NCBI GenBank assembly: GCA_964490395.1
Contig: CAZBAS010000001.1
Location: forward strand, 275,815 to 339,814
DNA from: an uncultured Candidatus Saccharibacteria bacterium
Lineage (GTDB): Bacteria > Patescibacteriota > Doudnabacteria > UBA920
Reading direction: 5' to 3'
DNA: 64,000 bases
Shown here: in pieces, positions 1 through 64,000 of the stretch
How the letters are laid out: every line of letters begins with the position of its first letter
How positions within the stretch are numbered: position 1 is the first letter of the stretch
The notes under the pieces: generated by a model
The model's input: the letters and a program-made list of their open reading frames with translations, nothing else
What the model was told of the DNA's origin: nothing
Database searches by the model: none
Made by a program: the position numbers and the translations under genes

Positions 1-1848
1 CAGGGTGTTATTCCGTTCTTAAAAATTGCTAACGATACAACAATTTCCATCAACCGAAGTGGTCGTAGGCGTGGTGCTGCGTGTGTCTATCTTGAGAGCT
101 GGCACTGGGACATAGAAGAGTTTTTGGAACTACGAAAAAATACTGGTGACGAGCGCCGACGTACGCACGATATAAACACTGCCAATTGGATTCCCGACTT
201 GCTCATGCAGCGCATACAGCAAGATGGTATGTGGAGCTTGTTTAGTCCAAACGAAGTTCCAGATTTGCACGATTTGTATGGCGCAGCGTTTAAAAAGCGA
301 TATGAACAATATGAGGCCAAGGGTCTTGCCGGGGAGCTGCAACTTTTCCGTCAGGTAAAAGCAAAGGACTTGTGGAAGAAAATGCTGTCTATGTTGTTTG
401 AAACTGGTCACGCGTGGATTACCTTTAAAGACCCATCCAACGTGCGCAGTCCCCAAGACCACGCAGGCGTAGTGCACAGCTCTAACCTTTGCACTGAAAT
501 CACTCTCAACACCTCTGCCGATGAAACCGCAGTATGTAACCTTGGCTCAGTAAACTTGGCGCGCCACATTACCGGTGGCCAGCTTGACCTTGCCGCAATA
601 GCGGAGACAGTGGCAGTGGGTATGCGTATGCTGGATAATGTTATAGACATTAACTTTTATCCTACTGAAGACGCGAAGCGCAGTAACCTTCGCCACCGTC
701 CGGTGGGGCTAGGTATTATGGGCTTCCATGATGCCCTGTACCAACTTGGCATAAACTTTGACTCCGATGCTATGGTTGAATTCGCGGATAGCAGCATGGA
801 AGCAGTAAGCTACAATGCCATCCTTGCTTCTTCAAAGCTTGCACGCGAGCGCGGCGCCTATTCGAGCTATAGAGGTTCAAAGTGGGACCGCGGCTTGTTA
901 CCGCAGGACACCATTGCGTTGCTTGAGGTGGAACGTGGACAAAAGATAGATGTATCCGCTGGCGGAAAGCTGGACTGGGGGCCAGTACGTCGGCATATAG
1001 CGGAGTGGGGTATGCGCAACTCGAACTGCTTAGCCATAGCGCCGACTGCTACCATTTCTAACATTTCTGGCGCTATACCGTCCATTGAGCCCATCTATAA
1101 AAATATTTATGTGAAGGCAAACATTTCTGGGGACTTCGTAGTGGTAAATGAATACTTAATCAAAGATTTGAAAAAAGCTGGTTTGTGGAGCACTGCCTTG
1201 CTGACTCAATTGAAATTCAACGATGGTAAGCTTGCAAACATTGAGAGTATTCCGCAAGATCTGAAAAATAAGTACAAAGAAGTATTTGAAGTAGATCCGA
1301 AGTGGCTTATTCGTGCTGCTGCGTATAGAGGGAAGTGGATAGACCAAAGCCAGAGCATGAACATCTTCTATTCTGGTACGTCGGGTAAAGAAATAAATGA
1401 TATATACATGTATGCGTGGGAGATGGGCCTGAAGACTACCTACTACCTCCGAACACTTGCAGCCTCACAGGTAGAAAAATCTACAGTAAACACTACTGAG
1501 TTTGGTGCCACTCATACGAGAGACAATTCCACGCCCGTGACGCAGGCTACTCCTGCGCCAACGCCCCAGAAGCAGCCAGTGCCAGAAGTGGCCCCTATAT
1601 TGCAGGCGCTTGCTGCTGAGAGCAGACCGGACCCCCTTCCCGTTATGCAGGCTGCAGTGGTAACGCCAGCGAGGTCTGAAGCTCAGGCTGGGCCAGCTCC
1701 TGCGGCATCGGTTGCTGCACCTGCTTCGCACAGTGCACCTACAGCTAAACCTGCCAGTGGCGAATATACAAACGAGACTGTGGTTATAGACGGTAAAGTG
1801 TGGAAAGCATGTAAAATAAATGACCCGGATTGCGAGGCCTGCCAGTAG
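1..1848 (+). CDS. nrdA: Ribonucleoside-diphosphate reductase alpha subunit (class I), 5'-truncated at window edge; unusual Pro/Ala-rich C-terminal linker before terminal Cys pairs
   Basis: Frame-1 ORF open from nt 1; conserved NrdA motifs (NLCTEI, catalytic-site region), C-terminal [12 protein letters not shown] redox cysteines; directly followed by nrdB. Confidence 0.9.
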
Positions 1849-1858
1849 TTTAGTAGAA

Positions 1859-1920
1859 AGTTTATAAAGTCCATAAAGTCGAAAGTAAAACGGCCCCACA
1901 CTTTATAAACTTTAAGAACT
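1859..1920. repeat. Intergenic hairpin element AGTTTATAAAGTCCATAAAGT...ACTTTATAAACT between nrdA and nrdB
   Basis: 12-bp perfect inverted repeat; 21-mer identical to 39533-39553. Confidence 0.8.
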
Positions 1921-1943
1921 TTAAGAACTTTGAACTTCCCCCT

Positions 1944-2978
1944 ATGCCCATTACACGAACAAACCAACGAGTAGATATAAATGCCCGCCGCATTATTAAC
2001 GGTAAAGACGCGGATGTTATTCAGCTGTATCCAATGAAGCACGCGGCTGCTTGGCAAACCTACAATGCTGCAAATGCAAACCACTGGCTCCCCACAGAAA
2101 TTTCCATGCAGCTCGACATAGAACAGTGGAAATCTGCGACTGTGCTTACAGAAGATGAACGACGAGCGTTTGAAACAGTACTTGGGTTTTTTACGACTGC
2201 TGATTCCATAGCCGCCAACAACATTGTTATGGCAGCGTACAAGCACGTGACCAGTCCCGAGGTGCGCATGTATCTTCTCCGCCAGGCGTACGAAGAGGCT
2301 ATTCATACCCATGCATATCAGTACATTGTAGAGAGTTTGGGTATGGATGAAAGCAAAATCTTCAACATGTACCGCGAGATAGATGCCATATATAACAAGG
2401 CAAGTTTTGTGCTGTCGTTTAACGAAGGGATTTTTGACCCAAGCTTCAAAACTGGTACGTTTGAGAACGATCAAAAGTTCCTAGAGAACATTGTAGTATT
2501 CAGCCTTATCATGGAAGGCATATATTTTTACTCAAGTTTTGCAGTTATGTTCGGGTTCCAGCGACAGCACAAGATGATAGGGAGCGCAGAACAGATTCAG
2601 TACATTATGCGCGATGAATCCATGCACTTGAACTTTGGTGTCTACCTTATCAAAACTATTTGCGAGGAACAGCCAGAGTTGTGGACACCTGAATTTCAGG
2701 AACGGGTTATTAAGCTTGTAAAAGAAGCAGCAGCGTTGGAAATTACCTTTGCACAAACAGTATTTCCTAAGGGCATATTTGGCATGAATGCGGCTGGCTT
2801 TGAGCAGTATATTCATTACATAGCAGACCGTCGATTGCAGAGTGTTGGTTTGCCGCCGCAGTGGAACGTTGAAAATCCATTCCCCTGGATGAGCGAAGCT
2901 GCTGACCTTAACAAAGAAAAGAACTTCTTTGAAACTCGCGTTATAGAATATCAAACTGGGGGTGCGTTGCAGTGGTAG
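1944..2978 (+). CDS. nrdB: Ribonucleotide reductase beta subunit (ferritin-like di-iron/tyrosyl radical)
   Basis: EEAIHTHAYQY and SMHLNFG iron-ligand motifs; adjacent to nrdA. Confidence 0.9.
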   Translation: MPITRTNQRVDINARRIINGKDADVIQLYPMKHAAAWQTYNAANANHWLPTEISMQLDIEQWKSATVLTEDERRAFETVLGFFTTADSIAANNIVMAAYKHVTSPEVRMYLLRQAYEEAIHTHAYQYIVESLGMDESKIFNMYREIDAIYNKASFVLSFNEGIFDPSFKTGTFENDQKFLENIVVFSLIMEGIYFYSSFAVMFGFQRQHKMIGSAEQIQYIMRDESMHLNFGVYLIKTICEEQPELWTPEFQERVIKLVKEAAALEITFAQTVFPKGIFGMNAAGFEQYIHYIADRRLQSVGLPPQWNVENPFPWMSEAADLNKEKNFFETRVIEYQTGGALQW

Positions 2979-3139
2979 GGGTAATTACACGAACCAAGTA
3001 ACATAAAACATATAGCATGAAAGACGCTCAGCTTTTTGCTGGGTGTCTTTTGTTCCATGTTATGTGCTTCATGTTGCATAGTGTTTGCCTTTTATATGGT
3101 ATAATACATTTACGTTTACCAATTTATTGAAACAAATGT

Positions 3140-3964
3140 ATGCCACGGAGTACTATTAAAAAAACAGCTCAGCCACAGCCGTTTCACCAAGACCCTGTTG
3201 TGTGGGGGATTGCTGGCGCGTATTTGGTTGGTATGCTCATGGTAGGTGCTATAGCCACCATGACAAACCTTTCTGCTATGAAAGGTGGTGTTACCTATAA
3301 CCAGTCACAAGCAGCGTTCGACGATGGCCAGTCCCAGACTGTAAACAGTGTCAGCGCTCCAGGGGCGGGGCAGTCCAGCTCTATTGCCCGTTTGCCTGGC
3401 TCTACTTCCGATTCAGACAATGTTCTTGTAAATGGCAGCTTTGAAAATGTTATTCGTTCTCAGTCTAAGGTTGTAACTGATGGTACCCCGTTGTTTGGTT
3501 GGAAGGTTTCCTGGACAAACGATAAGCCACGTCAAATGAGCTTAACGCGGCAACCAGGTTTGGAAATTCTTTCTGGATACATGGGGTGGCAAGCCTCCGA
3601 TGGCTCGCAGTTTGCCCGGCTTGATACCGCAGACTTAGGCGCGCGTTCCGCTCGTACTCAGAGCTTGGTCAGCATTGGCCAAACTGTAAAAGCAAAAGCC
3701 GGAACTTACTATCTATCTTTCGACTTTGCAGCTCAGCCAAAGACTGGTGCAAAAGATAACCAGGTGGAAGTTAAGTGGAATGGTAAAAGCCTGGGCACGG
3801 TAACCGCTGATGGTGCTAACGAGAATAAACCAGTATGGAAAAATCATCGCTATACTGTCCAGGTTACTGGTAAAGCCGATACGCTCGAAGTAGTTGGAAA
3901 AGGGGACGAGAACAATCAGGGAGATTTGGTAGACAATTTCGTACTTACGCCCATTGTAAGGTAA
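3140..3964 (+). CDS. Membrane-anchored hypothetical protein with DUF642-like beta-sandwich domain (NGSFE...GW motif)
   Basis: N-terminal TM helix, NGSFEN motif typical of DUF642/CBM-like folds; own terminator downstream. Confidence 0.5.
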   Translation: MPRSTIKKTAQPQPFHQDPVVWGIAGAYLVGMLMVGAIATMTNLSAMKGGVTYNQSQAAFDDGQSQTVNSVSAPGAGQSSSIARLPGSTSDSDNVLVNGSFENVIRSQSKVVTDGTPLFGWKVSWTNDKPRQMSLTRQPGLEILSGYMGWQASDGSQFARLDTADLGARSARTQSLVSIGQTVKAKAGTYYLSFDFAAQPKTGAKDNQVEVKWNGKSLGTVTADGANENKPVWKNHRYTVQVTGKADTLEVVGKGDENNQGDLVDNFVLTPIVR

Positions 3965-4195
3965 TAGCCAGAATATAGTTGTCAGTAGTCAGTTATAATT
4001 TCCAACGATAAATTCACGATTGACCGCTGTGCCACTTTCGAGTACACTAGCCTTATGCAGCGCATATTCTATACAACTGCACATCATGCACACACACCTC
4101 TGCACCGGGGCTAGTTTTGCATGTTTACTAGTATGCACTCTAAGCCTCTAATACAGAGGCTTTTTTATTATTTTGTTATACGTTAAACTATCTAT

Positions 4196-5479
4196 ATGGA
4201 ATTATCAAAAGAACCATACAAGGGTACGCGGGATTTCTATCCCGAAGACATGTATGTACAAAAATATATTTTCGACACCATGAGAAGAGTGGTCGAAAGT
4301 TACGGCTATACCGAGTATACTGCTTCCATCCTTGAAGAGACCGCTCTATACAAAGCAAAGTCCGGTGAGGAAATTGTGAATGAGCAGACATACTCGTTTA
4401 CCGATCGTGGCGGACGTGACGTAACTATACGACCAGAAATGACACCAACGGTTGCAAGAATGGTTGCGCGTAAACGGCGAGAGCTCGTGTTTCCTTTGCG
4501 TTGGTATTCTATCCCTAACTTATTCCGCTACGAACGTCCACAGCGCGGGCGCCTCCGTGAGCATTGGCAGCTGAATGTTGATGTGTTCGGTATAGCAAAT
4601 ATGGAAGCCGACGCAGAAATAATATCCGTCAGTTACGATATTATGAAGGCGTTCGGAGCAAAGGACGAGAATTTTACGATTAAAATAAATAGTCGTAAAT
4701 TGGTTAACTTTATCTTGAACGACGTGCTGGGTTTGACGGCAGATGATGCATACAGGCTATCTAAAGTTATAGATAGAAAAGATAAATTATCAAAGCCGGA
4801 CTTTAAAGCACAGGTAGAGGCAGTGCTAGGTGACCAAACAGATACATGCATTGCATTGCTCAACGCTCAGAGTTTGCAAGAGTTGGCTTCGCTTGTCCCA
4901 CCAAATGATGGCATCGAAGACCTGCTGGTGCTATTTGAAGTATTGAAAACCAAACGCATAACGAATATTGTGTTTGACCCATCACTTATGCGAGGTTTTG
5001 ATTACTACACTGGTACAGTGTTTGAAGTATTTGATACTAACCCAATAAACAATCGCTCGTTGTTCGGGGGTGGGAGGTACGACGATTTGGTAGGGCTCTT
5101 CGGCGAAGAGAAAGTCAGCGGTGTTGGCTTCGGTATGGGCGATGTTACTATAAAGGACTTTTTGGAAGTATACGAGCTTATGCCTGCCTATAAAGCAACG
5201 GCGAATGTGTATCTGTGTCCCATGAGTGCTGAATACTTCAAAAAAGCAGACGAACTTGCTGGGCGTCTGAGGAGCAGTGGAGTCAAAGTCGTGGTGGATT
5301 ACACCGAACGTAAGCTTGCTGCACAAGTGAAGACTGCCGATAAACAAAGTGTGCCGTATATAATATGCGTTGGCGATAAAGAAGTCGAATCAAACATGTA
5401 TCAGGTCAAAAATTTGCAGACCCGAGAACAAATAGAGGTTTCAGAAAGTGATTTACTCGCAGCAGTGAAAAATACATAA
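4196..5479 (+). CDS. hisS: Histidine--tRNA ligase
   Basis: Class II aaRS motifs, TIRPEMTP, RYERPQRGR, GGGRYD; terminator hairpin at 5484-5520. Confidence 0.9.
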   Translation: MELSKEPYKGTRDFYPEDMYVQKYIFDTMRRVVESYGYTEYTASILEETALYKAKSGEEIVNEQTYSFTDRGGRDVTIRPEMTPTVARMVARKRRELVFPLRWYSIPNLFRYERPQRGRLREHWQLNVDVFGIANMEADAEIISVSYDIMKAFGAKDENFTIKINSRKLVNFILNDVLGLTADDAYRLSKVIDRKDKLSKPDFKAQVEAVLGDQTDTCIALLNAQSLQELASLVPPNDGIEDLLVLFEVLKTKRITNIVFDPSLMRGFDYYTGTVFEVFDTNPINNRSLFGGGRYDDLVGLFGEEKVSGVGFGMGDVTIKDFLEVYELMPAYKATANVYLCPMSAEYFKKADELAGRLRSSGVKVVVDYTERKLAAQVKTADKQSVPYIICVGDKEVESNMYQVKNLQTREQIEVSESDLLAAVKNT

Positions 5480-5530
5480 CGTAAAACACCCTAACACATT
5501 ATCGCGTTAGGGTGTTTTGTTTTATGAGTT

Positions 5531-7042
5531 ATGACCAAGCACAAGATTTTAATTATCATTTGTGTGGGATTCCTTTTTGGGGTCGGCGTAGGGTCCGTGG
5601 TGTTTTTAGATATGCGCTGGGTGTATACGGGGATAGGGATGGTGGTAGTGGGGATAGTGGGGGTGGTGTGGCCGAATAGTAGTTACGAGGACCAAGTGAC
5701 GAATAACAAGTTAGGAGCACTTCGTTCATTGCTCACATCTAAGTTCTCGGCACTTACGGCTCTGTTGTTTTTGCTCGGTATTGGTATTGGTTTGTTGCGT
5801 GTTGATGCAGTGTTTCAACAACCGAATGAGTTTCAGCAGTGGCTTGGGACTAAACAGGATTTTGAAGGTGTAGTGGTTACCGAGCCCGATGTGCGACCCG
5901 ATAAACAACTTATTACCTTGCAACCTACTGGGTACTCACAACGAGTATTGGTAACAATGACCCTAACCACACGCATACAATATGGCGACCTGGTGTGGGT
6001 TCGAGGTAAAGTAGTAGAAGCAAAAGCATTCGACGATTTCGACTATCCAGGCTTTCTTGCCCGTTTTAATACGTATGCCTTAGCACGATTTCCAAAAGTG
6101 ATAGTAATTGCCCATGGCAAAGGGAACGCTATGGTAAGCCTATTGCTCCACCTTAAAGGTGTGTTGGTAGTCTATTTGTTGAGTCTGTACGACAACGTGC
6201 GAGGGAACTTTCTTCTCGGTATTCTCATTGGTGCAAAGCGGGGTTTGCCGCCGGAAGTTACGCAAAATTTTATTCGAACTGGCACGAGTCATATACTGGC
6301 AGTGTCAGGATTCAATATATCTATCTTTATTACGTGGCTCGCTTACGCAGCGTATGCAGTAGGGAGGCGTGCGCAAATTGTCTTGTCCGCACTGTGCATT
6401 ATTGCGTTTGTTATTATTGCTGGTCCCAGTAGCTCTGTGGTCCGGGCGGCATGTATGGGTGGTGTGTTTATGGTAGGCATGCTGAGCGGAAGGTTGTACT
6501 ATCCACTCATAGGGTTGTTATTTGTTGCTGCTGGTATGGTCTATGTAAATCCGCGGATTCTATATTGGGATATTGGTTTTCAGCTTAGTGCTGCAGCAAC
6601 CTTTGGCATTTTGCTCGGGGTTCCTTTTTTGGAAACTCTCAAAGAGCGAACGCGCGGGTTTTATAAAATATTCGAATTACTTGCTATAACTATGTGCGCA
6701 ATTGTTTTCACTTTGCCCATTAGTTTGTGGCATTTTGGCGAGCTCAGCATTGTTGCCCCTTTGGCAAACCTGCTACTTGTGCCGCCTGTTGAAATTGTCA
6801 TGGGCCTTGGTTTTCTTTCTTTTATACCTTGGGTGGGCAATGGGTTTGCCTGGATCAATGGGTATTTGCTTGGGTGGATGCTAAATTTACAACAAGTGTT
6901 AGCTAGGCCACATTGGGTTACCAGCGAGTTGCATATATCTGGTGCGCAAGTGCTGCTTTCGTATGTGTGTTTGGGCCTGGTATATGTGAGTGTGCGAAAA
7001 CTAATGCAGAGTAGGGTACGGTCTGGTCCAGAGGAAACTTAG
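5531..7042 (+). CDS. comEC: ComEC/Rec2 family DNA internalization channel protein (competence domain only)
   Basis: Polytopic membrane protein; GAKRGLPPEV...GTSHILAVSGFNI competence-domain signature. Confidence 0.8.
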   Translation: MTKHKILIIICVGFLFGVGVGSVVFLDMRWVYTGIGMVVVGIVGVVWPNSSYEDQVTNNKLGALRSLLTSKFSALTALLFLLGIGIGLLRVDAVFQQPNEFQQWLGTKQDFEGVVVTEPDVRPDKQLITLQPTGYSQRVLVTMTLTTRIQYGDLVWVRGKVVEAKAFDDFDYPGFLARFNTYALARFPKVIVIAHGKGNAMVSLLLHLKGVLVVYLLSLYDNVRGNFLLGILIGAKRGLPPEVTQNFIRTGTSHILAVSGFNISIFITWLAYAAYAVGRRAQIVLSALCIIAFVIIAGPSSSVVRAACMGGVFMVGMLSGRLYYPLIGLLFVAAGMVYVNPRILYWDIGFQLSAAATFGILLGVPFLETLKERTRGFYKIFELLAITMCAIVFTLPISLWHFGELSIVAPLANLLLVPPVEIVMGLGFLSFIPWVGNGFAWINGYLLGWMLNLQQVLARPHWVTSELHISGAQVLLSYVCLGLVYVSVRKLMQSRVRSGPEET

Positions 7043-7210
7043 TTAGAAGTGTTTGTGGTTGTTGCTAACGCTATGTTTGCTGCAGCTGTTTCATAATTGT
7101 GGGGTTGGCTAAACATAATTGCTATGGTACAATGGTCACGATATGGAAAAATACAAACGCCAATAATAAGCGTTTATTTTTAAAACTAATAACACTAGAT
7201 ACACCAAAAT

Positions 7211-7936
7211 ATGTCTAAAAACACCATACTATGGATAGTGATTGGAGTGTTGGTTATTGCTGGAATTGCTTTTGCGGTTACGCGAAAGTCGGGATCGGAT
7301 GACGAAAATGTCGCACAGAGTCAGACTACGCAAGATACTGCGAGTGCTACAAACACTGCTGCCACAGACCAAACCCCGACACCGTCGGCTACTCCTAACT
7401 GTACTAGGGCATACGATCCTAACAAATTTGCAAATATGAAAGTTGATTATCAGGATAAAGTTGCTTCATTGGTAGTGCGCAACTTTGGTACTATCAAGAT
7501 AGCGCTGAACGATACTGCTGCACCTAAGACCGTGGAGAATTTTGTAAAACTCTCTGAGAGTGGGTTCTACGACTGTCTTACCTTCCACCGCATAGCAAAA
7601 GACTTTGTGATTCAGGGGGGAGACCCAAGCGGCAATGGTACTGGCGGGCCTGGATACACCATTCCTGCAGAAATTAAATTACTTCACACAAAAGGTGCAG
7701 TAGCCATGGCTCGTACCGGTGATGAAGTAAACCCGAAACGTGATTCGTCTGGTAGTCAGTTTTACATTGCGCTCCAGCCACTCCCTATGCTCGATGGAGG
7801 ATATACCGTGTTTGGACAAGTTACGGAAGGCATGGACATAGTAGAAAAGATTGGTGGCGTACCCATACTCGGCACCAGCGATGGACCGCCTAAAGAGCAA
7901 GTAATAATTGAAAAAGTAACAATAACTAATAAGTAA
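7211..7936 (+). CDS. ppiB: Cyclophilin-type peptidyl-prolyl cis-trans isomerase with N-terminal membrane anchor
   Basis: FHRIAKDFVIQGGDP...GTGGPGY cyclophilin core; N-terminal TM plus Thr/Ala-rich linker. Confidence 0.85.
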   Translation: MSKNTILWIVIGVLVIAGIAFAVTRKSGSDDENVAQSQTTQDTASATNTAATDQTPTPSATPNCTRAYDPNKFANMKVDYQDKVASLVVRNFGTIKIALNDTAAPKTVENFVKLSESGFYDCLTFHRIAKDFVIQGGDPSGNGTGGPGYTIPAEIKLLHTKGAVAMARTGDEVNPKRDSSGSQFYIALQPLPMLDGGYTVFGQVTEGMDIVEKIGGVPILGTSDGPPKEQVIIEKVTITNK

Positions 7937-8013
7937 TTAGAAAATAGTTGTCAGTAATCAGTTTCTTAATGTGTAACTGACTACAGACTACTGACTACAG
8001 ATAACATATTTTT

Positions 8014-9093
8014 ATGGAACTAACAGATTTCCCAGTTTTTAAAACTAAGACCGAAGGGGTAACGCAGGGCTTTGACTTAAACCACCCAAGCGGAAGACAG
8101 GAGTACTTTAAAGCCAAGGCAGGTCCAGAAATAGAAAAACTAAAAGCGTATTTGGCCGAAAAGTCATTTGTGGCTTTCCTGTTGGGTAAGAAAAACTCGG
8201 GAAAGGGTACCTACACAAAACTATTTATGGAAGCAGTTGGTGCTGAGCACGTTGCCCATATTTCTGTAGGTGACTTGGTTCGTGATGCGCATACTATATT
8301 CGAAACTGGTGCTGGCCGCGATGAGCTCGTTGCCTTTCTTGAGAAAGAATACCGCGGTTTCCACGGGGTAGAAATGGTAGAGGATATTATTCTCGGGAAA
8401 AACCAGGCTACACTATTGTCTTCTGAGCTTATTCTTGCTCTTATAAAGTACGAAATAAGCAAGCGACCAAAGCAGGCTATTTTTGTAGACGGTTTCCCTC
8501 GCGCTTTTGACCAGATTGGGTATTCGCTGTTCATGAAGGAAATTATTGGATATCGTAACGATCCAGACTTCTTCGTGTTCATAAGCGTACCAAATGCAAT
8601 AATTGATGAACGCATTAAGTACCGTGTTATTTGCCCTGTATGCAAAACGCCTCGTAACATGAAGTTACTTGCTACACGAGACGTAGGGTATGACGAAGAG
8701 CTTGATCAATTCTTCTTGAGGTGCGATAACTCGAATTGCTCTGCCCAGGGCACACGCATGGTTGGAAAAGAAGGGGACGAGCTTGGTATAGAGCCAATTC
8801 GCGAGCGCATAGAAACGGACAACCAGATATTCAAGCAACTCTTGCAGCTTAAGGGTGTGCCTCAGGTATATCTCCGTAACTCAGTACCTGTAGACCAGGC
8901 CGCAACGAGTGTAGACGAATATGAGCTTACTCCTGAATACCACTACCAGCGAAACCCAGAAACCGGCGAAATTAAAACTCTTGAAAAGCCGTGGACTGTA
9001 AAAGATGATGCAGGGGTAGAGTCATATAGCCTCATGCCATCGGCTGTTGCGCTTTCGTTAATTAAGCAGGTCGCAACAACACTCGGGTTATAA
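8014..9093 (+). CDS. Adenylate kinase-like nucleoside monophosphate kinase (long form with Cys4 LID)
   Basis: P-loop GKKNSGKGT, C-x2-C...C-x5-C LID-like zinc motif; longer than canonical Adk. Confidence 0.5.
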   Translation: MELTDFPVFKTKTEGVTQGFDLNHPSGRQEYFKAKAGPEIEKLKAYLAEKSFVAFLLGKKNSGKGTYTKLFMEAVGAEHVAHISVGDLVRDAHTIFETGAGRDELVAFLEKEYRGFHGVEMVEDIILGKNQATLLSSELILALIKYEISKRPKQAIFVDGFPRAFDQIGYSLFMKEIIGYRNDPDFFVFISVPNAIIDERIKYRVICPVCKTPRNMKLLATRDVGYDEELDQFFLRCDNSNCSAQGTRMVGKEGDELGIEPIRERIETDNQIFKQLLQLKGVPQVYLRNSVPVDQAATSVDEYELTPEYHYQRNPETGEIKTLEKPWTVKDDAGVESYSLMPSAVALSLIKQVATTLGL

Positions 9094-9160
9094 AGTCAAA
9101 ACCATTGATACTTTGAAAATAAAGAAACGCTCTTACGAGCGTTTCTTTATTTATGCAATC

Positions 9161-9188
9161 TTGTAAGGGTGTATTTTTATGCTATACT
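9161..9188 (+). promoter_or_regulatory. Sigma70-like promoter (TTGTAA-16-TATACT) for small gene 9292..9501
   Basis: Near-consensus -35/-10 with 16-nt spacer seen directly. Confidence 0.4.
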
Positions 9189-9291
9189 GCCTGGTCACAT
9201 ACAAATAATGTGGCGTATAAATGTTTGCGTAGTACGTAGAGTATATCGCAGAGTGTAAGAGGATGATCAGTATAGTATACGGAGGAAAGGT

Positions 9292-9501
9292 ATGATACCA
9301 GTCGAGGAGCGAAATATGGCCAGGGACATTATACGTGCGCGGCGCAATACCTGGGGAGATGTGGCCCTATTGCGGGCCCTTGAAGATGCGGGGTTTATGC
9401 ACGCCACGTCGGATGATGTGAAGGCTCTCAAAGAAGAGTTGGACAGGGTTCCAATGGATGATGACGTCCGTAATGCCTTTGACAGACTTTTCAAAAAGTA
9501 G
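9292..9501 (+). CDS. Small hypothetical protein (69 aa)
   Basis: Strong SD GGAGGAAAGG 7 nt upstream of ATG; own promoter. Confidence 0.5.
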   Translation: MIPVEERNMARDIIRARRNTWGDVALLRALEDAGFMHATSDDVKALKEELDRVPMDDDVRNAFDRLFKK

Positions 9502-9556
9502 TTTTGGTATACATGTGTTACAGTCGGCAGGCGTGGGCGAACCCATTCCTGTCGGC

Positions 9557-11068
9557 TTATTTTTTTCTAAAGAAAGTAGGAAGGTTGAAGTCTTGTAGTT
9601 TGAGTTCGCGGACGCGTTGCATAATGCCTTTGTCGTGCTCGTTAAGGTACGCGCGAATGCGGTTGCGAGCATTGCTTGTTTTGGCGGCCCTCAGCCAATC
9701 GCGAGATATTTTAACTGGCTGTTTGCTTTTCAAAATTTCTACTACATTACCCTGTTCAAGAGTGTCAGTAATTTTACTCATTTTCCCATTTATTTTTGCA
9801 CCCATCATATAGAAACCCAGGTCTGAGTGTATGCTAAATGCGAAATCTATAGCAGTTGCTCCGGCTGGCAAATCTTTTGCGTCGCCTTTAGGGGTAAGTA
9901 CAAAAATGCGATCTTTAAAATAATCAATCTTAAGACTCTCAATAAAGTCTTCGCTTTGTACTGCTTCTTCTTGCCACCGCTGTAATTCTTGTACCCAGCT
10001 GGTTGCTTTTTCCTGGCTGATGGTTGGTTTGCCACTTTCGTTGTAGAACCAGTGAGCGGCAACTCCTCGCTCCGCAGCTTCGTGCATTAAGTCGGTGCGA
10101 AATTGAATTTCAAATATACTGCCGTCTTCATCGAGTACGGTAGTATGCAAACTTTGGTACCCGTTTGGCTTTGGCATGCCAATATAATCTTTTATACGGC
10201 CCGGGAGTGGTTGAAAATGTTTGTGAATTATTCCCAATGCGGCGTAGCAGTCTGCGGTAGACTTGGTAATTATACGCACAGCAATAATGTCATAAATTTT
10301 GGTATTTTCGCCTTTGTATTTTAGGAGCTTTTTATGCAAAGAATATACACGTTTTGTGCGACCGTACACTTCTAAGAATTTTACTCCTTCCATTTTAAGT
10401 ACTTGAGTAATTTTCTTTTCAATTTGTTTAACCGTATGCTGGCGTTCAGCGAGAAGCTCTGCTAGGTGCGTGCGGGTTTCAGCGAATATTTTTGGGTCAA
10501 CAATGGCAAAGGCCCTGTCCTCGAGTTCATCTTTCCAAGCGTTTATACCAAGCCGAGCGGCAATGGGGGCGTATACCTCCAAAGTCTCCGTGGCTATTTT
10601 AAGTTGTTTTTCTGGCGGGAGGTGCTCCAGAGTGCGCATGTTGTGCATGCGATCCGCAAGTTTAATAAGCATAACGCGAATGTCTTTGCTTGTAGCAATA
10701 AACATCTTGCGTAATGTTTCTACGTACTGCGGGTCTTTGCTGTTACGCAGGCGCACTTGTCCGAGCTTGGTTACTCCATCAACTAAGTGTGCTATGGTTT
10801 CCCCAAATTCTTTGGTTATGTCAGCTATGGTAACAGCAGTGTTCTCGGGTGCATCATGCATGAACTCAGCTGCAAGACTAGTAGCATCGGGAAAAATTTG
10901 GCCCATTATAATGGCCGCTTCAATTGGGTGGTTTATATAGGGCTCGCCGCTTTTTCGCTTTTGGCCCTCATGTGCCTTTGTAGCAAATTCCAAAGCGCGC
11001 TTAAGAAGCTCCTGTTCTTCAGGAGCAAACTTGTGCGGTATGGATTTTAAAAATTGCTCAAAAGGCAT
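9557..11068 (-). CDS. rel: Bifunctional (p)ppGpp synthetase/hydrolase Rel/SpoT, short form (HD-synthetase-TGS, no ACT)
   Basis: HD motif HDAPEDT, RelA_SpoT synthetase region, TGS (VLTPKGDAKDLPAGATAIDFA); start taken at MPFEQ (ATG 11068). Confidence 0.85.
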   Translation of the reverse strand: MPFEQFLKSIPHKFAPEEQELLKRALEFATKAHEGQKRKSGEPYINHPIEAAIIMGQIFPDATSLAAEFMHDAPENTAVTIADITKEFGETIAHLVDGVTKLGQVRLRNSKDPQYVETLRKMFIATSKDIRVMLIKLADRMHNMRTLEHLPPEKQLKIATETLEVYAPIAARLGINAWKDELEDRAFAIVDPKIFAETRTHLAELLAERQHTVKQIEKKITQVLKMEGVKFLEVYGRTKRVYSLHKKLLKYKGENTKIYDIIAVRIITKSTADCYAALGIIHKHFQPLPGRIKDYIGMPKPNGYQSLHTTVLDEDGSIFEIQFRTDLMHEAAERGVAAHWFYNESGKPTISQEKATSWVQELQRWQEEAVQSEDFIESLKIDYFKDRIFVLTPKGDAKDLPAGATAIDFAFSIHSDLGFYMMGAKINGKMSKITDTLEQGNVVEILKSKQPVKISRDWLRAAKTSNARNRIRAYLNEHDKGIMQRVRELKLQDFNLPTFFRKK

Positions 11069-11185
11069 ATGGGTAGTGTAGAGTGAAAAGAGAAAAGTGA
11101 AAAGGGCTAATTCATAATTCATTTCTAAAAAAACAAGGCCAGGTTTTAGCTGGCCGTAGATATGCAAAACCGCACTGTAACACTA

Positions 11186-11728
11186 TTAGTTTTGTGCGAA
11201 GTATGACTCAGCATCATTGAGCAAGTTGAGGCTCCGTCTTACAGTCTCGCCCCACTCTGCTTTCGAAGTGTCTTCGGGTCTTGTGTGCTTTGCTATGAGC
11301 AGTTTTGCTTGTAAGGCAAGTTCTTTTTGCGTCTCGTTTGAAGTGATGATGGTGTTATGTATAAAAACCATCCCATTTTCTGTCGCCTTAATTTGCCTTG
11401 ATTCCTTGATTTCTGATATCGCTAGCATTTGTCCAAATGCCAGCTGCCTAGGGCTCGCCCAACGCATAGTGTAAACAGAGCCTTTTATCACGCAAATTGT
11501 TAGCAATATATCGCCGGGAAGTTGAATATTCATCTTCAAGGTGGGGCCGTCTGAGGATTTTGCTAGCACGACATTGCTTGGGCCTAAATTCTGCTCTTCC
11601 ATAATCTCTCCTGTAGCTTTTGCGAAGAAATAAAAGCCAGACCAATCGTGGCCTGACAAATTACAGGGTAAGTATATTCTTTTTTCAAGGTTTGGCAATG
11701 GTATATTCTTTACACTTTTCTCATTCAA
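11186..11728 (-). CDS. Hypothetical protein (TTG start in track; start uncertain)
   Basis: ORF only; no recognizable motifs. Confidence 0.3.
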   Translation of the reverse strand: MNEKSVKNIPLPNLEKRIYLPCNLSGHDWSGFYFFAKATGEIMEEQNLGPSNVVLAKSSDGPTLKMNIQLPGDILLTICVIKGSVYTMRWASPRQLAFGQMLAISEIKESRQIKATENGMVFIHNTIITSNETQKELALQAKLLIAKHTRPEDTSKAEWGETVRRSLNLLNDAESYFAQN

Positions 11729-11743
11729 CTTTACACTGCATTT

Positions 11744-12781
11744 ATGCCAGAACTACCTGAAGTTGAGACTGTTGTTTCGGAATTGCATAAAAAGCTGAAA
11801 GGGAAAACCATTGCTTCGGTTGAAGTGCGAAAACCAAAGCTTATTAGTGTTGGGCCAAAGACTGTTTCGAACATTCGTAAAGTGAGTAAGAGCAAAGTAA
11901 AAATATTTCAGGAATTATTAGCTGGGCAGAAAGTTGTTTCGGTGAAACGGAGGGCGAAGTTGTTGATATTTGATTTGGACCGTAGTCTCACCCCCTCTAA
12001 CTCCCCCTTAGAAAAGGGGAGAACAAGAGAAAATACCTTTGGTCCTGCCCCTCTCCTTTCTAAGGAGAGGCTGGGTGTGGTGAAAGAAACTGGTTCATTA
12101 TCAATGCTCGTGCATTTGAAAATGACCGGACAGTTTATATGCGAAAACAAGGCGCTTCGTAAAAAAACAAATGGCAAATATAGAATTCTAAACAGGCCAA
12201 CAGCGCCACTCGTACAGCTGCCCTGTAAGTTTACGCATGTAATTTTCCATTTTTCAGATGAGTCAACGCTTTACTTTAATGACATGCGCCAGTTCGGCTA
12301 TCTAAAAATAGTGCGCGATGATGAGATTGGCCGAGTCCGCGAACTGAAAGAATTTGGTCCTGAACCTTTCTCAAAAGAGTTCACGTGCGAAAAGTTTAAG
12401 GCTGCAGTAAAAAAGAGGATTAAGTCACCTATTAAGCTTGTGCTCATGGACCCTAAAGTCGTGGCGGGAATAGGGAATATATATAGCGATGAAATTTTAT
12501 TTCATGCAGGCGTACGGCCAGAGCGGCTCGTATCAAGAATTAAGAATCAAGAATTAAGCAAAATCTATGAAGCCATACGGCCCATCCTAAAGAAAGGGAT
12601 AGAGGCTAAAGGCTCAAGTGTAGGAGACTTTGTACGTACCGACGGCACCTGGGGCCAGATGGGAAAATATCATTTTGTGTATGGCCGTAAAGGAGAAGAC
12701 TGCAAACGTTGTGGTACTATAATAGAAAGCACAAAGCTCGGCGGCCGCACCGCAAGCTTCTGCCCGAAGTGCCAGGTATAG
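11744..12781 (+). CDS. fpg: Formamidopyrimidine-DNA glycosylase family (Fpg/Nei) carrying an in-frame roughly 40-aa palindromic insertion
   Basis: MPELPEVETV N-terminus (catalytic Pro2/Glu3), C-terminal zinc finger CxxC...CxxC; extra segment 11990-12110. Confidence 0.85.
   Translation: MPELPEVETVVSELHKKLKGKTIASVEVRKPKLISVGPKTVSNIRKVSKSKVKIFQELLAGQKVVSVKRRAKLLIFDLDRSLTPSNSPLEKGRTRENTFGPAPLLSKERLGVVKETGSLSMLVHLKMTGQFICENKALRKKTNGKYRILNRPTAPLVQLPCKFTHVIFHFSDESTLYFNDMRQFGYLKIVRDDEIGRVRELKEFGPEPFSKEFTCEKFKAAVKKRIKSPIKLVLMDPKVVAGIGNIYSDEILFHAGVRPERLVSRIKNQELSKIYEAIRPILKKGIEAKGSSVGDFVRTDGTWGQMGKYHFVYGRKGEDCKRCGTIIESTKLGGRTASFCPKCQV
11995..12075. repeat. Two adjacent perfect/near-perfect hairpins inside fpg CDS (CTCCCCCTTAGAAAAGGGGAG and CCTCTCCTTTCTAAGGAGAGG)
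   Basis: Palindromes read directly; in frame within fpg. Confidence 0.8.
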
Positions 12782-12799
12782 AATTATGAATTACGAATT

Positions 12800-13018
12800 A
12801 TGAATCAAGAAAATAGTGTTGAATTTTCTGATCGTGAGATGTTGCTGGAAATTTTAGAACATTCTCGCAAAACAAAAAACTACATAAAGTGGCAACTTAT
12901 TATTACGGTTGCGTTGGTTGTTGTGCCTTTGCTTGCTATGGGTGTAATTTTGCCTATTGCGCTGAAGTCCCTGGGGTCGGTTTATGGCAGTGGCGGGATA
13001 TTAGAGGGGATTCAATAA
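12800..13018 (+). CDS. Small membrane protein (72 aa)
   Basis: One hydrophobic helix; ORF only. Confidence 0.35.
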   Translation: MNQENSVEFSDREMLLEILEHSRKTKNYIKWQLIITVALVVVPLLAMGVILPIALKSLGSVYGSGGILEGIQ

Positions 13019-13089
13019 CATAGGACTTATATGCCATATAGGCCCTATAGGACAAATAGGTCTTATATTCTTTTCACCTAATTCATAAC

Positions 13090-13123
13090 CCGCCTCTTCG
13101 GCGGACATGCCGATGAGGCATGG
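13090..13123. repeat. Intergenic double-hairpin element (CCGCCTCTTCGGCGGAC + CATGCCGATGAGGCATGG); 17-mer identical to copy inside CDS at 55450
   Basis: Exact 17-nt match to 55450-55466; two stem-loops. Confidence 0.8.
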
Positions 13124-13149
13124 TTCTTTATTCGTAATACTATCTACCT

Positions 13150-13473
13150 ATGACCGAAGAAAAATGGGATCAGATGTGTGAAATGCTTGAGGACAAATAC
13201 CCTGACCTTGAGCGATATAGAGAAAATTTAGAAGGGGAGCATGGGGGCGTGCAAGAGGTGCTAGAGTTTGAAGGGCCGGCTGGGCCAATGCGTGTAGTGC
13301 GTACGAGCAAGCCAGCGGTAACAGGCGTGGAGCACCACTATTCGCATCGTCAGGGGGCGACTGCTAGTACGGAATACAAATACTCAGACAGCGAAATGGC
13401 GCACAAAGTAAAAGTCTACCGAGAAGTAGGTGGTGAGTGGGAAGAAATGGATGCAAGCAGTATGGGATTCTAG
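13150..13473 (+). CDS. Small acidic hypothetical protein (107 aa)
   Basis: ORF only. Confidence 0.35.
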   Translation: MTEEKWDQMCEMLEDKYPDLERYRENLEGEHGGVQEVLEFEGPAGPMRVVRTSKPAVTGVEHHYSHRQGATASTEYKYSDSEMAHKVKVYREVGGEWEEMDASSMGF

Positions 13474-13476
13474 GGA

Positions 13477-13620
13477 AGTGACAAAAATTAAAAAAGTGAC
13501 CCTCCTACGCTAAAGCTACGGCGGGCGCAGCAATAAATTTTTGCCTGTCCGCCATAGCCTTGGCGACGGTGGATCATTTTTACTTATTTTTGTTCACTTT
13601 TGTCATTTACCTAAGGGGTA
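13477..13620. repeat. Composite intergenic palindromic element (AT-rich GTGACAAAAAT arms flanking GC-rich GCTAAAGCTACGGCGGG ... CCGCCATAGCCTTGGC hairpin)
   Basis: Nested inverted repeats; shares a 16-mer (1 mismatch) with the in-CDS element at 15301 and a 13-mer with 46196. Confidence 0.7.
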
Positions 13621-14553
13621 ATGCAGGGGATATATATGAATCTAGAAGATCGGATAACTAAAACCTTAACGCTTTTCGCTTTGCAATCTACGGCGCTCAC
13701 ACTGCTTGAGCTGTGGCATTTTTTGGTACGCGATGCCGCAGAGTTTGAGTCTTCCGTGAGCGCACATGGCGAGCTCGTAGATGTGCCTGTGTTGGAAAAT
13801 CGTACAGCAACCATAGCACAAGTTCTTAAAGCACTTACGCTACTGGTTGCCAGTGGGGAAGTAGCTGAGCAGTATGGGTACTATACGATGCGAGCACATG
13901 AAGGCCTGCTAGAAAAGCGGTGGCATGGCTACACGCATGGTGTATGGCGCGAAAAACGCATACGAAGGTTTTCCAAAGCGCTTGCCTGCATTCCATTTGT
14001 CCGAGGGGTTGGTTTGGCTGGTAGCCAGGCTCTTGGTTTAGAACGAGCCGAGAGCGATATAGATTTATTTATTATTACTGCTCCAGGGTGGCTGTGGCTA
14101 CCGCGCACACTTATAACAGGATTCTTCCAAGTACTTGGCATGCGCCGGCATGGCAGTTTTGTGGCGAACCGAGTCTGTTTGAACCACTATGTTTCCGGCG
14201 CAAAACAAATGACGCACGGCAGAAATTGGTATACCGCAATAGAGTACGCTAAATTGCGCCCATTGTACGGAGCACATACAGTTGCTCAGTTTCAAGACGC
14301 CAACCGCGATTGGATTAAAGTGTTTTTTCCAAATGTTGACGCAGCGTTACAAGGACAGGCATCTGTTAGTAAAATACAGAAATTTGTCGAGATGTGTTTT
14401 GATCTGCTTGGTGGTACTTTGCTTGAGCGCGTTTTTGGTCGTTGGCAGAGCAGGCGCATTCATAAAAATGAGCCACATATAATTGTGTCAGAAGACGAAC
14501 TTTCATTTCATCCCCAGAGTAAGCAAGATGCGCTGCTTGAAGCGTTTAAGTAA
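13621..14553 (+). CDS. Nucleotidyltransferase-fold protein (Pol-beta-like GS...DxD motif)
   Basis: GSQALGLERAESDIDLF motif; rest unrecognized. Confidence 0.5.
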   Translation: MQGIYMNLEDRITKTLTLFALQSTALTLLELWHFLVRDAAEFESSVSAHGELVDVPVLENRTATIAQVLKALTLLVASGEVAEQYGYYTMRAHEGLLEKRWHGYTHGVWREKRIRRFSKALACIPFVRGVGLAGSQALGLERAESDIDLFIITAPGWLWLPRTLITGFFQVLGMRRHGSFVANRVCLNHYVSGAKQMTHGRNWYTAIEYAKLRPLYGAHTVAQFQDANRDWIKVFFPNVDAALQGQASVSKIQKFVEMCFDLLGGTLLERVFGRWQSRRIHKNEPHIIVSEDELSFHPQSKQDALLEAFK

Positions 14554-14587
14554 TTACATTGACGAATCTGCGAATGGAACGAATGTT

Positions 14588-14649
14588 ACGAATAACTGCG
14601 AATCTAGAGACCGTATAAATGCGGTCTGTCGATATTCGCAGTTATTCGT
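14588..14649. terminator. Bidirectional terminator element: 16-bp perfect inverted repeat ACGAATAACTGCGAAT/ATTCGCAGTTATTCGT around inner hairpin GACCGTATAAATGCGGTC
   Basis: Between convergent genes; same 16-mer recurs at 40899-40914. Confidence 0.7.
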
Positions 14650-14690
14650 TGTATTCGTCTATTCGTAGGATTCGTCAACACACCAGCCGT

Positions 14691-15548
14691 CTATGCCTTT
14701 GTAAACTCTAACACTAGAATTATGGGAAACCTGTGGAGCTGGTAGGTGAGGTTGTAGCTGTTACTGTCGGTAGGGCTTTGGATGTCCTCTAGACCTGTAA
14801 GGGTAAGCCCAGCCTGTGCCGCGTTTCTTATGTGCGTGGAGAGGGGAGTAAAATGTGATCCAAGATTTGGGCGCCATTCGAAGTTTGGTCGGTTTTGCCG
14901 CATCATTTCATTGTAGAACCGTGCAAGTCGCAGGTGCGGTTTTTTCATAAGCAAGCGCCCAACAATCCCACGTTTCCATTCACCAATGGGGTACCCATAG
15001 TAGGGGTTTACAATGCTGGCAAGTAGTGTGCCGCCTGGTTTTAAAACTTCTGTAATGTGGGTTAAGGTAGCGAGCTCGTCTTCAACATCATGTATAACCA
15101 TGCTCGCTGTGACTACATCGAAACTGTCTTTTTCGTAGGGGAGGGGCCTATTTAAGTCGCACACTGTAAAATGCACTTCTGGATATTTTGTTTTCGCAAG
15201 TTCTATAAGCGGCGCTCCTGCATCGCAGGCAAAAACAGTAATAGTGTCATTCTGAGCCGCCCTGGGCGAAGAATCTGTATTGCGAGATTCTTCCACCGCC
15301 GCTAAAGCTATGGCGGACAAGTCGGTCGCCAGGCCTCCCTCAGAATGACGGAAAAAATTAGATAAAAGCCCTGCCAGCCAGCCATCGCCGCATCCCGCGT
15401 CTAATATCCGCATTGGTTGTTGCGAGCTCCCAGCTATTTTTTGCAAAAACGTTTTACCCAATACTTCTCGAAAAATCTTTCCGTCTTCAGAATCCAAAAA
15501 ATGTTGATATGCAGTACTCGCTGCGCCGCTATTGTATGAGTGGTCCAT
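14691..15548 (-). CDS. Class I SAM-dependent methyltransferase carrying an in-frame 114-bp palindromic insertion
   Basis: Motif I ILDAGCGDGWLAG; Rossmann methyltransferase order; insertion at 15246-15359. Confidence 0.75.
   Translation of the reverse strand: MDHSYNSGAASTAYQHFLDSEDGKIFREVLGKTFLQKIAGSSQQPMRILDAGCGDGWLAGLLSNFFRHSEGGLATDLSAIALAAVEESRNTDSSPRAAQNDTITVFACDAGAPLIELAKTKYPEVHFTVCDLNRPLPYEKDSFDVVTASMVIHDVEDELATLTHITEVLKPGGTLLASIVNPYYGYPIGEWKRGIVGRLLMKKPHLRLARFYNEMMRQNRPNFEWRPNLGSHFTPLSTHIRNAAQAGLTLTGLEDIQSPTDSNSYNLTYQLHRFPIILVLEFTKA
15246..15359. repeat. 114-bp GC-rich element with 11-bp terminal inverted repeats (GTCATTCTGAG/CTCAGAATGAC) and inner 9-bp IR, inside the methyltransferase CDS, in frame
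   Basis: Length is a multiple of 3; contains GCTAAAGCTATGGCGG matching intergenic 13509. Confidence 0.8.
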
Positions 15549-15635
15549 ATGAATAGTGTATCGAAAAGTAGGGCAAAATAAAAACCCAGACAGCAGAGAG
15601 ACTCTGTTGCCGGGCTTGGTCGGTGCGCGCGCTGC

Positions 15636-15845
15636 TTATTTCGGCCCCCAAATTAACAGTTTTAATATGATGGGGATCGCTAGACCGAGGACTACGCCTA
15701 CAAATAGCCATAGGGCTCGTTCGAGCAGTCGGCTGTCCCACTCTTTGGATTCAAGTTTTGTTTGTTTCCCAATGATTGCGCCAAATGTGGCGCCAATTAT
15801 CATGAAAAACAGCAGCGTGCTGGAGAAAAAGCCTTCGCCTTCCAT
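15636..15845 (-). CDS. Small two-helix membrane protein (69 aa)
   Basis: ORF with two hydrophobic segments between methyltransferase and groES. Confidence 0.35.
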   Translation of the reverse strand: MEGEGFFSSTLLFFMIIGATFGAIIGKQTKLESKEWDSRLLERALWLFVGVVLGLAIPIILKLLIWGPK

Positions 15846-16163
15846 GCTGCCTCCTTTCTTTTATACTCGATTTATTTGCCTTAGACAATGATCCGGTTTT
15901 GCTCTGGTCATATCGTGGTCAGTACGTCTTCGTGCTCTTGAATAATACGTCCCCCGACTTTGGTCGGGGAGATGTATCTTGCCAATAGAAATGGCAGGAC
16001 AAAACAGCATACTCTTATTTATATAAAAAACAAGGGTGAACATTCTTGACACCCATCGTTGTTTTGCTAAACTATTATCAGTCGAAGTGGTTGAGTGATA
16101 GATTTATATTACTTTTCCGCTTATCTAATTGAAAAATAAGTAATTAATACATCATAAACAGAT

Positions 16164-16469
16164 ATGCAAGTCAAACCTATTGGGAATCGCATTCTTGTGG
16201 CCCCTATAAAAGAAGAAGAGGTTACAAAGAGTGGTATTGTACTGGCCGCTACCGCAGAAAAAGAGAAAAAGGCTCGCGGTAAAATAGTTGCTGTAGGCAC
16301 TGGCGAAGAAATAACCAAACTCGGCCTGAAGATTGGTGACGAAGTAGTATTTGGAAAATATAGTGGCGATGAGGTAGAAGTGGATGAAAATGGCACTAAG
16401 GTTGAATATAAAGTTTTGTACGTTGGGCATGAAAAAGATGAGTCAGATGTATTAGCAATAATCGAGTAA
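16164..16469 (+). CDS. groES: Co-chaperonin GroES
   Basis: Canonical GroES sequence; precedes groEL. Confidence 0.95.
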   Translation: MQVKPIGNRILVAPIKEEEVTKSGIVLAATAEKEKKARGKIVAVGTGEEITKLGLKIGDEVVFGKYSGDEVEVDENGTKVEYKVLYVGHEKDESDVLAIIE

Positions 16470-16609
16470 ACTCGAAGCACGAAGTTCGAAATCCGAAACA
16501 ATCTCAAAATAGAAAATCTAAAATTTTAAACGTTTTATACATTTAGAATTTAAGATTTGGGATTTGTTTCGAGTTTCGATATTCGAAATTCGGATTTTGA
16601 AAGGAATTT

Positions 16610-18283
16610 ATGTCAAAGATTGTAAAAAAAGGTTTTGCGGCCAAGATGGCCATAATGAACGGTGTTAACATTGCAGCAGATGCAATTAAAGTAACCCTCG
16701 GTCCAACCGGTAAAGCAGTTATTTTGGACAAAGGTTTTGGTAGCCCGGTTATTTCCGATGACGGCGTAACGGTAGCCAAAGAAATAGATTTAGAAGATAA
16801 GTTTGAAAACATTGGCGCTAGCCTTATTCAGGAAGTGGCGAACAAGACAAACGAGCTCGCCGGTGATGGTACTACCACTGCAACCGTACTAGCTCAAAAG
16901 ATGATTGAGCAAGGTTTTGAAGCAGCGGCCATTGCGCCTGCACATGCTAACTCCATTAAGCGTGGTATGGATTCTGCAGTACGGTTTGTGGTAGAACAGC
17001 TTACCAGCGTGAGCAAGAAAATTAGCACCAAAGAAGAAATAGAACAGGTGGCTACTATATCTTCCCTTGATCCGGTTGTGGGTAAGCTCATTGCCGAGAT
17101 AATGGACGAGGTCGGCAAAGACGGGGTTATAACTGTAGAAGAAGGGCAGACCATTGGTCTTGAAAAAGAAGTAGTAAAAGGCATGCGCTTTGACAAAGGT
17201 TTTGTCTCTCCATACATGATGTCAGACACCACGCGCATGGAAGCAGTGTGGGAAGACCCATACATTTTAATTACCGACAAGAAGGTTTCCAGCATTCAGG
17301 ACGTGTTGCCGGTGCTCGAAAAAGTAGCGCAGAGTGGTAAAAAAGACTTGGTTATTATTGCTGAGGATGTAGAGGGCGAGGCGCTTACCACCTTTATTTT
17401 GAACAAGCTTCGCGGCACCTTTAACGTGCTCGCAGTTAAGGCTCCTGGTTTTGGCGACCGCCGCAAAGAAATGTTAATGGACATAGCAGTTCTTACCGGT
17501 GGACAAGTTATAACCGAAGACCTTGGCTTTAAGCTGGATAAAACAGAGTTGGAGCAGCTCGGCCGTGCCCGCAAAGTAATTGCTACTAAAGAATTTACTA
17601 CCATAGTAGATGGCCATGGTGACAAAGCTGCTATAGAAGCTCGCGTAAATCAAATTAAAGGTGAGCATACTAACGCAACAAGTGATTACGATAAAGAAAA
17701 ACTCCAAGAGCGTATTGCACGCCTTTCCGGTGGCGTAGGTGTTATAAAAGTTGGCGCCTTTACCGAAACAGAAATGAAGGCTAAAAAGTTTAAGATTGAA
17801 GACGCCTTAAACGCTACTAAGGCTGCAGTAGAAGAGGGGATTGTTGCTGGTGGTGGCGCAGCGCTGGCGCGTATTGCCCCAAAGCTCGATGGCTTTGGTA
17901 AAGACATGTCCTTTATAGAGCGTGCTGGTGTGAAAGTAGTGCGCAGTGCACTGGAAGCTCCGCTCCGCCAAATAGCTGCCAATGCCGGTATAGAGCCAAC
18001 CGGAATTATTTCGTACGTTCAGTCTTCTAACGAAAACTATTGCGGATATGACTTCTCAAAGTACCAGGACGAAAGCTGGGAAGGTGGTAAGGTTGCAGAT
18101 ATGATGCAGGCGGGTATTGTTGACCCGGTTAAGGTAACTCGCTTAGCGCTTGAGAACGCGGTTTCCGTAGCCTCTACCTTGGTGACCACAGAAGCCATTG
18201 TTGTAGACAAGCCAGAACCGAAGACCGCAGGTCCAGAAGCCGGAGGCATGGGCGGCATGGGCATGGGCGGCATGGGATACTAG
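16610..18283 (+). CDS. groEL: Chaperonin GroEL
   Basis: Canonical GroEL incl. C-terminal GGM repeats. Confidence 0.95.
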
Positions 18284-18338
18284 AAAAAGTAACTAGTAGT
18301 CAGTTGCAAGTAATAAGTTAAAACAATAAGACTGTCGT

Positions 18339-18371
18339 GTACCAACAGGTACGCACGACAGTCTTTTTAGT
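18339..18371 (+). terminator. Intrinsic terminator after groEL (12-bp stem AAGACTGTCGTG/CACGACAGTCTT + T-run)
   Basis: Hairpin + TTTTT. Confidence 0.7.
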
Positions 18372-18381
18372 TACTTGTTTT

Positions 18382-18864
18382 TTAGGTTGCAAGAACACTT
18401 TTTGCTTGTTCGAATGCGGCAATAATATTTGCTTTGCACTCGATATTATTTTTAAAGATGGACTTACAACGCAGCCTGCAGAGTGCGCGTTCTGCTATCT
18501 TTGCATAATAATTTTGTTCAAGCACGACTACGATGGCCATGTTGGGGAAAGAGGATCGTAGTTGGGCAATGATTAAACCCTCTTCTTCTGACCATCTTTT
18601 GCAACAGTAAATAATTCCGCCCGGACTTGTTTTGTGAGTCCATAACGATATAGTGCTGTAGGGCTCCAGGCACGATACGTCAATTGGGCGAGTTTTACTC
18701 CATTGCATTATGGTATAGAGCCAATCCTGCTGTTGCGCCGAAGCATAGACCAAGAACAGGCTATTGTCCTCATTGGGTGGGGGAGCTTTGTGAATAAGCT
18801 CACTTTGTTGAGACAAAATGAATTCCTCCTTTGAAATCGGTCTCGTGTAGAGATACCTTAGCAA
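18382..18864 (-). CDS. Hypothetical protein (160 aa)
   Basis: ORF only. Confidence 0.35.
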   Translation of the reverse strand: MLRYLYTRPISKEEFILSQQSELIHKAPPPNEDNSLFLVYASAQQQDWLYTIMQWSKTRPIDVSCLEPYSTISLWTHKTSPGGIIYCCKRWSEEEGLIIAQLRSSFPNMAIVVVLEQNYYAKIAERALCRLRCKSIFKNNIECKANIIAAFEQAKSVLAT

Positions 18865-19340
18865 AAAATGAGGGAATTATCAAAATTCGGCATATTTAAA
18901 GTAAATAATTTTAGGACAGACTATTGACTAAAACGCAACAATAGCGTATACTCTTATTTCAACATCAAAAACAGTACCAATTCACAAAACACGCCTGCCA
19001 AGTTGCGCGTTTTTTGTTTCTCCGGGCTACCAAATAACTGGTAACAGCGGTGTTTATGCTCCTGATTCCGTATCGCACGGATTGGGGGCGCTATAAAAGT
19101 CACGAGAAGTCAGGGTAATATTACATGGCCCTATGGACTCTCTTCGTGGCTTTTTTGTATATACAGTCCAAATTTACAAATATGACAAATCTACAAATGG
19201 CTACAAATAATACAAAGGCCCGGGGTGGGCCAGGTATTATTTGACCAAATGAGTGAATTTCCTTATAATTCCATTGAATTTACCGGATTGATATTTGCAC
19301 TTAATTCGTAATTCTACATTCTTAATTCTACATTTTTCCA

Positions 19341-19511
19341 ATGGGTGTTCCTAAGAAACATAAGACCAAATCTGGTCGCAACCAACGTCGCAGCCATCAC
19401 GCGCTTAAGCCTGTTCAGGCTGCAACATGTAAGAACTGTGGTCAGCCAACGAAGCCACATCTTCCATGCCCAAACTGTGGTTATTATAAAGGCCGTAAGG
19501 TCACTAAATAA
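19341..19511 (+). CDS. rpmF: 50S ribosomal protein L32 (56 aa; missed by the >=60-aa ORF track)
   Basis: Hand translation MGVPKKHKTKSGRNQRRSHHALKP...CKNCGQ...CPNCGYYKGRKV matches L32 family incl. Cys4 zinc ribbon. Confidence 0.85.
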   Translation: MGVPKKHKTKSGRNQRRSHHALKPVQAATCKNCGQPTKPHLPCPNCGYYKGRKVTK

Positions 19512-19560
19512 AAGCTTCTTAGCTTGTAGCTAGTTAGCTTATTAGGAATAACCATTCCGA

Positions 19561-19608
19561 GCTAAAAAGCTAAAAAGCTAAAAAGCTAAAAAGCTAAAAA
19601 GCTAAAAA
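19561..19608. repeat. Tandem 8-mer repeat (GCTAAAAA)x6 ending exactly at the nusB start codon
   Basis: Six perfect units read directly. Confidence 0.9.
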
Positions 19609-20046
19609 ATGGCCAATCGTCATCTATCTAGAACAGTTGCAATGCAAACTCTCTTTGAGTGGGACTTTAACGCCCAAGAGCAGTCTTTAGATGACCTAGT
19701 CCAACTTAATCTTGAACAGTTTGCGCCCGGAATGGACGACCATGCTTTTGTGAAAAGTTTGGTTAGTGGCGTTGTGCAACATCTTGCTGAAATTGATGGC
19801 ATTATTACCGCAACGGCGCCTGAATGGCCTATAGAGCAAATTAGTAGCGTTGATAGAAGTGTTCTCAGGCTTGGCATATATGAACTCGAGTTCTTAAAAG
19901 AAGTTCCTCCTAAGGTTGCTATAAACGAAGCAGTTGAACTTGCTAAAACATTCGGCGGCGAAACAAGCGGCAAGTTTGTGAATGGGGTACTGGGAACACT
20001 GTACAAAAAATTATATCCTACCGATTCTGTAGAAACGCAGCAGTAA
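19609..20046 (+). CDS. nusB: Transcription antitermination factor NusB
   Basis: NusB family sequence. Confidence 0.85.
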
Positions 20047-20182
20047 ATAAAAGCACCAACGCAAAAGCGCGGTGCTTTTATTTTAGCCAAAAACTTTTCC
20101 ACAGCGTTTAAAACTCCGCTTATTTGTGCTATGCTATAACTAACCTTAAGTCCACTTATGTGGCTTACTAGGAAAGGACTCT

Positions 20183-20530
20183 ATGTCTATGAACAAACTT
20201 GAACTTACTGAAATTTTAGCCGCTCGGCTTTCCATTACTCATAGCGAAGCAGAGCGAATGCTTAACACACTTATTAACATAGTGTACGAGCAGCTTCGTA
20301 GTGGTGAAAAAGTAAATATTTCTGGCTTTGGTCAGTTTAGTGTGTCGCATCGTGCTCCTCGTATTGGAGTGAATCCTCGTCAGCCAACCCAGAAAATCCA
20401 AATTCCAGAACTAAACACCCCTAAGTTTAAAGCTGGCGAAGCATTTAAAGCAGCAGTTAAGCTGCGTAAATCAGCAGCTAGCCCTGCGCCAGACATGACT
20501 GCAGCACCAACTGCTCCATCATCTTTCTAG
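20183..20530 (+). CDS. hup: HU-family DNA-binding protein with Ala/Pro-rich C-terminal tail
   Basis: HU fold signature (GFGQFSV..R..R.GVNPRQ). Confidence 0.85.
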   Translation: MSMNKLELTEILAARLSITHSEAERMLNTLINIVYEQLRSGEKVNISGFGQFSVSHRAPRIGVNPRQPTQKIQIPELNTPKFKAGEAFKAAVKLRKSAASPAPDMTAAPTAPSSF

Positions 20531-20676
20531 GTATATATAAACTTAATTTATCTAAGCAAATCAAAAACTCTCCTGAAGGAGAGTTTTTGATTTTGACCGC
20601 CGCCGCAAGGCTATGGCGCGCAGACTTCGCATCAAATATCTGGTCAACTTTATTCAGGCATCCCTCAATCTTCTTA

Positions 20677-20714
20677 TGGCGTAAGCCAGACGAAGCTTCA
20701 GCGAAGTCTGGTGC
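20677..20714. repeat. 37/38-nt motif GGCGTAAGCCAGACGAAGC-N5-GCGAAGTCTGGTGC, direct-repeat copy of the sequence abutting tRNA-Arg (45011-45047), ending in a tRNA-3'-end-like GCACCA (complement)
   Basis: Near-identical to 45011-45047; followed on minus strand by GGTATCCCGC resembling tRNA-Gly acceptor 3' strand. Confidence 0.7.
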
Positions 20715-20780
20715 GGGATACCTCGGTAGAAGTTCGAAACGAACTTTACGGGGCACAGCGGGAAAGTTCTCCGTTCCCTT

Positions 20781-20818
20781 ACCAAAGAAAACACCTGACT
20801 TAGATCAGGTGTTTTCTT
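20781..20818 (-). terminator. 15-bp perfect hairpin (AAAGAAAACACCTGA/TCAGGTGTTTTCTTT) immediately 3' of tRNA-Gly
   Basis: Perfect inverted repeat. Confidence 0.6.
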
Positions 20819-20892
20819 TGGAGCGGGATACGGGAATCGAACCCGTCCCACCAGCTTGGAAGGCTAGCGTACTACCACTATACGAATCCCGC
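20819..20892 (-). tRNA. tRNA-Gly (anticodon UCC), CCA encoded
   Basis: Manual cloverleaf: acceptor GCGGGAT/ATCCCGC, anticodon loop CTTCCAA, T-loop TTCGATT, discriminator U. Confidence 0.85.
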
Positions 20893-21026
20893 TAAAATGC
20901 AGTATATAAACAGAACTTAACCATTATATCCAATATCTGAGGAGTAGGGAAGGGGTAACTGGCGTAAATTAGCAAAGTTTTGTATACTGTGTAGGCTCAA
21001 TTGTATTTCGTCTTTTTACCTCTGAG

Positions 21027-21100
21027 CGGGGTGTAGTATACCGGTAGTACGTCTGCTTTGGGAGCAGATAGACAGGGTTCGATTCCCTGCACCCCGACCA
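21027..21100 (+). tRNA. tRNA-Pro (anticodon UGG), CCA encoded
   Basis: Manual cloverleaf: acceptor CGGGGTG/CACCCCG, anticodon loop TTTGGGA, T-loop TTCGATT; flanked by 9-bp inverted repeat CTTTTTACC/GGTAAAAAG. Confidence 0.85.
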
Positions 21101-21142
21101 TAGGTAAAAAGTGCGATAGTGACCAGATACGCCATCCATAGT

Positions 21143-21709
21143 ATGAGCACAAAGCACACCCTTGCAGTGACCGCAATAATTGAATACCAGGGGAGAATCT
21201 TTTTCATTCAAAGGCTAACTAAGGATGAAAATTTCTCTGGAAAATGGGTTTTCCCCGGTGGGAAAGTTGAAGCCGGTGAAGACGCCATTCAAGCATTGCT
21301 CAGAGAGATACGAGAAGAGACCAATATAGAATTGCATCCAGAAATACAATTACTTTCTTCCTACATGTTTTATAGAGAAGAAGATGCGTCCTCAACGGTA
21401 GGGGAGGTGTTTCTCCTGCGTGCAGTAAGTGATTTGTACACTTTAGATACTGAAAGCTACGAGCACGCAGAGTGGATATTGCCAGAGGACGTATACAATT
21501 TCGATACTATTTATGGCATGGAAGTCCATGTTCGCAATGCAATCATTGCGCTGCGCACCGGTAAACCCCTGCAGCAGGCATATATGTCGGTTACGAACTA
21601 TCAGAAAAACAACTGCTCAATGAGCGCAGAGTATTTGAAGGCGTTACAAGCGGCTCCAGATGTATACGCGTTTCTCGCGGAGCACGGGGGGCACGAACCT
21701 CATATATAG
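21143..21709 (+). CDS. NUDIX hydrolase
   Basis: Nudix box GGKVEAGEDAIQALLREIREETNIE. Confidence 0.8.
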   Translation: MSTKHTLAVTAIIEYQGRIFFIQRLTKDENFSGKWVFPGGKVEAGEDAIQALLREIREETNIELHPEIQLLSSYMFYREEDASSTVGEVFLLRAVSDLYTLDTESYEHAEWILPEDVYNFDTIYGMEVHVRNAIIALRTGKPLQQAYMSVTNYQKNNCSMSAEYLKALQAAPDVYAFLAEHGGHEPHI

Positions 21710-21778
21710 AGTGCTAAAACTGCACAAATACAAGATATTTTACACCATAAATTTCAAAATATAGCAAGGACTATTTCT

Positions 21779-21807
21779 TTGACATATAAAGCGAAACATC
21801 TTATAAT
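21779..21807 (+). promoter_or_regulatory. Consensus sigma70 promoter TTGACA-17-TATAAT
   Basis: Perfect -35 and -10 hexamers with 17-nt spacer. Confidence 0.6.
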
Positions 21808-21866
21808 TTATATACGTTAAGGTAATTCCGCGAAACGAAACACATACCGTGTACACACCCTACTTG

Positions 21867-21939
21867 AAAGCCAAAATCTAATTCTTGCTAAGTTTCTCTT
21901 AAATATAGAGAAACTTGGGATTAGATTTTGGCTTTTATT
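21867..21939 (+). terminator. Nested hairpin (16-bp outer stem AAAGCCAAAATCTAAT/ATTAGATTTTGGCTTT, inner AAGTTTCTC/GAGAAACTT) followed by TTTTATT
   Basis: Perfect inverted repeats + U-run; about 55 nt downstream of the consensus promoter. Confidence 0.55.
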
Positions 21940-22467
21940 GTGTGACAAACAATAAAAGCGCAAAAGATTTTATGTGTAACATATAGCACATACGAATCGT
22001 CTAGCTTTTTGATAGGAACGAACAGATACACAACGATCAAGATTTTTATGTAATTCAGCGACGAAATACTTTTGCTGAATTATTACCCAGTCGCAGCAGT
22101 CCGTTCAGATGGGTCCTATCAAACCTTCTTCTTAGCTATAAGCCTCTTGGCAGGCCGTCTACTAAAAGGTGCCTCTAAACGAGCATCGGTTAGCTTGGGC
22201 AGATTAGCGTCTGTGCCGAAACTGACAAATACTCAAGGCTCCGTGGTCGAACTTTTAGTATCAACGAAATAAAGTCTTCCAAGGGTGTTTAATAGTCGCG
22301 TATATGCAAGCGGTATATTTAGGAACTCTAGAGCCTACGTATAAGCGCGCAGGTGCGTGTATAAATTAATTATTTTCCAAGTATATTGATTGAATCAATT
22401 GAACAATCAATCCCTCCACTGCGGTATTGCACTGCGGTGAGCAGAATTTGGAAAATGGAGTAAGTAA

Positions 22468-25400
22468 ATGACTTCTAGTTTCTCAAAGAAACTCGTTGCA
22501 GCAGTATCTGTTGCTTCTATGTTTGCTTTTGCTGCCCCAGCTTTGGCTGCGGCTCACGCAGAAGGTACAAACGTTAGCAAGCCAGATGGTTCTGTATGTA
22601 TGGTTCGCATGGGCCAGCTACAGTGCTACACCTCTGCTGGCGCTTTCCTTTCCTATGGTTTCAACTCTTGGAGCCAGGTAGTAGCAGCCAACAGCGATGA
22701 CCTCGCTTTGCCAATGGGTTCCTTCATTGCTCCTCAAGACGGTAGCGTTATCTTCTCGGATCGCGGTGCTGACAAGGGGACTGGTTACATTCTCAGCGGT
22801 GGCATGAAATATGGCTTCCCAACTGAAGCAGTTTTCAAAGCACAGGGCTATAGCTACTCCACAGCAATGTGGGCAGATATCTCTTGGGTAAGCATGGGCG
22901 GCACAATCAACGCCGGCGATGCAGCTCATCTTCCTGGTACTTTGGTAAACAACGGCGGTACTGTACAGCTTGTTGGTAACACTGGTCTTATGGGTATCCC
23001 TGACCTTGCTACCTTCAACAGCTGGGGTTACAGCTTTGCTAAAGTCGTTCCTGCTAACGCAAACGATAAAGCAAAGACTCAAACTGGTGTTATGCCAACT
23101 CGCGTAGCGGGTCAGCTCTCCCCAACCAGCACTGTAGTAGTTACTCCAACCGGATCTGTATCTGCGTCACTTTCTTCTGATAATCCAGCTACTGGTACTC
23201 TAGTTGCTGGTCAGGCTTTGGCAGATCTCGCACATATCAACCTCACTGGCAGCGGCACTGTTACCGCTTTAACCTTTGAACGTATTGGCGTTTCTGCAAA
23301 CACAACTCCTTCAAACGTATATTTGTTTGAAGGATCAACTCGTTTGACCGATTCTGCTTCCTTTGGTTCTGACAACAAAGTAACTTTTGCTGGTCTGAAC
23401 TGGAACGTAAGCGGTACTCGCACAATCGCAGTTAAGTCTGATATTGCTTCTAGTACATCAGGCCAAACGGTTGGTGTTAAGCTGACTTCTATCACTTCTG
23501 GTAGCACAGCTTCTACTGTATCCGTTTCTGGTAACATCCACAGCATTGCTACTGCAACTTTGGCTGGCGTTGCTTTGTCTTCTGCAACTGGTTCTGGTAA
23601 CACAGACCCAGGCAAAGACATCAACGTATGGCAGGGTACAGTAACTGTGTCTACTCGCGATGTAACCTTGAACCGCATGGCTCTTCGCCAGGTAGGTTCT
23701 ATCATTCCATCTGATATCAACAACTTCCGCTTGTTCGTTGACGGTGTGCAGGTCGCACAGGCCCAAAACCTCGATACGAATGGCTACGTAACCTTCACCC
23801 CGAACACCGTTATCAAGACTGGTGCTCGCGCCGTAAAGGTTATGGCCGATGTTGTCGGTGGTTCTGGTCGCACCGTTCAGTTGTCTCTCCGTGGCGCATA
23901 TGATTTCGCTACAACTGACAGCTCTTACGGCGCCATGATTGCCGCAACCGGATCCTTCCCATTTGGTCCTTCTTCCTTCACTGTGAACGCTGGTGCATTG
24001 ACTGTTGCTAAGGCAACTGACTCTCCATCTGCGAACGTAGTGGCTGGTGCTTCCGACGTTTCCGTTGGTAAGTGGACCTTCACTGCATACGGTGAACCGA
24101 TTAAAGTAGAAACCTTGACTGTTGGTGTTAACACCAATGGTACCGATGCAAACAACAGCTTCCGCAATGTTCGCATTATGGTTGATGGTTCCCAGGTTGG
24201 TAGCACAACCAGCGTCGCAGCTGTAGACAGCTATGCCTCTGGTACTTCCTTTACCACCAACTTCACTGTTACTCCTGGTACGCCTCGCGTAGTAGAAGTA
24301 CGCTCTGATATGGTAGACGATACTGCAACTGACTTGATTGCGAATGGCACCACCACTTCTGCACAATTTGCATTGGTAGCTGGTTCCTCTAACGCAACTC
24401 CTCAGGTTTCCTTGAGCATGATCAATGTTCCAACTGCATCTGTTGCGGCTAACAGCCTCACCATTGCAAGCGGTAGCGTTTCCCTTGCCAAGACCTCTAC
24501 TTACCCAGATCAAAGCGTTGTTACCCCACAGACTGCTTACAAGATTGGTTCTTTCACTTTGAGCGGCAACTCTTCTGAAGCTGTCAATGTGAACACTTTC
24601 ACTTTGAGCATGACTGTAACTGACAACACTGGTGCCCCTGCTGCAACTGTTGCTGATGTTACTGACGTATACCTCAAGTATGGTTCCAATCAAACCTCTG
24701 TAAAGCCGACTATTGCTGCTTCTGGCAACACCTGGTCCCCAAGCTTTACTTTGGCCAAGAACGAAACCATGCAGGTAGACGTGTACGGTACTCTCGGCTC
24801 TGATATTCAGGCAACCGACACTGTACAAGCAAGCTTGCTTGTTTCTGGTACCGCTGCACAGTCTGGTTCGGCTGTAAACACGAACAGCAATGCTGTTCTT
24901 GCTGGTCAGACCATCACTGCTGGCTCTGGCTCTATAACCGCTACTAAAGATGCTTCTTCTCCAGACGCTCGTTTGGTTGATGACTCTGGTACGGTAACCA
25001 CTGCAGCCTTCAAATTTGCTGCAGTCACCGATAGCTACTCCTTGACCGACTTCACCTTTACCTTGGGTAATGCGTCTGCCGTATCTAGCGTAGCTCTGAA
25101 GGATGGTTCTACCACTTTGGCAACAAAGCCTGGTTCTACCTCTGTTACCTTCAATGGTCTGAATGTTCCAGTTGCTTCTAACACCAATAAAATACTCACT
25201 GTAGAACTTACCTTGAGCCCAGTTGGTGTTGGTGCTGGTACAACTGACTCTTCTTTACTCACTACCTTGACTGACTTTACTGCCCGCAACTCTGGTGGTA
25301 CTTCAGCTGCAGGTACTGAGTCAAACCCGGCTGGTAACAACATGTACATCTACAAGGCTGTACCAACCGTGTCTCAGATTGCCTTGCCAAACTCTGACTT

Positions 25401-25947
25401 GGCTGCTGGTACAAACGTTACCATCGCGAAGTTCAGCGTAAACACCAACGGCACTGGTACAATTGCTTGGAAGCAAATCATGCTGGAAATCAGCAAGACT
25501 GCTACCCCAACTTTGTCCAGCATCGCTTTGTACAATGCTGATAGCAACACGCAGATTACTGCAGCTACTGCATTCCAGAACGGTTCTGCTGGTGTGGCAA
25601 CTACTTGTGTAGGCGACAACACCTCTTGTGAACTCCTTATCACTGTTGGCACAAACGCTGACGATGATACCGTAGAAACTGTAAGCGGCGCTCGCAACTA
25701 CGAAGTACGTGCAACAATCGGCGGCAGCATTGCTGCTACCGACAGCGTATCTGTGAAGTTGGATAACAACATCACTTCTCACGCTGCTTCTGCAGCATTC
25801 CAGACCAACAAGAACTCTGCTGCTGCAAACAACACATCATTCACCTGGAGCGATGAGTCTGCTTCGGCAACCAACGACACTGGTGTATCTACCTGGCAAA
25901 AGGATTACTTGGTCAAGAACCTGCCTATTAGCTGGAACATGAACTAA
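22468..25947 (+). CDS. Giant secreted Thr/Ser/Ala/Gly/Val-rich cell-surface protein (S-layer or adhesin candidate) with N-terminal signal peptide
   Basis: Signal peptide MTSSFSKKLVAAVSVASMFAFAAPALAAAHA; 1159 aa low-complexity beta-rich composition; SD GGAG before ATG; long upstream leader. Confidence 0.6.
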   Translation: MTSSFSKKLVAAVSVASMFAFAAPALAAAHAEGTNVSKPDGSVCMVRMGQLQCYTSAGAFLSYGFNSWSQVVAANSDDLALPMGSFIAPQDGSVIFSDRGADKGTGYILSGGMKYGFPTEAVFKAQGYSYSTAMWADISWVSMGGTINAGDAAHLPGTLVNNGGTVQLVGNTGLMGIPDLATFNSWGYSFAKVVPANANDKAKTQTGVMPTRVAGQLSPTSTVVVTPTGSVSASLSSDNPATGTLVAGQALADLAHINLTGSGTVTALTFERIGVSANTTPSNVYLFEGSTRLTDSASFGSDNKVTFAGLNWNVSGTRTIAVKSDIASSTSGQTVGVKLTSITSGSTASTVSVSGNIHSIATATLAGVALSSATGSGNTDPGKDINVWQGTVTVSTRDVTLNRMALRQVGSIIPSDINNFRLFVDGVQVAQAQNLDTNGYVTFTPNTVIKTGARAVKVMADVVGGSGRTVQLSLRGAYDFATTDSSYGAMIAATGSFPFGPSSFTVNAGALTVAKATDSPSANVVAGASDVSVGKWTFTAYGEPIKVETLTVGVNTNGTDANNSFRNVRIMVDGSQVGSTTSVAAVDSYASGTSFTTNFTVTPGTPRVVEVRSDMVDDTATDLIANGTTTSAQFALVAGSSNATPQVSLSMINVPTASVAANSLTIASGSVSLAKTSTYPDQSVVTPQTAYKIGSFTLSGNSSEAVNVNTFTLSMTVTDNTGAPAATVADVTDVYLKYGSNQTSVKPTIAASGNTWSPSFTLAKNETMQVDVYGTLGSDIQATDTVQASLLVSGTAAQSGSAVNTNSNAVLAGQTITAGSGSITATKDASSPDARLVDDSGTVTTAAFKFAAVTDSYSLTDFTFTLGNASAVSSVALKDGSTTLATKPGSTSVTFNGLNVPVASNTNKILTVELTLSPVGVGAGTTDSSLLTTLTDFTARNSGGTSAAGTESNPAGNNMYIYKAVPTVSQIALPNSDLAAGTNVTIAKFSVNTNGTGTIAWKQIMLEISKTATPTLSSIALYNADSNTQITAATAFQNGSAGVATTCVGDNTSCELLITVGTNADDDTVETVSGARNYEVRATIGGSIAATDSVSVKLDNNITSHAASAAFQTNKNSAAANNTSFTWSDESASATNDTGVSTWQKDYLVKNLPISWNMN

Positions 25948-26088
25948 GTATCTGACTTAATCAGATAGACAGAGAGTAATCTCTGTGAATAAGAGGCCGC
26001 CTACGCTGAAAAGTGTAGGCGGTTTTCGTATTGTCAGATTTTATGAACCGGCTATAATATATGGGATTAACCAGTAGGGACAAGTGTA

Positions 26089-26765
26089 TGAATAAAAAAC
26101 ATATTATTATTGGCTTAGTGCTGCTTGCCATTGTGGCGGGCGGGGTGTTTATGGTTTTTAATAAAAAAGCAGGTGCTCCTAAACAACAGTTTGTTTCCTA
26201 TAAAGATCCTGGGCTGACGACTGAAGAAAAGGCAGGGTTTCAGAAGAAGCTGGCCGAACTGGAGGGGCAGCTCAAAGACGCAAAAGACGACAATTCTAAG
26301 TTTAAGCTCATCATGCAGATTGGTATTCAGCATTACGCATTGGGTGAATACGCGTTGGCTCAAGAACGGTATAATGCAGCTAGCAAAATTTTGCCCGATA
26401 ACCCGACAGTATGGTCAGAGCTGTATGTTGTTGAGAATGTTATGGGTGATTATGTAAGTGCCAGGACCCATATTCTAAAGGCCATTGAACTTAACCCCGC
26501 AAGCGCGCAGTATTGGCGATGGAGAATAGATATTGAAAAAGATCACTTTAGCCCAGCCCCGGCAATAGTGGAAGACCTGTATGCTCAGGCACTGTCGAAG
26601 ACAAATGAAAACGTGGAAATACTAGCCATGCAAGCGCGCTATTACGAGAGTGTGAACAAAGTTGGCGCGGCCATTGATGTTTGGAAGAGGTTGAAAGTGG
26701 TCGACCCTAGCAATACTGGAGTATATGATGAGGAAATAAAAACTTTACAGACTAAGCCGCAGTAG
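26089..26765 (+). CDS. TPR-repeat protein with N-terminal membrane anchor
   Basis: TM helix then TPR-like repeats (ALGEYALAQERYNAASKILP etc.). Confidence 0.5.
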
Positions 26766-26856
26766 TTTTATTTTTTGTTGAAAATCTGGTATAATAAAAT
26801 ATCCCGGTTGGAAGGTCGGGGTATTTTTTAGTTACTTATTGATTTTAAGTTGATGT

Positions 26857-28371
26857 ATGCAAAAACGTACCAAGATAATTATTGCGAGTGTCGTCGGCAT
26901 CGCTATTGTGGGTGGGGTAGTCTTGACTCGCGGAGGTACTGTAGAATCTTTGCAAACTGAGCTGCTACAGGTTAAGGGTGTTGAGCGCACGGTATTGGCG
27001 ACTGGTACGGTCACGAGCTCAATAGATCTAGACCTTGCATTTAAAGGATCTGGGGTTGTTCAGCGAATTCCAGTGAAGGTTGGTCAAAAAGTAAAAGAGG
27101 GGGACGTATTGGCGCAGCTTGATGCTCGCGACCAAAATGCAGCGGTGACTCAGGCGCGTGGTTCAGTTGCTCAGGCACAGGCGAATTTAGATAAAGTGTT
27201 GTCAGGAGCAAGTAATGAAGAAGTAGCAGTGGCGCAAGTCGCTGTTGTCAACGCTGAGCAAAACGTAAAAGATGTAAAAGCACAGCAGGCAGTGGCAGTC
27301 GCCAATGCTCGTCAGGCATTGCTCAATTCCTTATTGGCTGCAATTCCTGCCCCAAACAACGTGAGCTCGGCCACTATCTCTATATCTGGAAATTACACAG
27401 GTACGGTTGATGTTCAATACAGCATTCGTTTCTATGGAACTGGAAATGGCCAGTATTATGCCGTGGACGGTCCGAACGGTGCAACGGGCCCTGTTACTGT
27501 GGGGGTTCCTTTGCCACTTAATACCGCGGGGTTATACATGACCATATCGGGCTCTGTCACCTCTAGCTACGATCGTTGGACGGTTAGTTTGCCAAACACT
27601 CAGGCGACCACCTACGTTGCTAATGTAAATGCGTATAATGCCGCAGTGCAAAATCAGGCAGCTGCAATTTCTGCAGCGCAGAGCCAGCTTGACTCGGCCA
27701 ATGCAACCTTAAATCTTAAAAAAATTCAGGCACGGCCCGCAGACGTAGCGGCCGCAGAGGCTGGCCTACTTTCTGCGCGTGGTCAGCTACAGGCTGCGGT
27801 CGCTCAACTTGAGAATACAATTATCCGAGCGCCAAGCGAAGGCACGGTTACTAAGATAGACGTGAAAGTGGGCGAACAAGCAACCAGCTTAAAAGCCATT
27901 GTAACTTTGCAGGATGTGGGTAATTTATATGTAGAAGCAAACATCAGTGAAGCCAATATTGCTCAAGTCCAAAGCGGCCAGGCTGTTACCTACACTTTTG
28001 ATGCGTTAGGTCCGGACAAAACATTTTCCGGCACAGTGACGGCCATAGACCCGGCTTCAACAGTTGTGTCTGGGGTAGTTAACTATAAGGTTACTGCTTC
28101 GGTTGGCGACCCTACGAATGTGCGCCCCGGTATGACTGCAAACATGAGTATTCTTGTTGCTAAAAAAACCGCAGTTATTTCTGTGCCTCAGCGTTCAATT
28201 GTAGAGAAGAATGGAAAGAAGTTTGTGCGAGTTATTACAGACGCAAAAAAGCAGACGTATACAGAAACTGAAGTTACTACAGGACTTGAAGCAGATGGCG
28301 GCGTGGTTGAAGTTGTTTCAGGCTTGTCTGAGGGTCAGACAATTGTGACTTTCATTGAAACGAAGAAATAG
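26857..28371 (+). CDS. HlyD-family periplasmic adaptor / membrane fusion protein with long coiled coil
   Basis: N-terminal TM, biotinyl-like lid, long coiled coil, C-terminal beta-barrel/MP domain motifs. Confidence 0.65.
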   Translation: MQKRTKIIIASVVGIAIVGGVVLTRGGTVESLQTELLQVKGVERTVLATGTVTSSIDLDLAFKGSGVVQRIPVKVGQKVKEGDVLAQLDARDQNAAVTQARGSVAQAQANLDKVLSGASNEEVAVAQVAVVNAEQNVKDVKAQQAVAVANARQALLNSLLAAIPAPNNVSSATISISGNYTGTVDVQYSIRFYGTGNGQYYAVDGPNGATGPVTVGVPLPLNTAGLYMTISGSVTSSYDRWTVSLPNTQATTYVANVNAYNAAVQNQAAAISAAQSQLDSANATLNLKKIQARPADVAAAEAGLLSARGQLQAAVAQLENTIIRAPSEGTVTKIDVKVGEQATSLKAIVTLQDVGNLYVEANISEANIAQVQSGQAVTYTFDALGPDKTFSGTVTAIDPASTVVSGVVNYKVTASVGDPTNVRPGMTANMSILVAKKTAVISVPQRSIVEKNGKKFVRVITDAKKQTYTETEVTTGLEADGGVVEVVSGLSEGQTIVTFIETKK

Positions 28372-28500
28372 AGGAGTAAAATTTCCAATATCCAATATCT
28401 AGTTTCTAAGGCAGGAGCTGCTTTTGGCCTGTGCTTGGATAGATTGTTTTGAGGTAAAATCCTGCTCGTTGTGAGCAGGATTTTATATTACAATATAGAA

Positions 28501-29835
28501 ATGCTTGAAATGTTTCTGCAAAAACTAAAAGGCTTGGTGCCAGCCCAGTGGCGGTGGGTATTTGATCATAGCGGCGTGAGGCGGTATTCAGCAAATACCG
28601 GCTGGCTTTTTGCGGGTCAAATGGTCTCACTCGTTGTAGCTTTTTTTGTAGGGGCGTATATTGCCCGCTACCTCGGGCCTGAAAAATTTGGTGCTATAAA
28701 CTACGCTATCGGATTTTCTAGTATACTGGCTTTTTTAGCGGGGTTTGGCATAGACACCATTTTGAAGCGGGACTTGCTTACGTATCCAGAGCGACAGGCG
28801 GAATTGCTTGGTACCGCGTTTTGGCTCAAGCTGGGTGCGGGATTTGCTACGCTGTGTTTGGTTAATCTTGTATCGCTGGGTGTGAATCATGACGCAGTGT
28901 CGCGCCTGCTTATTTTTATATTTTCTTTCACGTTTATACTTACTAGTTTCAACGTACTAAGCACCTATTTTCAGGCGCGCGTCCAAGCGAAAAAAGTCAT
29001 ACTGGCACAAATGGGCGCGGCATTTGTTTCAACCATTCTTAAACTCATGTTTATATATCTTGGCTTTGGCGCTCCGGCATTCGTAGCAGTGTACCTTGCC
29101 GATGGGATAGTCCTTGCCTGTGGGCTTTACTACGAGTACAGAGCTGACTTGGAAACGCCTCGGGCGTGGAAATTTGACACGCTACTCGCAAAGAATATGT
29201 GCAGTGCAGCCGTGCCTCTGACGCTTACGTACGTTATGATTATGGTGTATTTGAAGATTGACCAGGTGATTTTGAAGAACATTGCTGGCGAGCAGGTGTT
29301 AGGTTTGTATTCGGTAGCAGTGAAAATTTCCGAAGTGTTGTATATGGTTCCCACCCTGCTCTGTGCTTCGCTATTTCCTGCCATTGTGAATGCAAAAAGT
29401 ACGAACGCATTGGTGTATCAGAAACGGCTTATGTGGTTATATGGGGCTTTATTTGTCCTGGCAGTGCTTATAGCAGCTCCGCTCTCATTTGGCGCGCGGT
29501 ATATTATTCCTTTTTTGTTTGGCGCGGAGTATGGACTGTCTGTGCCAATTTTTCAAATATACATATGGTCTGTGGTGCCCATGTTTCTTATTACTGCTGT
29601 CACCCAATATCTTATTGCTGAAGACTACACCACTATATATTTATACAGTAGCGCAATTGGCGCGCTGAGTAACACTGTGCTAAACCTTGCACTCATACCT
29701 CGCTTTGGAGCTGTTGGCGCTGCTATTACCACTTTAATTTCTTACTCGCTCGTACCCCTTTCGCTGCTTCTTTTTAAAAAGACTCGGACGCATCTTCGCT
29801 GGACGGAAGCGGCTGTTCCTACGCAGGTCGTATAA
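28501..29835 (+). CDS. Polysaccharide (O-antigen-type) flippase, MOP superfamily (Wzx-like)
   Basis: 12+ TM helices; polysaccharide biosynthesis protein family pattern; heads glycan gene cluster. Confidence 0.65.
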   Translation: MLEMFLQKLKGLVPAQWRWVFDHSGVRRYSANTGWLFAGQMVSLVVAFFVGAYIARYLGPEKFGAINYAIGFSSILAFLAGFGIDTILKRDLLTYPERQAELLGTAFWLKLGAGFATLCLVNLVSLGVNHDAVSRLLIFIFSFTFILTSFNVLSTYFQARVQAKKVILAQMGAAFVSTILKLMFIYLGFGAPAFVAVYLADGIVLACGLYYEYRADLETPRAWKFDTLLAKNMCSAAVPLTLTYVMIMVYLKIDQVILKNIAGEQVLGLYSVAVKISEVLYMVPTLLCASLFPAIVNAKSTNALVYQKRLMWLYGALFVLAVLIAAPLSFGARYIIPFLFGAEYGLSVPIFQIYIWSVVPMFLITAVTQYLIAEDYTTIYLYSSAIGALSNTVLNLALIPRFGAVGAAITTLISYSLVPLSLLLFKKTRTHLRWTEAAVPTQVV

Positions 29836-29838
29836 TGT

Positions 29839-30810
29839 ATGAATAAAAAAAATATTATCATCCTTCAGCATAATGGCGGCCGGCTTGCAAACCAATTGTG
29901 GCTACTGGTGAGTGTGTACGCATATTGTCTCGAAAGGGGATATGGGTTACAAAATCCATCCTTTTTTGAGTACGGCGCATACTTTTCTCCTACGGTTGCG
30001 GGAGGTTCTGTTACTTCATTTTTTTATACGTTGTATTATTGGCTTTGCCGAGTGTGCAAGCCTCTGGGGTTTGAGGCGGTTCTGAGGTTCTGTTTTCGTA
30101 AGGTGTATGCTGTGTTCGCTCAATTGCGTTCATCTTTTCTACCAGGTACTATAGTGAGGTCTGACCGGGATGGGGTAGCGCGCAGCGCAGTGCGCTATAT
30201 GCCTCCGACTTCGCCGGCTGACCAGGTATTTGCAGAGTTTGAGCAAAGCCAAAGTTCACGGCTATACGTAACGGGGTGGCTCTTTCGCAACCCAGTAGGG
30301 CTAGAGCGCTATCGTAAAGAAATAGCAGAGTATATACAACCGCGAAAAGAATTGTGGGAACAAGCACGGCAATACGTTGCGGCGCAGCGAGCAGCGTATA
30401 CGCATGTTATTGGTGTGCATATTCGTCAGGGAGACTACAGAACAAGCTATCAACATGGTGATCTGTACATACCCATAGAAACAGCGGTAAAGGCCATGCA
30501 GGAGTTTCTTACAGAGTATAATCTATCCGCAGCTGAAACCTGTTTTATTATCTGTTCAGATGGCTCAGTAGATACGAAAAAAGTTACAGGACTTCACGTT
30601 GTGGTGTCCGAGCATGACGAAATTGTAGACTTATGCATATTGGCCCAGACCGATGCCTTGCTTGGTTCAAATAGTACGTTCGGGGCATTTGCAGCGTATT
30701 ATGCTAACAAGCCACTCATTGTGATGACCAAGACGGGCGTGGACTGGGAATATTACAAGGGACGCACTACATTTTTTAACAATACATATTTAACAACCGT
30801 ACATTTTTAA
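29839..30810 (+). CDS. GT11-family glycosyltransferase (alpha-1,2-fucosyltransferase-like)
   Basis: IGVHIRQGDY motif and LLGSNSTFGAFAAY motif characteristic of GT11. Confidence 0.6.
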   Translation: MNKKNIIILQHNGGRLANQLWLLVSVYAYCLERGYGLQNPSFFEYGAYFSPTVAGGSVTSFFYTLYYWLCRVCKPLGFEAVLRFCFRKVYAVFAQLRSSFLPGTIVRSDRDGVARSAVRYMPPTSPADQVFAEFEQSQSSRLYVTGWLFRNPVGLERYRKEIAEYIQPRKELWEQARQYVAAQRAAYTHVIGVHIRQGDYRTSYQHGDLYIPIETAVKAMQEFLTEYNLSAAETCFIICSDGSVDTKKVTGLHVVVSEHDEIVDLCILAQTDALLGSNSTFGAFAAYYANKPLIVMTKTGVDWEYYKGRTTFFNNTYLTTVHF

Positions 30811-30816
30811 TCACTC

Positions 30817-31548
30817 ATGAATTTTCTGTATACAATCGTTAAGACTATTGGTAAAGGTGTGTTGTTTCTTTTCGTATGGATGGACTGGAGAACGTATAAA
30901 AGACTTGACGCTGCTCCCCGGTTTCCGCTCAAGATTGGCGACGTGTATCCGTGTGTTACCGATAAAACTCCAGACACCAAATTCGATAGGCATTATATTT
31001 ACCATACTGCGTGGGCTGCGCGTAAGCTCGCACAAATTAAACCAGTAGTGCATACTGACATTGCCTCGAGCCTATACTTTATTGGGGTTGCTTCGGCATT
31101 TGTCCCCATACATTTTTATGATTTTCGTCCGCCAGAGTTGACATTGTCCAATGTACAAGTTGGCCAAGCAGATTTGCTCCATTTGCCTTTTGCGGACGCA
31201 GAGCTTAAAAGTCTTTCGTGTCTCCATGTTATAGAACATATTGGTCTCGGGCGGTACGGCGATAGCGTAGACCCTGAAGGGGATCGCAAGGCTGCACGCG
31301 AATTGGCCCGCGTACTCGCACCCGGTGGTAGTTTGCTTATTGTTGCTCCTGTCGGGAGCCCCAAGCTCAGGTTTAATGCTCATCGGGTCTATTCAAAACA
31401 GATGATACTCGATTTATTTCCTGGCCTTACGTTACACGAGTGCACGCTTATACCCGATGCTAGTGGTGCACCAGTGGAGAACGCAACAGATAGCGATATT
31501 GCTGCTGAGTCCTTTGGCTGTGGGTGTTTTTGGTTTATAAAAGAATAA
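30817..31548 (+). CDS. SAM-dependent methyltransferase-fold protein (DUF268-like)
   Basis: HVIEHIGLGRYGD...LAPGGSLLIVAP methyltransferase-like core. Confidence 0.45.
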   Translation: MNFLYTIVKTIGKGVLFLFVWMDWRTYKRLDAAPRFPLKIGDVYPCVTDKTPDTKFDRHYIYHTAWAARKLAQIKPVVHTDIASSLYFIGVASAFVPIHFYDFRPPELTLSNVQVGQADLLHLPFADAELKSLSCLHVIEHIGLGRYGDSVDPEGDRKAARELARVLAPGGSLLIVAPVGSPKLRFNAHRVYSKQMILDLFPGLTLHECTLIPDASGAPVENATDSDIAAESFGCGCFWFIKE

Positions 31549-31553
31549 CTTGT

Positions 31554-32309
31554 ATGCGTACAATTGCGGAAAAAATCCTCTCCTTAATTTCAAAAAATTA
31601 TTATGTGTATAAGGCCTCGCAAAAGATAGTATCTTTTCATAATAATGAAAATAACCCAAACTTTGCGAGTAATGGCGAAAGCGTTTTTCTAAAAAACTAT
31701 GCGCGTAGTGCGAATGTTATATTTGATGTAGGTGCGAATGTGGGTACATGGACCAGGCTTGCACATGCGCATAGTCCCCAGGCTCAGATATACGCATTTG
31801 AGCCATTTACTCAAGCATACAGAGAGTTGTCTACTATGCAGTTGCCCGGCAGCGTTCATTACTACAATATAGCCCTGGGCAATGCTCCTGAGAAGAAAAA
31901 TTTATTTACGTATGCAGAATCGTCGGCGTTTAACTCTCTCTATCCTCGTCAGCTGGGCATAGAGACTAGTAGCGTGTCGGTGAACGTAACAACTCTAGAC
32001 CTGTTCTGCACAGAGCATACTATACACAGCATAGACTTTTTAAAGATAGACGTAGAAGGCGCAGAGCTCGCAGTGCTCCAGGGGGCATACGACATGATTG
32101 CCCAAGGAAAAATTAAGGTAATTCAATTTGAATATGGTGGCACGTACATAGACGCACACATACTCTTAAGAGATATATTTGATTTTTTTGCGCATACTCC
32201 TTACCAGCTGTATAAAATTTTTCCTGAGCAGATAGTACCCCTCGCTCAATACAATCCTGGATTGGAAAATTTTCAATATGCCAATTATGCAGCGTTGTTA
32301 AAAGTATAG
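31554..32309 (+). CDS. FkbM-family methyltransferase
   Basis: IFDVGANVGTWT motif; FkbM domain pattern. Confidence 0.65.
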   Translation: MRTIAEKILSLISKNYYVYKASQKIVSFHNNENNPNFASNGESVFLKNYARSANVIFDVGANVGTWTRLAHAHSPQAQIYAFEPFTQAYRELSTMQLPGSVHYYNIALGNAPEKKNLFTYAESSAFNSLYPRQLGIETSSVSVNVTTLDLFCTEHTIHSIDFLKIDVEGAELAVLQGAYDMIAQGKIKVIQFEYGGTYIDAHILLRDIFDFFAHTPYQLYKIFPEQIVPLAQYNPGLENFQYANYAALLKV

Positions 32310-32312
32310 CCT

Positions 32313-33224
32313 ATGACTCCAGCACCCATTGCGCTGTTTGTATATAACCGTCCTGAGCATACCAAAAAAGTTCTTGAAGCATTGGCCAAAAACGACCTTG
32401 CACCTATGAGCGAGCTGTATGTTTTTTCTGATGGCCCAAAAAGGCCTGTGGATGCAAACGCTATCGCTGCAGTACGGAGTGTGCTCGCGTCCATTGCGGG
32501 GTTTAAATTTGTGCGCGTTATCGCAAGGGATAGTAACTACGGTCTTGCTCGATCCATTACCCAAGGAGTGGGGGAATTGGTGGCAAAACACGGTCGCATT
32601 ATAGTGCTTGAGGATGATTTAGTAACCTCTCCGTATTTTTTGCAATACATGAATGAAGCGCTGGAATTATATGAGCACGACGAACGAGTGGTGAGTGTGC
32701 ATGGCTATGTATATCCAACCAAAGCACAACTACCGGAAACCTTTTTTATGCGCGGGGCGGATTGCTGGGGGTGGGCGACCTGGAAGCGCGGCTGGGATAT
32801 ATTCCAATCCGATGGCACAAAATTGCTCGCTGAACTTGAAGCGAAAAAACTCACTAAAGCGTTTGATCTTGGCGGCGTATATCCATATACCTACATGCTC
32901 AAATCCCAAATTCGAGGCTTTAATCGCTCCTGGGCTATACTCTGGTATGCATCAGCGTTTTTATCCGGTAAACTAACCTTATACCCTGGTCGCTCACTGG
33001 TGAGAAATATTGGCTTTGATAAAAGCGGCACACATACTGGTGCCACTGACTATTTCATGGGCGAGCTAAGTACGGGGCCCATACATGTTACCCCCGTGCC
33101 TGTAGTGGCAAGTGCAGCGGCCCTGCGGGCATTTCAAGTTTATTTTTCTTCTTGGAAAATGAAACTCTTTATGCTTATTACACGGTGCAGATATGTAGTA
33201 AAGCGGATTAAGGTGAGCATATGA
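32313..33224 (+). CDS. Putative GT-A fold glycosyltransferase
   Basis: N-terminal IALFVYNRPEHTKKVLEAL resembles GT-A family starts; within glycan cluster. Confidence 0.4.
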   Translation: MTPAPIALFVYNRPEHTKKVLEALAKNDLAPMSELYVFSDGPKRPVDANAIAAVRSVLASIAGFKFVRVIARDSNYGLARSITQGVGELVAKHGRIIVLEDDLVTSPYFLQYMNEALELYEHDERVVSVHGYVYPTKAQLPETFFMRGADCWGWATWKRGWDIFQSDGTKLLAELEAKKLTKAFDLGGVYPYTYMLKSQIRGFNRSWAILWYASAFLSGKLTLYPGRSLVRNIGFDKSGTHTGATDYFMGELSTGPIHVTPVPVVASAAALRAFQVYFSSWKMKLFMLITRCRYVVKRIKVSI

Positions 33225-33877
33225 ATACCATAGACAATCCACAGATGCATGATAATAGGAAATATGTATACACGACCGATTTATACACTCGGGCAGAGTT
33301 TACTGTTATCGCGCAATGGGTGCCAGAAGCTGCATCGGTCATTGACCTTGGTTGTGGAAATGGGGCACTAATGGAATACTTAATTCAGCACAACCATGTC
33401 ACTGCTCTGGGAATGGAAATTTCTCCTTCAGGAGTTGCTGCGGGTGTGCAGCGCGGACTGTCGGTGGTCGCTGGTGAAATAGATACGCTCGAAAGCTACG
33501 CGCAGTACCATGATGAGCAATTCGATTATGCAATCTGCAATGTTACCCTGCAGATGGTTATGTACCCAGAAATACTGCTCCAGCAAATGAAGCGAATTGC
33601 AAAACGCATTATTATTTCTTTCCCAAATTTTGCGTATGTGGGAAACCGTTTCGATTTGCTGATGCATGGAGTAATGCCTCGTCCCATGCTGTACGGATAC
33701 GCGTGGTACAACACGGGCCATATCCACCAGCTGAGTGTAAAAGACTTTCGCGAGTGGTGTAAGCAAAATAACCTGTCTGTAGCTCGCGCTGAGTATTTGG
33801 GCGGGGCGCGGTCATGGTCCAGAATTTCTCCCAACCTCCTCTCTAAAGTCGCTCTGTTTGTATGCGAAAAAAGTTAA
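33221..33877 (+). CDS. MetW-like methyltransferase
   Basis: VIDLGCGNGALMEYL and FDYAICNVTLQMV...SFPNF closely resemble MetW family. Confidence 0.6.
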   Translation: MNTIDNPQMHDNRKYVYTTDLYTRAEFTVIAQWVPEAASVIDLGCGNGALMEYLIQHNHVTALGMEISPSGVAAGVQRGLSVVAGEIDTLESYAQYHDEQFDYAICNVTLQMVMYPEILLQQMKRIAKRIIISFPNFAYVGNRFDLLMHGVMPRPMLYGYAWYNTGHIHQLSVKDFREWCKQNNLSVARAEYLGGARSWSRISPNLLSKVALFVCEKS

Positions 33878-34584
33878 GATTGTTTCTGAGCAAAAATTTA
33901 TTTCAACCTTCGTGGTATGCCGTAGCGTTTAACCCTTATTTTATTGCAAGGCGTCATTTATATGTGGCCATACAAAAGTTTGCCCGTGTGTATGCGCAGG
34001 AAAAGAAGGTGCTCGATGTTGGCTGCGGCAATAAACCGTATCGGGATTTATTTGCTACGCAGGAATACATTGGCATTGATATAGCTGGCGGGGGCCATAA
34101 AGATGAGGCCAAACAGGTGGATGCATATTTTGACGGCAAGTCCATACCGTTTACCAATGGGCAGTTTGATGTAGTTATCTGTACGCAGGTGTTAGAACAC
34201 AGTACGGAACCGGAGATATTGCTCAAAGAAATGTACAGGGTCTTAGCTCCGCAGGGGGTGCTCTACATTACCGTGCCGTTTGTCTGGAGCGAGCATGAAC
34301 AGCCCTTTGACTTTCGGCGATATACTAGTTTTGGCATCCGTGCACTCTGCGCGAATGCTGGTTTTGCATCTGTAGACGTTCAGTTTACTACGGGTATTTT
34401 TGGTACTTTGGCTCAATTGCTATCGGCATATGTATTTGAGCGGATTGGCTCTCGTGTGTGGGTTAGGGGGCTCGTGACCCTTGTAGTATGTTTTCCAGTA
34501 CAGCTGGTAGGCTTGTTCTGCGATAAGGCGTGCCGCTATTCCGGTGTGTCTTTGGACGTCGTTGCTCTAGCGAAAAAGCAATAA
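33862..34584 (+). CDS. Class I SAM-dependent methyltransferase (type 11-like)
   Basis: VLDVGCGNKPY motif I; VLAPQGVLYITVP. Confidence 0.65.
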   Translation: MRKKLRLFLSKNLFQPSWYAVAFNPYFIARRHLYVAIQKFARVYAQEKKVLDVGCGNKPYRDLFATQEYIGIDIAGGGHKDEAKQVDAYFDGKSIPFTNGQFDVVICTQVLEHSTEPEILLKEMYRVLAPQGVLYITVPFVWSEHEQPFDFRRYTSFGIRALCANAGFASVDVQFTTGIFGTLAQLLSAYVFERIGSRVWVRGLVTLVVCFPVQLVGLFCDKACRYSGVSLDVVALAKKQ

Positions 34585-34585
34585 T

Positions 34586-35545
34586 ATGGTGTATACGTTT
34601 TGTACATTGTTTGATAAAAATTATGTGTACCGCGGGCTTGCGCTGTACGAGTCTTTAGAGCGAGAAGCAGGTAATTTTACTTTGCATATCCTTTGCTTAG
34701 ACGACGAGACATATGACACACTTTCTCGTCTCCAGCTGCCAAAGGTGGTCTTGGTCCGCCTGCAGTCAGTTGAGACCGAAGCAGTGCTACGCGCCAAAGG
34801 CAATCGCAATAAAGTGGAATACTATTGGACGCTGGCCTCTGTATTTACGTACTATGTGGCAGAGGCAAGTAAAGCCAGTAGCGTTGCTTACATAGATAGT
34901 GATATTTACTTTTTTGCTTCACCGGCCACATTGTACGAAGAGCTGGGGGAGAGCTCGGTACTCATAATAAAACATAACTATCCTCCAAGGCTTGCATACC
35001 TGGAAGCTCGCTCAGGGATATACAATGTGGGGGTGGTAATATTCAAATGCGATGCTGTGGGTCTTAAGTGTCTCGGGGACTGGCGCAGTAATTGTCTTGC
35101 GTGGTGTTATAATCGTTCTGAACAAGGAAAGTTTGGCGATCAAATGTACTTAGACTCATGGCCCGCGCGGTACAAGGGCGTACGGGTATTAGCGCACCCG
35201 GGTGGGGGAGTTGCCCCCTGGAATGTGGACCAATTCACCGTAGGAGAGGAGGGTGGGCGGGTGTATGTGGCGCCTGGACAACCGCTGCTGTTTTACCATT
35301 TTCACTCTTTGAAAATGTTGTCTGCTCACCGTTTTGTGCATTATTCGTTTTTTTATTCTATATCGGCAAGTGCCGAGCGGCTCATATATGCCCCTTACAG
35401 TGCATCTTTGCAGCGACAAATTGAAAAAGTACAAACCGTAAGTCCAGCATTTTCGTATGGCCTCCACGAGGAGTACCCTTTGCTCAATAAGCTCAAAGAT
35501 ATTGCAAAGCGCGTTTTTATACGCATTGTCTTTTTCTACAAATAG
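34586..35545 (+). CDS. Putative nucleotide-diphospho-sugar glycosyltransferase (DxD motif)
   Basis: DSDIYFF DxD-like motif; in glycan cluster. Confidence 0.4.
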   Translation: MVYTFCTLFDKNYVYRGLALYESLEREAGNFTLHILCLDDETYDTLSRLQLPKVVLVRLQSVETEAVLRAKGNRNKVEYYWTLASVFTYYVAEASKASSVAYIDSDIYFFASPATLYEELGESSVLIIKHNYPPRLAYLEARSGIYNVGVVIFKCDAVGLKCLGDWRSNCLAWCYNRSEQGKFGDQMYLDSWPARYKGVRVLAHPGGGVAPWNVDQFTVGEEGGRVYVAPGQPLLFYHFHSLKMLSAHRFVHYSFFYSISASAERLIYAPYSASLQRQIEKVQTVSPAFSYGLHEEYPLLNKLKDIAKRVFIRIVFFYK

Positions 35546-35551
35546 GACCCT

Positions 35552-36301
35552 ATGACCATTTCTGTTATTACTCCAACTCTCAATATGGCGGTTAGTATTC
35601 GCAAGACCGTGGAATCTGTGGTAAGGCAGACACATCCCGTTCAGGAATACATTGTTGTTGATGGGTACTCGACTGACGCTACCGTGAGTGTTGTTCATGA
35701 ATATTCAAAAAACCTACCCATACGAGTTGTTGAACAAAAACCTGCTGGCGTATATGCTGCCATGAACACTGGTATCCGCATGGCTGTTGGCGATATTGTG
35801 TGCATACTCAATGGTGATGACTATTTTTTTAATGCCAATGTCTTAGCTCAAGTAGAAGAGGCTTTCATGCAAAACCCTCATGCCTCTATTCTGTACGGTG
35901 ATATAGTATATAAAGATTTTGCTTCTGGGGCTGTGGTACGAAAATGGCGCGCGGGAAGCTTTTCCTTGAAAAAAATATATAATGGGTGGGCTATGCCTCA
36001 TCCAGCAGTGTTTGTTCGTCGTGCTCTCTATGCTGAACTGGGGCTGTTTAATGAAACATTTCGCATTGCTGGTGACTATGAAATTATGGTACGCTGGTTG
36101 GTAACTGCAGGGGTAGAACCCGTGTACCTACCCGAGACATTAGTGGTAATGGCTCCGGGTGGGGCGAGTGGGCGCAGTCTTCGGGCTAGGATGCAGGGCT
36201 GGAAAGAGTTGCGCAGGGCCTGGGTAGTAAATAATATGCGACCTCCATTTGCGTTTACGGCCCGAAGAATATTGGGTAAAGTAGGTCAGTATCTGATTTG
36301 A
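35552..36301 (+). CDS. Glycosyltransferase family 2
   Basis: ISVITPTLN...VVDGYSTDAT GT2 N-terminus. Confidence 0.8.
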   Translation: MTISVITPTLNMAVSIRKTVESVVRQTHPVQEYIVVDGYSTDATVSVVHEYSKNLPIRVVEQKPAGVYAAMNTGIRMAVGDIVCILNGDDYFFNANVLAQVEEAFMQNPHASILYGDIVYKDFASGAVVRKWRAGSFSLKKIYNGWAMPHPAVFVRRALYAELGLFNETFRIAGDYEIMVRWLVTAGVEPVYLPETLVVMAPGGASGRSLRARMQGWKELRRAWVVNNMRPPFAFTARRILGKVGQYLI

Positions 36302-36313
36302 TTCACTTTTACT

Positions 36314-37618
36314 ATGTCTAGAAAAACAGTAATTTTTTGGTTTATTATTCTACCCGACATACTCCTCTTGTACGTAAGCTTGTGGGTCGCGGTAGTGCTC
36401 CGCTATGGGGCAAATACTACATTGGTGGATTGGCCTGCGCATCTGAAAGCCTTTACCATAATATTTGCCATATGGCTGCTGGTGTTTTTTATCTATAGCC
36501 TGTTCGATGTAGCTACGTTTCGCCGGTATACAATACTACTCCGCAATTTATTTGCGGCCATGGTTATCAATGGACTTATTGCAGTTCTCTATTTTTACAT
36601 ACAACCAAATCTTATTTTAACTCCGAGGCGACTGCTCTTAATTGCGGTGCTCGTCACGTATGTACTCATTTTAGGCTGGCACCTTTTAGTAAAATACTTT
36701 TTAAAAAATAGATTAATTGAACATGTGTACGTGTTTGCGTTTACCGACGAGCCCACAGAGCTACTCAAAGAAATTGCTAGCCATGACTTTTTAGGATATA
36801 AGGTCGTTGCAAGTCTTACAGAAAGCACCCTTGCCACCACGGAAATTTTAAGAAACTCAGGTATTATTGTGCCAGACAACATTGCTGCAACGCCTGCAGT
36901 GCTTGCTCGTTTATACGAGCTGCGGAAGAAGGGCGTTGCATTTTACAGTCACGCATTCTTTTACGAGCAACTACTGCGCAAGGTCTATCTGTCACGGGTG
37001 AGCGAGCTGTGGTTTTTAGAGAATGTGTCTTATAAACAAAAGCGGCTTTATGCCATTACTAAAAGGTGCATAGATGCACTGGCGGGCTGCATTGGACTTA
37101 TTATATTTTGTGTTACTTTTCCAGTGTTCGCGGTGTTGGTGCGCCTGAGCTCGCCTGGACCAATTTTGTTTGTGCAAGAACGAGTAGGGGAGGGTGGTGC
37201 CTTGTTTAAAGTGTACAAATATCGCACTATGTCCGGGCCGGTTACGAACACGTGGACAGCGCTTCACGATCCGCGGATTACGCCCATTGGTAGGTTCCTC
37301 AGAGCGAGTCGCATAGATGAATTGCCTCAGTGCATCAACTTACTTTTGGGAAATATGAGCCTTGTTGGTCCGCGGCCTGAGCAAACGCACTTGGTGGAGG
37401 AACTGCGTGCAGTTGTGCCGTTTTATGATGAGCGTCATTTGGTGAGGCCGGGCATTACGGGCTGGGCTCAGATTAATAATGCCTATGCAGCAACAGTGGC
37501 TGAAACAGAAGATAAACTCCAGTATGATTTGTATTATATTAAACATCGATCGTTTTTGTTTGATTTGGAAATAATTCTCAAAACCATCTATTACGTGCTG
37601 TCGTGGAAAGGCAGGTAG
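36314..37618 (+). CDS. Polyprenyl-phosphate sugar phosphotransferase (WbaP/bacterial sugar transferase family), initiating enzyme
   Basis: TM N-terminal region; C-terminal KRCIDAL...FKVYKYRTM...DELPQ...GNMSLVGPRP. Confidence 0.85.
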   Translation: MSRKTVIFWFIILPDILLLYVSLWVAVVLRYGANTTLVDWPAHLKAFTIIFAIWLLVFFIYSLFDVATFRRYTILLRNLFAAMVINGLIAVLYFYIQPNLILTPRRLLLIAVLVTYVLILGWHLLVKYFLKNRLIEHVYVFAFTDEPTELLKEIASHDFLGYKVVASLTESTLATTEILRNSGIIVPDNIAATPAVLARLYELRKKGVAFYSHAFFYEQLLRKVYLSRVSELWFLENVSYKQKRLYAITKRCIDALAGCIGLIIFCVTFPVFAVLVRLSSPGPILFVQERVGEGGALFKVYKYRTMSGPVTNTWTALHDPRITPIGRFLRASRIDELPQCINLLLGNMSLVGPRPEQTHLVEELRAVVPFYDERHLVRPGITGWAQINNAYAATVAETEDKLQYDLYYIKHRSFLFDLEIILKTIYYVLSWKGR

Positions 37619-37620
37619 GC

Positions 37621-37740
37621 GCAATGCAGAATTATGAAGTCAGAATTATGAATTATGAGAATGCATGTGAGGTGCCTTGCGGTTTTTTCTCGTCCGACTG
37701 TATTCATAATTCAATATTCTTAATTCTGTATTTTATGGTA
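37621..37740 (+). terminator. Word-based hairpin terminator (CAGAATTATGAA x2 ... TTCATAATTC) plus GCGGTTTTTTCTCG
   Basis: Inverted repeats and T-run after the sugar transferase gene; the GAATTATGAA word recurs at 12781. Confidence 0.55.
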
Positions 37741-37787
37741 TAATATAAAAGAACTAGTAGGCCTGCAGTATGCAGGTCTGTTGTCCT

Positions 37788-39530
37788 ATGGATACGCCCG
37801 CCCTTGTTACTCTGCTGAAACAAAAAAAGATTGTAAGTGCCGACACTATTGCACTTTTGCAAAAAGACCCTGCTACCACTGCTGGTAACTGGGAAGATTT
37901 GTTATTGGAAAAAGGGGGAGTGAAAGAGGAACAGCTGCTTGCGGTAAAAAGCGAACTGCTAAAAATCCCTATTGCTGATTTGCGTAATGAGCGCATAGAT
38001 CAAGATATTTTACAGTTAGTACCTGAGCCCATAGCCCATCGCCATAAGGTTATAAGTTTTGGCAAAGGCAAGGACGGTTTGCATCTGGCCATGGTAGATC
38101 CGCTCGATCTGCAGACTAAAGAGTTTATACAAAAGAAAACTGGGCTACCGATTGTTGTATTTTTAATCGGCAAAACCAGTCTAGATTTTGGTCTTTCCAA
38201 ATATCACAGTAACCTTGAGGGTGAGATAAAGCATTTGGTAAGTGGTGAGTCTACCATCAAAACCGACTCAGATAAGCCCGATGAAGTAGAGGGTCTGAAA
38301 AAGATGGCTGGAGAAATTCCAGTTATTCGTGTTGTTGAGACTCTTCTTGAGTACGCAATCTTTGAGAAAGCTTCAGATATCCATGTAGAGCCACAAGAAA
38401 CATCGCTTACGGTTAGATACCGTATTGATGGTATTTTGCACGATGTTATGACGCTTCCTAAGATGATACAGCCAGCGCTGGTTGCTCGTATTAAAGTGCT
38501 TTCCGATCTTAAGATAGACGAACATCGTTTGCCGCAAGATGGACGATTTAAAGTTGAAAAAGACGGCTACAAGTTTTCTTTGCGCGTTTCTACTATCCCG
38601 GTCTTTGATGGTGAAAAAGTGGTTATGCGTTTACTTGATGAGTCTACTAAGGCCATGAGTCTTGAGCAGCTGGGTTTTCTTTCCGAGCAGCTTGAAATTG
38701 TGCACCGCAATATTCATAAACCGCACGGTATGTTCTTGGTTACGGGGCCTACCGGAAGTGGTAAATCCACGACTTTGTATGCAGTTATTACGCTGCTTAA
38801 TAGTGCCAGCGTAAATATTTCCACCATAGAAGATCCTGTTGAATATCGGATAGAGCGGGCAAACCAAATGCAGGTGAATCCTAAAATTGGTCTCACTTTT
38901 GCCATGGGGCTGCGCGCATTGCTGAGACAAGATCCAAACATTATTATGATTGGTGAAATTCGTGACTCTGAAACAGCCGAAGAAGCTGTCCATGCTGCCA
39001 TGACTGGTCACGTCGTGCTTTCTACCCTGCACACAAACAGTGCTGCTGGCGCCATGCCTCGTTTGCTTGATATTGGAGTTGAGGCATACTTAATTGCATC
39101 AACAACGAATGCAGTTATGGCACAGCGTCTAGTTCGTGTTCTCTGCCCAGAGTGCAACCAAGCGTTTAAGCCAGATGCCGCGTACATTGAAATGCTCGCG
39201 AAAACATTTAACTTAGAGTCCATAATGGCGTTGTATAAGAAGCGGGGTATGCTCAAAGCGGGCGCAGAGCGTTTTGAAGATTTGGAATTTCGAAAACCAG
39301 TGGGCTGCGACAAGTGCGGGTCCTCAGGCTATAAAGGGCGCATTGGTATACACGAGCTTTTAGAAGTGACTCCGGAAATTTCTGATTTGATTGTGCAGAA
39401 AAAAACAGCACAAGAAATTCAGGAGGTTGCGGAAAAGTCCGGCATGATTCTTATGTGGCAAGATGGATTTATTAAGTCACTTCTTGGCACCACGACCCTT
39501 GATGAAGTATTGAGAGTATCTAAAGAGTAA
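37788..39530 (+). CDS. pilB: Type IV pilus assembly ATPase PilB (GspE family)
   Basis: Walker A GPTGSGKSTTLY, Asp/His boxes, Cys4 zinc motif CPEC...CDKC. Confidence 0.9.
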   Translation: MDTPALVTLLKQKKIVSADTIALLQKDPATTAGNWEDLLLEKGGVKEEQLLAVKSELLKIPIADLRNERIDQDILQLVPEPIAHRHKVISFGKGKDGLHLAMVDPLDLQTKEFIQKKTGLPIVVFLIGKTSLDFGLSKYHSNLEGEIKHLVSGESTIKTDSDKPDEVEGLKKMAGEIPVIRVVETLLEYAIFEKASDIHVEPQETSLTVRYRIDGILHDVMTLPKMIQPALVARIKVLSDLKIDEHRLPQDGRFKVEKDGYKFSLRVSTIPVFDGEKVVMRLLDESTKAMSLEQLGFLSEQLEIVHRNIHKPHGMFLVTGPTGSGKSTTLYAVITLLNSASVNISTIEDPVEYRIERANQMQVNPKIGLTFAMGLRALLRQDPNIIMIGEIRDSETAEEAVHAAMTGHVVLSTLHTNSAAGAMPRLLDIGVEAYLIASTTNAVMAQRLVRVLCPECNQAFKPDAAYIEMLAKTFNLESIMALYKKRGMLKAGAERFEDLEFRKPVGCDKCGSSGYKGRIGIHELLEVTPEISDLIVQKKTAQEIQEVAEKSGMILMWQDGFIKSLLGTTTLDEVLRVSKE

Positions 39531-39532
39531 CA

Positions 39533-39578
39533 AGTTTATAAAGTCCATAAAGTTCGTAAAGTAATACTTTATAAACTT
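39533..39578. repeat. Second copy of AGTTTATAAAGTCCATAAAGT...ACTTTATAAACT hairpin, between pilB and pilC
   Basis: Identical 21-mer and same 12-bp inverted repeat as 1859. Confidence 0.8.
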
Positions 39579-39607
39579 TCTACTTTAGAAACCTTACGAA
39601 CTGACGA

Positions 39608-40822
39608 ATGGCTAAATTTACCTACACAGCATTAAAACCCGACGGTAGTCGCGAGAAAGGATCTCTCTCGGCTAGCTCAAGCATGGCTGCAGGCCACGAG
39701 CTGCACGAACGAGGGCTGACGCCTATAGACTTAAAAGAGGTAACGGCCGCAAGTGATCCACTGGCGTTTTTGGCCAATTTTAGGTCGGTCCCACTTGCAG
39801 AGAAGTTGACGTTCGTGGAAAATTTGGAGCTCATGCTCAAGAGCGGTATTCCTGTATCGCGGAGTATGCGCATTTTGGCGAAGCAAACGCGCAACCGCAG
39901 ATTTTCCAAAATTCTAGAAAGCTTGGAACAGGCTGTAGAAAATGGAAGCCAGTTGTACGAGGCCATGAATGCGTACCCTCAGGTCTTTTCTGCAATTTTT
40001 GTAAACATGATTAAGGTGGGTGAGCTTTCTGGTAATTTGGAAACCAGCTTGAGTCAGCTCGGCATACAACTGGAGCGTGAAGCGGACCTGCGCAGTAGGG
40101 TTCGGGGGGCCATGATTTACCCATCGGTCATTGTGAGCGCGATGGTTATTATAGCCATTGTCATGTCTATCTTTGTTTTGCCAAAGCTCACTTCAGTGTT
40201 TAAAGATTTTGGTTCAGAACTCCCAACTGCAACAAAGATAGTAGTGGCGTTTAGCGATTTTATGGCGGGTCATGCTATTTTGGTTATCATTGGGTTTATA
40301 CTTCTGGTGGGGGGTGCTTCGTACGGCCTTAAGACCCCAATGGGAAAAGAAGGACTTAATAGAGTGTCACTCGTTGTTCCGGGTATAGGCCCCCTCGCCG
40401 TTAAGATAAATATTGCTCGGTTTACGCGCGTGCTTTCTTCGCTGCTCAAAAGCGGTATTCCCATTGTAGAAGCGTTAAATGTGGCAGGGCAGTCTATACC
40501 GAACAGTCTGTATAAACAGGCAATTACTGAAGCGTCGGAACGAGTAAAAGTGGGAAAAAGTTTAACTGAAGTATTGGCTGTGCACGAGCGACTCTTTCCG
40601 TTTTTAGTTGTGCAAATGCTTGAAGTAGGGGAAGAGACAGGAAGTTTGGAAAGTATTTTGGAACAGATAGCTACGCACTTTGAAGCGCAAATAGATGCTA
40701 CACTTAAGAATATGTCTTCTATTATTGAACCTCTGCTCCTGCTTATAATTGGTGGCGCAGTAGGAGCGCTGGCATATGCCCTCATTATCCCTATTTACAA
40801 TATTGGTACAAATATAAAATAA
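39608..40822 (+). CDS. pilC: Type IV pilus platform protein PilC (GspF family)
   Basis: Two T2SSF repeats, polytopic membrane. Confidence 0.85.
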   Translation: MAKFTYTALKPDGSREKGSLSASSSMAAGHELHERGLTPIDLKEVTAASDPLAFLANFRSVPLAEKLTFVENLELMLKSGIPVSRSMRILAKQTRNRRFSKILESLEQAVENGSQLYEAMNAYPQVFSAIFVNMIKVGELSGNLETSLSQLGIQLEREADLRSRVRGAMIYPSVIVSAMVIIAIVMSIFVLPKLTSVFKDFGSELPTATKIVVAFSDFMAGHAILVIIGFILLVGGASYGLKTPMGKEGLNRVSLVVPGIGPLAVKINIARFTRVLSSLLKSGIPIVEALNVAGQSIPNSLYKQAITEASERVKVGKSLTEVLAVHERLFPFLVVQMLEVGEETGSLESILEQIATHFEAQIDATLKNMSSIIEPLLLLIIGGAVGALAYALIIPIYNIGTNIK

Positions 40823-40950
40823 TAATGTTGACGAATATACAAATAAGAACGAATAAAACGAATGTCTACGAATATAATATTGACCGTTTTATTTATGGAT
40901 TCGCAGTTATTCGTAATATTCGATAATTTGTAGATTCGTCTACGCCTGAT

Positions 40951-42015
40951 ATGAAATTCCACTTTAATTTTTTTAAAAATCATTCCGATGTTGTTGGTAT
41001 AGCCATAGGCGATGCGCATGTGCGGGCACTGCAACTCAAGGGTAGCCTTGCGGCTGCAACTGTTGAAAGCTACGCCGAAGCAGTGTTACCGAAAACTATA
41101 TTCGATGCAGCAGGTAAAATAGATGTAGAAAGTCTGGCGCATTTACTGGAAAATCTTTTTCTCAAGCCCGCGCAAGGAAAGTTCACGACAAAAGATGTGG
41201 CAGTGAACTTGCCAGAAGCAAAGTGTTTTGTTCGGGTTATCCACGTAGCGCCCATGACAGATAGCGAAATAGAAGCTGCGGTGCCTTTTGAAGCAGAGAG
41301 CTATATTCCTGTGCCCATTGATCAAGTGTATCTAGACTGGCAGCGACTTCATGAAGCAAATGGCAAAGTTGCTCTGCTACTCGTGGCGTCGCCAAAAGAC
41401 TATGTGGACCAAGTGCTCACTGCGGTTCGGGGTGCAGGGCTTACTCCGGTAGCGGTAGAGGTGGAGTCGCAAGGTCTTGCTAGAGCATTGGTGTCGGATG
41501 GAGAAAAAGAGAGTGTGCTCATTGCCGACATGAAAGCTTCGGGAACAGATTTAATTATGATAGAGCATGGCAATATTCAGTTTACCTCTACCATACCTGT
41601 GGGCGGTGTTGCCATAACTGATGCCATAGCGCACGGCTTAGATGTTCCTGCAAAGCGAGCAGAAGAAATTAAGGCAGAAGCTGGACTAGGTAGTACCGAA
41701 GCCTATCCAAACTTAAAGACCCTCCTGGTACCTGTTATGAATTCTTTTGTCACCGAAATAAAACAAGTTATGGCGTTTCATGACCAGCATTCACAGGAGA
41801 AAATAGCTAAGCTTGTGTTGGTTGGGGGTTCGGCAGGTTTGAAGTCTTTGCCTGAGTTTTTGCAAGAAAGCTTAGACCCTGGCCGGAGCTTGCTGGTTGA
41901 ACTTGGGGACCCAACAATCAATGTAAAAGTGACCTTGCCGAGTGCTCTCACTGGTACGGCAATATTGCCATACGCTGCAGCGCTTGGTTTGGCTATGAGG
42001 GGGCTATCGCTATGA
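40951..42015 (+). CDS. pilM: Type IV pilus assembly protein PilM (actin-like)
   Basis: PilM family pattern; followed by pilN with 4-nt overlap. Confidence 0.8.
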   Translation: MKFHFNFFKNHSDVVGIAIGDAHVRALQLKGSLAAATVESYAEAVLPKTIFDAAGKIDVESLAHLLENLFLKPAQGKFTTKDVAVNLPEAKCFVRVIHVAPMTDSEIEAAVPFEAESYIPVPIDQVYLDWQRLHEANGKVALLLVASPKDYVDQVLTAVRGAGLTPVAVEVESQGLARALVSDGEKESVLIADMKASGTDLIMIEHGNIQFTSTIPVGGVAITDAIAHGLDVPAKRAEEIKAEAGLGSTEAYPNLKTLLVPVMNSFVTEIKQVMAFHDQHSQEKIAKLVLVGGSAGLKSLPEFLQESLDPGRSLLVELGDPTINVKVTLPSALTGTAILPYAAALGLAMRGLSL

Positions 42016-42584
42016 GCGCAAAAGTTATAAATTTACTTCCGAGAGAACAGCAACGCGAACTTGGACTGAGAAGTTGGTATAGAGCGTTGGTGCGTTTCTA
42101 TGTCTTAGCGCTTACCACTTTTGTTCTCGTGGCATTGTTATTTGCGGGTACGTGGTGGTATTTACGATTGGCAGAACAAAACCTCGCCCATGAGGCAGAA
42201 AATTTACGCACCAAGTCCACTACGCAAGAAACTACAGACCTTAAAAAGCAGATTAAGATAATCAATAACCAAATTGAAGACTACAATACTCTTACTGCTG
42301 CGCTCCCTCGGTGGTCAGTGTTGCTCCGTCAGTTTGCTACCCTTGTACCTAGGGGGGCACAAATCCAGAATTTTGGGGTCGATAGTACGAAGCGTCAGAT
42401 TATCATAAGCGGGTTTGCTTCTACCAGAGAAGACGCTATACAACTTCACGATAATATAGCCGCAGATAACGCACATTTTACCAATATAGATTATCCCTTA
42501 GAGAATATTGCCAAGCCAAAGAATGTTGGGTTTAAGTATAGTTTTATTGTTAAGCCCGAAGTGCTTTCGAGCAAAGCCCCCTAA
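42012..42584 (+). CDS. pilN: Type IV pilus assembly protein PilN
   Basis: N-terminal INLLPREQQ motif, single TM. Confidence 0.75.
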   Translation: MSAKVINLLPREQQRELGLRSWYRALVRFYVLALTTFVLVALLFAGTWWYLRLAEQNLAHEAENLRTKSTTQETTDLKKQIKIINNQIEDYNTLTAALPRWSVLLRQFATLVPRGAQIQNFGVDSTKRQIIISGFASTREDAIQLHDNIAADNAHFTNIDYPLENIAKPKNVGFKYSFIVKPEVLSSKAP

Positions 42585-42614
42585 TAGCGGTCAAAATACG
42601 AGCAACTTCTATAT

Positions 42615-43169
42615 ATGAAAGTAAAACAGCAAAAGTATCAGGTAAAAATTATCTCAAGTATTGTAGGGTTTGTTTTGGTTGCCTTGCTAGTATTTGGCTT
42701 GGCTTTGCCGTGGCTTAGCAATAAGTTGCAAACAAGCCTTGGAGGAATACTTGAACAAAAGAAGACTGTGCTTGAGCTTCGCCAAGAGCAGCACAATATT
42801 GAACTCGCAAAACAAGATTTAGTAGAAATAGAAAATAAGCAGCGGCTGCCTGAGAATTTTTTCAGTAAAGATACCACCCTCGTAACCGACCTAGGCAATT
42901 TGGAGGGTACAGCTCGGGATTTGCACATTGATTTTAATTTGAGCGTGTCTGGTACTGTGCCGGTTGCAGCTAAAGCGAAGACTACGAGCGAGCTATTTTT
43001 GGTGCCGTTTACTATTCAGATTAGTGGTGCCTATGCCGACGTTGTATCGTATTTCGATTTTCTGGAACACTCCGGTACCGTCTTTACCGTACAGACTATA
43101 AACCTTGGTGGTGGTGAAGGAGAAAAGGTAACCGCAAATTTGGGAGGCAGTTTTTACTTACGAAAATAA
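42615..43169 (+). CDS. PilO-like type IV pilus assembly protein
   Basis: Single TM + coiled coil + C-terminal domain, position in pilMNO order. Confidence 0.55.
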   Translation: MKVKQQKYQVKIISSIVGFVLVALLVFGLALPWLSNKLQTSLGGILEQKKTVLELRQEQHNIELAKQDLVEIENKQRLPENFFSKDTTLVTDLGNLEGTARDLHIDFNLSVSGTVPVAAKAKTTSELFLVPFTIQISGAYADVVSYFDFLEHSGTVFTVQTINLGGGEGEKVTANLGGSFYLRK

Positions 43170-43170
43170 T

Positions 43171-43509
43171 ATGGATATACAAAGCATTTTTAAAAAACTA
43201 TCCCCAACAAAAAGTAGTGGTATAAAGCCATTTCAACATGCGGGTGCAACTCCTGTGGTGGCCCTGACTATTGCCACTATTGTAGTGTTGCTTATGGATG
43301 CGTGGTTTGCCCAGCCAGCCATTAAGGCGCTCTATCAATATAAATTTACCGATGTAGGCGCGCGCCAAATTCAGAGCACACGGATAAATTTTGATGGGTA
43401 CAAAAAGGCTCTAGATCGCATAGACACGGCGGCAACGTATAAGCCGCCCCGCGATGTAATTCCTAGTCCGTTTCGGTCCGTTACCCGAAGTAGTGATACA
43501 ACTAAATAA
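43171..43509 (+). CDS. Small membrane protein, last gene of the pilus operon
   Basis: ORF with one TM; PilP-like position. Confidence 0.35.
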   Translation: MDIQSIFKKLSPTKSSGIKPFQHAGATPVVALTIATIVVLLMDAWFAQPAIKALYQYKFTDVGARQIQSTRINFDGYKKALDRIDTAATYKPPRDVIPSPFRSVTRSSDTTK

Positions 43510-43515
43510 GAAATA

Positions 43516-43542
43516 CAAAAAACACCCGTTGGGTGTTTTTTT
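43516..43542 (+). terminator. Intrinsic terminator AAAAAACACCCGTTGGGTGTTTTTTT
   Basis: Hairpin + T-run after pilus operon. Confidence 0.75.
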
Positions 43543-43650
43543 ATGTATGCGCTCGCGAGGGTGTGAACTTGTGACCGTTTGCTTAATGGTCCCGCTCAGC
43601 GGGATTACCACCCAAGCAAACAAAAAACACTCCACAACGAGTGTTTTTAT

Positions 43651-43726
43651 TGGTGCGCCCAACAGGGATCGAACCTGTGACCGTTTGCTTAAGAGGCAAC
43701 TGCTCTACCAGCTGAGCTATGGGCGC
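43651..43726 (-). tRNA. tRNA-Lys (anticodon CUU), CCA encoded
   Basis: Manual cloverleaf: acceptor GCGCCCA/TGGGCGC, anticodon loop CTCTTAA, T-loop TTCGATC. Confidence 0.8.
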
Positions 43727-43863
43727 TCGTCAGTCTTTACTCCAGTTGTTCGCTTTGCCTAGAAGGCAAAGACTCGCTACTTACGTAAAGGCTTCCTCTC
43801 AATTTCACGCTTAACCTCATATTTGCAGAGCCAAATCCTCGGCCCAAGTGTGAAATTGGTTTC

Positions 43864-44547
43864 CTATACATTTTGCAGGATTTTTTCAGCTTTGGCAAGT
43901 TCTTCGGGAGTGCCAATGGGGAGCCACTGTGAGGCCCTAAAAAGCCCTACAGGGTGTGTTTCTGGGCTTTGGAGGAGTGTATGGGGGAGACTGTATTCAA
44001 CCTTGCCACGGACCATAATTTCAGCCAGGGGAAAGTTAAAAATATCTATGTCGGTTACGTATGCTCCGCAGTTAACCCATTTCTCGTTGGTGCTCAAATC
44101 CTCACCAAGACTAAGAACTTTATCATTGGCATTAGTACGCAAGGCTCCTGGGAGGGGTTTGGTGGTTGCTGTGGCAAGTATGCCCCACGTGGGCGAGGCA
44201 GCCAGCGCTTCTAAGTCTGCTTTTGTATATACGTCGTCTCCGTTTATGACTAAAAACGTGTTACGTAAAAAACTTCTGGCAAAATGCAGAGCGCTACCCG
44301 TTCCGTTTATCGGCTCTTGCTGCACGTATTGCATAGGTAGGCCATTGTACGCGGAGCCAAATGTGGATTCAATTTGTTTTCCCAGCCAACCAGTGACAAT
44401 AATTATCTCATCAATATTTGCTGGTAGACTTTCCAGAGTCCACTCAAGTAATGGCTTGCCTAAAATAGGCACCAAACCTTTTGGCGCATGTTCTGTAAAA
44501 GGGCGAAGCCTTAGGCCGTACCCAGCTGCGAGTATAACTGCTTGCAT
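43864..44547 (-). CDS. Sugar-phosphate nucleotidyltransferase (NTP_transferase domain)
   Basis: MQAVILAAGYGLRLRP...G(K)PLLEW motif. Confidence 0.7.
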   Translation of the reverse strand: MQAVILAAGYGLRLRPFTEHAPKGLVPILGKPLLEWTLESLPANIDEIIIVTGWLGKQIESTFGSAYNGLPMQYVQQEPINGTGSALHFARSFLRNTFLVINGDDVYTKADLEALAASPTWGILATATTKPLPGALRTNANDKVLSLGEDLSTNEKWVNCGAYVTDIDIFNFPLAEIMVRGKVEYSLPHTLLQSPETHPVGLFRASQWLPIGTPEELAKAEKILQNV

Positions 44548-44567
44548 GATTGGGATAGTTCTTGTGT

Positions 44568-44990
44568 TTATTTTTGGGTCAAGTCAAATACCGTAATATC
44601 CCACGGGGTAGTATTAAGATCCGTAAATCGTATCCAGACAGGTTCAACTTTAAAGTATACATTTCCATCTGTGGCTTCCCACTTTTGCGCCCCAGGTGCT
44701 TTCTTAAAGTATGCTCGTTTAAGTTGATCAAGCTCCGGGCCTTTTTCTAGTAGTGTTGCATTGCCTTCGTATTGCACCGTTCGTTCATCCTCCCAGCCTA
44801 TAACGAGCGACACCTTTGATGATTTTTGGAGATTTTTAAATTTCCGACTTTCTCGGTTGGTATCAAAAATAAGAGTTAAGCCATCATTGCCGAATTCAAT
44901 GCAAGCTGATTCTGGATACTCATCGCCTATTGTAGATATGACGGTAAATTGTCGAGCACTTATGTACGATATTAGTTCTTCTTTGGTCAT
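44568..44990 (-). CDS. Pyridoxamine 5'-phosphate oxidase-like FMN-binding split-barrel protein
   Basis: PNPOx-like pattern; start taken at ATG (track shows TTG 9 nt upstream). Confidence 0.5.
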   Translation of the reverse strand: MTKEELISYISARQFTVISTIGDEYPESACIEFGNDGLTLIFDTNRESRKFKNLQKSSKVSLVIGWEDERTVQYEGNATLLEKGPELDQLKRAYFKKAPGAQKWEATDGNVYFKVEPVWIRFTDLNTTPWDITVFDLTQK

Positions 44991-45041
44991 TTTTCGCAAA
45001 TATTGTATGTGGCGTAAGCCAGACGAAGCCTTGGCGAAGTC

Positions 45042-45118
45042 TGGTGCACCCGGCAGGATTTGAACCTGCTACCTCTTGGTTCGAAGCCAAGCACTCTATC
45101 CAAATGAGCTACGGGTGC
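45042..45118 (-). tRNA. tRNA-Arg (anticodon UCG), CCA encoded
   Basis: Manual cloverleaf: acceptor GCACCCG/CGGGTGC, anticodon stem CTTGG/CCAAG, loop CTTCGAA. Confidence 0.85.
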
Positions 45119-45206
45119 ATGTATAAGTTTCCGCTATATTATAAGGGTATTTTAACTATTTGGAAAGGTTTACTTTCCCTTATTTCCAAATGGTATACTA
45201 CTACAT

Positions 45207-46172
45207 ATGCTGTACGTGCTATACGGGTCAGATGACTATTCCCAGGAACAATATATAAAACAACTTGCCAGCAGAGCAGGGTTGCCGCGGGTAGAATATA
45301 CATCGGACAATGCTCCCCAGGCAGTAGATGTGTTACTAAGCCAGGACCTATTTTCTGGTGGGCAGGTTATAGTGCTGCACAACTTGGCGCAACGTTTTTT
45401 ACTGGAAGGGAGCATTAAGGAGTTTATTCAGAGCGCAAATTACCTTATTTTTGTAGAAGGCGAGTTAGATCGCCGTACCAAATTTGCAAAAGATTTACTG
45501 GCAAATAAAGAAATTCATGCAAAAGAATTTGCGGCCCCAAGTCTTGAAGCGTTGCCTTTGTGGATATCAGAATACATTGCTAAACGCAGTGGTTCTATTA
45601 TGGATGCGGCAGTGAGGGAGCTGCTTAAGCGTCTCGGTTACAGTGACCCCTTGGGCGGTTTTGCATTGGCTGTAAAGCAGCCGTCCTTGCTTCGTTTAGA
45701 GCAAGAGCTTAACAAGCTACTGACCTATGCGCATGAGCAGCCCATTACAAGCGATATGGTACTACTTCTTGTTCCGGACGATCGGCAGGCTGTTGCTCTT
45801 TCAATTACCGACAGTCTGAGTAAAAAAAATAGAACAGAACTGTTCACGTTGCTAGAAGGATACTATAAAGATGCGGATGGGGGAGATGAAACAGGGAAAA
45901 CTTTGGCCCTGGTAGGATTACTTTCCGAACAGTTTCGATCACAGTTGATTGTAAAAGATAGCCTAGAGCAACGGCTCACTGAAGCAGAAGTGTTGTCGCA
46001 GACCGGGTGGAAGTCGGGGAAGTTATTTGTTATGAAACGCCTTGCTGGGAGTTTTACTGTGCAGCAGCTTCGTGATGTGCTTGGTAAGCTTGAAAATTTA
46101 GACGTAGAGCTTAAGTCTACGAATACCCCTCCGCGCGTTGTACTAGAGCTTATTTTAGCGCAGATGGTGTAA
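45207..46172 (+). CDS. holA: DNA polymerase III delta subunit-like (HolA)
   Basis: N-terminus YVLYGSDDYSQEQYIKQL resembles Gram-positive HolA start; size fits. Confidence 0.5.
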   Translation: MLYVLYGSDDYSQEQYIKQLASRAGLPRVEYTSDNAPQAVDVLLSQDLFSGGQVIVLHNLAQRFLLEGSIKEFIQSANYLIFVEGELDRRTKFAKDLLANKEIHAKEFAAPSLEALPLWISEYIAKRSGSIMDAAVRELLKRLGYSDPLGGFALAVKQPSLLRLEQELNKLLTYAHEQPITSDMVLLLVPDDRQAVALSITDSLSKKNRTELFTLLEGYYKDADGGDETGKTLALVGLLSEQFRSQLIVKDSLEQRLTEAEVLSQTGWKSGKLFVMKRLAGSFTVQQLRDVLGKLENLDVELKSTNTPPRVVLELILAQMV

Positions 46173-46323
46173 CATAATGACAAAAGTTAAAAAAGTGACA
46201 AAAATGACAAGAATTAAATGTTTTTGTCATTTTTATTTATTTTTGCTCATTTTTGTCATTTAGAATTGTGTTACAATTCTAATATAGTCATTATGCCCCT
46301 GTGGGCAAAAAGTAAGAAATAAA

Positions 46324-47415
46324 ATGAACAAAAGAATTATTGGTTGGGTAAGTACCGTTGCACTCTTTGCCAGTGTAATGTTGCCAAACGTAGCACGTGC
46401 TGCTACACCTGCGGAAGGCGCTAACACTCCTGCCCAGACAACGTTTGAGAAAAATAAACCAAAGCGCGAACAGCGCATTCAGGATCTGGAAAAATGTAAG
46501 GAGCTTGGGCAAGCAGCTCGGAGCACTTACAAAACAGACGTAAAGACCGCTACCGATGCGAACAAGACTGCGCTCAAGGCAGCACTGGACGCGCGCGAAG
46601 CAGCCATTAAAGCTGCCAGAGATGCCTATAAAACCGCTGTTGCTACTGCTACTGAAAAACAGAAAACAGACAAAGCAGCAGCAGGAACAGATACGGCTAA
46701 GCTCAAGGCCGCTCGCGAAGCGTTTGCCACAAGCTTAAAAACGGCCCGCACTACGCGAGATGCAGCCATAAAAGCTGCACGCGAGGCTTACACTAAGGCA
46801 GTTGCAAAGCTGAAAACCGACAAAGGAGCGGCGCTTACTGCAGCAGAAGTAAAACGTGACACAAGTCTTAAAATGGCCCATGAACCATGTGTTCTTGGCG
46901 CGTTCATAGACGTCAGCGGTAGCCCCCGTGTGCTCGGCGCCTATACTGTTGCGTTTGAAGGTAAGCCAAAGCCCCAGCTTTTGGCAGATGCAGTTGCAAG
47001 AAAAATTGAAGCAGGCGAGTCTCGAGAGCAAAAACTGCAAAAACAAGAATTGGCAAAAGAAGAGCACGCAGCAAAGAAGGAGAAAGCAGCCCAAGCAAAT
47101 CAGGCTCTGCGAGATTGTAAAAAAACTGCCGATGAAGCTGGGTTAGCTGCTCGCAGAACAGCGGATGAGGCATTTAAGACTGCTACAACTACAGCCAAAA
47201 CAACATACGAGGCTGCTTTGAAGTCTGCAACCGATGATGTTGCAAAAAAGGCTGCTCAGGACGCGTTTAAAGCAGCGCGCAAGACAGCAGAAGATGCTCG
47301 TAAGGCAGCGCTGAAGACTGCTCAAGATACCCGCGCAAAAGCATTGAAAGCATGCACCGATGCAAACAAACCTGCCACCCCTCCGGCAAATACTACCACC
47401 ACAACGACAAAATAA
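46324..47415 (+). CDS. Secreted Ala/Lys/Thr-rich repetitive coiled-coil protein
   Basis: Signal peptide; internal repeats (AAIKAAR[ED]AY[TK][KT]AVA); poly-Thr C-terminus. Confidence 0.5.
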   Translation: MNKRIIGWVSTVALFASVMLPNVARAATPAEGANTPAQTTFEKNKPKREQRIQDLEKCKELGQAARSTYKTDVKTATDANKTALKAALDAREAAIKAARDAYKTAVATATEKQKTDKAAAGTDTAKLKAAREAFATSLKTARTTRDAAIKAAREAYTKAVAKLKTDKGAALTAAEVKRDTSLKMAHEPCVLGAFIDVSGSPRVLGAYTVAFEGKPKPQLLADAVARKIEAGESREQKLQKQELAKEEHAAKKEKAAQANQALRDCKKTADEAGLAARRTADEAFKTATTTAKTTYEAALKSATDDVAKKAAQDAFKAARKTAEDARKAALKTAQDTRAKALKACTDANKPATPPANTTTTTTK

Positions 47416-47436
47416 GCATTTGCTGTAGGTATTACA

Positions 47437-47475
47437 AAAGAGTCATCTGCACTAGGCAGATGACTCTTTTTATTG
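47437..47475. terminator. Bidirectional terminator AAAAGAGTCATCTGCACTAGGCAGATGACTCTTTTT
   Basis: Perfect 11-bp stem flanked by A-run and T-run between convergent genes. Confidence 0.8.
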
Positions 47476-47507
47476 GGTGAGAACGTATTTGGAGCAGCGC
47501 GTAGTGC

Positions 47508-49340
47508 TTATCTGCTTGCGCGTTTTCTATCGCCTGCGTTCAGTATTCTTTTTCTAATTCTGATAGATTTTGGCGTTACTTCCACCAGCTCATCAGGGCC
47601 AATGTATTCCATGGCAAAGTCGAGTTCAACAGGACGAGGTGGTACCAAGATAATAGCATCGTCTGCACCACTGCTGCGCATGTTTGTAAGTTTCTTAGTC
47701 TTACAGACGTTTAGTTCAATGTCGTTGTCGAGTGCGTTTTGACCTACAACCATGCCTTCATAGACATCTACTGCAGGACCTATAAACATCACACCACGTT
47801 CTTGAGCGTTGTTAAGTCCATATGCGTTCGACACGCCAGGTTCAGACGCAATGAGCGAGCCGTGGTCGTTTGCGTGGCTGTCTATATCGTGCACTGGTTT
47901 GTAGCTATCAAAGAGGTTGTTGATGATGGCTGTACCGCGAGTACGAGTAAGAAGTAAGTTTTTAAGACCAATGAGTCCGCGGGTAGGCATGGTGTATTCA
48001 AGATGCACATCGCCATTTGGGGTGGTGTCCATGGAAATCATAGTTCCTGCGCGGCGACCAATTTCTTCTATGATGGTTCCTTGGTATTCGCTTGGTACGT
48101 CTATGGTGACCTGCTCGTACGGTTCCATTTTTTGTCCGTTTTCTTCGTGGAAAATAACCTGTGGCTGAGACACTTGCAGTTCAAATCCTTCACGGCGCAT
48201 GGTTTCTATGAGCACAGCAAGGTGAAGTTCGCCGCGACCAGAAACAAGGAATGTATCTCCCTGGTCTGTGTCTTCTACGTTGAGCGCCACGTTTGTTTCG
48301 AGTTCTTTGTAAAGGCGGTCACGAATGTTGCGAGAGGTAACAAGCTTACCTTCCTTACCTGCAAAAGGGGAGGAGTTTACACCAAATGTCATTTTTACGG
48401 TTGGTGGTTCTACGTGCACTGGAGGAATCTGCACTGGGTTCTGCGCATCTGCTAAGGTCTCACCAATTTGTATATCGTCAAAACCAGCAATGGCAACAAT
48501 GTCGCCAGCTTCTGCTTCACTTGCGTCTATTGGCTTCATGCCTTCGTACATCTGGAGCGCTGTAACTTTGCCTACAGTTTTGCTGCCGTCGTGCTTTATT
48601 TTTGCTAGCTGTTGGCCCTTAACTACTTTACCGGAAGTAATTTTACCTACACCGATTTTACCAATGTAGTTATCGTATGAAAGGGCTAGTACGAGCATGC
48701 CAAAAGGCTTCTCGCTTTCTACTTCTGGAGCGGGAATATATTTTATTACTGCATCAAAAAGATCGGTAATGTCTGGGGGGGTGGCAGGGTCTGCTATGAG
48801 GGCTTTAAGCTTTTCTGGGTCAGTGCTCGTAAGTCCGCGAATACCGCTAGCGTAGATAATAGGGAATTCAAGCTGTTCGTCATTGGCGCCAAGGTGCACA
48901 AACAAATCAAAAGTCTTGTTTATGGTGTGGTCTATCTGTGCGTCTGGCTTGTCTACTTTGTTTATAACTACAATTGCTTTGTGACCCAGTTCCAATGCTT
49001 TTTTAAGCACGAACTTGGTTTGTGGCATAGGGCCCTCTTTGGCATCTACCAAAAGCAAAACACCATCGGCCATGCGAAGGGTGCGCTCTACTTCACCACC
49101 GAAGTCTGCGTGACCAGGAGTATCTACAATGTTTATCTTTACATCGTTGTAGACCAAAGACGCATTTTTTGCCCGAATGGTTATACCGCGCTCGCGCTCT
49201 AGGTCCCCAGAGTCCATAATTAAACTCCCGCCATCGTCTTTAACGGTGTGGGTTTGCTTGAGCATGGCGTCTACCAGGGTAGTCTTGCCGTGGTCAACGT
49301 GAGCAATAATAGCAATGTTACGAATGTTATCTCTCTTCAT
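47508..49340 (-). CDS. typA: Translational GTPase TypA/BipA
   Basis: G1 [10 protein letters not shown] and EF-G-like domains. Confidence 0.9.
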
Positions 49341-50325
49341 AAAAGTCTCGATACCAATATACGAATGTACTAATTATACAAATACAGAGCGTCTTTAATT
49401 AGTATCATTAGCATGCATTCGTAGATTAGCATCGATACTAACGCCTTGCGTTATAAAAATAAGACCCAAGTGGGCCCTTCAAAAAACCTCAATAATTATA
49501 ACCTATTCCGCTTATTTTGGCAAATAAAAAAGGCGTAATTACCGATTTTTCGAAACATTTCGAAATATCGTTAATCCGCCCATGGCGCGAGAAGAAATCG
49601 TATGATTTCTTCAACCGTGACCATTAGCACCGCTATCCTTATGAGGCGGTACCCGATGCTCAGCTTCTCGGCCATTGTCCCCCCTGTTGAATTGACCTTC
49701 TCGCGCACCAGCGAGATTGGCCTGTTGTTATTGCCAGATTCTGATTTATCAGATGGTGCGTCTGGCCAGTTTTTAGGGGGACACTATGCATGCGAGCATA
49801 AGTCCTCCGAAGATGATTAGGAACACGAAGGCCAGCATTACTCCTAGTGCTAACCATTTCATATTTTTAAACTCGCGAGCGTCCATTCGCGAGCTCCGTT
49901 TTTGGCGATACTGCAGACGCGCCACTGGTTTTCAGCATCTGATGAGGAGTGCTGCGAAAATTGTGACTAGGCCCAAGCCTATAGTGTTGCGGGGAAAGTT
50001 TTCTATGTTAAAGAAACTCAATTCACTTACCTCATCCGTGTTCGCTCGAATGGTCTCCTTATTTCGTTTACCGGCTTTTCGCGAACAAGCCGTTTTTAGT
50101 GTATTACTGGTGGCCACTAAAAAGTGACCACAGATAAGCTAGGAGTTGGGCCAGTCTCCACAGTACTCCAATAATCGCAAGAACTGCAGCAAGACCCAAC
50201 ACATATGTTGTGAACCGCATTTTATACGACCCATCGACTAACGGTCAGTTTTAGGTTTACCCTCAAGACTGAGGGGACTTAGAGGTGCATATTGCCTGTG
50301 CCCCTCCAATAGTGCCTGTCTGCGC

Positions 50326-50688
50326 CTAGCGACGTTTAGTCTCAAGGCAGCTTCTCAGGTCATCCGTAGCTTCCATCTTTGTTATTTGTCCGTCTTGTAT
50401 TGTAATCGTTGGCACCCCCTTGGACTTATAGCTGATGGCAGTATTGGTTCTATCGAATCTTACGATTTTTCGATTGTTTGCCCTGTAGTAGATAGCCCAT
50501 ACACTGTTGCCGGACACTTTCACGTACCCATATGGTCCGCAAGCGCACTCACACTCGGGGCCTTCGCCGCTCAAAAAAGAGACCAAGTTGTGTGTGGTCG
50601 CATTTTCTTGGGCCGTACTTGCAATTGGCAACGATAGCGAAATTGTCACAAAAAGCATTGTTAGCAGAGTTGATCTTGACTGTTTCAT
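50326..50688 (-). CDS. Small secreted Cys-containing protein (signal peptide)
   Basis: Signal peptide MKQSRSTLLTMLFVTISLSLPIASTA; ORF only. Confidence 0.4.
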   Translation of the reverse strand: MKQSRSTLLTMLFVTISLSLPIASTAQENATTHNLVSFLSGEGPECECACGPYGYVKVSGNSVWAIYYRANNRKIVRFDRTNTAISYKSKGVPTITIQDGQITKMEATDDLRSCLETKRR

Positions 50689-50979
50689 TGGCGTCCTCCG
50701 AACTAAGGTGAAAAAAGTAGAATCTATGTGACCTTGTCACGGACTATTCTGTGCCAGGCTTTAGATTCGGCCGCGTTACTATACCGAAAAAAGGCATTAA
50801 TGTCAACATGTCCGAATTGAATCGTCTGTAGATCTGATGCCTGCGATTATTGTTTCTGAACAATGGGCGATATTCTGATATACTTAATGAAATAGTTAAT
50901 TTCTTCCAAGCTGTAGCCACTAAGTCATTGCCATGCATTAAAAATTGAAAATTAGAAATTAGACATTTCCTCTAAAATC

Positions 50980-52011
50980 ATGCCTACCCAAAAACGTCTG
51001 CAAATTGTGAGTTTCTTATTTATCCTGCTTGTCATGGCTGGTTTAGTGTTTGCTGTGGTAAGACCGTTCCTGAGTATATTGGTGGTGGGCTTTATTTTAT
51101 CCGTATTGTTTTATCCCATACATGCGTGGTTCGAAAAAAAGTTTGCATCCAAGAGCATGGCTGCGCTTGCGACCGTAGGGGTAATTTTGCTCATTATTAT
51201 TATTCCAGCTTTGTTCCTTGGTCAGGTGCTATTTACCGAAGCAGTAAACTTGTACAACAACTTTAAGCAAGGGCAATTAGTGATAGACAAAGCCCAGCTC
51301 GTTAGTGGTTTGCCCACGCAAGTGCAGAACTTCATACTCAGCGCCACGCAAGACTTAAACGCGCTCGCATCCAAGTTTACCGTAAATGCCTTTCAAACAT
51401 TTTCTAGTCTGGTTTCAAACTTAGCAGCATTTATTTTGTCTTTCTTTCTTACCCTGTTTACTACTTACTATTTTCTCAAAGACGGTTACCATTTTCAGCA
51501 GGTACTCATGGATATCTCACCTATAGACGATAATCAAGAAAAAATTCTTTTTACGAAGATTGCCAGAGCGGTTAATGGTGTGGTGAAGGGGCAGTTTTTA
51601 ACTGCACTCGTGCAAGGTGTGGTTGCGACTATTGGCTTCCTTATGTTTAGTGTCCCAAACCCGTTCATCTGGGGAATTTTTACCATGTTTGCAGCCTTAG
51701 TTCCTACTGTAGGGACTTCGCTTGCTATAATTCCAGCAGTACTGTATTTGCTTATAACCGGTCATGTGGGCCAGGCAATTGGTCTTGCTATATGGGGTGG
51801 TGTTGCTGTGGGGCTCATAGATAACGTTATTGGCCCGCGCGTGCTTGGCCATACTACCAAGGTCCACCCGCTCCTTATGCTTATAGCAGTCTTGGGCGGT
51901 GTTACTACATTTGGGTTCCTCGGTTTTTTGCTCGGCCCTATTCTTATGGCTATATTTATAGCTATGATAGATATGTATAGAAAAGATTTTCAAAATTATT
52001 TAGACGCGTAA
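50980..52011 (+). CDS. AI-2E family transporter (PerM/UPF0118 permease)
   Basis: 8 TM pattern and conserved VPNPFIWG...ALVPTVG region. Confidence 0.75.
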   Translation: MPTQKRLQIVSFLFILLVMAGLVFAVVRPFLSILVVGFILSVLFYPIHAWFEKKFASKSMAALATVGVILLIIIIPALFLGQVLFTEAVNLYNNFKQGQLVIDKAQLVSGLPTQVQNFILSATQDLNALASKFTVNAFQTFSSLVSNLAAFILSFFLTLFTTYYFLKDGYHFQQVLMDISPIDDNQEKILFTKIARAVNGVVKGQFLTALVQGVVATIGFLMFSVPNPFIWGIFTMFAALVPTVGTSLAIIPAVLYLLITGHVGQAIGLAIWGGVAVGLIDNVIGPRVLGHTTKVHPLLMLIAVLGGVTTFGFLGFLLGPILMAIFIAMIDMYRKDFQNYLDA

Positions 52012-52033
52012 TATTTTTGACATTAAAAGCGTA

Positions 52034-52597
52034 GTGTATATGAAAAATAAAGCTCTCGTCAGTATTTTAATAATCGTAGTCCTTGTTGCCGCAGCCCTTT
52101 TCTATAAGTGGCAGTTCGGCTCTTCCATAAAAGAGCAGAGCGCAGGTGCTGAAGGTAGAGGCATATATTCCTTTGAAGACTGTGCAGCGGCTGGCAAGCC
52201 CGTTACAGAAACATACCCTCGAACGTGTACAGTGGGGAAAATAACATTTGAAGAAACTCTCCAGGAAGAACAAACTGTGGAGCCAGTGGTGTTTCAGAAC
52301 TTACGAGCAAGCCAGCGTGTAGAAAGCCCGCTTGAAGTACGGGGTACTGCACTTGGCTCATGGTTTTTTGAAGCGAACATAGGCCTCCGTGTGCTCGATG
52401 CCAATGGCAAAGAAGTGGCCAAGGGTCACGCAGAGGCAACCAGTGATTGGATGTCTACTGGCCCAGTGCCATTTAAAGGTACTATAAGCTTTACTAAACC
52501 AACCACGGCAACCGGATTCATAGAAGTACAAAAAGATAATCCTTCGGGCAATCCGGACCTAGATGGGAGTGCTCGCTTACCGGTTCGATTCAAATAA
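52034..52597 (+). CDS. Gmad2 Ig-like domain protein with N-terminal TM
   Basis: SPLEVRGTALGSWFFEANIGLRVLDANGKEV matches Gmad2 domain pattern. Confidence 0.5.
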   Translation: MYMKNKALVSILIIVVLVAAALFYKWQFGSSIKEQSAGAEGRGIYSFEDCAAAGKPVTETYPRTCTVGKITFEETLQEEQTVEPVVFQNLRASQRVESPLEVRGTALGSWFFEANIGLRVLDANGKEVAKGHAEATSDWMSTGPVPFKGTISFTKPTTATGFIEVQKDNPSGNPDLDGSARLPVRFK

Positions 52598-52652
52598 CTG
52601 CAAAATTACTATGCGCTGAAACTACATATGTTTCAGCGCATATTTTTTTATA

Positions 52653-54173
52653 TTAGTTTTTAATTGCATCGGTAACAAGAAACCACTCGAGCGGGGCTTG
52701 GTCATCTGTAAGAGTTGCGAGGCTAGGGTCTACTGTCCTTCTGCGTAATGCAGTAGAGACAAAGCTCGCTGCTGATAAAAATTCTGCGGGAAGAATTGGT
52801 GTGGTAGAGATGCTTGAAAATGCTATTTCGTTCTGGCTCATGAGAACGAGATGGCTTGCATTTCTTCTGTTTTCTAGCGGCGCCTCGTACACATAGGCAA
52901 ATACTATACTTTGTGTGTTTGTAATGTTGGTTACAAGTGAACTTTTGGTGGCGCCCAGTGCTGCTATGTTCATGGCCGCAATGCCGCGGCTGGTGAGGTG
53001 CCCTTGCACAAGCTGCCAAAATTCTTTCGTGGTCATGGTCCAGGGGATTTGCAGCTCGTTTTGGTACGCATCTACATATATAAAATCGTATGCGTTCGTA
53101 GTTTTACTCAGAAAAAGGCGACCATCTGCTGTGTGTATGGTTAGGGGAATGTCGGTAAGGCCCATGTATTGTTTTGCAAGCTGTGTTGAAGTTTTGTCTA
53201 TCTCCACTGCCTCCATGAGGACGGCATTGCCAAACAGAGCGTGAAGCTGCCTTGGGATAGTTCCACCAGCAAGACCTATTATGAGCACTCGGGCAGGGTG
53301 CTCGGGTGTGGGATGGAGGAGTGCGGGTACTATACTGGCATAGTCGTAGTAAAGCCCGGTGGCTAGGGTATGTTTGTCATAGACTGACTGGACTCCAAAC
53401 CCGGCGTCGAATTGCATGTATCGGACGCCTGGTGTTTGTTCGCTTACCGATATGTATTGGTAAGGAGATTCTGCTTTGGCTAGAGGTTTCATAGCCTTGT
53501 TAGCCATAAGGACTGGGCTGAGAACTATACATAGCATGAGCGTGAGTAGGCTTAGTGTTTGTTTTGCGCTGAGGAGCCCAGGTAGTCCAGTGAGAACCAG
53601 CAGGCCCCCAAAAGCGAGTACGGTGTATTGGGTGCCCATGCCAGGAATAAGTACCAGAGTGGGTAGGAATGTGCCCAGGAGTGCCCCTAGGGTAGAAATG
53701 GCAAGGAGCTGACCAGAAGTGGAGCCTACATGCCCCAGCTTTTTTGTAAGAAGCGCTAGTAAGTACGGGCTTACACACCCGAGTAAAAATACGGGCAACC
53801 CAAACAAGAAGAGGCTTGCAAGGATTGAACCAACAATAAGAAAAAATCCAATGTGTCTCGTAGTGAGCTCTTGGGAAAGTATGTTCAAAAAACTAGGAGC
53901 AAAGAGTGGTATGCACAACGTAAGAATGCCGCTTGCGAGAATGATCCGCAGTAACAATACCTCTGAAAGGTTTCGTTCTGCGAGTTTGCCACCAATAAAA
54001 TAACCTGCGGAAAGTGCGAGGAGTACTACGCCAATAATGCTGCTCCAGACAATAGTAGAAGAACCAAAATGAGGGGCGAGCAGCCTTGAGGCAGAAATTT
54101 CTAATCCCAGTCCAGCTGCGCCAGTGGCAAACGAAACCCACAACCAAAACAATTTTTTCTCGAATAATTTCAT
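52653..54173 (-). CDS. Membrane-anchored spermidine synthase-like (aminopropyltransferase fold) protein
   Basis: N-terminal polytopic domain; C-terminal VLIIGLAGGTIPRQ...IYVDAY spermidine-synthase-like. Confidence 0.5.
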   Translation of the reverse strand: MKLFEKKLFWLWVSFATGAAGLGLEISASRLLAPHFGSSTIVWSSIIGVVLLALSAGYFIGGKLAERNLSEVLLLRIILASGILTLCIPLFAPSFLNILSQELTTRHIGFFLIVGSILASLFLFGLPVFLLGCVSPYLLALLTKKLGHVGSTSGQLLAISTLGALLGTFLPTLVLIPGMGTQYTVLAFGGLLVLTGLPGLLSAKQTLSLLTLMLCIVLSPVLMANKAMKPLAKAESPYQYISVSEQTPGVRYMQFDAGFGVQSVYDKHTLATGLYYDYASIVPALLHPTPEHPARVLIIGLAGGTIPRQLHALFGNAVLMEAVEIDKTSTQLAKQYMGLTDIPLTIHTADGRLFLSKTTNAYDFIYVDAYQNELQIPWTMTTKEFWQLVQGHLTSRGIAAMNIAALGATKSSLVTNITNTQSIVFAYVYEAPLENRRNASHLVLMSQNEIAFSSISTTPILPAEFLSAASFVSTALRRRTVDPSLATLTDDQAPLEWFLVTDAIKN

Positions 54174-54339
54174 AGGTGTATTTTACCACGATGTGTATAC
54201 AGCTTTGTCATTCTCGCGCATGCGGGAATCCAGCTCGCCATACAGCGAGCAATAAGATTATTGACCTCGGGATCGATGCAGGTTGCTAATTGGGTGGGGA
54301 CGATGCGAAGCTGGCAATGCAATATGGTATTATCTACAT

Positions 54340-54972
54340 ATGAGTGAACTGCCAAAAATAATGCAGCATGTGTACATACGACTGAATACACCTGATAAGA
54401 TTCAGACTTTTATAAATACACTTCCGGCGAATTTTGAACTAAAGGGTGAAACCTATATGTCGCCGCTTCGGACACTGAAGGAACAAAAAGCTCATTGTAT
54501 GGAGGGCGCGCTTTTAGCAGCGTCCATATTAAAATACCATGGACACAAGCCGCTCATTATGGACTTGCGAGCACAAAAGCCAGACCAGGACCATGTGGTA
54601 ACATTATTTAAAAATAATGGATACTGGGGTGCTATAAGTAAAACAAATCATGCAGTGCTTAGATATCGCGAGCCAATCTATAAAACATTGCGCGAGCTGG
54701 CACTGTCCTATTTCCACGAATACTTTGACAATGCTTCCGGTAGTAAAAATTTACGAGAGTATTCAGCTGCTTTTAATTTAGAAAAGTTTAACCGTATACA
54801 GTGGGAGACAGCAGACGTAGATTTGTGGGACATTGTTGATGCGCTCGATAATTCCAAGCATTATTTTCTTTTAAATAAAAAACAAGAAAAAATCTTACGC
54901 AAAGCCGAACCCATAGAAATAAAAGCCGGCGAGCTGACTGAGTGGTCCAAATCCGGAAAAAAGCTTTTCTAA
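54340..54972 (+). CDS. Hypothetical protein, possible transglutaminase-like Cys/His/Asp fold
   Basis: Spaced C...H...D residues (AHCMEGA...DHVV...); weak. Confidence 0.3.
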   Translation: MSELPKIMQHVYIRLNTPDKIQTFINTLPANFELKGETYMSPLRTLKEQKAHCMEGALLAASILKYHGHKPLIMDLRAQKPDQDHVVTLFKNNGYWGAISKTNHAVLRYREPIYKTLRELALSYFHEYFDNASGSKNLREYSAAFNLEKFNRIQWETADVDLWDIVDALDNSKHYFLLNKKQEKILRKAEPIEIKAGELTEWSKSGKKLF

Positions 54973-54978
54973 TTTCCA

Positions 54979-55081
54979 CTGTTCGCAATTTAAGCGGCCG
55001 CTTAAATTGCGAACAGGTGTCGTTTAAATATTTGAGTGCTACAAGGGCATCTTCTGCAGGAGCTGCAGAAGATGCCCTTGT
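54979..55081. terminator. Two consecutive perfect palindromic hairpins (38 bp with GCGGCCGC centre; 41 bp with CTGCAGGAGCTGCAG centre)
   Basis: Perfect inverted repeats read directly. Confidence 0.7.
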
Positions 55082-55097
55082 GTGATAGGCTATATAT

Positions 55098-56435
55098 ATG
55101 CAGTATCTACTCGTAATAACGTTATTGGTTGCCCCTACTTACGCCATTCGTTTTGAGTTGTTTGGTTTACCGACGAACGTCCTTATGGTGTGGGTGTTCG
55201 TTGCTTGGTTTGTATTTGCTCTATGGCTTTTCGCTCGTCATAAATTTGCTAATCTTTTTCACTGGCTTCGTTCTGAGCTTGTTACTTGGCATGGTATACT
55301 TGCCGCTGTATTTTTTCTTGTAGGGGTAATTTCTCTTTTTGTTGGTGGATTCTCAGAGGAAAAGCTCGGCCAATTTCTCGTCCTCTTCTTCCAGCCGGTC
55401 GGCACTTTTATACTATTGCGCTATTTGTCTTCTATTGAAAATTGGAAATCCGCCTCTTCGGCGGACCAGCCAAAGAGGCTGGTTGGAAATGTGCTGACAC
55501 ACACAGCGTTGCTATTTGTATCAGTTGCTGGTCTCTATGCCATAGTCCAATATTTTACCCTCATTGGTGTGCCTGTCGCGTGGTGGGGTAACAGCGAAGA
55601 GCCAAAACGAGCAGTGGCGTTTTTCATGCATCCAAATTTTTATGCGCTGTTCATCACGCCGCTTTTGGCGTTCTTGCTACCCATAGTTAGTGGCCAGTGG
55701 CTGAAACAGGCAAGACAGGTGCACTCCGGTCCCTCTCCTCGCGAGCAGAGGTTACGTGAGATCACAGAAAAGCATTGTGATGCACCAGGGGTTTCTAAGA
55801 CCTCCTCCAACTCCTCATCACGAGGAGGAGGACAGGGCCTACTCACTACTTCCGCCTTGCTTCTCGGTGCAGTTGGCCTTTTGCTGTCTTTGTCCCGTGG
55901 CGGCTGGCTGGGCCTTGCTGCTGCGATTGGCGCCTATATTCTCATTACTGGAAATCGCACACTATTAAAACGCGCGGCCGCGCTTTTTGCTATTTCACTC
56001 ATTGTGGTACTCGCGGTGCCGAACTTTCGTTATAGGATACTGCTGCCATTCCGCGGGGAAAAATCGACCGTCGCACGGTTCTCTCTGTGGAATACCGGAT
56101 GGAAAATGGTTACAGATAGTCCGGTATTGGGTAAGGGTCTCTTGGGGTTTAGTAATAACTGGTATGCGTACAATACCGATTCAGGCCTACAACATTACCC
56201 AGCGCCGCACAATATTGTTTTAAATTTTTGGATAGACACAGGACTCCTTGGTCTCATATCCTTTTTTTGCCTGCTCGTGCTCGCCGCAGTTCGGAGTCTT
56301 AAAGACCGTGATAACGTGTACAAGCTTGGCCTCCTGCTTGCCTGCATTGCGCTGGTAGTCCATGGTCTCGTTGACATTCCCTATTTCAAAAATGACCTAG
56401 CATTACTGTTTTGGATGTTGTATAGTTTTATTTAA
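55098..56435 (+). CDS. O-antigen ligase/polymerase family membrane protein carrying two in-frame GC-rich palindromic insertions
   Basis: Wzy_C-like LSLSRGGWLGLAAAIG region; polytopic. Confidence 0.65.
   Translation: MQYLLVITLLVAPTYAIRFELFGLPTNVLMVWVFVAWFVFALWLFARHKFANLFHWLRSELVTWHGILAAVFFLVGVISLFVGGFSEEKLGQFLVLFFQPVGTFILLRYLSSIENWKSASSADQPKRLVGNVLTHTALLFVSVAGLYAIVQYFTLIGVPVAWWGNSEEPKRAVAFFMHPNFYALFITPLLAFLLPIVSGQWLKQARQVHSGPSPREQRLREITEKHCDAPGVSKTSSNSSSRGGGQGLLTTSALLLGAVGLLLSLSRGGWLGLAAAIGAYILITGNRTLLKRAAALFAISLIVVLAVPNFRYRILLPFRGEKSTVARFSLWNTGWKMVTDSPVLGKGLLGFSNNWYAYNTDSGLQHYPAPHNIVLNFWIDTGLLGLISFFCLLVLAAVRSLKDRDNVYKLGLLLACIALVVHGLVDIPYFKNDLALLFWMLYSFI
55450..55482. repeat. 33-bp double-hairpin element inside the ligase CDS, identical 17-mer to intergenic 13090; flanked by direct repeat (A/G)TTGGAAAT
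   Basis: CCGCCTCTTCGGCGGAC + CCAGCCAAAGAGGCTGG; TTGGAAAT at 55442-55449 and 55483-55490; 33+9=42 bp keeps the frame. Confidence 0.85.
55790..55850. repeat. Second polypyrimidine/polypurine palindrome (CCTCCTCC...GGAGGAGG) inside the ligase CDS
   Basis: Inverted repeat; encodes low-complexity SSNSSSRGGGQG segment. Confidence 0.55.
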
Positions 56436-56446
56436 TTTTCAACCCA

Positions 56447-57145
56447 ATGCCAACTATACGAGAACTAATTGACCAATCGGAAAAGCAGCGCGAACAGGGT
56501 GCGCTGTCTGATGCTTTGGCTTCTATCGATAATGCTATTGCTCTGGCCGGGGAAGAGGCAAATTATATTGAGCTGCTGGAAGCAATAGCGCATAAGCTAG
56601 AAATATGGAAGTCCTTTCATGCTAAAACACAGCAGAGTGTATTTTGGGAACTATTAAAGGGCGATGCCGAGGCTGGTCTGTATATTGCCGAGGCCTATAA
56701 TATTCAAAGTCATCCGCGCGCAGTTATGTTGTTACGGCGCGGTACGTATGATATGTTCCGCAAAAACTATGAGGCTGCGGTCGATTGGTTCCAGAAGGCA
56801 TGTGCAGCCTTACCTGAGAACGAGCAGGCTGGAACTCGCGCAGAATTTTTAGGATATCTGGGCGAAGCAGAAGGGAACGCAGGTAGGATAGAAGGCATTA
56901 CGCACTTGGAACAAGCACTTGCAGAGGTGCAGGCGTCAAGTGATATGCGCCCATTTCATAAAATGGTTATTGAGTCAGGTATCCATCTTCGCGTCGCCAA
57001 AGTTCTGGTGCAGATGGGGCGGGAGGAAGAAGCTCGTGCTCATTGGCAAAGTGCTAAAAATATTGCAGAATCTTTGGTTTTTGAACATAATATGCCAAGT
57101 CGGTTGGAGCAATGTATAAAATTTGCAGAACATCGTGGATGGTAA
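56447..57145 (+). CDS. TPR-like helical repeat protein
   Basis: Helical repeats; ORF only. Confidence 0.4.
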   Translation: MPTIRELIDQSEKQREQGALSDALASIDNAIALAGEEANYIELLEAIAHKLEIWKSFHAKTQQSVFWELLKGDAEAGLYIAEAYNIQSHPRAVMLLRRGTYDMFRKNYEAAVDWFQKACAALPENEQAGTRAEFLGYLGEAEGNAGRIEGITHLEQALAEVQASSDMRPFHKMVIESGIHLRVAKVLVQMGREEEARAHWQSAKNIAESLVFEHNMPSRLEQCIKFAEHRGW

Positions 57146-57272
57146 TGGTAGTGTATGAAATCGTCCGTGAAGGATCTCAGTTCCTAAGGTGCCGCTTGCA
57201 ATGTTGAAGTGCCACTTCAACATTAACTGCCACATGACAGTATCTTTCGTGCAAAATAATTCAGATAATATA

Positions 57273-57299
57273 AAATCCCGGGTTAGCGGGATTTTTTTG
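57273..57299. terminator. Bidirectional terminator AAAATCCCGGGTTAGCGGGATTTTTTT
   Basis: Hairpin with A/T runs between convergent genes. Confidence 0.75.
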
Positions 57300-57705
57300 T
57301 GCATTTAGCGCAGAGGCCAAAAAATTCAAGTGAGTGACGACGTATACTACTAAAGCCACTTATTTTTTTTATGTCTTCTTCTAGTTTGTGCAGGTCGCAC
57401 TTAGATATATCTACAACGCTGCCGCAGTTTTCGCACACTGCATGGTGGTGGTGCCCCGCAAGCTCCCAGTGCGCGTGGTCATGCTCCATGTTTACCATTT
57501 GCACTATGCCTTTTTCTCGAAGCGCAGTGAGCATGCGGTATATAGTGGCTTGGTCCAAGTGTGAGTGCTTAACCTTGTGCAAAATATCCTTAGTAGTTAA
57601 CGGAGTAGGGGACTCAGCCAGTAGTACCAATACCGACACTCTTCCGGGCGTTACCCTAAAGCCGTTATCTTTTAGAATTGTTTCTGGGGAGAATACTATG
57701 CTCAT
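57283..57705 (-). CDS. Fur-family metalloregulator (likely Zur)
   Basis: HHHAVCENCG...CAKC metal sites; divergent from zinc-uptake genes. Confidence 0.75.
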   Translation of the reverse strand: MSIVFSPETILKDNGFRVTPGRVSVLVLLAESPTPLTTKDILHKVKHSHLDQATIYRMLTALREKGIVQMVNMEHDHAHWELAGHHHHAVCENCGSVVDISKCDLHKLEEDIKKISGFSSIRRHSLEFFGLCAKCTKKSR

Positions 57706-57854
57706 GCACTCAGTATACAGGCTTTTTTGGCTATTGCAAGTATATTGCGTTTACCATATACTGTAGGAGTAATTGCGAATACGTTGCGTTAATACAGTAT
57801 GCAGTAGCACGCAAGACTTGCAGCACGCTGTAATGCGTATGATACACTTAGAGT

Positions 57855-58343
57855 ATGAAAAAATATATCTTTCTATTACTTATTGTGTTGGCAATTTCTT
57901 TGGCGTGGGTGTTTTGGGCAAAGCCCCCTTTTGCATCGCGTGCTTCGGAAAGTAAGGTTCACATTGTTACCACGTCTTCAGAGCTTGCCTCTATAGCTAC
58001 GCACGTGGGTGGTGAGTATGCGGAAACACAAACTTTATTTAGCGGAGCACAAAGCATGTCGCAGGAGCCTACAGAGAAACAGCTCAAAGCTATTCGTAAC
58101 AGCGATGTATTCATGTACCAGGGCGGAGAGGTACACGATTGGGCTGGAAAACTTGCGGCAGACTTGGCAAAGCAGGGCACCGTGGTAATAAAATATAAAC
58201 CCGCAGCGCTCACTGGGCAGTCTGAAAAAGAATTAAATAAAATGACTGCGGACCGGCTTGCACGCGTCTTGGAAATTTTAGATATACCACACGCAAATAC
58301 TATTGCGCAGAATGCCAAAGCGTACATTGATACGCAAAAATAG
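57855..58343 (+). CDS. Half-length ZnuA/TroA-like periplasmic protein lacking canonical His ligands
   Basis: Signal/TM then VVTTSSELASIATHVGGEYAETQTL...DVFMYQG resembling N-lobe of cluster A-I substrate-binding proteins. Confidence 0.4.
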   Translation: MKKYIFLLLIVLAISLAWVFWAKPPFASRASESKVHIVTTSSELASIATHVGGEYAETQTLFSGAQSMSQEPTEKQLKAIRNSDVFMYQGGEVHDWAGKLAADLAKQGTVVIKYKPAALTGQSEKELNKMTADRLARVLEILDIPHANTIAQNAKAYIDTQK

Positions 58344-58366
58344 CTTAGTAATGTAACTGTATACTT

Positions 58367-59098
58367 ATGGAAGCAATCCTTTTTTCTATTGCAACATTTA
58401 TTTCTACCCTGCTCGGCGGGCTATTTGGCCTGAAAAATAAAGACAGGCTACATTTAGTCATAAGTTTTACCGCTGGCGTTCTTATAGGGGTGGCGTTTTT
58501 TGACATCCTTCCTGAAATTTTTGAAATGGTTAAGGAGGGCGGCGCAGATATTACCTACGCCATGGTAGCCCTAGTGGCTGGCTTTTTCGTTATACATTTG
58601 TTGGAAAAGATTGCAGTTATTCATTCATCTCATGAAGAAGAATATGCGGATCATCGTCATCCAGCCGTGGGCTACATAGGTGCATTAGGGTTGGCATTTC
58701 ATAGTTTTCTCGACGGTTTAGGCATTGGGCTCGCTTTTCAGGTAAATACTCACATTGGTTTTTTGGTTGCCTTTGCAGTTATAGCGCATGATTTTTCCGA
58801 CGGTCTTAATACTGTAAGTATTATGCTCATTAACAAGCACAATATAAAGAAGTCCATTTTATTTTTAGTACTTGATGCAGTAGTCCCGGTACTTGGTGTG
58901 GCTGCTGCGTATATCTTCCATATTCCCCAAGCATGGCTAGTCGGTTACTTAGGGTTTTTTGCCGGTTTCCTTTTGTATATTGGTGCGAGTGATTTACTAC
59001 CCGAAGCGCATAGTAAACATAGTTCTTACAAAATGTTGGGCCTTACTCTGCTGGGCTCCGTATTTATTTTCCTGGTCACCCGTTTTGCTGGGTTCTAA
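58367..59098 (+). CDS. zupT: ZIP-family metal (zinc) transporter
   Basis: HSFLDGLGIGLAF and HDFSDGL signature helices. Confidence 0.8.
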   Translation: MEAILFSIATFISTLLGGLFGLKNKDRLHLVISFTAGVLIGVAFFDILPEIFEMVKEGGADITYAMVALVAGFFVIHLLEKIAVIHSSHEEEYADHRHPAVGYIGALGLAFHSFLDGLGIGLAFQVNTHIGFLVAFAVIAHDFSDGLNTVSIMLINKHNIKKSILFLVLDAVVPVLGVAAAYIFHIPQAWLVGYLGFFAGFLLYIGASDLLPEAHSKHSSYKMLGLTLLGSVFIFLVTRFAGF

Positions 59099-59136
59099 GT
59101 TGTATAAAAATCCCCGACACATATCGGGGATTTTTT

Positions 59137-59871
59137 TTATTGTATTTTTGAGGCCTGTTCCCTGGCCCAGGTGTTGGCCCGGTACAGAGACTCAAACGTC
59201 CCTGCGTCTATCCACTCGCCGGTAATGGTTCGCACGTCGAGTTCACCGTGCTCCAAGTACCATTTGAGTATGCCGGACGATATTTCAATTTCTCCACGCG
59301 CCGACGGAGGGCAGTTCTTGGCTATTTCTACACAGCGATTATCCAATATATAAATACCAGGAATGGCATATTCAGAAATTGGGGGATTGGCCTTTTCTTC
59401 TATCTGTAGTGCCTTGCCGGACTCATCAAATTTAATTTGGCCGAGTCGCTCCGGGTCTGGAACTTTGAGCGCGAAAGCCCGAGCGCCGGACTTAAAGCTC
59501 GCAATGTCTTCGGTAAAGTCTTGCTCAAAAATATTATCGCCCAAAATAAGGGTCGCACTGTCCCCGTCGTCTAAAAAGTTTTCGGCAATAATAAACGCTT
59601 CTCCTATACCGCCCTTCGGGTTATCTTGTAACTCATAGGTGAATTTAACCCCTGGACCGAACTCTTTACCACTACCAAGTACTTTCAGGTAGTCGCCACA
59701 GTGGTCTTTATCCAGGATAATTAGTATTTCTTTGATACCCGCTTTTAAGAGAGTATTCAGCGGGTAAAAAATCATGGGTTTGTCGTACACGGGCAGTAAT
59801 TGTTTACTGGTGACGTACGTGAGGGGGCGCATGCGCGTGCCCATACCGCCGGAGAGAATTATGCCTTTCAT
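59137..59871 (-). CDS. rmlA: Glucose-1-phosphate thymidylyltransferase
   Basis: GGMGTRMRPLT...KQLLPVYDKPMIFYPL. Confidence 0.75.
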   Translation of the reverse strand: MKGIILSGGMGTRMRPLTYVTSKQLLPVYDKPMIFYPLNTLLKAGIKEILIILDKDHCGDYLKVLGSGKEFGPGVKFTYELQDNPKGGIGEAFIIAENFLDDGDSATLILGDNIFEQDFTEDIASFKSGARAFALKVPDPERLGQIKFDESGKALQIEEKANPPISEYAIPGIYILDNRCVEIAKNCPPSARGEIEISSGILKWYLEHGELDVRTITGEWIDAGTFESLYRANTWAREQASKIQ

Positions 59872-59929
59872 AAAATAGTGCTTAGTGCCAAGTAGTTAGT
59901 CATTGATAAATGGGTATTGAGCAAGTTAC

Positions 59930-60469
59930 TTATGTGAGCCTGAGTACATGTTGGGCTTTTAGTAAAATGATGCAGGTATTGCCGTTTGTGATTTTTCCTT
60001 TCTCCACCATTTGCATAGCCTGTTTGAACTTTATTTTAACAGGTATGATGTGTTCGTCTGCGTCTGGATTCGCGTTTGTAAATTTTAGTTTTTGTGCGAG
60101 AAATAAATGAGCTTCTGCATCCACTGTCGCCGAGAACGCATTGGTCTTACCGAGACTTGTCCACTTGCTGGCTATAATACCGAGCTCTTCTTTTAGCTCT
60201 CGTTTCGCCGCCGCGAGTGGTGTCTCCTGGGGGTTGACACCGCCACTAGCCGGCTTTAGTAGTGTTGTCTTTGTGGGGTAATGAAATTCTTGCTGTAGAT
60301 ACACGAATCCCTCTTCATCGATAGGCAGTACCGCAACTCCCGGTAAGACTTTCATATAGCCGTATATGCCGGGTTTACCGTCGGGTCTTAATACCTTATC
60401 TTCTATTACCTCAATCCAGTTATTTTTGTAAACGGATTTAGATGTTAGTTTTTTCCAAGGGTTTCGCAT
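59930..60469 (-). CDS. NUDIX hydrolase (sugar-nucleotide/ADP-ribose pyrophosphatase-like) inside rml operon
   Basis: Nudix box AAKRELKEELGI. Confidence 0.7.
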   Translation of the reverse strand: MRNPWKKLTSKSVYKNNWIEVIEDKVLRPDGKPGIYGYMKVLPGVAVLPIDEEGFVYLQQEFHYPTKTTLLKPASGGVNPQETPLAAAKRELKEELGIIASKWTSLGKTNAFSATVDAEAHLFLAQKLKFTNANPDADEHIIPVKIKFKQAMQMVEKGKITNGNTCIILLKAQHVLRLT

Positions 60470-60482
60470 ATCCGTAAGTAGA

Positions 60483-61394
60483 TTAGTTTGTGCGCAATGA
60501 TAATTTTGCTACAGTCTCATCTTTGGTTCTGGTGAACATTTCGGGGTGGGCGTCTAGGTCTAGTTTGAGTTGTGGTAATATTTCTCGAAGGCGTTCCTCA
60601 GCAGTTTTGAGGGTTATGCCTACGGAGGCGAGCTTACTGCAATCGAGCACCGAGTCAATGCGTTCGGCTAAGGTCATTTTATTCAGCTCGGCTTTTTCTA
60701 TGAGATTAATTTGGAGTTCCGGATTTATATACTCTTTAAGTAACTGGGCAATTTTATAGGGGCTAGTTACTCCGCCGTTCGCTACGTTGTAGAGGCCTGT
60801 TGTGCCTTGGGAAATGAGTTTTTCAGTTACGTCAATAAAGTCTTCAATAATTGTGATAGAGTTGGGCGTGTCTATAAACTTATTGAAAGTAAGCATTTTT
60901 ACTAAGGTGTTTCTATTTGAAGCCTTGCCGCTGACCGGTTGTCTGGGCCTTAAAATAAGTAGCCGCAGTCCGCGTTGGTTCATGCGGTTCAGTAGCATTT
61001 GATCGGCCCAGTATTTAGACCAGGAGTAAAATGATGTCGGAGTTGGCGGGTCGTCTTCCTTGTGAGCTTCGGCTGGAGTTTTGCTTGCTTGAATGCAGCC
61101 CGTAGAAATGTGGACCAAATACAGGCCTGCCTCTTGTGCGGCCTGGCCCACCGTGTCTGCCCCCAATACGTTGGTGTCGAAACACTCAAGGCGATTTTGT
61201 TCGCACCAGTCTAAATTTGTTTTAGCGGCGGTATTTATAATAACCTCTGGTTTGTGCTCAGCAATAGCGTTTTGAATGTCTGCAAGTTTACGAATGTCCA
61301 CTGTATTCGCAATGGTAACTGCGTGTCCTTTGGTGGGTAGCACTTGGCTATACCACTCGGCAAACTGACCTTTCCCTAAAACAAGTATGTTCAT
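60483..61394 (-). CDS. rmlD: dTDP-4-dehydrorhamnose reductase
   Basis: NILVLGKGQ...VIINTAAKT... RmlD-like; start taken at MNILVLG. Confidence 0.65.
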   Translation of the reverse strand: MNILVLGKGQFAEWYSQVLPTKGHAVTIANTVDIRKLADIQNAIAEHKPEVIINTAAKTNLDWCEQNRLECFDTNVLGADTVGQAAQEAGLYLVHISTGCIQASKTPAEAHKEDDPPTPTSFYSWSKYWADQMLLNRMNQRGLRLLILRPRQPVSGKASNRNTLVKMLTFNKFIDTPNSITIIEDFIDVTEKLISQGTTGLYNVANGGVTSPYKIAQLLKEYINPELQINLIEKAELNKMTLAERIDSVLDCSKLASVGITLKTAEERLREILPQLKLDLDAHPEMFTRTKDETVAKLSLRTN

Positions 61395-61398
61395 ATAT

Positions 61399-61755
61399 TT
61401 ACGAAATAAATTCTTTATTGTTTGGTACGCTTGGGTAATGACAGCCAACTATGGTCGTAGGCTCTAGCACATTAAGAATACACTCAGGAGTACCCTGTGG
61501 TGTTGCAATGTAGTCGCCGCTTGCGAGTTCTACGATTTCGTTGCCAAGTTGTATACGTAGCCTGCCTTTCATTACTATCATATATTCATTGCCATGGGGG
61601 TGGACGTGCAGTTTATCCCCAATATCTCCCACGGGCAATTCTTTGCAATATATTTCTACGGCGTCATCGTGGAACGGACTGTCTTTCGGAAAAAACTGGC
61701 CGCAGAGCCAACCGCGCATATCTTCTTGCTGTTTTTTGAGTTTACCTATTTCCAT
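61399..61755 (-). CDS. Small cupin-domain protein in the position of RmlC (3,5-epimerase-like?)
   Basis: Cupin two-motif pattern (HVHPH...), 118 aa. Confidence 0.4.
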   Translation of the reverse strand: MEIGKLKKQQEDMRGWLCGQFFPKDSPFHDDAVEIYCKELPVGDIGDKLHVHPHGNEYMIVMKGRLRIQLGNEIVELASGDYIATPQGTPECILNVLEPTTIVGCHYPSVPNNKEFIS

Positions 61756-61761
61756 ACTTTG

Positions 61762-62808
<1,047 letters not shown>

Positions 62809-63015
62809 CTAAATATAAACTAGGCAAATGGGCTTTATTTTGGTATAATTATAATACGCATGAATACATATAGTATGCAGTTCCGAAATACTGTTGTTTG
62901 TTGTAGCCATCTGTCCCGGACGGCTGTTTTGAGTTGGTGTTAGGAGATATTGCACCGAATCGTTTCACCGTCTATTTTGAGTAGGCGGTTTTTATTTTAT
63001 TTTTTATTTTACAGC

Positions 63016-63711
63016 ATGTCTAATCCATTCCTCCAAAAAAAGATTTTGGTAATTACGGCCCATCCCGATGATGAAACGTTTTTTTCCGGCGCTCTCAAAC
63101 AAGTAGTAGACAGTGGGGGCGAGGTACGCTTATTCTGTGCAACGCTGGGGGAGCGCGGGAAATCGTATTTATCGGAAGAGCATACCCCTGAAGCAATAAA
63201 AGCCATTAGGGGCGCAGAGCTGCATACAGCTGCCAATACAATTGGCATTAGTAGTGTACACATTGGCGGTTTTGCCGATAGTGAACTTATGAAATATAAA
63301 GTCGAGTGCGCCGAGCAGGTGCGCGACGTGCTAAATGATTTTGCTCCAGATGTCATAATGGGCTACGGGGCGGATGGGTATACGGGGCATGCCGATCATA
63401 TAGCTATACACGATGTCGCCGTAGAGATTGCAGAACAGGTAGGCGTATCGTATGTTGCCTTTACCCTTCCGCCGGAGCCTACTCGTACTGAGCTGCTCAC
63501 CATACTCCGGGGTAAACGCAAACATGGCGTGTACCAAGATGAATTTGCCCCACAATTACACACGCTAGTAATAGAGGCTGATCCTATTCATAAGATGGAA
63601 GTACTGCGTTGCCACACTTCGCAGTTTCCAGGTCTAGACCCGTTCCGCGTGTTTGGCCAGGACCTCGGCGAACATTTACTAAGGTACGAATATTTTATTA
63701 TAGAGGTTTAG
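63016..63711 (+). CDS. PIG-L/LmbE-family N-acetylglucosaminyl deacetylase
   Basis: ILVITAHPDDETF and HxDH motifs. Confidence 0.75.
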   Translation: MSNPFLQKKILVITAHPDDETFFSGALKQVVDSGGEVRLFCATLGERGKSYLSEEHTPEAIKAIRGAELHTAANTIGISSVHIGGFADSELMKYKVECAEQVRDVLNDFAPDVIMGYGADGYTGHADHIAIHDVAVEIAEQVGVSYVAFTLPPEPTRTELLTILRGKRKHGVYQDEFAPQLHTLVIEADPIHKMEVLRCHTSQFPGLDPFRVFGQDLGEHLLRYEYFIIEV

Positions 63712-63720
63712 GAGCGATAT

Positions 63721-63745
63721 AAAATCCCGCAGCGCGGGATTTTAT
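63721..63745. terminator. Bidirectional terminator AAAATCCCGCAGCGCGGGATTTTAT
   Basis: Hairpin between convergent genes; same AAAATCCCG/CGGGATTTT words as 57273. Confidence 0.7.
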
Positions 63746-63764
63746 ATTGCGTTCTCATGCTTCT

Positions 63765-64000
63765 TTAGTTGTGTGTGCCAAATGTGCGTCTGTGCCGCTT
63801 CGCCATAATCTTATAAATCATGTAGCTGAATAGTGCCCCACCAACCATAACAATCCAGAGGTTGTCCATGTACTGGTTGAAGTATTCCCAGTTTTCGCCA
63901 AAGGCATAGCCTATAGCAAAATTGGTGCCCACCTCAGCAATTTCTCCAGTCGCTTCAAAGAAAAAATATTTTTTAAAACTTACTTTACCAAGGCCTGCAA
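63765..64000 (-). CDS. C-terminal fragment of a membrane protein, 3' end only (gene continues beyond window)
   Basis: Open minus-strand frame ending at stop TAA (complement 63765-63767). Confidence 0.4.
   Translation of the reverse strand, partial: AGLGKVSFKKYFFFEATGEIAEVGTNFAIGYAFGENWEYFNQYMDNLWIVMVGGALFSYMIYKIMAKRHRRTFGTHN

Follow-up and report, generated by a model that had tools for sequence, protein, structure and literature searches.

The fpg locus and its insert

An intact fpg (mutM) gene lies at positions 11744 to 12781, on the plus strand, of the window, by which we mean the whole 64-kb stretch of DNA analyzed here. The 345-residue product matches Fapy_DNA_glyco, H2TH and zf-FPG and displays the N-terminal PELPEVE, the HLKMTG motif, the H2TH region and the CxxC...CxxC zinc finger of Fpg, its closest named relatives being those of Candidatus Doudnabacteria. 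Within this frame sits an insert of 111 nt (11978 to 12088, plus strand; codons 79 to 115) that specifies the 37 residues DRSLTPSNSPLEKGRTRENTFGPAPLLSKERLGVVKE, a little short of the roughly 40 given in an earlier note made from the sequence. That note had also placed two hairpins, at 12001–12021 and 12050–12070, inside the reading frame, and both are indeed found in the intact ORF. The protein alignment shows the insert bordered by FDL before and TGS after, the latter being the SGP turn of uninserted orthologs, and its placement follows from an empty-site alignment in which the junction falls between GATCTC and TCCGGTCCT in locus L213 and between AATTTC and TCCGGGCCA in locus L211. The further claim that the segment is an insertion relative to other Fpg proteins is borne out by the solved Fpg/MutM structures and by 72 of the 120 best orthologs, all of which have a tight turn there; those 72 carry only ‘SGP’ at the site, and the modal form of the protein, at 308 aa, is without an insert.

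The site is a β-hairpin turn of the Fpg N-terminal domain. In the AlphaFold2 model, insert residues 84–114 have pLDDT values below 50 and no secondary structure, flanked by confident strands at 73–80 and 119–124. Because its reading frame has no stop codon, the insert, with its high content of Pro, Gly, Lys and Arg, is probably translated, as a floppy 37-residue surface loop on an otherwise intact enzyme; one predicted tryptic peptide of such a protein is ENTFGPAPLLSK. An assembly artefact is excluded, since the same insert-bearing Fpg is encoded on independent Logan and ENA contigs (there is an NCBI-source listing as well). An intein or intron was likewise rejected, the insert being only 111 nt long, open in frame, and without the features of either.

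Two three-armed units

The first hairpin pairs 12001–12009 with 12013–12021 (CTCCCCCTT/AAAGGGGAG, 8 of 9 positions paired), and the second pairs 12050–12058 with 12062–12070 (CCTCTCCTT/AAGGAGAGG, 9 of 9), each across a 3-nt loop. They had been described as palindromes, a description that proves incomplete: each is followed by a third arm, a mirror repeat of its purine arm with G opposite G and A or T opposite A, and the two resulting units are inverted copies from one family.

Unit 1 (11989–12021) is read on the minus strand and has one mismatch between its pyrimidine (Y) and purine (R) arms. In that reading the Y arm CTCCCCTTT (12013–12021) is followed by a first loop TCT (12010–12012), the R arm AAGGGGGAG (12001–12009), a second loop TTA (11998–12000) and the mirror, or reverse-Hoogsteen, arm GAGGGGGTG (11989–11997). 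Unit 2 (12050–12082), on the plus strand, has all nine Y/R pairs and runs from the Y arm (12050–12058) through a first loop TCT (12059–12061), the R arm (12062–12070) and a second loop CTG (12071–12073) to the mirror arm GGTGTGGTG (12074–12082). The units thus stand head to head, 28 nt apart, and in the spacer itself (12022–12049, AACAAGAGAAAATACCTTTGGTCCTGCC) we found no repeat structure. The third arm fits at 7/7 core positions in each unit, or at 8/9 when the TT/TG extension is counted.

On a single strand, the class II order of the ITxF criteria is a 5' pyrimidine arm, a purine arm and a 3' reverse-Hoogsteen arm (PMC4666352), with no more than one Watson-Crick mismatch between the first two arms, stems of 6–15 nt and loops of 1–6 nt (Holder et al., 2015; PMC4666352). 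Both fpg units agree with it in arm order, Y/R complementarity, mirror arm and stem and loop sizes, one with no mismatch to the class II rule and the other with one; their arms can be read as 9 nt with 3-nt loops or as 7 nt with 7- and 3-nt loops. Folding energy is a poor guide here. Watson-Crick folding of the insert as DNA gives unremarkable z-scores of about −1.7 to −1.8 on both strands, and ViennaRNA covers Watson-Crick pairs only, which leaves the third arm outside the model; hairpin energy was accordingly set aside as a signal, as Watson-Crick folding alone fails to single out the insert and the signal resides in the third arm. When three-armed motifs are scored instead (7-nt arms, at most one mismatch), the window contains two, versus none in all 200 dinucleotide-preserving shuffles.

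The fpg hairpins are the only homopurine/homopyrimidine G+C-rich hairpins in the window. The suggestion that ligase and methyltransferase genes harbor palindromes of the same style held in part: the O-antigen-ligase-like gene at 55098–56435 contains a decayed doublet of triplex-motif units, and we found no further G-rich units in the window beyond that doublet and the one in fpg. Over these 64 kb and 132 kb of related contigs, then, the element is not visibly multicopy in this genome. The perfect long palindromes at 54979–55016 and 55041–55081 were rejected as intragenic kin, being intergenic and terminator-like, and a weak motif at 50258–50287, also intergenic and with two mismatches, was treated as chance.

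Presence, absence and covariation among orthologs

Some insert occurs at this same turn in 31 of the 120 best orthologs, about a quarter, and the insert types are many; insertion at this one Fpg loop is near-exclusive, to a degree that goes beyond what tolerance alone explains. The particular insert described here is common only to P0002 and P0003 among the 120 (83–85% identical overall). Ortholog P0004, the nearest relative of the carrier P0003 and 90.6% identical to it outside the loop, is without it. The close relatives L007–L009 came from a contig search on Fpg, and the MPELPEV motif is universal. The empty site in close relatives, together with the drift of the peptide and the co-variation of the arms described below, upholds the earlier proposal of a lineage-specific, in-frame insertion of selfish type.

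Peptide identity is 46–62% inside the insert versus 88–90% in the rest of Fpg. The expectation that the DNA hairpins would be better conserved than the peptide they encode is right as to structure, which is kept, but not as to the nucleotides themselves, which in the comparison with L004 are 63% identical in the insert versus 78% in the flanks. A conserved insert peptide in distant homologs would have spoken against a selfish element; in P0060, the sole distant carrier, the DNA unit is shared and the insert peptide is only 36% identical.

What is maintained is the relation among the three arms, which change in concert among orthologous fpg copies with complementarity kept. For unit 2, the R arm and third arm read GGAGAGG/GGTGTGG in the window, GGAGAGG/GGAGAGG in L003, GGGGGAG/GAGGGGG in L004 and GGGGAGG/GGTGGGG in L207, while unit 1 reads GGGGGAG/GAGGGGG in the window versus GGGGAGG/GGAGGGG in L004. 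The 92%-identical variant P0121 differs within the insert solely by a V-to-E change, which, judged from the protein, would most simply reflect a third-arm T-to-A substitution (GGTGTGG to GGTGAGG) of the kind the triplex code allows.

These comparisons bear directly on the idea that selection maintains the insert for a function in the protein, as a loop peculiar to certain Fpg lineages that contacts, for example, a partner or DNA, with the symmetry of the DNA being secondary. The frame has stayed open in four lineages, inserts recur at this turn, and the Pro/Gly/Lys/Arg-rich composition might suit such a role. Against this stand the drift of the peptide relative to the rest of the enzyme, its absence from P0004 and from the modal form, and the low pLDDT without secondary structure; as described below, the DNA unit elsewhere is mostly intergenic and its recurring peptides are readings of the unit in its stop-free frames. 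We consider a protein module very unlikely.

As to how the insert arrived, no obvious target-site duplication was seen at the fpg site, and the YY...TT flanks of the repeat family are ambiguous as such a duplication. A conserved DNA target at the empty fpg sites was rejected, as these sequences differ beyond what coding constraint imposes.

A dispersed repeat family

A metagenome scan whose pattern ran from the loop through the R arm and partway into the third arm, the Y arm being left out, returned at least 120 matches. In 71 of the 97 non-redundant matches listed, the Y arm is nonetheless perfectly complementary (7/7), and at least 79 units with Y-arm pairing of 6/7 or better lie in unrelated flanks; the repeat is therefore dispersed, with many copies in unrelated contexts. 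Unit borders are sharp, conservation falling to zero just outside YY + 31 nt + TT, and the terminal TT would lengthen the triplex to nine triplets by matching the AA of the hairpin. A second unit lies within 150 nt in 37 of the 71 evaluable units, mostly inverted.

Copies are mostly intergenic and occur in both orientations relative to genes. In about ten of the matches listed, the unit is part of the reading frame of another gene; the products concerned include ATP synthase a, PEP synthase, urease alpha, UvrC, a UvrD-like helicase-nuclease, an O-antigen ligase and an FAD protein. One of three frames of the unit is stop-free in the plus orientation and two of three in the minus orientation, and it is these that yield the recurring peptides TPxNxPLEKG and PLLSKExLGxV.

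The pattern of substitution among the matches listed is telling. Free third-arm positions opposite G are G in 175 of 177 cases; those opposite A are A (52) or T (50) in 102 of 114, and almost never C or G; and the mirror rule holds for 75 of the 82 asymmetric arms, the direct-repeat rule for none. A plain palindromic element, MITE- or REP-like and of the Rickettsia-palindromic-element (RPE) type, with the G-rich tails as incidental flanks, would account for the two 9-bp hairpins, which are real, for the inverted copies with a spacer, as in a REPIN or MITE, and for the in-frame location, such palindromic insertions being known for RPEs (PMC10969869). It does not anticipate a mirror repeat extending beyond Watson-Crick pairing, the restriction to A/T opposite A, or a third arm whose changes accompany those of the hairpin from one ortholog to the next, and the unit ends are without a GTAG/CGTC tag. 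We judge a plain palindrome to be improbable.

Another reading has the purine strand fold into a two-tetrad G-quadruplex and the C strand into an i-motif, with the A/T interruptions as loops and the structure serving as a regulatory or oxidation-sensitive element in a gene for an 8-oxoguanine glycosylase. The R arm and third arm together do provide at least four GG tracts (for example GGAGAGG CTG GGTGTGG), A/T rather than C/G at interruptions is a preference of G4 loops too, and in the sampled related contigs all G-rich units lie in fpg, none having been found outside it in 132 kb. A quadruplex, however, has no need of the mirror symmetry that prevails over direct repetition, nor of the complementary C-rich arm, which would compete with it and is perfect in most of the matches listed; the TT extension matching the hairpin AA is a triplex feature, and the units are found, facing either way, in a wide range of unrelated genes and spacers. 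There seems to us little chance that a quadruplex is the correct description.

At the RNA level, one could imagine mRNA hairpins with a Shine-Dalgarno-like AAGGAGG acting in ribosome pausing or transcript stabilization. The R arm does contain AAGGAG(A/G)G, RNA copies of the two hairpins would fold as well, and together the Y arm and its loop resemble the anti-Shine-Dalgarno sequence at the 3' end of 16S rRNA. Yet one of the two fpg units lies antisense to the mRNA, the metagenome copies have no fixed orientation relative to genes, and there is no match to an Rfam family, a search of 11700–12400 having returned sub-threshold chance matches only. The antiparallel G*G-C, A/T*A-T code is, moreover, that of the DNA purine motif, and purine-motif triplexes are reported not to form in RNA (PMC4666352). 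An RNA element is extremely improbable.

Association with DUF559 endonuclease genes

The gene that recurs beside the units in metagenome loci is DUF559 rather than a Y1 transposase. The association of such TM units with DUF559 genes is well supported. Units adjoin the DUF559 gene, E. coli ycjD included, in 11 of 12 loci whose selection took no account of the repeat, and loci of this kind span Patescibacteria, Cyanobacteria, Deinococcus and the alpha-, beta- and gamma-Proteobacteria. Loci selected for TM units contain 10 DUF559 genes in 0.76 Mb versus none in 1.27 Mb of control loci, and TM-type peptides appear at the called termini of 36 of 120 DUF559 homologs versus none of 216 control windows. 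The gene is bracketed by units in L098, L112, L133, L142, L164, L184, L193, L208 and L217, and has units adjacent to it in L215, L155, E. coli ycjD and seven of eight plasmid loci. We define a TM-DUF559 cassette as a DUF559 gene lying within about 350 nt of units, usually bracketed by an inverted pair.

The fpg doublet has no such neighbor, no DUF559-like ORF having been found in the 64-kb window; nor was a transposase found there among the part of the window's ORFs scanned against Pfam. In a cassette scheme, the most that the fpg doublet could be is a derivative without the gene. The block comprising TMECO and ycjD is missing from 38% of E. coli genomes, and clean co-excision of the two was considered and rejected, a different island replacing the block in the O157:H7 genome inspected.

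Interpretation

We conclude that the fpg insert is probably a head-to-head inverted doublet of a BoxC/PIT/TM-type triplex motif, carried as passenger DNA in a permissive loop. Each unit would be a G/C-rich class II purine-motif intrastrand triplex motif of ~33–35 nt, ordered as a 5'-pyrimidine arm, a TCT loop, a purine arm, a YTR loop and a third arm mirroring the purine arm. In a single-stranded state, as during replication or repair or in a transcription bubble, the first two arms would form a 9-bp hairpin, and the third arm would fold antiparallel onto the purine arm in the major groove through G*G-C, A*A-T and T*A-T reverse-Hoogsteen triplets. That the fpg units can form such triplexes we infer from the covariation code and from the published in vitro work on TMECO, for which Holder et al. 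(2015; PMC4666352) demonstrated a stable triplex in vitro, formed by the single strand and shown by CD/NMR. The same authors saw no triplex with double-stranded TMECO and no in vivo DMS footprint (PMC4666352).

The doublet may have landed in the β-hairpin turn of Fpg, or may have survived only there. Close relatives differ in whether they carry the insert, its peptide drifts and its arms change together; in these respects it behaves as passenger or selfish DNA. Since DUF559 genes elsewhere are bracketed by such units, mobilization in trans by a DUF559 (Vsr-fold) endonuclease is a candidate route of copying. More broadly, and only tentatively, for we hold it somewhat short of an even chance, BoxC/PIT/TM repeats may be the terminal or target structures of a widespread family of very small, selfish DUF559 (YcjD-like, Vsr-fold) cassettes, with gene-less singlets and doublets, that in fpg included, as MITE-like derivatives mobilized in trans.

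The fpg locus indicates that an intact DNA-repair gene can accommodate a triplex repeat within its reading frame, and this in-frame copy is new with respect to published copies, which are intergenic. The three-arm covariation suggests that what constrains the evolution of the insert is DNA structure and not the protein, and the fpg and family copies together form a natural data set in which the purine-motif triplet code can be followed through covariation. In the streamlined genomes of the candidate phyla radiation, this one turn of Fpg seems to have absorbed several kinds of small structured repeats repeatedly, and triplex repeats may account for part of the unusual loops, rich in Pro, Gly and Lys, that proteins of these bacteria display. 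Were the cassette proposal true, spacer-poor genomes of the candidate phyla radiation would keep derivatives mainly in permissive protein loops, and triplex repeats would be a source of lineage-specific protein insertions. Were the DUF559 link causal, the nature of BoxC/PIT elements and the role of YcjD-type proteins would become one testable hypothesis.

Comparison with known systems

Intrastrand triplex repeats have been known since the 1990s, and BoxC/PIT/TM elements were reportedly also treated by Hoyne, Maher and co-workers in 2000. BoxC/PIT/TMECO elements share with the fpg units the class II order, 9-nt arms and 3-nt loops (PMC4666352), and with fpg-type units generally a second loop that is often TTA, the same G*G-C, A/T*A-T code, a G/C-rich composition, and dispersal in many genomes, often as inverted pairs (PMC4666352). 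E. coli has five TMECO pairs, one of them head to head as in the fpg doublet, and both TMECO and fpg-type units vary in presence between close relatives. The arms differ in sequence, however, being CCYCYCCTT...AAGGRGRGG in the fpg units versus CCCTCNCCC...GGGNGAGGG in TMECO. The TMECO consensus, CCCTCNCCC N3-6 GGGNGAGGG N3 GGGNGAGGG, matches E. coli locus L214 and not the units of the window, whose Y arms (CCTCTCCTT and CTCCCCTTT) set them apart when arm sequences are compared; by sequence, then, the fpg units fall into the same class as TMECO/BoxC and into a different family. Their host, unlike that of TMECO, is a bacterium of the candidate phyla radiation. TMECO is ‘always located intergenically’ in E. 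coli K-12 (PMC4666352), whereas the fpg doublet is part of the reading frame of an intact gene and presumably contributes to its protein.

RPEs resemble the fpg insert in that they are small palindromic repeats found in frame in unrelated housekeeping genes, where they add a peptide segment at fold-compatible sites (PMC10969869). Unlike it, they are about 100–150 bp long, Rickettsia-specific, and endowed with a conserved peptide ORF, and they have no mirror third arm. The likeness is one of behavior only, and we claim no relationship in sequence.

REP/REPIN elements and fpg-type units are alike in being short, non-autonomous stem-loops, rich in G and C, that stand alone or in inverted pairs a short distance apart. 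Their mobilizing enzyme, RAYT in the case of REP/REPIN, is thought to be encoded elsewhere and to be flanked by the repeats itself. They carry a GTAG/CGTC tag, whereas fpg-type units end in YY...TT and, unlike REP/REPIN, possess a third mirror arm; the gene flanked by triplex units is that of a DUF559 Vsr-fold endonuclease, as opposed to the Y1 (IS200/IS605-like) transposase RAYT.

The mirror repeats of H-DNA share with the fpg units both homopurine mirror symmetry and the reverse-Hoogsteen triplet code. The mirror halves of the fpg units, at 7–9 nt, are short for H-DNA. H-DNA arises from a duplex mirror repeat alone, whereas the fpg units carry a pyrimidine arm on the same strand, such that one single strand could supply all three strands of the triplex.

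An in-frame insert in the Fpg glycosylase

The fpg/mutM reading frame (11744-12781, + strand) encodes a protein of 345 aa, with Fapy_DNA_glyco, H2TH and zinc finger domains at residues 1-186, 205-294 and 317-344, respectively. Because the first of these spreads 186 residues over a 116-position profile, the N-terminal domain must hold extra material. Two inverted repeats had been reported in this gene in an earlier note, and a hairpin search of the window returns both at exactly those positions, 12001-12009/12013-12021 (8/9 paired) and 12050-12058/12062-12070 (9/9 paired), each with a 3-nt loop. In a scan of the whole window these are the only G+C-rich hairpins with homopurine/homopyrimidine arms; the many remaining perfect hairpins are A/T-flanked and terminator-like. 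Assembly artefact is ruled out as the source of the insert, as independent Logan and ENA contigs encode the same Fpg protein and an NCBI source lists it too.

The best 120 Fpg homologues are of Patescibacteria type, the best named ones being from Candidatus Doudnabacteria, and 72 of them have a length of 308 aa and the sequence ...LLIFDL-SGP-LSMLVHLKMTGQF. In the window protein, FDL and TGS are separated by 37 added residues; aligning the DNA with the empty sites of two homologues (L213, encoding P0004, and L211, encoding P0006) places the insert at 11978-12088, and only two other proteins among the 120, P0002 and P0003, have it at full length. In solved MutM/Fpg structures the chain turns tightly here (LLDRDALISHLRM in 1L1T). 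In an AlphaFold2 model built from a 30-sequence alignment (mean pLDDT 80.9), residues 84-114 jut out between strands 73-80 and 119-124 with pLDDT <50 and no secondary structure, and the 37-residue loop is accordingly predicted to be disordered. Judged by strand length (~8-10 residues from the turn to the intercalating Met of HLKMTG), the turn would sit at the edge of the β-sandwich, far from the DNA. The insert is presumably neutral for Fpg.

A doublet of triplex motifs

We aligned the fpg region with two insert-sharing orthologues (L003 and L004) and read both strands. Each hairpin, on its own strand, is followed by a short loop and then a G-rich segment. Unit 2, on the + strand, reads CCTCTCC TTTCTAA GGAGAGG CTG GGTGTGG; unit 1, on the - strand, reads CTCCCCT TTTCTAA GGGGGAG TTA GAGGGGG and is the reverse complement of unit 2's design. 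In both, the final segment mirrors the purine arm instead of complementing it; this third arm and the copy relationship of the units had been overlooked. Four classes of intrastrand triplex motif have been defined (Holder et al., 2015; PMC4666352), class II having the order pyrimidine (Y) arm, purine (R) arm, reverse-Hoogsteen arm. The fpg insert is made up of two class II motifs, arranged head to head and in frame with the gene, which would be expected to fold as triplexes.

A scan of the 64 kb for a Y arm, loop, all-purine arm, loop and mirror arm, with at most one mismatch and with G opposite G and A or T opposite A in the mirror arm, finds G-rich loci at exactly the two fpg units, and zero motifs in 200 dinucleotide-preserving shuffles of the window. 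The Y arm plus loop (CCTCCTTTCTA, 12050-12070; family consensus CCCCTCCTTTCTAAGGAGGGG) seems to resemble the anti-Shine-Dalgarno tail that ends 16S rRNA, and the R arm of the same region and consensus is a perfect Shine-Dalgarno AAGGAGG; the likeness may be a polypyrimidine/polypurine coincidence.

A family-wide triplet code

Metagenomes were scanned with the pattern TTTCTAAGGRGRRGYTRGNNGNGG, whose fixed positions are confined to the first loop, the purine arm (as R/G) and portions of the tail. At least 120 rows were returned, and those listed contain 97 non-redundant matches. A perfectly complementary 7-nt pyrimidine arm, absent from the search pattern, lies upstream in 71 of these 97. At the three unconstrained tail positions of the listed matches, a G in the purine arm is mirrored by G in 175/177 cases, and an A by A (52) or T (50) in 102/114. 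Units with an asymmetric purine arm distinguish a mirror from a direct repeat: among the listed matches, 75/82 follow the mirror rule, 0/82 the direct-repeat rule and 7/82 neither. Triplets of G*G-C, A*A-T and T*A-T in which the third strand runs antiparallel are those of the purine (reverse-Hoogsteen) triplex code.

The sequence is highly informative from the two pyrimidines 5' of the Y arm to the TT 3' of the tail, and across 79 different flanking contexts information content is zero directly beyond; these sharp borders mark the unit as a discrete element of ~35 nt. At its 3' end, TT mirrors the AA of the TTTCTAA loop, and that AA pairs with the loop's leading TT, so that the true architecture is one of 9-nt arms and 3-nt loops; this explains the 9-bp stems first noticed. 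In the logo the 5' pyrimidines (mostly TT) occupy positions -2/-1 and the 3' TT positions +31/+32. A triplex accommodates the 3' TT (as T*A-T); the 5' pyrimidines have no structural partner and could reflect a target preference or a 2-bp duplication.

Conservation of structure rather than peptide

Outside the loop, the window protein (P0001) is 90.3% identical to P0002 and 88.3% to P0003, and P0003 is 90.6% identical to P0004. As P0004 is without the insert, the doublet must have been cleanly lost or twice gained among proteins at least 85% identical. The earlier note had proposed comparing conservation of the DNA hairpins with that of the encoded peptide, and the outcome favors an element: the arms change together while the peptide drifts, its identity to the window inside the insert being 61.5% in P0002 and 46% in P0003. 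At the nucleotide level L004 is 63% identical to the window in the insert vs 78% in the flanks.

The three-arm rule is kept in every orthologous copy read, via concerted change of all arms. For unit 2 the R/third arms are GGAGAGG/GGTGTGG in the window, GGAGAGG/GGAGAGG in L003, GGGGGAG/GAGGGGG in L004 and GGGGAGG/GGTGGGG in L207; for unit 1 they are GGGGGAG/GAGGGGG in the window and GGGGAGG/GGAGGGG in L004. Pyrimidine arms have 0-1 mismatch, except in unit 1 of L003, with 2 mismatches in all. The 92%-identical variant P0121 differs from the window insert by a single residue, V to E, which, as read from the protein, would most simply be explained by A replacing T in the third arm (GGTGTGG to GGTGAGG), a change that the triplex code permits. 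The distant orthologue P0060 (66% identical outside the loop) has the same doublet at nearly the same place, its unit 1 holding an extra small nested palindrome. Selection in situ and replacement from other copies could each have produced these changes; under either, it is nucleic-acid structure that is constrained. The anatomy, the family-wide covariation under the triplet code, the presence and absence among close relatives and the structure-preserving change all support the in-frame element of the earlier note, with its identity refined to a class II triplex doublet.

Separately, P0121 differs from the window Fpg at only 2 of residues 1-195 and is far more diverged at roughly 196-290, which suggests a recombination mosaic within fpg.

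The Fpg loop as a hot spot

With gene-start miscalls set aside, internal insertions of at least three residues in the 120 homologues all fall at reference positions 78-81, the one exception, in P0002, being at position 183; there are also a few indels of 1-2 residues around position 187. Inserts at 78-81 (window residues 79-115), of at least ten kinds, are present in 31/120 homologues, about a quarter. Read as DNA, those of P0010, P0012 and P0013 each consist of one triplex unit on the minus strand, with a mini-hairpin within its second loop, and those of P0046 and P0074 are decayed units. The commonest insert, SPTSPRLRRTS, is another kind of small element, 30 nt long, and occurs in about ten proteins dispersed across the tree. 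The empty fpg sites compared have no common DNA motif beyond coding constraint. The G-rich triplex units found in 132 kb of clade contigs, a partly insert-selected sample, all lie in fpg. We take structural permissiveness to be the main cause of this hot spot; targeting of the 78-81 turn may also contribute.

The RelA/SpoT-fpg neighborhood is otherwise syntenic among L004, L207, L208 and L213, with small genes beside fpg that are typical of selfish or defence islands: PF05635 (23S_rRNA_IVP/bAvd-like) proteins ~100 nt to 1 kb downstream in L004, L207 and L213, and GIY-YIG proteins directly upstream in L207 and ~9 kb upstream, as a second one, in L208.

Units within other genes

In + orientation one of the unit's three frames is stop-free, the others being closed by a TAA located in the first loop and by TGA or TAG within the tail; in - orientation two are. 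These frames yield the recurrent peptides PLLSKE(R/G)LGxV and TPxNxPLE(K/R)G. Long ORFs span 14 of the 97 listed metagenome matches. Three of these are without a Y arm and were dismissed as chance; of the rest, Pfam identifies seven as real genes with an in-frame unit, encoding ATP synthase subunit a, PEP synthase/PPDK, urease alpha, UvrC, a UvrD-like helicase-nuclease, an O-antigen ligase and an FAD protein. A metagenome surface protein further contains TPSNSPLEKGE, nearly the same as the window's unit-1 peptide. Triplex units thus recurrently survive in frame.

The window's own O-antigen-ligase-like gene (Pfam Wzy_C, 55098-56435, + strand), probably the ligase of the earlier note, has in-frame purine/pyrimidine material, especially at 55453-55478, 55721-55751 and 55801-55831. 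It includes a decayed minus-strand triplex unit (CCTCTGC TCGCGA GGAGAGG GACC GGAGTGC) and, ~50 nt from it, a CCTCCTCC...GGAGGAGG hairpin; the encoded peptide is ...GPSPREQRLRE...SSRGGGQG.... At metagenome locus L154, a similar Wzy_C protein carries a doublet that is intact. A second small repeat with core CCTCTTCGGCGGAC, distinct from the triplex unit, occurs both intergenically (13093-13118) and in frame in the Wzy_C gene (55453-55478). The second Fpg insert of L003 (ALRRQGYGGQ) and a nested insert of L207 (PKTGTGGQA; DNA ...CTGGCGGACAGGC) end in ...GGQ(A) peptides that look related to this repeat.

The window also has long palindromes that pair perfectly, with stems of 14-19 bp and A/T-rich feet, at 54979-55016, 55041-55081, 9117-9152, 20558-20593, 20782-20821 and 47436-47470. 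The 54979-55081 pair occupies the gap between two convergent or tandem ORFs, one ending at 54972 and the next starting at 55098. These palindromes are terminator-like, and we rejected them as intragenic elements.

Association with DUF559 endonucleases

When all ORFs of the metagenome loci bearing triplex motifs (TM) were clustered, the top recurrent neighbor was DUF559 (PF04480, a Vsr-fold PD-(D/E)XK endonuclease; Pfam E ~1e-31), with nine distinct sequences and a tenth locus (L184) by profile search. The density is 10 ORFs in 0.76 Mb of TM-matched loci vs 0 in 1.27 Mb of control genome loci; the 64-kb window contains no DUF559 ORF. The genes are tightly bracketed by inverted units, the third arm often abutting the start codon and, on our reading of the sequences, the unit's second loop often apparently supplying the stop codon. 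In many phyla (L098, L112, L133, L142, L164, L184, L193, L208, L215, L217 and L221-L228), inverted units lie beside DUF559 genes, mostly at both ends. Among the loci selected purely on DUF559 homology, L215 (Patescibacteria) has a head-to-head doublet 20 nt upstream of the DUF559 start, and L217 and L208 are bracketed on both sides, the latter on a Doudnabacteria-type contig 8 kb from its own fpg. TM units accompany 7/8 plasmid-borne, likewise DUF559-selected genes (Photobacterium, Pseudanabaena, Neisseria gonorrhoeae, Synechocystis, Deinococcus, Azospirillum and Sphingomonas, the last a cassette wedged between sufB and sufC), where shuffles predict 0.0025 units per locus.

The G/C-rich E. coli family of triplex motifs was named BoxC in the 1990s, then PIT elements by Hoyne, Maher and colleagues (2000), and then TMECO (PMC4666352). 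In E. coli K-12 (NC_000913.3 1351040-1351760, L214), TMECO no. 9 lies ~170 nt from the 3' end of ycjD, an annotated DUF559 protein; a decayed unit overlaps the ycjD stop codon, and between the two lies a remnant of a second DUF559 3' end. A given gene end would have a TMECO within 200 nt by chance with a probability of ~0.002 (23 copies, 4.6 Mb). TM-type peptides stand at called termini in 36/120 DUF559 homologues vs 0/216 control windows.

The ycjD-TMECO block is missing from 38% of complete E. coli genomes. The 788-bp K-12 fabI-sapF interval that contains it is at least 80% covered in 3375/5426 genomes; the remainder have its first 123 nt only. Clean excision was rejected, as the one empty genome inspected, O157:H7 strain ECP19-198, has a TetR/RND island after fabI instead.

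The TM-DUF559 association is solid, and the literature searched contains no link of DUF559 to triplex repeats. DUF559 may mobilize the units; the fpg doublet, having no DUF559 gene nearby, would be a gene-less derivative at most.

Comparison with known triplex motifs

Rfam gives no match to the fpg region, and we found no report in the literature searched of triplex motifs within coding sequence or from candidate-phyla-radiation bacteria. TMECO resembles the window units in class, in arm and loop lengths, in a frequent TTA second loop and in its inverted doublets, but its consensus, CCCTCNCCC N3-6 GGGNGAGGG N3 GGGNGAGGG, is not matched by them (PMC4666352). Single-stranded TMECO forms a stable triplex in vitro, undetected in duplex DNA and by in vivo footprinting, has no promoter or terminator activity and marks variable loci; purine-motif triplexes are reported not to form in RNA (PMC4666352). 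The 23 K-12 copies are "always located intergenically," with inverted pairs at five sites (PMC4666352, Table 1), four of them tail to tail and one head to head by the tabulated coordinates. The closest behavioral parallel to the in-frame units is offered by the Rickettsia palindromic elements (PMC10969869). The class of motif in fpg is known; what is new is the setting, a presumably translated coding sequence, in a hot-spot loop, of a candidate-phyla-radiation bacterium.

Follow-up and report, generated by a model that had tools for sequence, protein, structure and literature searches.

A composite palindromic repeat read in frame within a methyltransferase gene of a CPR bacterium

Results

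Locus and features

The stretch of DNA analysed here (the window, 64 kb) carries a gene for a class I SAM-dependent methyltransferase, within which lies a palindromic element that shares the reading frame of its host. The GroEL protein encoded in the window has 87% identity to proteins named Candidatus Doudnabacteria, which places the source among the CPR/Patescibacteria. The features of the locus are as follows.

14691–15548, minus strand: host gene, class I SAM-dependent methyltransferase of 285 amino acids (open reading frame, Pfam, AlphaFold and syntenic orthologues).
15245–15350, no strand assigned: whole composite palindromic element with terminal tag bases (TGTC...GACG), 106 bp (sequence, folding, absence in L005 and many homologues).
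15246–15256, plus strand: left terminal inverted repeat GTCATTCTGAG (inverted-repeat search).
15339–15349, plus strand: right terminal inverted repeat CTCAGAATGAC (inverted-repeat search).
15246–15277, plus strand: REP-like unit A, consisting of GTC, ATTCTGAG, the 10-nt loop CCGCCCTGGG, CGAAGAAT and the tail CTG (geometry compared with the family consensus).
15268–15293, plus strand: central hairpin of GAAGAATCT, an 8-nt loop and AGATTCTTC, contributed by the inner ends of both inverted units.
15292–15321, plus strand: nested 30-nt hairpin module TCCACCGCCGCTAAAGCTATGGCGGACAAG, which encodes DLSAIALAAV (L132 indel and metagenomic family boundaries).
15324–15349, plus strand: outer part of REP-like unit B in reverse orientation, GGTCGCCAGGCCTCC followed by CTCAGAATGAC.
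13497–13577, no strand assigned: intergenic inverted dimer of the 30-nt module family, with cores at 13509–13524 (plus strand) and 13549–13564 (minus strand), downstream of a 107-aa open reading frame.

The host protein

The 285-aa open reading frame matches the Pfam profiles Methyltransf_11, 25, 23, 31 and 12. The profile matches are interrupted between motif I (ILDAGCGDG, residues 48–56) and post-I (VFACD, residues 105–109), and the element lies in this interval, with the reading frame running through it. A preliminary description of this DNA had reported an in-frame insert in a SAM-methyltransferase gene between these two motifs, and the frame, the Pfam matches and the motif positions all agree with it. 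The peptide encoded by the element occupies approximately residues 67–101 (RHSEGGLATDLSAIALAAVEESRNTDSSPRAAQND). Stop codons interrupt all but one frame on each strand of the element, and the host gene is read in the open one; the ribosome would thus read through the element and add about 35 residues to the protein.

The AlphaFold model, built from an alignment of 33 sequences, has a mean pLDDT of 82 and a confident Rossmann-type core, which matches solved SAM methyltransferases in fold comparison. The pLDDT is 51–67 at residues 71–100, against 87–97 in the flanking blocks, and the prediction places the insert between helix alpha-A (57–71) and strand beta-2 (103–109). All residues invariant across the methyltransferase family are retained in the insert-bearing protein. 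Structure prediction had been proposed as a means of seeing whether the insert forms a surface loop, and it is indeed modelled as one, at low confidence. The model suggests that the insert is a poorly ordered surface excursion, and that the catalytic core is intact and conserved.

Anatomy of the element

The element measures 104 bp from arm to arm and 106 bp with its tag bases, lengths that are not divisible by three. The perfect 11-bp terminal inverted repeats given in the preliminary description are present, but the right arm, placed there at 15349–15359, lies 10 nt further left; with the second arm at 15339–15349, the supposed 114 bp, or 38 codons, give way to 104 bp (106 bp with tags). The tags are TGTC at 15245–15248 and, on the other strand, CGTC at 15350–15347. 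The outer 74 nt represent a head-to-head pair of TGTC/CGTC-tagged REP-like units, in each of which a TGTC tag is followed by the 8-nt arm ATTCTGAG, a loop, the second arm CGAAGAAT and a short tail. The arms start with A-T and T-A and pair at six of eight positions, the two central ones forming a tandem G-A/A-G. The loops of the two units measure 10 nt and 15 nt plus the 30-nt module, and the units end in the tails CTG and CTC. As noticed earlier, GAAGAATCT and AGATTCTTC form an inner inverted repeat, located at 15268–15276 and 15285–15293, and the likewise noticed CCGCC and GGCGG arms, at 15296–15300 and 15312–15316, flank GCTAAAGCTAT.

The predicted folding of the element is strong in both RNA (−48.4 kcal/mol, z = −4.1) and DNA (z = −5.3), and the 74 nt that remain when the module is taken out form a single long hairpin (DNA −23.8 kcal/mol, z = −6.7). 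A sliding fold scan of the window at 80 nt returns intergenic hairpins only and misses the 104-nt element, which ranks 101 among 6389 fold windows of 110 nt. By chance, a 64-kb window should contain about 1.8 perfect 11-nt inverted repeats that fit within 120 nt; 26 are observed, nearly all of them intergenic, and two further pairs in coding sequence appear accidental. A repeat of this length and spacing carries no significance by itself; the element is accepted as real on the strength of its presence and absence in orthologues, the energy of its predicted folding and its place in a repeat family. The near-match GTCATTGTGAG at 40127, like the inverted repeats at 40167/40231 and 62352/62424, was dismissed as ordinary coding sequence.

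Variation among orthologues

Fifty homologues were found, and the aligned set of 33 sequences comprises the window protein and 32 of its homologues. Most homologues are 246–256 aa long, and their linker between alpha-A and beta-2 spans 9–14 residues, against 46 in the window protein, whose loop is 32–37 residues longer than in insert-free orthologues. Gene order is kept in the fetched loci, with groES, the methyltransferase, an NTase-like gene, the 107-aa and 72-aa open reading frames and fpg. The syntenic orthologue L005 has a linker of 14 residues and is free of the insert. The same element is present in L001, at 75% nucleotide identity over the rest of the gene, in L133, at 93.5% nucleotide identity, and in L002–L004, which have the same protein sequence as the window. 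In L007, L129, L130 and L131 the loop holds other sequences, which all fold strongly, as a palindrome or as several hairpins (−44 to −76 kcal/mol). Some homologues also have an insert at a second site, immediately upstream of motif I, and the insert of L130 at that site is a canonical TGTC-ATTCCGGC...GCCGGAAT-CCA unit.

The absence of the insert in L005, its presence in other relatives and the unrelated palindromes in four more loci together show that the segment is an insertion rather than a conserved subdomain. An insert carried by all homologues, which had been named as the sign of a genuine subdomain, was looked for in the 33-sequence alignment and the syntenic loci, and the comparison returned a variable insert instead. 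The occurrence of four unrelated palindromes within one orthologue family suggests that at least four independent insertions have taken place in the same loop. The earlier view that this is a site where no insertion is expected has to be reversed: the loop is a permissive surface position that is occupied repeatedly in orthologues.

The fpg gene of the window contains a palindromic insert of its own, different in sequence, at about 11987–12083. The fpg orthologues do not have this insert, and some of them carry a shorter and different sequence at the same site. Together with the insert in the methyltransferase, this suggests that the read-through of hairpins is a habit of the lineage.

The repeat family of the outer element

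The termini of the outer element are common to at least 120 genome loci, found when one genome per species was searched for both arms at a distance of 60–90 nt. The loci listed come from Acidobacteriota, Chloroflexota, Bacteroidota, Verrucomicrobiota, Firmicutes and Proteobacteria, and further from Planctomycetota, Melainabacteria, Saccharimonadales and CPR3. All 127 copies have the same layout: (T)GTCATTCTGAG, a short variable segment, CGAAGAATC, a variable centre, GATTCTTCG, another variable segment and CTCAGAATGAC(A). Among the 254 family ends, GTC is preceded by T in 90% and by C in 7%, which yields the TGTC/CGTC tag. The family consensus reads GTC-ATTCTGAG-CGAAG-CGAAGAAT-C(T/C)(C/A), with a loop of 5 nt; positions 25–27 are C, T/C and C/A, and a subset of copies, such as those of Verrucomicrobiota, has a CCA tail.

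Copies of this family are almost always intergenic and about tenfold depleted from open reading frames: only eight of the 127 fall in a frame that extends at least 50 codons to both sides, against 58% of random positions. These eight were considered as further intragenic cases, but most of the frames are spurious, rich in arginine, proline and glycine and located in high-GC genomes, and they are not counted as such; the copy in L026, also rejected, sits between two real domains. Copy lengths have no preference modulo three.

In some lineages the non-palindromic centre is also shared between copies, in either orientation, and the Acidobacteriota copies L037, L055, L057 and L074 represent whole elements, non-palindromic centres included, at unrelated loci. 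The conservation of the centres between copies indicates that whole elements are duplicated. The arm pair is present in nine viral contigs, and some other genomes have three to four copies among the sampled loci. The outer element is single-copy in the 64-kb window, which we count against its being inserted as a mobile repeat. A target-site duplication was found neither at the window copy nor across the flanks of the family. Flanks that continue the palindrome occur in a small excess, in 4.8% of family copies against 0.55%.

The nested 30-nt module

A strain-level polymorphism delimits a second repeat within the element. The gene in L132 (protein P0052, 98% identical) lacks precisely 30 nt (coding strand: GACTTGTCCGCCATAGCTTTAGCGGCGGTG) and with them the residues DLSAIALAAV; the remaining 74 nt of the element are 100% identical, and the rest of the gene has 96.4% nucleotide identity. 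L132 is a single 1.7-kb contig, and the indel may be read as a loss in L132 or as a gain in the others. Because a 2-nt TC repeat flanks the indel, the module can equally well be placed at 15294–15323.

The core of the module is GCTAAAGCTAYGGCGG, and its 16-nt core occurs at no fewer than 120 metagenomic loci with unrelated flanks. Conservation at these loci is limited to approximately 30 nt, cCCGCCTTCGCTAAAGCTACGGCGGaCAAG, a span that coincides with the L132 indel, and follows the pattern CCGCC-NNC-GCTAAAGCTAY-GGCGG-ACAAG. Within the window, the same family forms the intergenic inverted dimer. As the preliminary description had observed, the embedded sequence GCTAAAGCTATGGCGG (15301–15316) differs from 13509–13524 at a single position (T/C); it differs at two more from 13549–13564 on the other strand. 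The sharing of a reverse complement with 13548, also proposed there, corresponds to a real inverted match, but one that spans 28 nt at 89% identity, between 15292–15319 and 13546–13573. The dimer is present in the close relatives L002 and L133 and absent in L001, L005 and L007, which are syntenic but more distant. The module is also nested with TGTC-type units elsewhere, in L220 and L248.

Judging by these sequence comparisons, the 30-nt module is a second dispersed family, a separate unit nested in one of the REP-like units, and the element as a whole combines two repeat families, one nested in the other, rather than belonging to one. The central proposal of the preliminary description, that a hairpin repeat of a family usually found between genes is embedded in a coding sequence, is upheld by the data, and its assumption of a single family is to be given up.

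Discussion

Origin and persistence of the insert

We consider it likely that the segment is a non-autonomous palindromic repeat, a piece of selfish hairpin DNA, inserted in frame in the methyltransferase gene, and not a protein domain. The composite landed in the loop between alpha-A and beta-2 of a class I SAM methyltransferase, where it may persist as a nearly neutral insert. Insertions that disrupt the frame or the fold are presumably purged by selection, and this would account for the different palindromes that orthologues carry in this loop and in one further loop. Dispersal would most likely proceed via single-stranded hairpin DNA and an enzyme supplied in trans, either of the HUH/Y1 type or belonging to replication and repair functions, and the insert-bearing alleles have probably spread by homologous recombination as well. 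The Pfam scan of the 62 open reading frames of the 64-kb window identified no transposase, RAYT or integrase; we count this against the reading, together with the missing target-site duplication and the departure of the window copy from the published CGTC geometry. Readings of the segment as an intein, an intron or a ribozyme were set aside, as it has no matching motifs or models and its frame is simply read through. Only tRNAs reach the Rfam 15 gathering score in the window, and a permissive Rfam 15 search (E <= 10) of 15150–15450 and 13470–13620 gave sub-threshold matches to generic hairpins and nothing relevant.

The best surviving alternative concerns the way the element came about, and we hold it to be possible, if considerably less likely. 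It dispenses with a transposase and derives the palindromes from template switching or snap-back synthesis at replication forks and from gene conversion by a further copy, followed by the transfer of alleles through homologous recombination. The missing target-site duplication and the window without a transposase fit such an origin, as do the microhomology of just 2 nt (TC) at the 30-nt indel, the small excess of flanks that continue the palindrome and the mosaic pattern of third-position identity described below; nor did Di Nocera et al. find a dedicated transposase for CGTC repeats. Against it stands the recurrence of whole elements with their non-palindromic centres at unrelated loci, within and between genomes (the Acidobacteriota copies above). 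The boundaries of the 30-nt module are, moreover, sharp and constant at its 120 or more loci, and the copying and insertion of a defined unit would fit them better than local de novo generation.

Comparison of the window with L001 bears on the constraints that act on the element. The two share 94% nucleotide identity in the element, against 75% in the rest of the gene; among conserved residues, identical codons are found at 30 of 30 positions in the element and at 114 of 196 elsewhere (P about 3e-7), and a central stretch of 58 nt is identical. Strict neutrality does not predict this excess, which we count against selfish insertion as we have outlined it. The absence of synonymous differences in the 30 conserved codons, the identical centre and the strong predicted structure (RNA −48.4 kcal/mol with z = −4.1; z = −6.7 for the 74-nt core as DNA) would instead be expected if the hairpin had been co-opted as a functional mRNA or DNA element, involved in translation, mRNA decay or protein binding, and were selected at the nucleotide level. 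The high third-position identity, however, runs from about codon 53 to codon 122, overshoots the element by about 15–20 codons in either direction and is seen again in further tracts of the gene, which argues for mosaic recombination rather than for a constraint on the element. Substitutions in the outer stem are non-compensatory, with CCTGG/CCAGG changed to CCCGG/CCAAG; orthologues are insert-free or carry unrelated palindromes, and Rfam gives no match. We read the high-identity tract as a probable trace of recombination that carried an insert-bearing allele between lineages, with nucleotide-level constraint as the alternative, and regard co-option as improbable.

Selection might also act on the peptide, the insert being a lineage-specific protein subdomain in which, for instance, the helix SAIALAAVEES contacts a substrate or partner. 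AlphaFold does predict a short helix at residues 77–87, and the insert is kept in frame in several related strains. The insert is nevertheless absent in the syntenic orthologue and most homologues and replaced by unrelated sequences in others; the ten residues of the helix-coding stretch are dispensable in L132, the pLDDT is low, and all six nucleotide differences from L001 in the element change the amino acid. The DNA itself belongs to non-coding repeat families that have no length preference modulo three. A selected subdomain is, on these grounds, highly improbable. That the inverted repeat is an assembly artefact or arose by coincidence in coding sequence, as the chance expectation and the two accidental-looking coding pairs might suggest, is already refuted by the presence of the same sequence in at least five independent assemblies (L001–L004 and L133), the match of the termini and inner boxes to a family of at least 120 loci, and the coincidence of the element with an indel relative to orthologues.

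The locus, on the reading as a selfish palindromic insert, offers a compact natural experiment on how protein structure filters selfish hairpin DNA, and on whether hairpin modules still move. In metagenome-assembled genomes, such inserts inflate and fragment gene predictions as well as domain alignments, and they also give rise to many spurious "hypothetical proteins" (the HSE...SLRMT and SAFAKATADKS peptides). A more speculative proposal, to which we attach a low probability, is that the TGTC dimer of 74–110 nt and the 30-nt CCGCC...GGCGGACAAG hairpin belong to a pan-bacterial class of tiny hairpins, conserved through a widespread trans-acting machinery, which insert into each other's loops and, recurrently, into surface loops of housekeeping proteins (the methyltransferase and Fpg) of CPR bacteria such as Doudnabacteria. 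If so, hairpin modules would be a general source of loop expansion.

Comparison with known systems

Among known repeats, the outer element most invites comparison with the CGTC-tagged REPs described by Di Nocera, De Gregorio and Rocco in 2013 (PMC3733652). In that description, the repeats have an unpaired terminal CGTC, often TGTC (with the variant CCTC), an 8–9-bp stem with A-T pairs at its first two positions, a loop of 4–5 nt and a short unpaired tail, usually CCA; they occur mainly as dimers in head-to-head orientation, able to form a single long hairpin, are mostly intergenic and only occasionally located inside genes, are distributed over several phyla, and have no dedicated transposase (PMC3733652). 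The Rickettsia elements RPE-4 and RPE-6 are described there as CGTC-tagged (PMC3733652). The window element resembles these repeats in its tag, the A-T start of its stem and its organisation as a head-to-head dimer with a structured spacer, and its family in the 8-nt arms and 5-nt loop of the consensus, the CCA tails of many copies and their mostly intergenic location. It departs from them in its loops, which are 10 and 15+30 nt rather than 4–5 nt, in its CTG and CTC tails in place of CCA, and in a stem that is paired at six of eight positions and contains a tandem G-A mismatch. The host is here a Doudnabacteria-like member of the CPR, and the family spans phyla that PMC3733652 does not list. 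The supplements of PMC3733652 contain no matching sequence strings. By comparison with the published description, we treat the outer element as a probable relative or variant of the CGTC/TGTC REP superfamily.

REPINs, mobilised in the RAYT system (Bertels and Rainey 2011, PMC3116915), share with the element the pairing of two inverted REP units and a spacer into one long hairpin, as well as their shortness and non-autonomy. Their tag is, however, GTAG or GTGG, not TGTC or CGTC; the system is defined by a RAYT gene flanked by REPs, whereas the window open reading frames contain no Y1_Tnp match; and REPINs are lineage-specific and vertically inherited (PMC3116915), whereas the termini found here are identical across phyla. 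MITEs are likewise small and devoid of coding capacity, have terminal inverted repeats (11 nt and perfect in our element) and occasionally form in-frame fusions with open reading frames (PMC10969869). The element differs from them in the absence of a target-site duplication, of a parent insertion sequence with the same ends and of a transposase among the 62 window open reading frames. Literature searches for the termini as sequence strings returned primers and vector sequences only, a search for the 30-nt core gave no match, and a search on the CPR and palindromic or intragenic repeats found no dedicated paper; the module appears to be undescribed in the searchable literature.

In its behaviour, the element is closest to the palindromic elements of Rickettsia, which are inserted in frame in unrelated housekeeping genes, are read through as an extra peptide at positions compatible with the protein fold, and are regarded as selfish DNA (Ogata et al. 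2000, 2002; PMC10969869). Here, too, a palindrome lies in frame in a conserved gene, the host reading frame is preserved, and the surface position, as predicted by AlphaFold, is compatible with the fold. The likeness is one of behaviour, and there are differences: the element is 104–106 bp long, against about 150 bp for RPE-1, its host belongs to another phylum, it is a nested composite of two families, and the same loop is occupied by several unrelated palindromes in orthologues.

The locus extends protein-coding palindromes beyond Rickettsia and Proteobacteria, to an uncultivated CPR lineage. Such palindromes were reportedly called a unique feature of Rickettsia by Ogata et al. in 2002. Di Nocera et al. 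subsequently detected them in some further species (PMC3733652). The kind of element is already known from the Rickettsia elements and the CGTC-tagged REPs. Three features go beyond the published cases: the CPR host, the nested composite with its strain-level 30-nt polymorphism, and the repeated, apparently independent insertion of palindromes in the same loop within one orthologue family.

Inserts and mosaic identity in coding sequences

In the Fpg/Nei glycosylase encoded by fpg, about 27 residues (TPSNSPLEKGRTRENTFGPAPLLSKERLGVV) come from an in-frame insert:

11744-12781, + strand, fpg (Fpg/Nei glycosylase), containing the insert at 11987-12083

The DNA of the insert is a set of hairpins, comprising CTCCCCCTTAGAAAAGGGGAG, CCTCTCCTTTCTAAGGAGAGG and CTCACCCC...GGGTGTGGTGA. 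The fpg orthologues in loci L007 and L008 are without it, and display a shorter and different sequence, SPRLRRTSG, at the same site. The hairpins of the fpg insert are similar to the palindromes inserted in the methyltransferase genes of L007 and two further loci, L129 and L130.

The methyltransferase gene of the window and that of L001, one of several loci sharing its palindromic element, display a mosaic of identity at third codon positions, which reaches 0.8-1.0 in tracts and is 0.2-0.5 elsewhere. The tracts of high identity are as follows:

codons ~53-122
codons 138-152
codons 178-222

This mosaic suggests recombination between diverged Doudnabacteria lineages inside the gene.

The largest gene in the window, a 1159-aa ORF (22468-25947, + strand), is uncharacterised, and a search for Pfam matches at E <= 0.001 returned none. 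An adenylate-kinase-like ORF (8014-9093, + strand) is, at 359 aa, far above the usual length; its match to the Pfam ADK profile is limited to residues 130-255 and profile positions 50-123, and the ORF may contain insertions or extensions.

Intergenic and tRNA-associated repeats

A strong hairpin with CGAAT-rich arms (ACGAATGTTACGAATAACTGCGAATC / GATTCGCAGTTATTCGT) occupies intergenic positions 14571-14670, where the NTase-like gene and the methyltransferase gene converge, and its fold z-score of -6.1 is the second lowest in the window. One arm is matched with 96% identity at 40898-40922, within the stretch 40898-40933, which points to a further repeat family. An AT-rich family, represented by AGAATTATGAATTACGAATTATGAAT together with its complement, has copies in several intergenic regions, some of them forming inverted pairs:

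12529-12563
12780-12814
19299-19336
37623-37734

At 19560-19615, the 8-nt unit AGCTAAAA is repeated in tandem (four perfect, overlapping 24-nt copies), and the array runs up to the start codon of nusB at 19609.

A 38-nt repeat, TGGCGTAAGCCAGACGAAGCTTCAGCGAAGTCTGGTGC, itself a hairpin, is found at 20677-20714 and 45010-45047 with 92% identity, and the latter copy adjoins a minus-strand tRNA gene (45045-45118) at its 3' end. Positions 43535-43586 align over 52 nt, at 77% identity, with 43641-43692, a stretch that overlaps a tRNA gene (43654-43726); the copy at 43535-43586 may represent a decayed tRNA duplicate.

Surroundings of the 30-nt module

The 30-nt hairpin module nested in the methyltransferase element forms local arrays of 3-4 copies in three metagenome loci (L159, L172 and L230), followed in L172 and L230 by tandem GGCGGACAAG-like repeats; in two others (L178 and L240) tRNA genes immediately adjoin the module. 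A pair of 40-nt repeats in the window, 80% identical (13080-13119 and 55440-55479), includes the hairpin CCGCCTCTTCGGCGGAC, whose CCGCC/GGCGG stem is similar to that of the module. The insert-free syntenic locus L005 bears an additional gene of the 23S_rRNA_IVP family (PF05635; 6793-7182 of that locus) between the NTase-like and 107-aa genes, at the position occupied in the window by the hairpin dimer.

Follow-up and report, generated by a model that had tools for sequence, protein, structure and literature searches.

The E. coli micF locus is a small RNA gene that lies beside ompC and is served by a promoter and an intrinsic terminator of its own. In phage lambda, the default product of the PR'-tR' unit is the 194-nt "6S" transcript, and read-through occurs when the Q protein permits it. 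S-layer genes (e.g., Lactobacillus slpA and Brevibacillus cwp) have tandem promoters and long, structured 5' leaders. The CPR/Patescibacteria are mostly uncultured and, to our knowledge, next to nothing has been learned of their non-coding RNA or of how they regulate their genes. A literature search on the regulation of CPR S-layers and on DUF5667 found nothing relevant. In Streptomyces, the ECF sigma factor BldN, whose anti-sigma factor is RsbN, drives the chaplin and rodlin genes of the surface sheath (PMC6101532). The promoters of group ECF16 have the consensus (T/C)GTAAC-N16/17-CGAA, and a mapped start lies 6 bp past the -10 element (PMC8315932, PMC3420878).

The locus described here lies within a 64-kb stretch of DNA, referred to below as the window, in which a gene-free gap (21710-22467) separates a NUDIX-family gene from the gene for a secreted surface protein of 1159 amino acids that carries a signal peptide. 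The surface protein has 475 homologues, all of them in CPR/Patescibacteria metagenome bins (e.g., Doudnabacteria), and has no match in Pfam, NCBIfam or PDB sequences. It is probably the main surface protein of these bacteria; the label "S-layer", which is drawn from its size, its signal peptide and the abundance of its homologues, is plausible but unproven. From its anatomy and its conservation, the gap appears somewhat more apt to hold an independent, terminator-ended small RNA than any other arrangement considered here, with the terminator also insulating an ECF-controlled promoter from sigma-70 transcription.

The comparison draws on 98 related loci, gathered from collections of genomes, metagenomes and assemblies. 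The module is present in ~28 homologous loci of CPR/Patescibacteria, whose surface proteins are 42-90% identical. The closest relatives of the window are the loci L001 and L002, in which the surface protein is ~90% identical. The upstream part of the locus has the following features:

21119-21709: NUDIX-family gene, upstream neighbour of the gene-free gap
21779-21807, + strand: P1, a sigma-70 promoter matching the consensus at 12/12 positions (TTGACA at 21779-21784, a 17-nt spacer, TATAAT at 21802-21807)
21814-21864, + strand: 5' part of the short RNA, ~51 nt, weakly structured
21865-21937, + strand: long terminator-type hairpin, 73 nt and 31 bp, -37.3 kcal/mol when folded alone
21865-21885 paired with 21917-21937: outer stem of the hairpin, 21 bp
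21886-21889: bulge of the hairpin, 4 nt
21890-21899 paired with 21907-21916: inner stem of the hairpin, 10 bp
21900-21906: loop of the hairpin, UAAAUAU, 7 nt
21933-21939, + strand: U-run UUUUAUU, with a matching A-tract at 21867-21869
21929-21957, + strand: second small hairpin, GCTTTTATTGT...ACAATAAAAGC (inverted repeat I17), overlapping the U-run
22468-25947, + strand: surface-protein gene

The sigma-70 promoter and the long hairpin

P1 is the sole 12/12 sigma-70 match when both strands of the window are scanned. Sites with no more than one mismatch number four in the window, against 0.56 expected, and the + strand from the hairpin to the ATG has no other sigma-70-like site of at least 9/12. 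The promoter is also a constant feature of related loci. A P1-type site (11-12/12), located 380-950 nt before the orthologous ATG, is found in 31 of 34 related loci, and in 27 of 31 among loci that cover the gene start plus enough upstream DNA. The hexamers are retained across loci while the spacer sequences vary. Housekeeping RNA polymerase would initiate at P1, with a predicted start near 21814.

About 50 nt past this start lies the long hairpin. Its outer arms AAAGCCAAAATCTAAT and ATTAGATTTTGGCTTT (21867-21882 and 21920-21935) are 100% complementary, and a GCC/GGC clamp is located at its base. The folded 132-nt transcript has an energy of -48.4 kcal/mol (z = -8.6), and none of 200 shuffled sequences is as stable. 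An earlier note on this DNA had described a gene-free region of ~750 bp, a TTGACA-17-TATAAT promoter as strong as any in the window, and a hairpin with a 16-bp stem and a U-run. These descriptions hold and can be made more exact: the gap measures 758 bp, the promoter is the unique 12/12 match in 64 kb, and the two 16-nt arms are fully complementary within an outer stem that the fold extends to 21 bp. The stable clamped stem and the U-run are both present, and the hairpin with its U-run is predicted to be an intrinsic (Rho-independent) terminator. Polymerase that left P1 would transcribe ~125 nt and halt at the 31-bp hairpin, with its A-tract/U-tract extension and U-run, to leave a 3' end at ~21936-21940. 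The product would be a small RNA, and the 3' two-thirds of this RNA would be a long, nearly blunt hairpin.

The short RNA has no conserved small open reading frame: some related loci carry an ATG near +10, but the encoded peptides are unrelated to one another, the window has no such peptide, and a coding role was rejected on these grounds. A scan of 20500-23500 against Rfam 15 (E <= 10) returned only tRNAs and sub-threshold matches, with none at the gathering threshold at the locus for any family, 6S RNA, SRP RNA and riboswitches included, and a scan of two related loci (L084 and L005; E <= 1) returned only sub-threshold matches. These sub-threshold matches are to microRNA precursors and unrelated small RNAs and are typical of any long hairpin. 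The short hairpin RNA is a previously undescribed family, without an Rfam entry. The second small hairpin, which overlaps the U-run in the window, is not seen in the relatives and appears to be specific to the window.

Conservation and covariation of the hairpin

Every related locus examined has a long hairpin followed by a U-run. Where the scan selected it, in 23 loci, the hairpin begins 37-93 nt past the predicted start and extends to +108..+169. The related hairpins have 24-33 pairs, span 62-83 nt, fold at -20 to -37 kcal/mol and are flanked by A-tracts. The hairpins of L001 and L002 are unrelated in sequence to that of the window, yet their stems are equally long. Between the window and these closest relatives, identity is 86% in P1, 52-61% in the 5' part of the RNA, 55-59% in the hairpin, 70% in the proximal leader of the surface gene and 76% in its coding sequence.

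Covariation across related genomes, which the earlier note had proposed as a check on the hairpin, is found in the stem. In a 28-pair consensus from 11 distant hairpins, 90.6% of cells are paired, and in 16 of the 28 pairs both sides have changed. These values for stem pairing and covariation are not attained in any of 500 shuffles, and a shift of the 3' partners by 1-3 columns brings pairing down to 36-61%. A covariance model, R1, was built on these 11 distant loci, none of which belongs to the clade of the window. Its sole match in the window is at 21858-21946 on the + strand (37.9 bits, E = 6e-6), and it also recovers the hairpins of L001, L002, L092, L093 and others; in a search of 775 kb it picks up no ordinary gene-end terminators at E < 0.01. 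With 20 loci aligned to R1, 91% of pairs are canonical, and most lower-stem positions show 2-5 pair types. This model-fitted alignment is biased toward structure, but MAFFT, used independently of the model, leads to the same outcome. Little variation is seen in the G+C clamp and in the five A-U pairs at the base of the stem; these basal pairs stay A-U without covariation, which fits selection for termination. The ~125-nt promoter-hairpin-U-run unit of the earlier note is therefore well supported by comparison, since the hexamers, the covarying stem and the A- and U-tracts are all conserved across CPR lineages.

The same comparison bears on the origin of the hairpin. It might be simply the terminator of the NUDIX gene, which ends at 21709, or a DNA inverted repeat (a protein-binding site or the remnant of a mobile element), with P1 incidental in either case. 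NUDIX transcripts would meet no other terminator past 21709 and so would also end at the hairpin, and the near-symmetry of the hairpin, which is flanked by A- and U-tracts, is what a DNA repeat might show. The gene upstream of P1 differs by locus, however (NUDIX, an HD-domain gene or a tRNA), and P1 always lies between that gene and the hairpin; in L001 the upstream gene even has a terminator of its own. As for a DNA element, G.U pairs far exceed A.C pairs (62 to 12), and the + strand outscores the - strand under R1 in every case, which together indicate an RNA structure on the + strand. The hairpin is also single-copy in the window and belongs to no repeat family, and a repeat or mobile-element origin was rejected for this reason. 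Both of these readings are very improbable, and the comparative data have already largely refuted them.

Two further elements recur in the short RNA of other loci. Of 28 loci, 8-12 have the motif TTATCCACA at the fixed position +21..+29, eight of them in perfect form against a background of 0.4%; it occurs in other clades and is absent from the short RNA of the window. An apical GCUU...AAGC stem-loop is present in ~14 of 20 loci. In general, selection appears to keep the strength of initiation, the stem and termination rather than the sequence of the RNA, from which we infer an insulating terminator and an RNA that acts through its structure. An abundant, stable hairpin RNA of this type might work through structure as such, or through a protein that recognises the apical stem-loop, and not through seed pairing.

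A classical trans-acting small RNA, placed like micF beside a gene of the pathway that it controls, would instead pair, through its single-stranded 5' part or its apical loop, with distant mRNAs or with the leader of the surface gene. The unit has several traits of such an RNA: it has its own promoter and terminator, is intergenic, lacks a conserved open reading frame and forms a conserved family. The search for a conserved seed or a complementary target, conducted at the locus, found neither. There is no seed common to the clades, and even close relatives share only 52-61% identity in the 5' part. Complementarity between the short RNA and its cognate leader is no better than that with non-cognate leaders (longest match 7.1 vs 7.4 nt), and duplex folds of the short RNA with the leader give long pairings that are inconsistent in position. 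Neither the leaders nor the 5' end of the surface gene show a recurring complement of TTATCCACA. The U-tail, moreover, is paired with the A-tract and is not free. The window and L001 do share one matching pair, ACACCCU/AGGGUGU in one and AAAACCCU/AGGGUUUU in the other, which falls in the same block of the leader; it was treated as chance. Action by base pairing is thus improbable.

A second promoter motif and a structured leader

The region between the terminator and the surface gene has a second promoter motif and a long leader, with the following features:

21975-22002, + strand: P2, an ECF-sigma-type promoter motif (TGTAAC at 21975-21980, a 17-nt spacer, CGTCT at 21998-22002)
22009-22467, + strand: 5' leader, ~460 nt, structured
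22245-22254, + strand: leader motif GGTCGAACTT
22310-22349 (approximate stem), + strand: leader hairpin with the loop CUCUAGAG at 22326-33
22365-22378, + strand: leader motif AATTAATTATTTTC
22385-22411, + strand: leader hairpin ATTGATTG...CAATCAAT
22457-22460, + strand: Shine-Dalgarno sequence GGAG

P2 begins 35 nt past the U-run in the window and 20-60 nt past the terminator in an alignment of 18 leaders. In this alignment the blocks TGTAAC and CGTC(T) are invariant, and the spacer between them is unconserved in sequence and fixed in length. The motif TGTAAC-N16/17-CGTC is at the expected place in 27 of 28 loci, with a spacer of 16 nt in 24 of them and of 17 nt in three. In 775 kb it occurs 43 times, 39 of these on the strand of the surface gene, and 30 of the 43 copies are located in surface-gene leaders, 160-278 nt downstream of P1. 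The predicted start of P2 in the window is at ~22008-22010.

The same motif is also found near ECF sigma genes. It lies 20-30 nt upstream of such genes in two loci (L059 and L078) and before the gene that follows an ECF sigma gene in five others (L029, L038, L053, L055 and L066). In 31 more distant loci an ECF sigma gene is positioned directly upstream of the surface-protein homologue, and a DUF5667 gene follows the sigma gene in all three loci checked. The sigma genes that were checked carry Sigma70_r2 and r4_2, and the two sigma proteins run against NCBIfam pass the sigma70-ECF cut-off; the best-scoring NCBIfam model for these factors is the BldN family, at 133.9 bits and below its cut-off of 206. 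In L008, a relative with the P1/P2 arrangement, an ECF sigma gene is located 2 kb upstream. No ECF sigma gene is found in the 64-kb window, where a weak match at 7415 was rejected as a cyclophilin. P2 is classed as an ECF-type promoter because of its two conserved blocks, its fixed but unconserved spacer, its recurrence before a sigma gene and its resemblance to a published consensus. On this basis P2 is the predicted promoter of the surface gene, and its sigma factor would be of the ECF kind.

The leader is conserved as well. A profile HMM of its proximal 340 nt (nhmmer) matches 27 sources, and no Rfam family matches it. The blocks invariant in the 18-locus alignment are GGUCGA, the hairpin with the CUCUAGAG loop, AAUUAAU, AUUGAUUG...CAAUCAAU and the Shine-Dalgarno sequence. 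Every pair covaries in the 8-bp stem that encloses CUCUAGAG, and this stem, together with the invariant motifs, argues that the leader is transcribed and acts as RNA. A 5'-terminal stem of the P2 transcript (22008-22026 with 22105-22123) was considered as a general stabiliser of the mRNA and set aside, as it is not general among loci. Two assemblies start at an identical base of the leader, 110 nt past P2; this was judged to be an assembly break and not the end of a transcript.

The order P1, hairpin, P2, leader is fixed across loci despite the differing upstream genes. P1, the terminator and P2 with its leader thus appear to be co-inherited with the surface gene, and not with the upstream gene, as one regulatory front end. 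The earlier note had offered, as an alternative to a small RNA, that P1 drives the surface gene through a structured leader of 650 nt. A conserved structured leader does exist, but it begins after the terminator and has as its own candidate promoter P2, which that note had overlooked. P2 lies downstream of the terminator, so read-through from P1 is not required for expression of the surface gene. The surface gene would be transcribed from P2, with its own structured leader of ~460 nt; P1 would not be its main promoter, and the terminator would shield the ECF-controlled leader from transcription driven by sigma-70.

P1 might nevertheless be a gated second promoter of the surface gene, with the hairpin as a promoter-proximal attenuator and the 125-nt RNA as a by-product. 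Most transcripts would then stop at the hairpin, some factor or condition would permit read-through into the leader and the gene, in the way that Q acts on lambda PR'-tR', and P2 would add an ECF-dependent input. P1, the terminator and the gene keep their strand, order and spacing in ~28 loci whatever the upstream gene, and strict linkage over such deep divergence is equally expected of a cis-acting attenuator. The body of the RNA drifts freely while the structure is kept; TTATCCACA and the apical stem-loop could serve a regulator; and no trans target was found for the short RNA. A maximal promoter that feeds a maximal terminator is, moreover, hard to explain unless either the RNA itself or regulated read-through matters. 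Against attenuation stands the invariant promoter-like motif between the terminator and the gene, which makes read-through dispensable. Folds and duplex searches reveal no mutually exclusive antiterminator pairing, and the 5' part that would have to supply it is short (~50 nt) and unconserved; the one candidate in the window, the second small hairpin, was rejected, as it lies past the terminator and is unconserved. Perfect stems of such length, extended by a conserved A-tract and U-tract, seem designed for complete termination, and no antiterminator gene is known in the locus. Attenuation is accordingly the main rival reading, possible and in our view rather unlikely. With no conserved seed, leader target or antiterminator, the independent, terminator-ended and insulating small RNA is the favoured interpretation.

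The close spacing of terminator and P2 admits one more mechanism, in which the P1-terminator unit is a feeder of polymerase for the adjacent ECF promoter. RNA polymerase captured by P1 would shed its sigma factor over ~120 nt of transcription; at the terminator, 35-60 bp before P2, the RNA would be released and the core enzyme left on the DNA, where an ECF sigma factor would pick it up for re-initiation at P2. Sliding and re-initiation of RNA polymerase after termination have been observed in single-molecule experiments, and we know of no natural locus built around them. If true, this mechanism would account for the conserved strength of promoter and terminator, the short distance to P2 and the unconserved sequence of the RNA; a minor-sigma promoter could reach the level of expression that a coat protein needs, and the fixed tandem order would be explained. 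We hold it to be quite improbable.

Significance and comparison with known systems

The locus offers a clearly delimited and deeply conserved regulatory front end: a promoter of consensus type is followed by a covarying, terminator-ended small RNA, then by an ECF-type promoter, and last by a structured leader whose length is 200-700 nt. It also ties a gene pair, ECF sigma and DUF5667, to the surface coat throughout the Parcubacteria. Two new RNA families can be annotated from it, one for the hairpin RNA and one for the leader. The transcript ends that this layout predicts, with 5' ends close to 21814 and to 22008 and a 3' end close to 21938, can be looked for in existing metatranscriptomes. 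If the short unit does control read-through or feed P2, the locus would represent a new wiring of two sigma factors to one gene.

Compared with micF-type units, the short RNA of the window is likewise a short, non-coding, intergenic sigma-70 unit with a Rho-independent terminator, conserved beside a surface-protein gene. It differs in orientation: micF is divergent from its neighbour, whereas the window unit lies in tandem, on the same strand and just before the promoter of its neighbour. It also differs in that no conserved seed or target was found at the locus and no Rfam family corresponds to it, and its hairpin, at 31 bp, is far longer than the usual terminator of a small RNA. The lambda PR'-tR' unit is similar in its layout, with a strong constitutive promoter and an efficient terminator within 100-200 nt, placed before long and highly expressed genes, and by this likeness the default product at the window locus would be a short, abundant RNA. 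The downstream genes of lambda have no other promoter, whereas the window has an ECF-type promoter past the terminator. Neither a Q-like gene nor an element for Q binding was identified at the locus, whose context is that of a cell and not of a phage.

P2 itself is close to the ECF16 promoters, with which it shares the GTAAC of the -35 element and the 16/17-nt spacer; the -10 element is CGTC in P2 and CGAA in ECF16. The presence of the P2 motif before the sigma gene itself in related loci is a pattern of autoregulation. As with BldN, an ECF sigma factor would control a surface coat protein. Unlike in the BldN system, the partner carries DUF5667 and is not RsbN, and the sigma factors of related loci, at 133.9 against 206 bits, fall short of the score that would place them in the BldN family. 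There is also a likeness in overall design to slpA and cwp, which have two tandem promoters and a long, structured, untranslated leader before a very large secreted surface protein. The window locus differs from these in that a strong terminator lies between the two promoters and the second promoter is of the ECF type, and its leader motifs (GGUCGA, the CUCUAGAG loop and AUUGAUUG...CAAUCAAU) are specific to the CPR.

Leader and 5' end of the surface-protein mRNA

The surface-protein gene is preceded by a leader of about 460 nt (window 22009-22467) that is structured and conserved and has no match in Rfam. Its conserved elements include two short motifs and two hairpins, one of which (ATTGATTG...CAATCAAT) is kept even at loci where protein identity is only 42-50%:

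22245-22254, motif GGTCGAACTT
22326-22333, invariant loop CUCUAGAG of a covarying hairpin
22365-22378, motif AATTAATTATTTTC
22385-22411, near-invariant hairpin ATTGATTG...CAATCAAT

The predicted 5' end of the transcript from P2, the ECF-sigma-type promoter ahead of the leader, base-pairs in the window with a stretch some 100 nt further on (22008-22026 with 22105-22123; arms of 19 nt each, 79% complementary). This pairing would bury the predicted mRNA 5' end in a stem; comparable 5' pairing is found in some relatives, not all. Contigs of the related loci L098 and L099, which come from two different sequencing runs, begin at the identical base inside the leader, corresponding to position 421 of the related locus L097 and lying 110 nt downstream of P2. 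The shared start probably marks a place where assembly broke off, in a segment that varies or is repeated, and not the end of an RNA.

A DnaA-box-like motif in the P1 transcript

The predicted transcript of P1, the consensus sigma-70 promoter of the predicted short hairpin RNA, carries at some related loci the motif TTATCCACA, whose sequence is identical to the DnaA-box consensus. The motif lies at a constant spacing, 28 nt after the -10 hexamer. A perfect copy is present in 8 of 28 loci (background 0.4%), and 12 of 28 have one with at most one mismatch (background 1.3%). The motif may work as a DNA site or as part of the RNA. The window's clade is without TTATCCACA at the P1 transcript.

+21..+29 of the P1 transcript, TTATCCACA, in L003, L005, L006, L008, L021, L024, L084 and L085

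The upstream border of the module

The gene next upstream of P1 encodes a NUDIX hydrolase in the window (21119-21709) and an HD-domain protein in the related locus L001 (4410-5054). The surface proteins of the two are 90% identical, yet these upstream genes differ, which indicates that the upstream border of the module (P1, hairpin, P2 and leader) is a site of gene turnover. The window region 20775-21111 holds a divergent pair of tRNA genes:

20819-20892, - strand, tRNA-Gly(UCC)
21027-21100, + strand, tRNA-Pro(UGG)

The 3' end of tRNA-Gly adjoins a 24-nt inverted repeat (20775-20828). tRNA-Pro is flanked on both sides by a 25-nt repeat (21012-21111). Several relatives (L092, L015, L010, L097) have a tRNA gene directly upstream of P1.

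Elsewhere in the window, the 125-nt gap between the ORFs at 54283-54972 and 55098-56435 contains two perfect palindromes (54979-55016 and 55041-55081), neither followed by a U-run; one is loopless, 38 bp long and contains GCGGCCGC, and the other forms a hairpin whose 19-bp arms enclose a loop of 3 nt.

ECF sigma genes and repeat arrays in distant Parcubacteria

Among distant Parcubacteria, the surface-protein homologue is directly preceded by a same-strand ECF sigma gene in 31 loci (L022, L059, L078, L053, L028 and about 26 more), roughly 200-2300 nt into each locus. Many of these homologues have a PG_binding_1 domain in place of the N-terminal ~230 residues. In three loci checked against Pfam, the gene next after the ECF sigma gene is a DUF5667 gene, a candidate anti-sigma gene; the corresponding gene of L053 gave no DUF5667 match in Pfam. 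In L030, L036, L066, L038, L043 and L053, the 150 nt immediately preceding the ECF sigma genes hold arrays of 4-8 repeats of GGACA, TAGGACA or TGTGGACA(A). These arrays resemble clustered binding sites, and TGTGGACAA is a DnaA-box variant.

Follow-up and report, generated by a model that had tools for sequence, protein, structure and literature searches.

A 33-nt double-hairpin element in an O-antigen ligase gene and its sparse family in CPR/Patescibacteria

Small hairpin elements and how the ligase insert compares

Rickettsia palindromic elements (RPEs), which are about 150 bp long and confined to Rickettsia, are palindromic repeats tolerated in frame in housekeeping ORFs, where they are translated as an extra peptide in surface regions (PMC10969869); terminator-like repeats, such as SPRITE, are listed in the same source. 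REP sequences carry a conserved tetranucleotide, GTAG or CGTC, at one of their ends (PMC3733652). Among organellar elements, double-hairpin elements are known from Allomyces mitochondria (Paquin, Laforest and Lang 2000, as cited in PMC4478555), and yeast mitochondria contain GC clusters, one of which, GC42, targets an AG site and is present many times per genome (PMC4478555).

The element described here is a 33-nt unit carried in frame by an O-antigen ligase gene, in a 64,000-nt stretch of DNA (the window) from a CPR bacterium that resembles Candidatus Doudnabacteria. It resembles the REP/REPIN sequences, the RPEs and the mitochondrial double-hairpin elements but is a member of none of them. 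With the RPEs it shares the nature of a palindromic, non-coding repeat that stands in frame within unrelated housekeeping ORFs, here the ligase and an arginyl-tRNA synthetase (ArgRS). The first-pass annotation of this DNA had compared the insert to RPEs on the basis of such behavior; the tolerance in housekeeping ORFs is borne out by both genes, whereas RPE abundance and ORF preference are not, since RPEs are many-copy and very often intragenic and the 33-nt element is present at two copies per 64 kb, with only 2 of 16 full copies in ORFs. Membership of the class fails on length and host: about 100–150 bp with a conserved encoded peptide is expected of an RPE, which sets a 33-nt unit in a CPR host apart from RPE-1 to RPE-10.

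Like a REP or REPIN, the element is a GC-rich imperfect palindrome in the 20–40-nt range, with inverted halves that fold as two small hairpins or one long one, and a target-site duplication accompanies neither. Its T/AAT preference recalls the target tetranucleotide of IS200/IS605. It differs in its low copy number and in not being strictly extragenic (one of the two window copies is intragenic), and the GTAG/CGTC head is absent: the 5′ flanks read AT or CT, and the other strand reads GTAG in L024 only. Terminal inverted repeats, as expected of a MITE, are present in the form of 11-nt arms (GCCTCTTCGGC/GCCGAAGAGGC), each the reverse complement of the other in the consensus copies, whereas a fixed-length target-site duplication was found neither in the flanks of the 16 copies nor by comparison with the ligase orthologues or at the groES site described below.

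The mitochondrial double-hairpin elements and GC clusters are likewise tiny and GC-rich, with two hairpins in an AT-richer genome and mostly intergenic locations; their stems are also conserved, with evidence of mobility and no known enzyme. They differ in being organellar, eukaryotic and unrelated in sequence, and their loops are freer, whereas the loop of hairpin 1 is conserved here. Mitochondrial double-hairpin elements are found in coding regions as well. Intrinsic terminators share the GC-rich stem-loop, with a T-run in some copies, and the window's intergenic copy fits their consensus; however, most copies lack the T-run and many lie upstream of genes, and the ligase copy, inside an ORF, was not flagged on either strand by the consensus scan. 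The literature searched contained no description of such elements in CPR/Patescibacteria, in agreement with the first-pass remark that they had not been described for this kind of genome.

Structure of the insert and its position in the ligase

The first-pass observation of a double-hairpin insert in the ligase gene is confirmed (Table 1). The 17-mer CCGCCTCTTCGGCGGAC, which comprises hairpin 1 and the AC linker (55465–55466), occurs in the window only at 13090–13106 and 55450–55466, even with up to three mismatches allowed; 0.04 occurrences are expected from shuffles, and none of 100 shuffles reached two matches. As reported, the twin 17-mer is exact and intergenic, a second hairpin follows the 17-mer in each place, and the proposed unit length of 33 nt holds at both loci. 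The GC content of the element (69.7%) exceeds that of the remainder of the ligase gene (47%), as had been noticed, and that of the window (45%). Its fold is more stable than that of shuffled sequences, with z scores of −2.6 (in-gene copy) and −4.1 (intergenic copy).

Table 1. Coordinates of the element, its twin and associated features in the window
Feature	Position	Strand	Basis or remark
Intergenic 33-nt copy	13090..13122	+	Covariance model, 58.1 bits
Hairpin 2 of intergenic copy plus GTTCTTTATT	13106..13132	+	Fits intrinsic-terminator consensus (consensus scan only)
Empty site, groES leader; CIRCE-like operator TTATCAGTC-N9-GAGTGATAG at 16075–16101	16075..16110	+	Synteny and sequence
Host gene, O-antigen ligase family (Wzy_C), 445 aa	55098..56435	+	Pfam, E = 1.4e-21
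Left part of pre-existing heptamer array, ATTGAAA ATTGGAA AT	55434..55449	+	Orthologue comparison; encodes IENWK
33-nt double-hairpin element, in frame in the ligase gene	55450..55482	+	Encodes (S)ASSADQPKRL(V)
Hairpin 1, CCGCC-TCTTC-GGCGG	55450..55464	+	Sixth pair possible via T55449/A55465
Hairpin 2 of ligase copy, CCAGCC-AAAGA-GGCTGG	55466..55482	+	Stem covaries across family
Right part of heptamer array, TTGGAAAT (the first-pass "target-site duplication")	55483..55490	+	Orthologue comparison

A covariance model run over the 64-kb window with filters off returned only two copies, the ligase copy being the top match (59.9 bits), and neither a direct-repeat scan nor a GC-hairpin scan of the window yielded a third family member; an Rfam scan of the window returned only tRNAs. 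The intergenic copy lies 71 nt past the ORF at 12800–13018 and 27 nt ahead of the ORF at 13150–13473. Six positions, all of them within hairpin 2, set it apart from the ligase copy; its hairpin 2 reads CATGCC-GATGA-GGCATG at 13106–13122, and the AC linker is present in both. From the intergenic to the ligase copy, the two outer pairs of the hairpin 2 stem change in a compensatory manner (A-T to C-G and T-A to A-T).

The unit is 11 codons long and open in all six frames; in the ligase it is read through as the 12-residue peptide SASSADQPKRLV. The element occupies loop residues 118–129, between helices predicted from hydropathy at 87–112 and 124–154, and the AlphaFold2 model has a pLDDT of 61–65 at residues 111–130 and of about 90 to either side. 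The segment is missing from all 31 aligned O-antigen ligase orthologues, the comparison proposed in the first pass, and the ligase segment is by this comparison shown to be an insertion. The loop could be delimited in 71 homologues, of which 66 also lack the segment; the loops of those 66 measure 43–48 residues, and the loop is exactly 44 or 47 residues long in 61 of the 71, against 56 in the window's ligase. Relative to the orthologues, the ligase has gained a net 9 residues (27 nt) rather than the 42 bp and about 14 residues first suggested. The remaining five homologues have unrelated insertions at the same loop, and that of P0004 is also a 33-nt GC hairpin. When considered as a family member, the P0004 insert agreed at just 13 of 33 positions and had no second copy in the loci examined; it was treated as independent. 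Relatives thus have hairpin inserts of independent origin at the ligase loop, and elsewhere in the window, a 111-nt hairpin insertion is present in the Fpg gene.

The element is flanked by TTGGAAAT at 55442–55449 and 55483–55490, as the first-pass annotation had stated; its reading of this repeat as a target-site duplication does not survive comparison with the orthologues. Their DNA at this position consists of three to five tandem heptamers (ATTGGAA/ATTAGAA) that encode NWKLEIGN, the array is unbroken in the insert-free orthologues L084, L087 and L088, and the element sits between units of this array. No adjacent flanking repeat is present at 14 of the 16 full copies. A 12-nt direct repeat does flank the copy in L094, and it is a copy of the 5′ end of tRNA-Thr that lies, on one side, 9 nt off the element.

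A complementary view is provided by a filled site and its empty counterpart in the groES leader. The Doudnabacteria genome L056 is syntenic with the window over 9.5–18.3 kb, and the groES and groEL identities are backed by Pfam. In L056, the 33-mer lies upstream of groES, with ...AAAAT on one side and the CIRCE half-site TTAGCACTC on the other, exactly at the junction that corresponds to window position 16101|16102, whereas the window leader reads ...TAAAT|CTATCACTC with nothing between and no duplication distinguishes the filled from the empty site. Conversely, the window's copy at 13090 is missing in L056. The unit has therefore been gained or lost as a block, as these two syntenic genomes show by its presence in the one and its absence in the other at each site. 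Together, the flanks, the heptamer array and the groES site show that no target-site duplication accompanies the element.

A sparse family in CPR/Patescibacteria

Database scans recovered 16 distinct full copies, hosted by Doudnabacteria, Paceibacterota, Saccharibacteria, Zambryskiibacteriota and other CPR MAGs or metagenome contigs, and the element belongs to a sparse, previously uncatalogued family scattered in CPR/Patescibacteria that is shown to be real. The consensus consists of hairpin 1 (CCGCC-UCUUC-GGCGG), the AC linker and hairpin 2 (NNGCC-GANGA-GGCNN). The 17-mer is identical in all 16 full copies, as the search pattern demanded, so that part of the constancy of hairpin 1 is an artifact of exact-match searching. 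Two-hairpin pairing is observed in 98.8% of cells, as against 18–50% when the 3′ partners are slid, and the structure score of the family was matched by none of 500 shuffles. Hairpin 2 covaries, with two pairs altered on both sides and four pair types at one position, and the diverged copy in L094 retains the TCTTC loop of hairpin 1 on a different but fully compensated stem (GGGCC/GGCCC). Hairpin 2 is approximately hairpin 1 in reverse complement, so the unit in its entirety can alternatively fold as one long hairpin of 13 bp, which is 92% paired. The 11-6-11 layout of the element resembles that of Xer/dif core sites.

The family is thinly spread. A scan of 185,579 genomes with an exact 22-base pattern gave about 15 CPR matches, with one locus per CPR-labeled genome matched. 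The position before the element is T in 14 of the 16 copies, and AAT precedes 7 of them. In keeping with the first-pass description of a dispersed hairpin element that is also intergenic, 14 of the 16 full copies are intergenic, in a genome that is about 89% coding. Eight of these lie 4–57 nt upstream of rpmE, rplC, rbfA, rplL, rplU, groES, a response regulator gene and tRNA-Thr. Seven copies run opposite to the neighboring gene and two or three run with it, and a U-run follows the element in some copies only. A 3′-UTR copy after a NusA-like gene is identical at 33 of 33 positions between L050 and L091, where the adjoining coding DNA is 70–92% identical per 50 nt; together with the clustering upstream of genes, this conservation suggests a function in cis over pure selfishness. 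The ligase copy is 1–2 nt from copies of other CPR lineages and 6 nt from its genome-mate at 13090, which argues against a local origin.

Two copies lie within genes. Besides the ligase copy, a full element is in frame in an ArgRS ORF, and hairpin 1 alone is found in six further ORFs, including MurE-, SecF- and S16-like ones, these three being read in the SASSAD frame. The ArgRS copy is common to two genomes at 86% amino-acid identity, whereas a third orthologue (83%) lacks it. It has changed at 6 of 33 positions, some of the changes breaking stems, compared with 7 of 36 in the flanking codons; this matching rate is that of a passenger in an ORF, and the substitutions show the copy to be decaying. 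These comparisons of filled orthologous sites cover one UTR copy and one ORF copy. The net length change is +27 nt for the ligase copy and +12 nt for the ArgRS copy, in neither case a clean 33 nt, so some local sequence was replaced and additional indels must be assumed.

Several other origins for the family were considered and rejected. Had the element formed the ends of a longer unit, lone copies of hairpin 1 would be expected to have a distant hairpin 2; one was found only in L004 (59 nt away), where it belongs to a second, adjacent double hairpin. The single IMG/VR match, which might have indicated a viral vector, is a chance match of coding type at 68% GC. High-GC matches of the 22-mer (Actinomycetota, Proteobacteria and others) lack hairpin 2 and were attributed to chance or to coding sequence. 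If the family derived from rRNA or some other conserved RNA gene, hundreds of CPR matches would be expected in the 185,579 genomes, against the about 15 found. Rfam gave no match at the element in 17 loci, where no curated family reached its gathering score. Hairpin 1 alone is also found in unrelated bacteria, for example after the Flavo-1 RNA in Sphingobacteriia.

Origin of the ligase copy and implications for CPR genomes

On balance, and by a modest margin of confidence, we favor a small double-hairpin repeat family that is copied as a 33-nt block without target-site duplication, the ligase copy being a translated passenger. The unit would be one copy of a non-coding family of CPR/Patescibacteria that reaches new sites as a discrete block, usually landing directly after T, and often after AAT. 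One copy would have landed in the heptamer array, which encodes a short loop that connects two of the ligase's membrane helices; with 11 codons and no stop in any frame, it would have left the gene open, to be merely translated in its mildest frame and with no role in the protein. Spread would probably depend on an enzyme that acts in trans and recognizes the hairpins in single-stranded DNA; its closest likeness would be the HUH/Y1 transposases, by which IS200/IS605 ends and REP/REPIN elements are mobilized. A Pfam scan of 58 ORFs of the window (64 kb of genome) yielded no transposase, integrase, HUH, RAYT or TnpA protein, which counts against this explanation. So do the two copies per 64 kb and the single exact-pattern locus per CPR genome, unlike the proliferating REP, RPE or MITE families, as well as the unchanged 3′-UTR copy, the clustering upstream of genes and the net gains of less than 33 nt at the ORF copies.

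Alternatively, the double hairpin could be chiefly a functional module, at the RNA or DNA level, of untranslated regions in CPR bacteria, for instance an mRNA 5′/3′ stabilizer, a site of processing, an aid to termination or a site bound by a protein close to highly expressed genes of translation, with the ligase copy an accidental, non-functional misplacement by recombination or copying. The intergenic bias, the eight copies close upstream of a gene or tRNA, the unchanged copy after the NusA-like gene beside coding DNA diverged by 8–30% per 50 nt, the covariation of hairpin 2, the compensated L094 stem with its retained loop and the terminator-like intergenic copy all speak for such a module, as do the paired CCUC and GAGG tracts of the element, which resemble anti-Shine-Dalgarno and Shine-Dalgarno sequences. 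Conservation by locus is nevertheless lacking (the window's groES leader and the L056 counterpart of 13090 are both empty), orientation is mixed, only some copies precede a U-run, no Rfam family corresponds, and identical 33-mers in unrelated contexts would still require a copying mechanism. We regard this reading as possible but rather unlikely; it overlaps with the repeat-family explanation and does not exclude it.

The remaining alternatives are considerably weaker. An RPE- or MITE-type transposable element that makes an 8–9-bp target-site duplication, as proposed in the first pass, would account for TTGGAAAT on both sides, for the 11-bp arms resembling terminal inverted repeats and for the L094 direct repeat, but the heptamers already present in element-free orthologues, the 14 copies without adjacent repeats, the groES pair and the tRNA-Thr origin and offset of the L094 repeat render it improbable. 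Slippage or template switching in an unstable heptamer array, with the likeness to the 13090 copy being convergence on a stable GC hairpin, gains something from the loop being an insertion hotspot (5 of 71 homologues, including the P0004 hairpin) and from the solitary hairpin 1 sequences of unrelated bacteria; it is nonetheless very improbable, as a distance of 1–2 nt to the copies of other genomes and a shared exact 17-mer are implausible as independent events. An assembly or sequencing artifact, for which no supporting point was found, can be given almost no weight: the ligase gene with its element recurs identically in a separate Logan assembly of run SRR12487046, which speaks against an assembler-specific error, although read overlap with the window's assembly is possible; the ArgRS copy is present in both a GTDB MAG (L031) and a JGI metagenome contig (L093); and the ligase ORF is open, its protein alignable on both sides of the insert.

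Beyond the preferred repeat-family explanation, we tentatively propose, at less than even confidence, that these copies may represent an undescribed class of ultra-small (33-nt) double-hairpin elements in CPR/Patescibacteria with an invariant recognition hairpin, which would move as blocks without target duplication, cross phyla, settle preferentially and be selected in the leaders of translation genes, and occasionally remodel loops in essential proteins (the Wzy-type ligase, ArgRS, MurE and SecF). If true, this would imply a hairpin-specific mobilizing enzyme or an RNA-level function in reduced CPR genomes. The tiny genomes of CPR bacteria are considered poor in mobile elements, yet their proteins are rich in unexplained insertions. 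A 33-nt hairpin unit that can be placed in a coding loop and simply translated is one concrete source of such insertions, and it offers a nucleotide signature for annotators who flag CPR-specific protein insertions, as well as a marker for strain-level comparison. The family may also serve as a small, testable system for the spread of hairpin repeats without a visible transposase and for a possible role in expression of the copies near ribosomal-protein genes.

Two copies in the window and the wider family

The sequence CCGCCTCTTCGGCGGAC occurs twice in the window (see table) with no other match even at three mismatches, and 0.04 matches are expected in a shuffled window. As the first-pass annotation had described, both occurrences are followed by a second hairpin, completing a 33-nt unit of hairpin 1 (CCGCC-TCTTC-GGCGG), an AC linker and hairpin 2; the last reads CATGCC-GATGA-GGCATG in the copy located between two small ORFs and CCAGCC-AAAGA-GGCTGG in the copy within a Pfam Wzy_C (O-antigen ligase) gene (E = 1.4e-21), two compensatory pair changes apart. 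Both copies fold better than shuffled controls (z = -4.1 for the intergenic and -2.6 for the ligase copy) and all six reading frames of the element are open. The 13090 copy with its GTTCTTTATT tail fits a terminator consensus; the same scan gave no match for the ligase copy. The greater GC richness relative to the host gene, also noted earlier, was confirmed (69.7% versus 47% for the remainder of the ligase gene).

A scan for the 17-mer plus NNGCC over one genome per species (185,579 species) returned 81 loci. Matches from high-GC genomes have no second hairpin and were treated as chance or coding-sequence matches; low-GC matches are mostly from the Candidate Phyla Radiation (CPR), and seven carry the complete double hairpin. 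Searching metagenomes for the full pattern yielded eight further loci. The distinct copies total 16, every one exactly 33 nt (alignment A2), and 98.8% of their cells pair in the two-hairpin structure versus 18-50% with the partners slid. Two pairs of hairpin 2 are changed on both sides, one position occurring as A-U, C-G, U-A and G-C, and the observed covariation score was reached by none of 500 shuffles. The left arm GCCTCTTCGGC is also the reverse complement of GCCGAAGAGGC, which makes possible an alternative single 13-bp hairpin (92% paired) in which a central mismatch is frequent and the left half is fixed by the search pattern. With filters off, the covariance model R1 found only the two copies in the 64-kb window; over ~265 kb of fetched loci it found a few diverged copies. 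Among these are CCGCC-AAA-GGCGG AC CCGCC-TTT-GGCGGG in locus L004 and, after a tRNA-Trp gene in locus L094, GGGCC-TCTTC-GGCCC AT CCGCC-GTTGA-GGCGG, in which the hairpin 1 stem is fully compensated and which lies ~1 kb from a full copy in a tRNA-Thr leader. No Rfam family matched the element or its diverged copies.

Hairpin 1 also occurs singly. In Sphingobacteriia/Chitinophagales loci (L011, L013, L064, L071, L074, L075), CCGCCTCTTCGGCGGACACGCCC directly follows a conserved stretch, which in L071 matches Flavo-1 RNA (RF01705), and an Elusimicrobia MAG holds three lone copies (L006, L017, L018); hairpin 1 is thus also a stand-alone module outside the CPR.

Coordinates of the element and other features (in the window unless a locus is named)
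Feature	Position	Detail
CCGCCTCTTCGGCGGAC	13090-13106; 55450-55466	
Hairpin 2	13106-13122; 55466-55482	
Ligase ORF	55098-56435	
Second ligase insertion	55738-55871	residues 214-258
Fpg ORF	11744-12781	
Fpg insertion	11990-12100	
Adenylate-kinase-like ORF	8014-9090	359 aa
CIRCE-like inverted repeat	16075-16101	TTATCAGTC-N9-GAGTGATAG, upstream of groES-groEL
Inverted 7-8-mer arrays	14560-14700; 40840-40945; 37628-37734; 39526-39600; 46190-46262; 19560-19615; 13020-13068	
38-nt repeat	20677-20714; 45010-45047	TGGCGTAAGCCAGACGAAGC..GCGAAGTCTGGTGC, 92% identical
tRNA-Arg	45042-45118	minus strand
tRNA-Thr leader	L094 12718-12790	minus strand
Diverged copy	L094 11622-11661	
P0004 hairpin	L083 10304-10336	

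Insertion in the ligase loop

Ligase homologues number in the hundreds, the named ones belonging to Candidatus Doudnabacteria and other Patescibacteria. Alignment with orthologues, the check proposed in the first-pass annotation, found the segment missing from all 31 that were aligned (45-69% identity). The element encodes residues 118-129 (SASSADQPKRLV), a hydrophilic stretch flanked by two hydrophobic helices; among 71 homologues in which both anchor motifs were found, the inter-helix loop has 44 or 47 residues in 61, and it has 56 in the window ligase. The AlphaFold2 model (mean pLDDT 83) gives 61-65 at residues 111-130 and ~90 on either side. Together, the orthologues, loop length, hydropathy and low pLDDT establish that the segment was inserted, and into a tolerant loop between helices. 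Compared with the orthologues the gene has a net gain of 27 nt (12 new residues in place of 3), instead of the 42 bp first proposed. The loop is an insertion hotspot: four other homologues carry unrelated insertions there. In the orthologous ligase P0004 another GC-rich hairpin, CAACCCGCCTTGACTCGCGTCGGGCGAGGCAGG, unlike the element in sequence but likewise of exactly 33 nt, lies inside the same heptamer array; no second copy of it was found among the fetched loci. Elsewhere in the ligase, a second hypervariable insertion (QARQVHSGPSPREQRLREITEKHCDAPGVSKTSSNSSSRGGGQG; 55% GC, hairpin-rich) contains the lowest pLDDT of the model (50, residues 231-240), and orthologues bear unrelated inserts of 0-60 residues at that site.

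The TTGGAAAT on either side of the element had been taken for a target-site duplication, a reading that codon comparison with the DNA of six orthologues overturned. Insert-free orthologues read, for example, ATT GGA AAT TGG AAA TTG GAA ATT GGA, the heptamer ATTGGAA or ATTAGAA standing three to five in tandem and encoding NWKLEIGN; the window reads AAT TGG AAA T[33 nt]TT GGA AAT at the same spot. Since the heptamers are already tandem in the insert-free genes, the flanks represent a pre-existing array and not a duplication made by insertion.

Many intergenic spacers of the window hold tandem 7-8-mers as inverted arrays around a central hairpin. Their motif differs in most (ACGAATnn in two; others GAATTATG, TAAAGT, TGACAAAA, AGCTAAAA and ATAGGnCn), the unit cores are conserved, and the 2-3 bases between cores are non-complementary across the arms; the ligase heptamer array appears to be a sequence of this kind within an ORF. 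A separate 38-nt repeat has a 6-bp stem (CCAGAC/GTCTGG), and its second copy adjoins the 3' end of tRNA-Arg.

Copies within and outside genes

Only 2 of the 16 full copies lie inside genes although the window is ~89% coding, so insertions in ORFs are rare survivors, not the norm. Besides the ligase, one other gene holds the full element: an arginyl-tRNA synthetase (ArgRS) gene from Paceibacterota (genome L031, with an identical sequence in metagenome locus L093), where it is read in the ligase frame, as SASSADQPMRLG. An ArgRS orthologue at 86% identity (P0122) has a mutated copy, SVSSADQLKRLG, with 6 of 33 nt changed: two of the changes replace C-G pairs by G-U, and a further two, both in hairpin 2, result in one G-U pair and one broken pair. 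The element is wholly missing from another orthologue (83% identity). As the flanking codons changed at the same rate (7/36), the drift of the in-ORF copy resembles that of neutral or protein-constrained sequence. A lone hairpin 1 running on into other sequence is read in frame as SASSAD[KR]P in four ORFs, three of which we take from their translations, not from Pfam results, to be MurE-like, SecF-like and S16, and as SAEEA from the opposite strand in a further two.

The Fpg ORF of the window holds a second, larger hairpin insertion, 37 residues (111 nt) in frame (DRSLTPSNSPLEKGRTRENTFGPAPLLSKERLGVVKETG) with two hairpins (CTCCCCCTTAGAAAAGGGGAG and CCTCTCCTTTCTAAGGAGAGG), absent from the Fpg of L094 and of the syntenic locus L056, the latter having a different insertion of ~10 residues elsewhere in the gene. 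In the adenylate-kinase-like ORF only residues 130-255 match, and they cover just part of the ADK profile (positions 50-123 of 151); it is perhaps a further case of a CPR protein carrying large insertions or extensions.

Of the copies outside ORFs, seven full ones are found upstream of an opposite-strand gene start, at a distance of 4-57 nt, beside Pfam-confirmed rpmE, rplC, rbfA, rplL, groES, response regulator and TSP3-repeat protein genes; rplU (L095), starting ~30 nt from a copy, has the same arrangement, and one further copy is the tRNA-Thr-leader copy of L094. In loci L050 and L091 the copy begins right after the stop codon of a NusA-resembling gene, putatively NusA on our own reading. 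The two copies match at 33/33 positions, against 70-92% identity per 50 nt in the adjoining coding DNA, which hints that untranslated copies are constrained or were recently homogenised.

Across 9.5-18.3 kb the window is syntenic with L056 (Candidatus Doudnabacteria nzgw381), the two sharing RelA/SpoT, Fpg, a 107-aa gene, a nucleotidyltransferase-like gene, a methyltransferase, groES and groEL. The groES leader of L056 carries the 33-mer between ...CCAAAAT and the CIRCE half-site TTAGCACTC; the window leader is empty, ...ATAAAT meeting CTATCACTC between 16101 and 16102, and no equivalent of the window 13090 copy lies upstream of the L056 orthologue of the 107-aa gene. These filled and empty sites argue for gain and loss of the unit as one block. 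In 14 of 16 copies the element directly follows a T, and in 7 of the 16 it follows AAT, which points to a preferred insertion context. The CIRCE-like repeat of the window lies downstream of a TTGACA...TAAACT promoter-like pair, and the L056 33-mer directly adjoins this operator.

Known elements and mode of spread

The earlier likening to Rickettsia palindromic elements (PMC10969869) stands for in-frame tolerance, but not for their defining size, abundance and host. REPs are 20-40-nt palindromes (PMC3733652); the element resembles them, except that it has no GTAG or CGTC head, is not present in high copy number and is not strictly extragenic. Nearest in form are Allomyces mitochondrial double-hairpin elements and yeast GC clusters (PMC4478555; Paquin et al. 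2000, cited therein), which belong to organelles and have no sequence relationship to it. Full-text searches for palindromic elements, MITEs or REPs in Patescibacteria/CPR returned nothing relevant, in keeping with the initial view that such an element was undescribed for these genomes.

The main rival explanation gives the untranslated copies a function as RNA or DNA modules; their positions and the single conserved pair, L050/L091, favor it, but it is compatible with copying and does not exclude it. A MITE that makes duplications is unlikely: an adjacent flanking repeat is missing in 14 of the 16 copies, the exceptions being the ligase heptamer array and the tRNA-Thr leader of L094, where a second copy of the initial 12 nt of the tRNA (ACGCCGTTGTAG) lies just upstream of the element, and neither filled site (L056 groES leader, window 13090) shows a duplication. 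We also consider a local origin of the element improbable, the ligase copy being 1 nt from that of L024, 2 nt from five others in different genomes and 6 nt from the 13090 copy in the same genome. Nor is an assembly artefact likely; the identical ligase gene, element included, is present in a separate Logan assembly of SRR12487046.

The architecture comes closest to REP/REPIN and IS200/IS605-type hairpin ends (two inverted half-palindromes, no duplication, a short preferred flank), from which we infer, with low confidence, that a hairpin-recognising HUH-type enzyme would do the copying; none was found among the 58 scanned ORFs of the window, all ordinary housekeeping genes. On the best-supported reading, the element is a non-autonomous, dispersed repeat of two hairpins that is copied as one block of 33 nt with no target duplication, and the ligase copy is a translated passenger.
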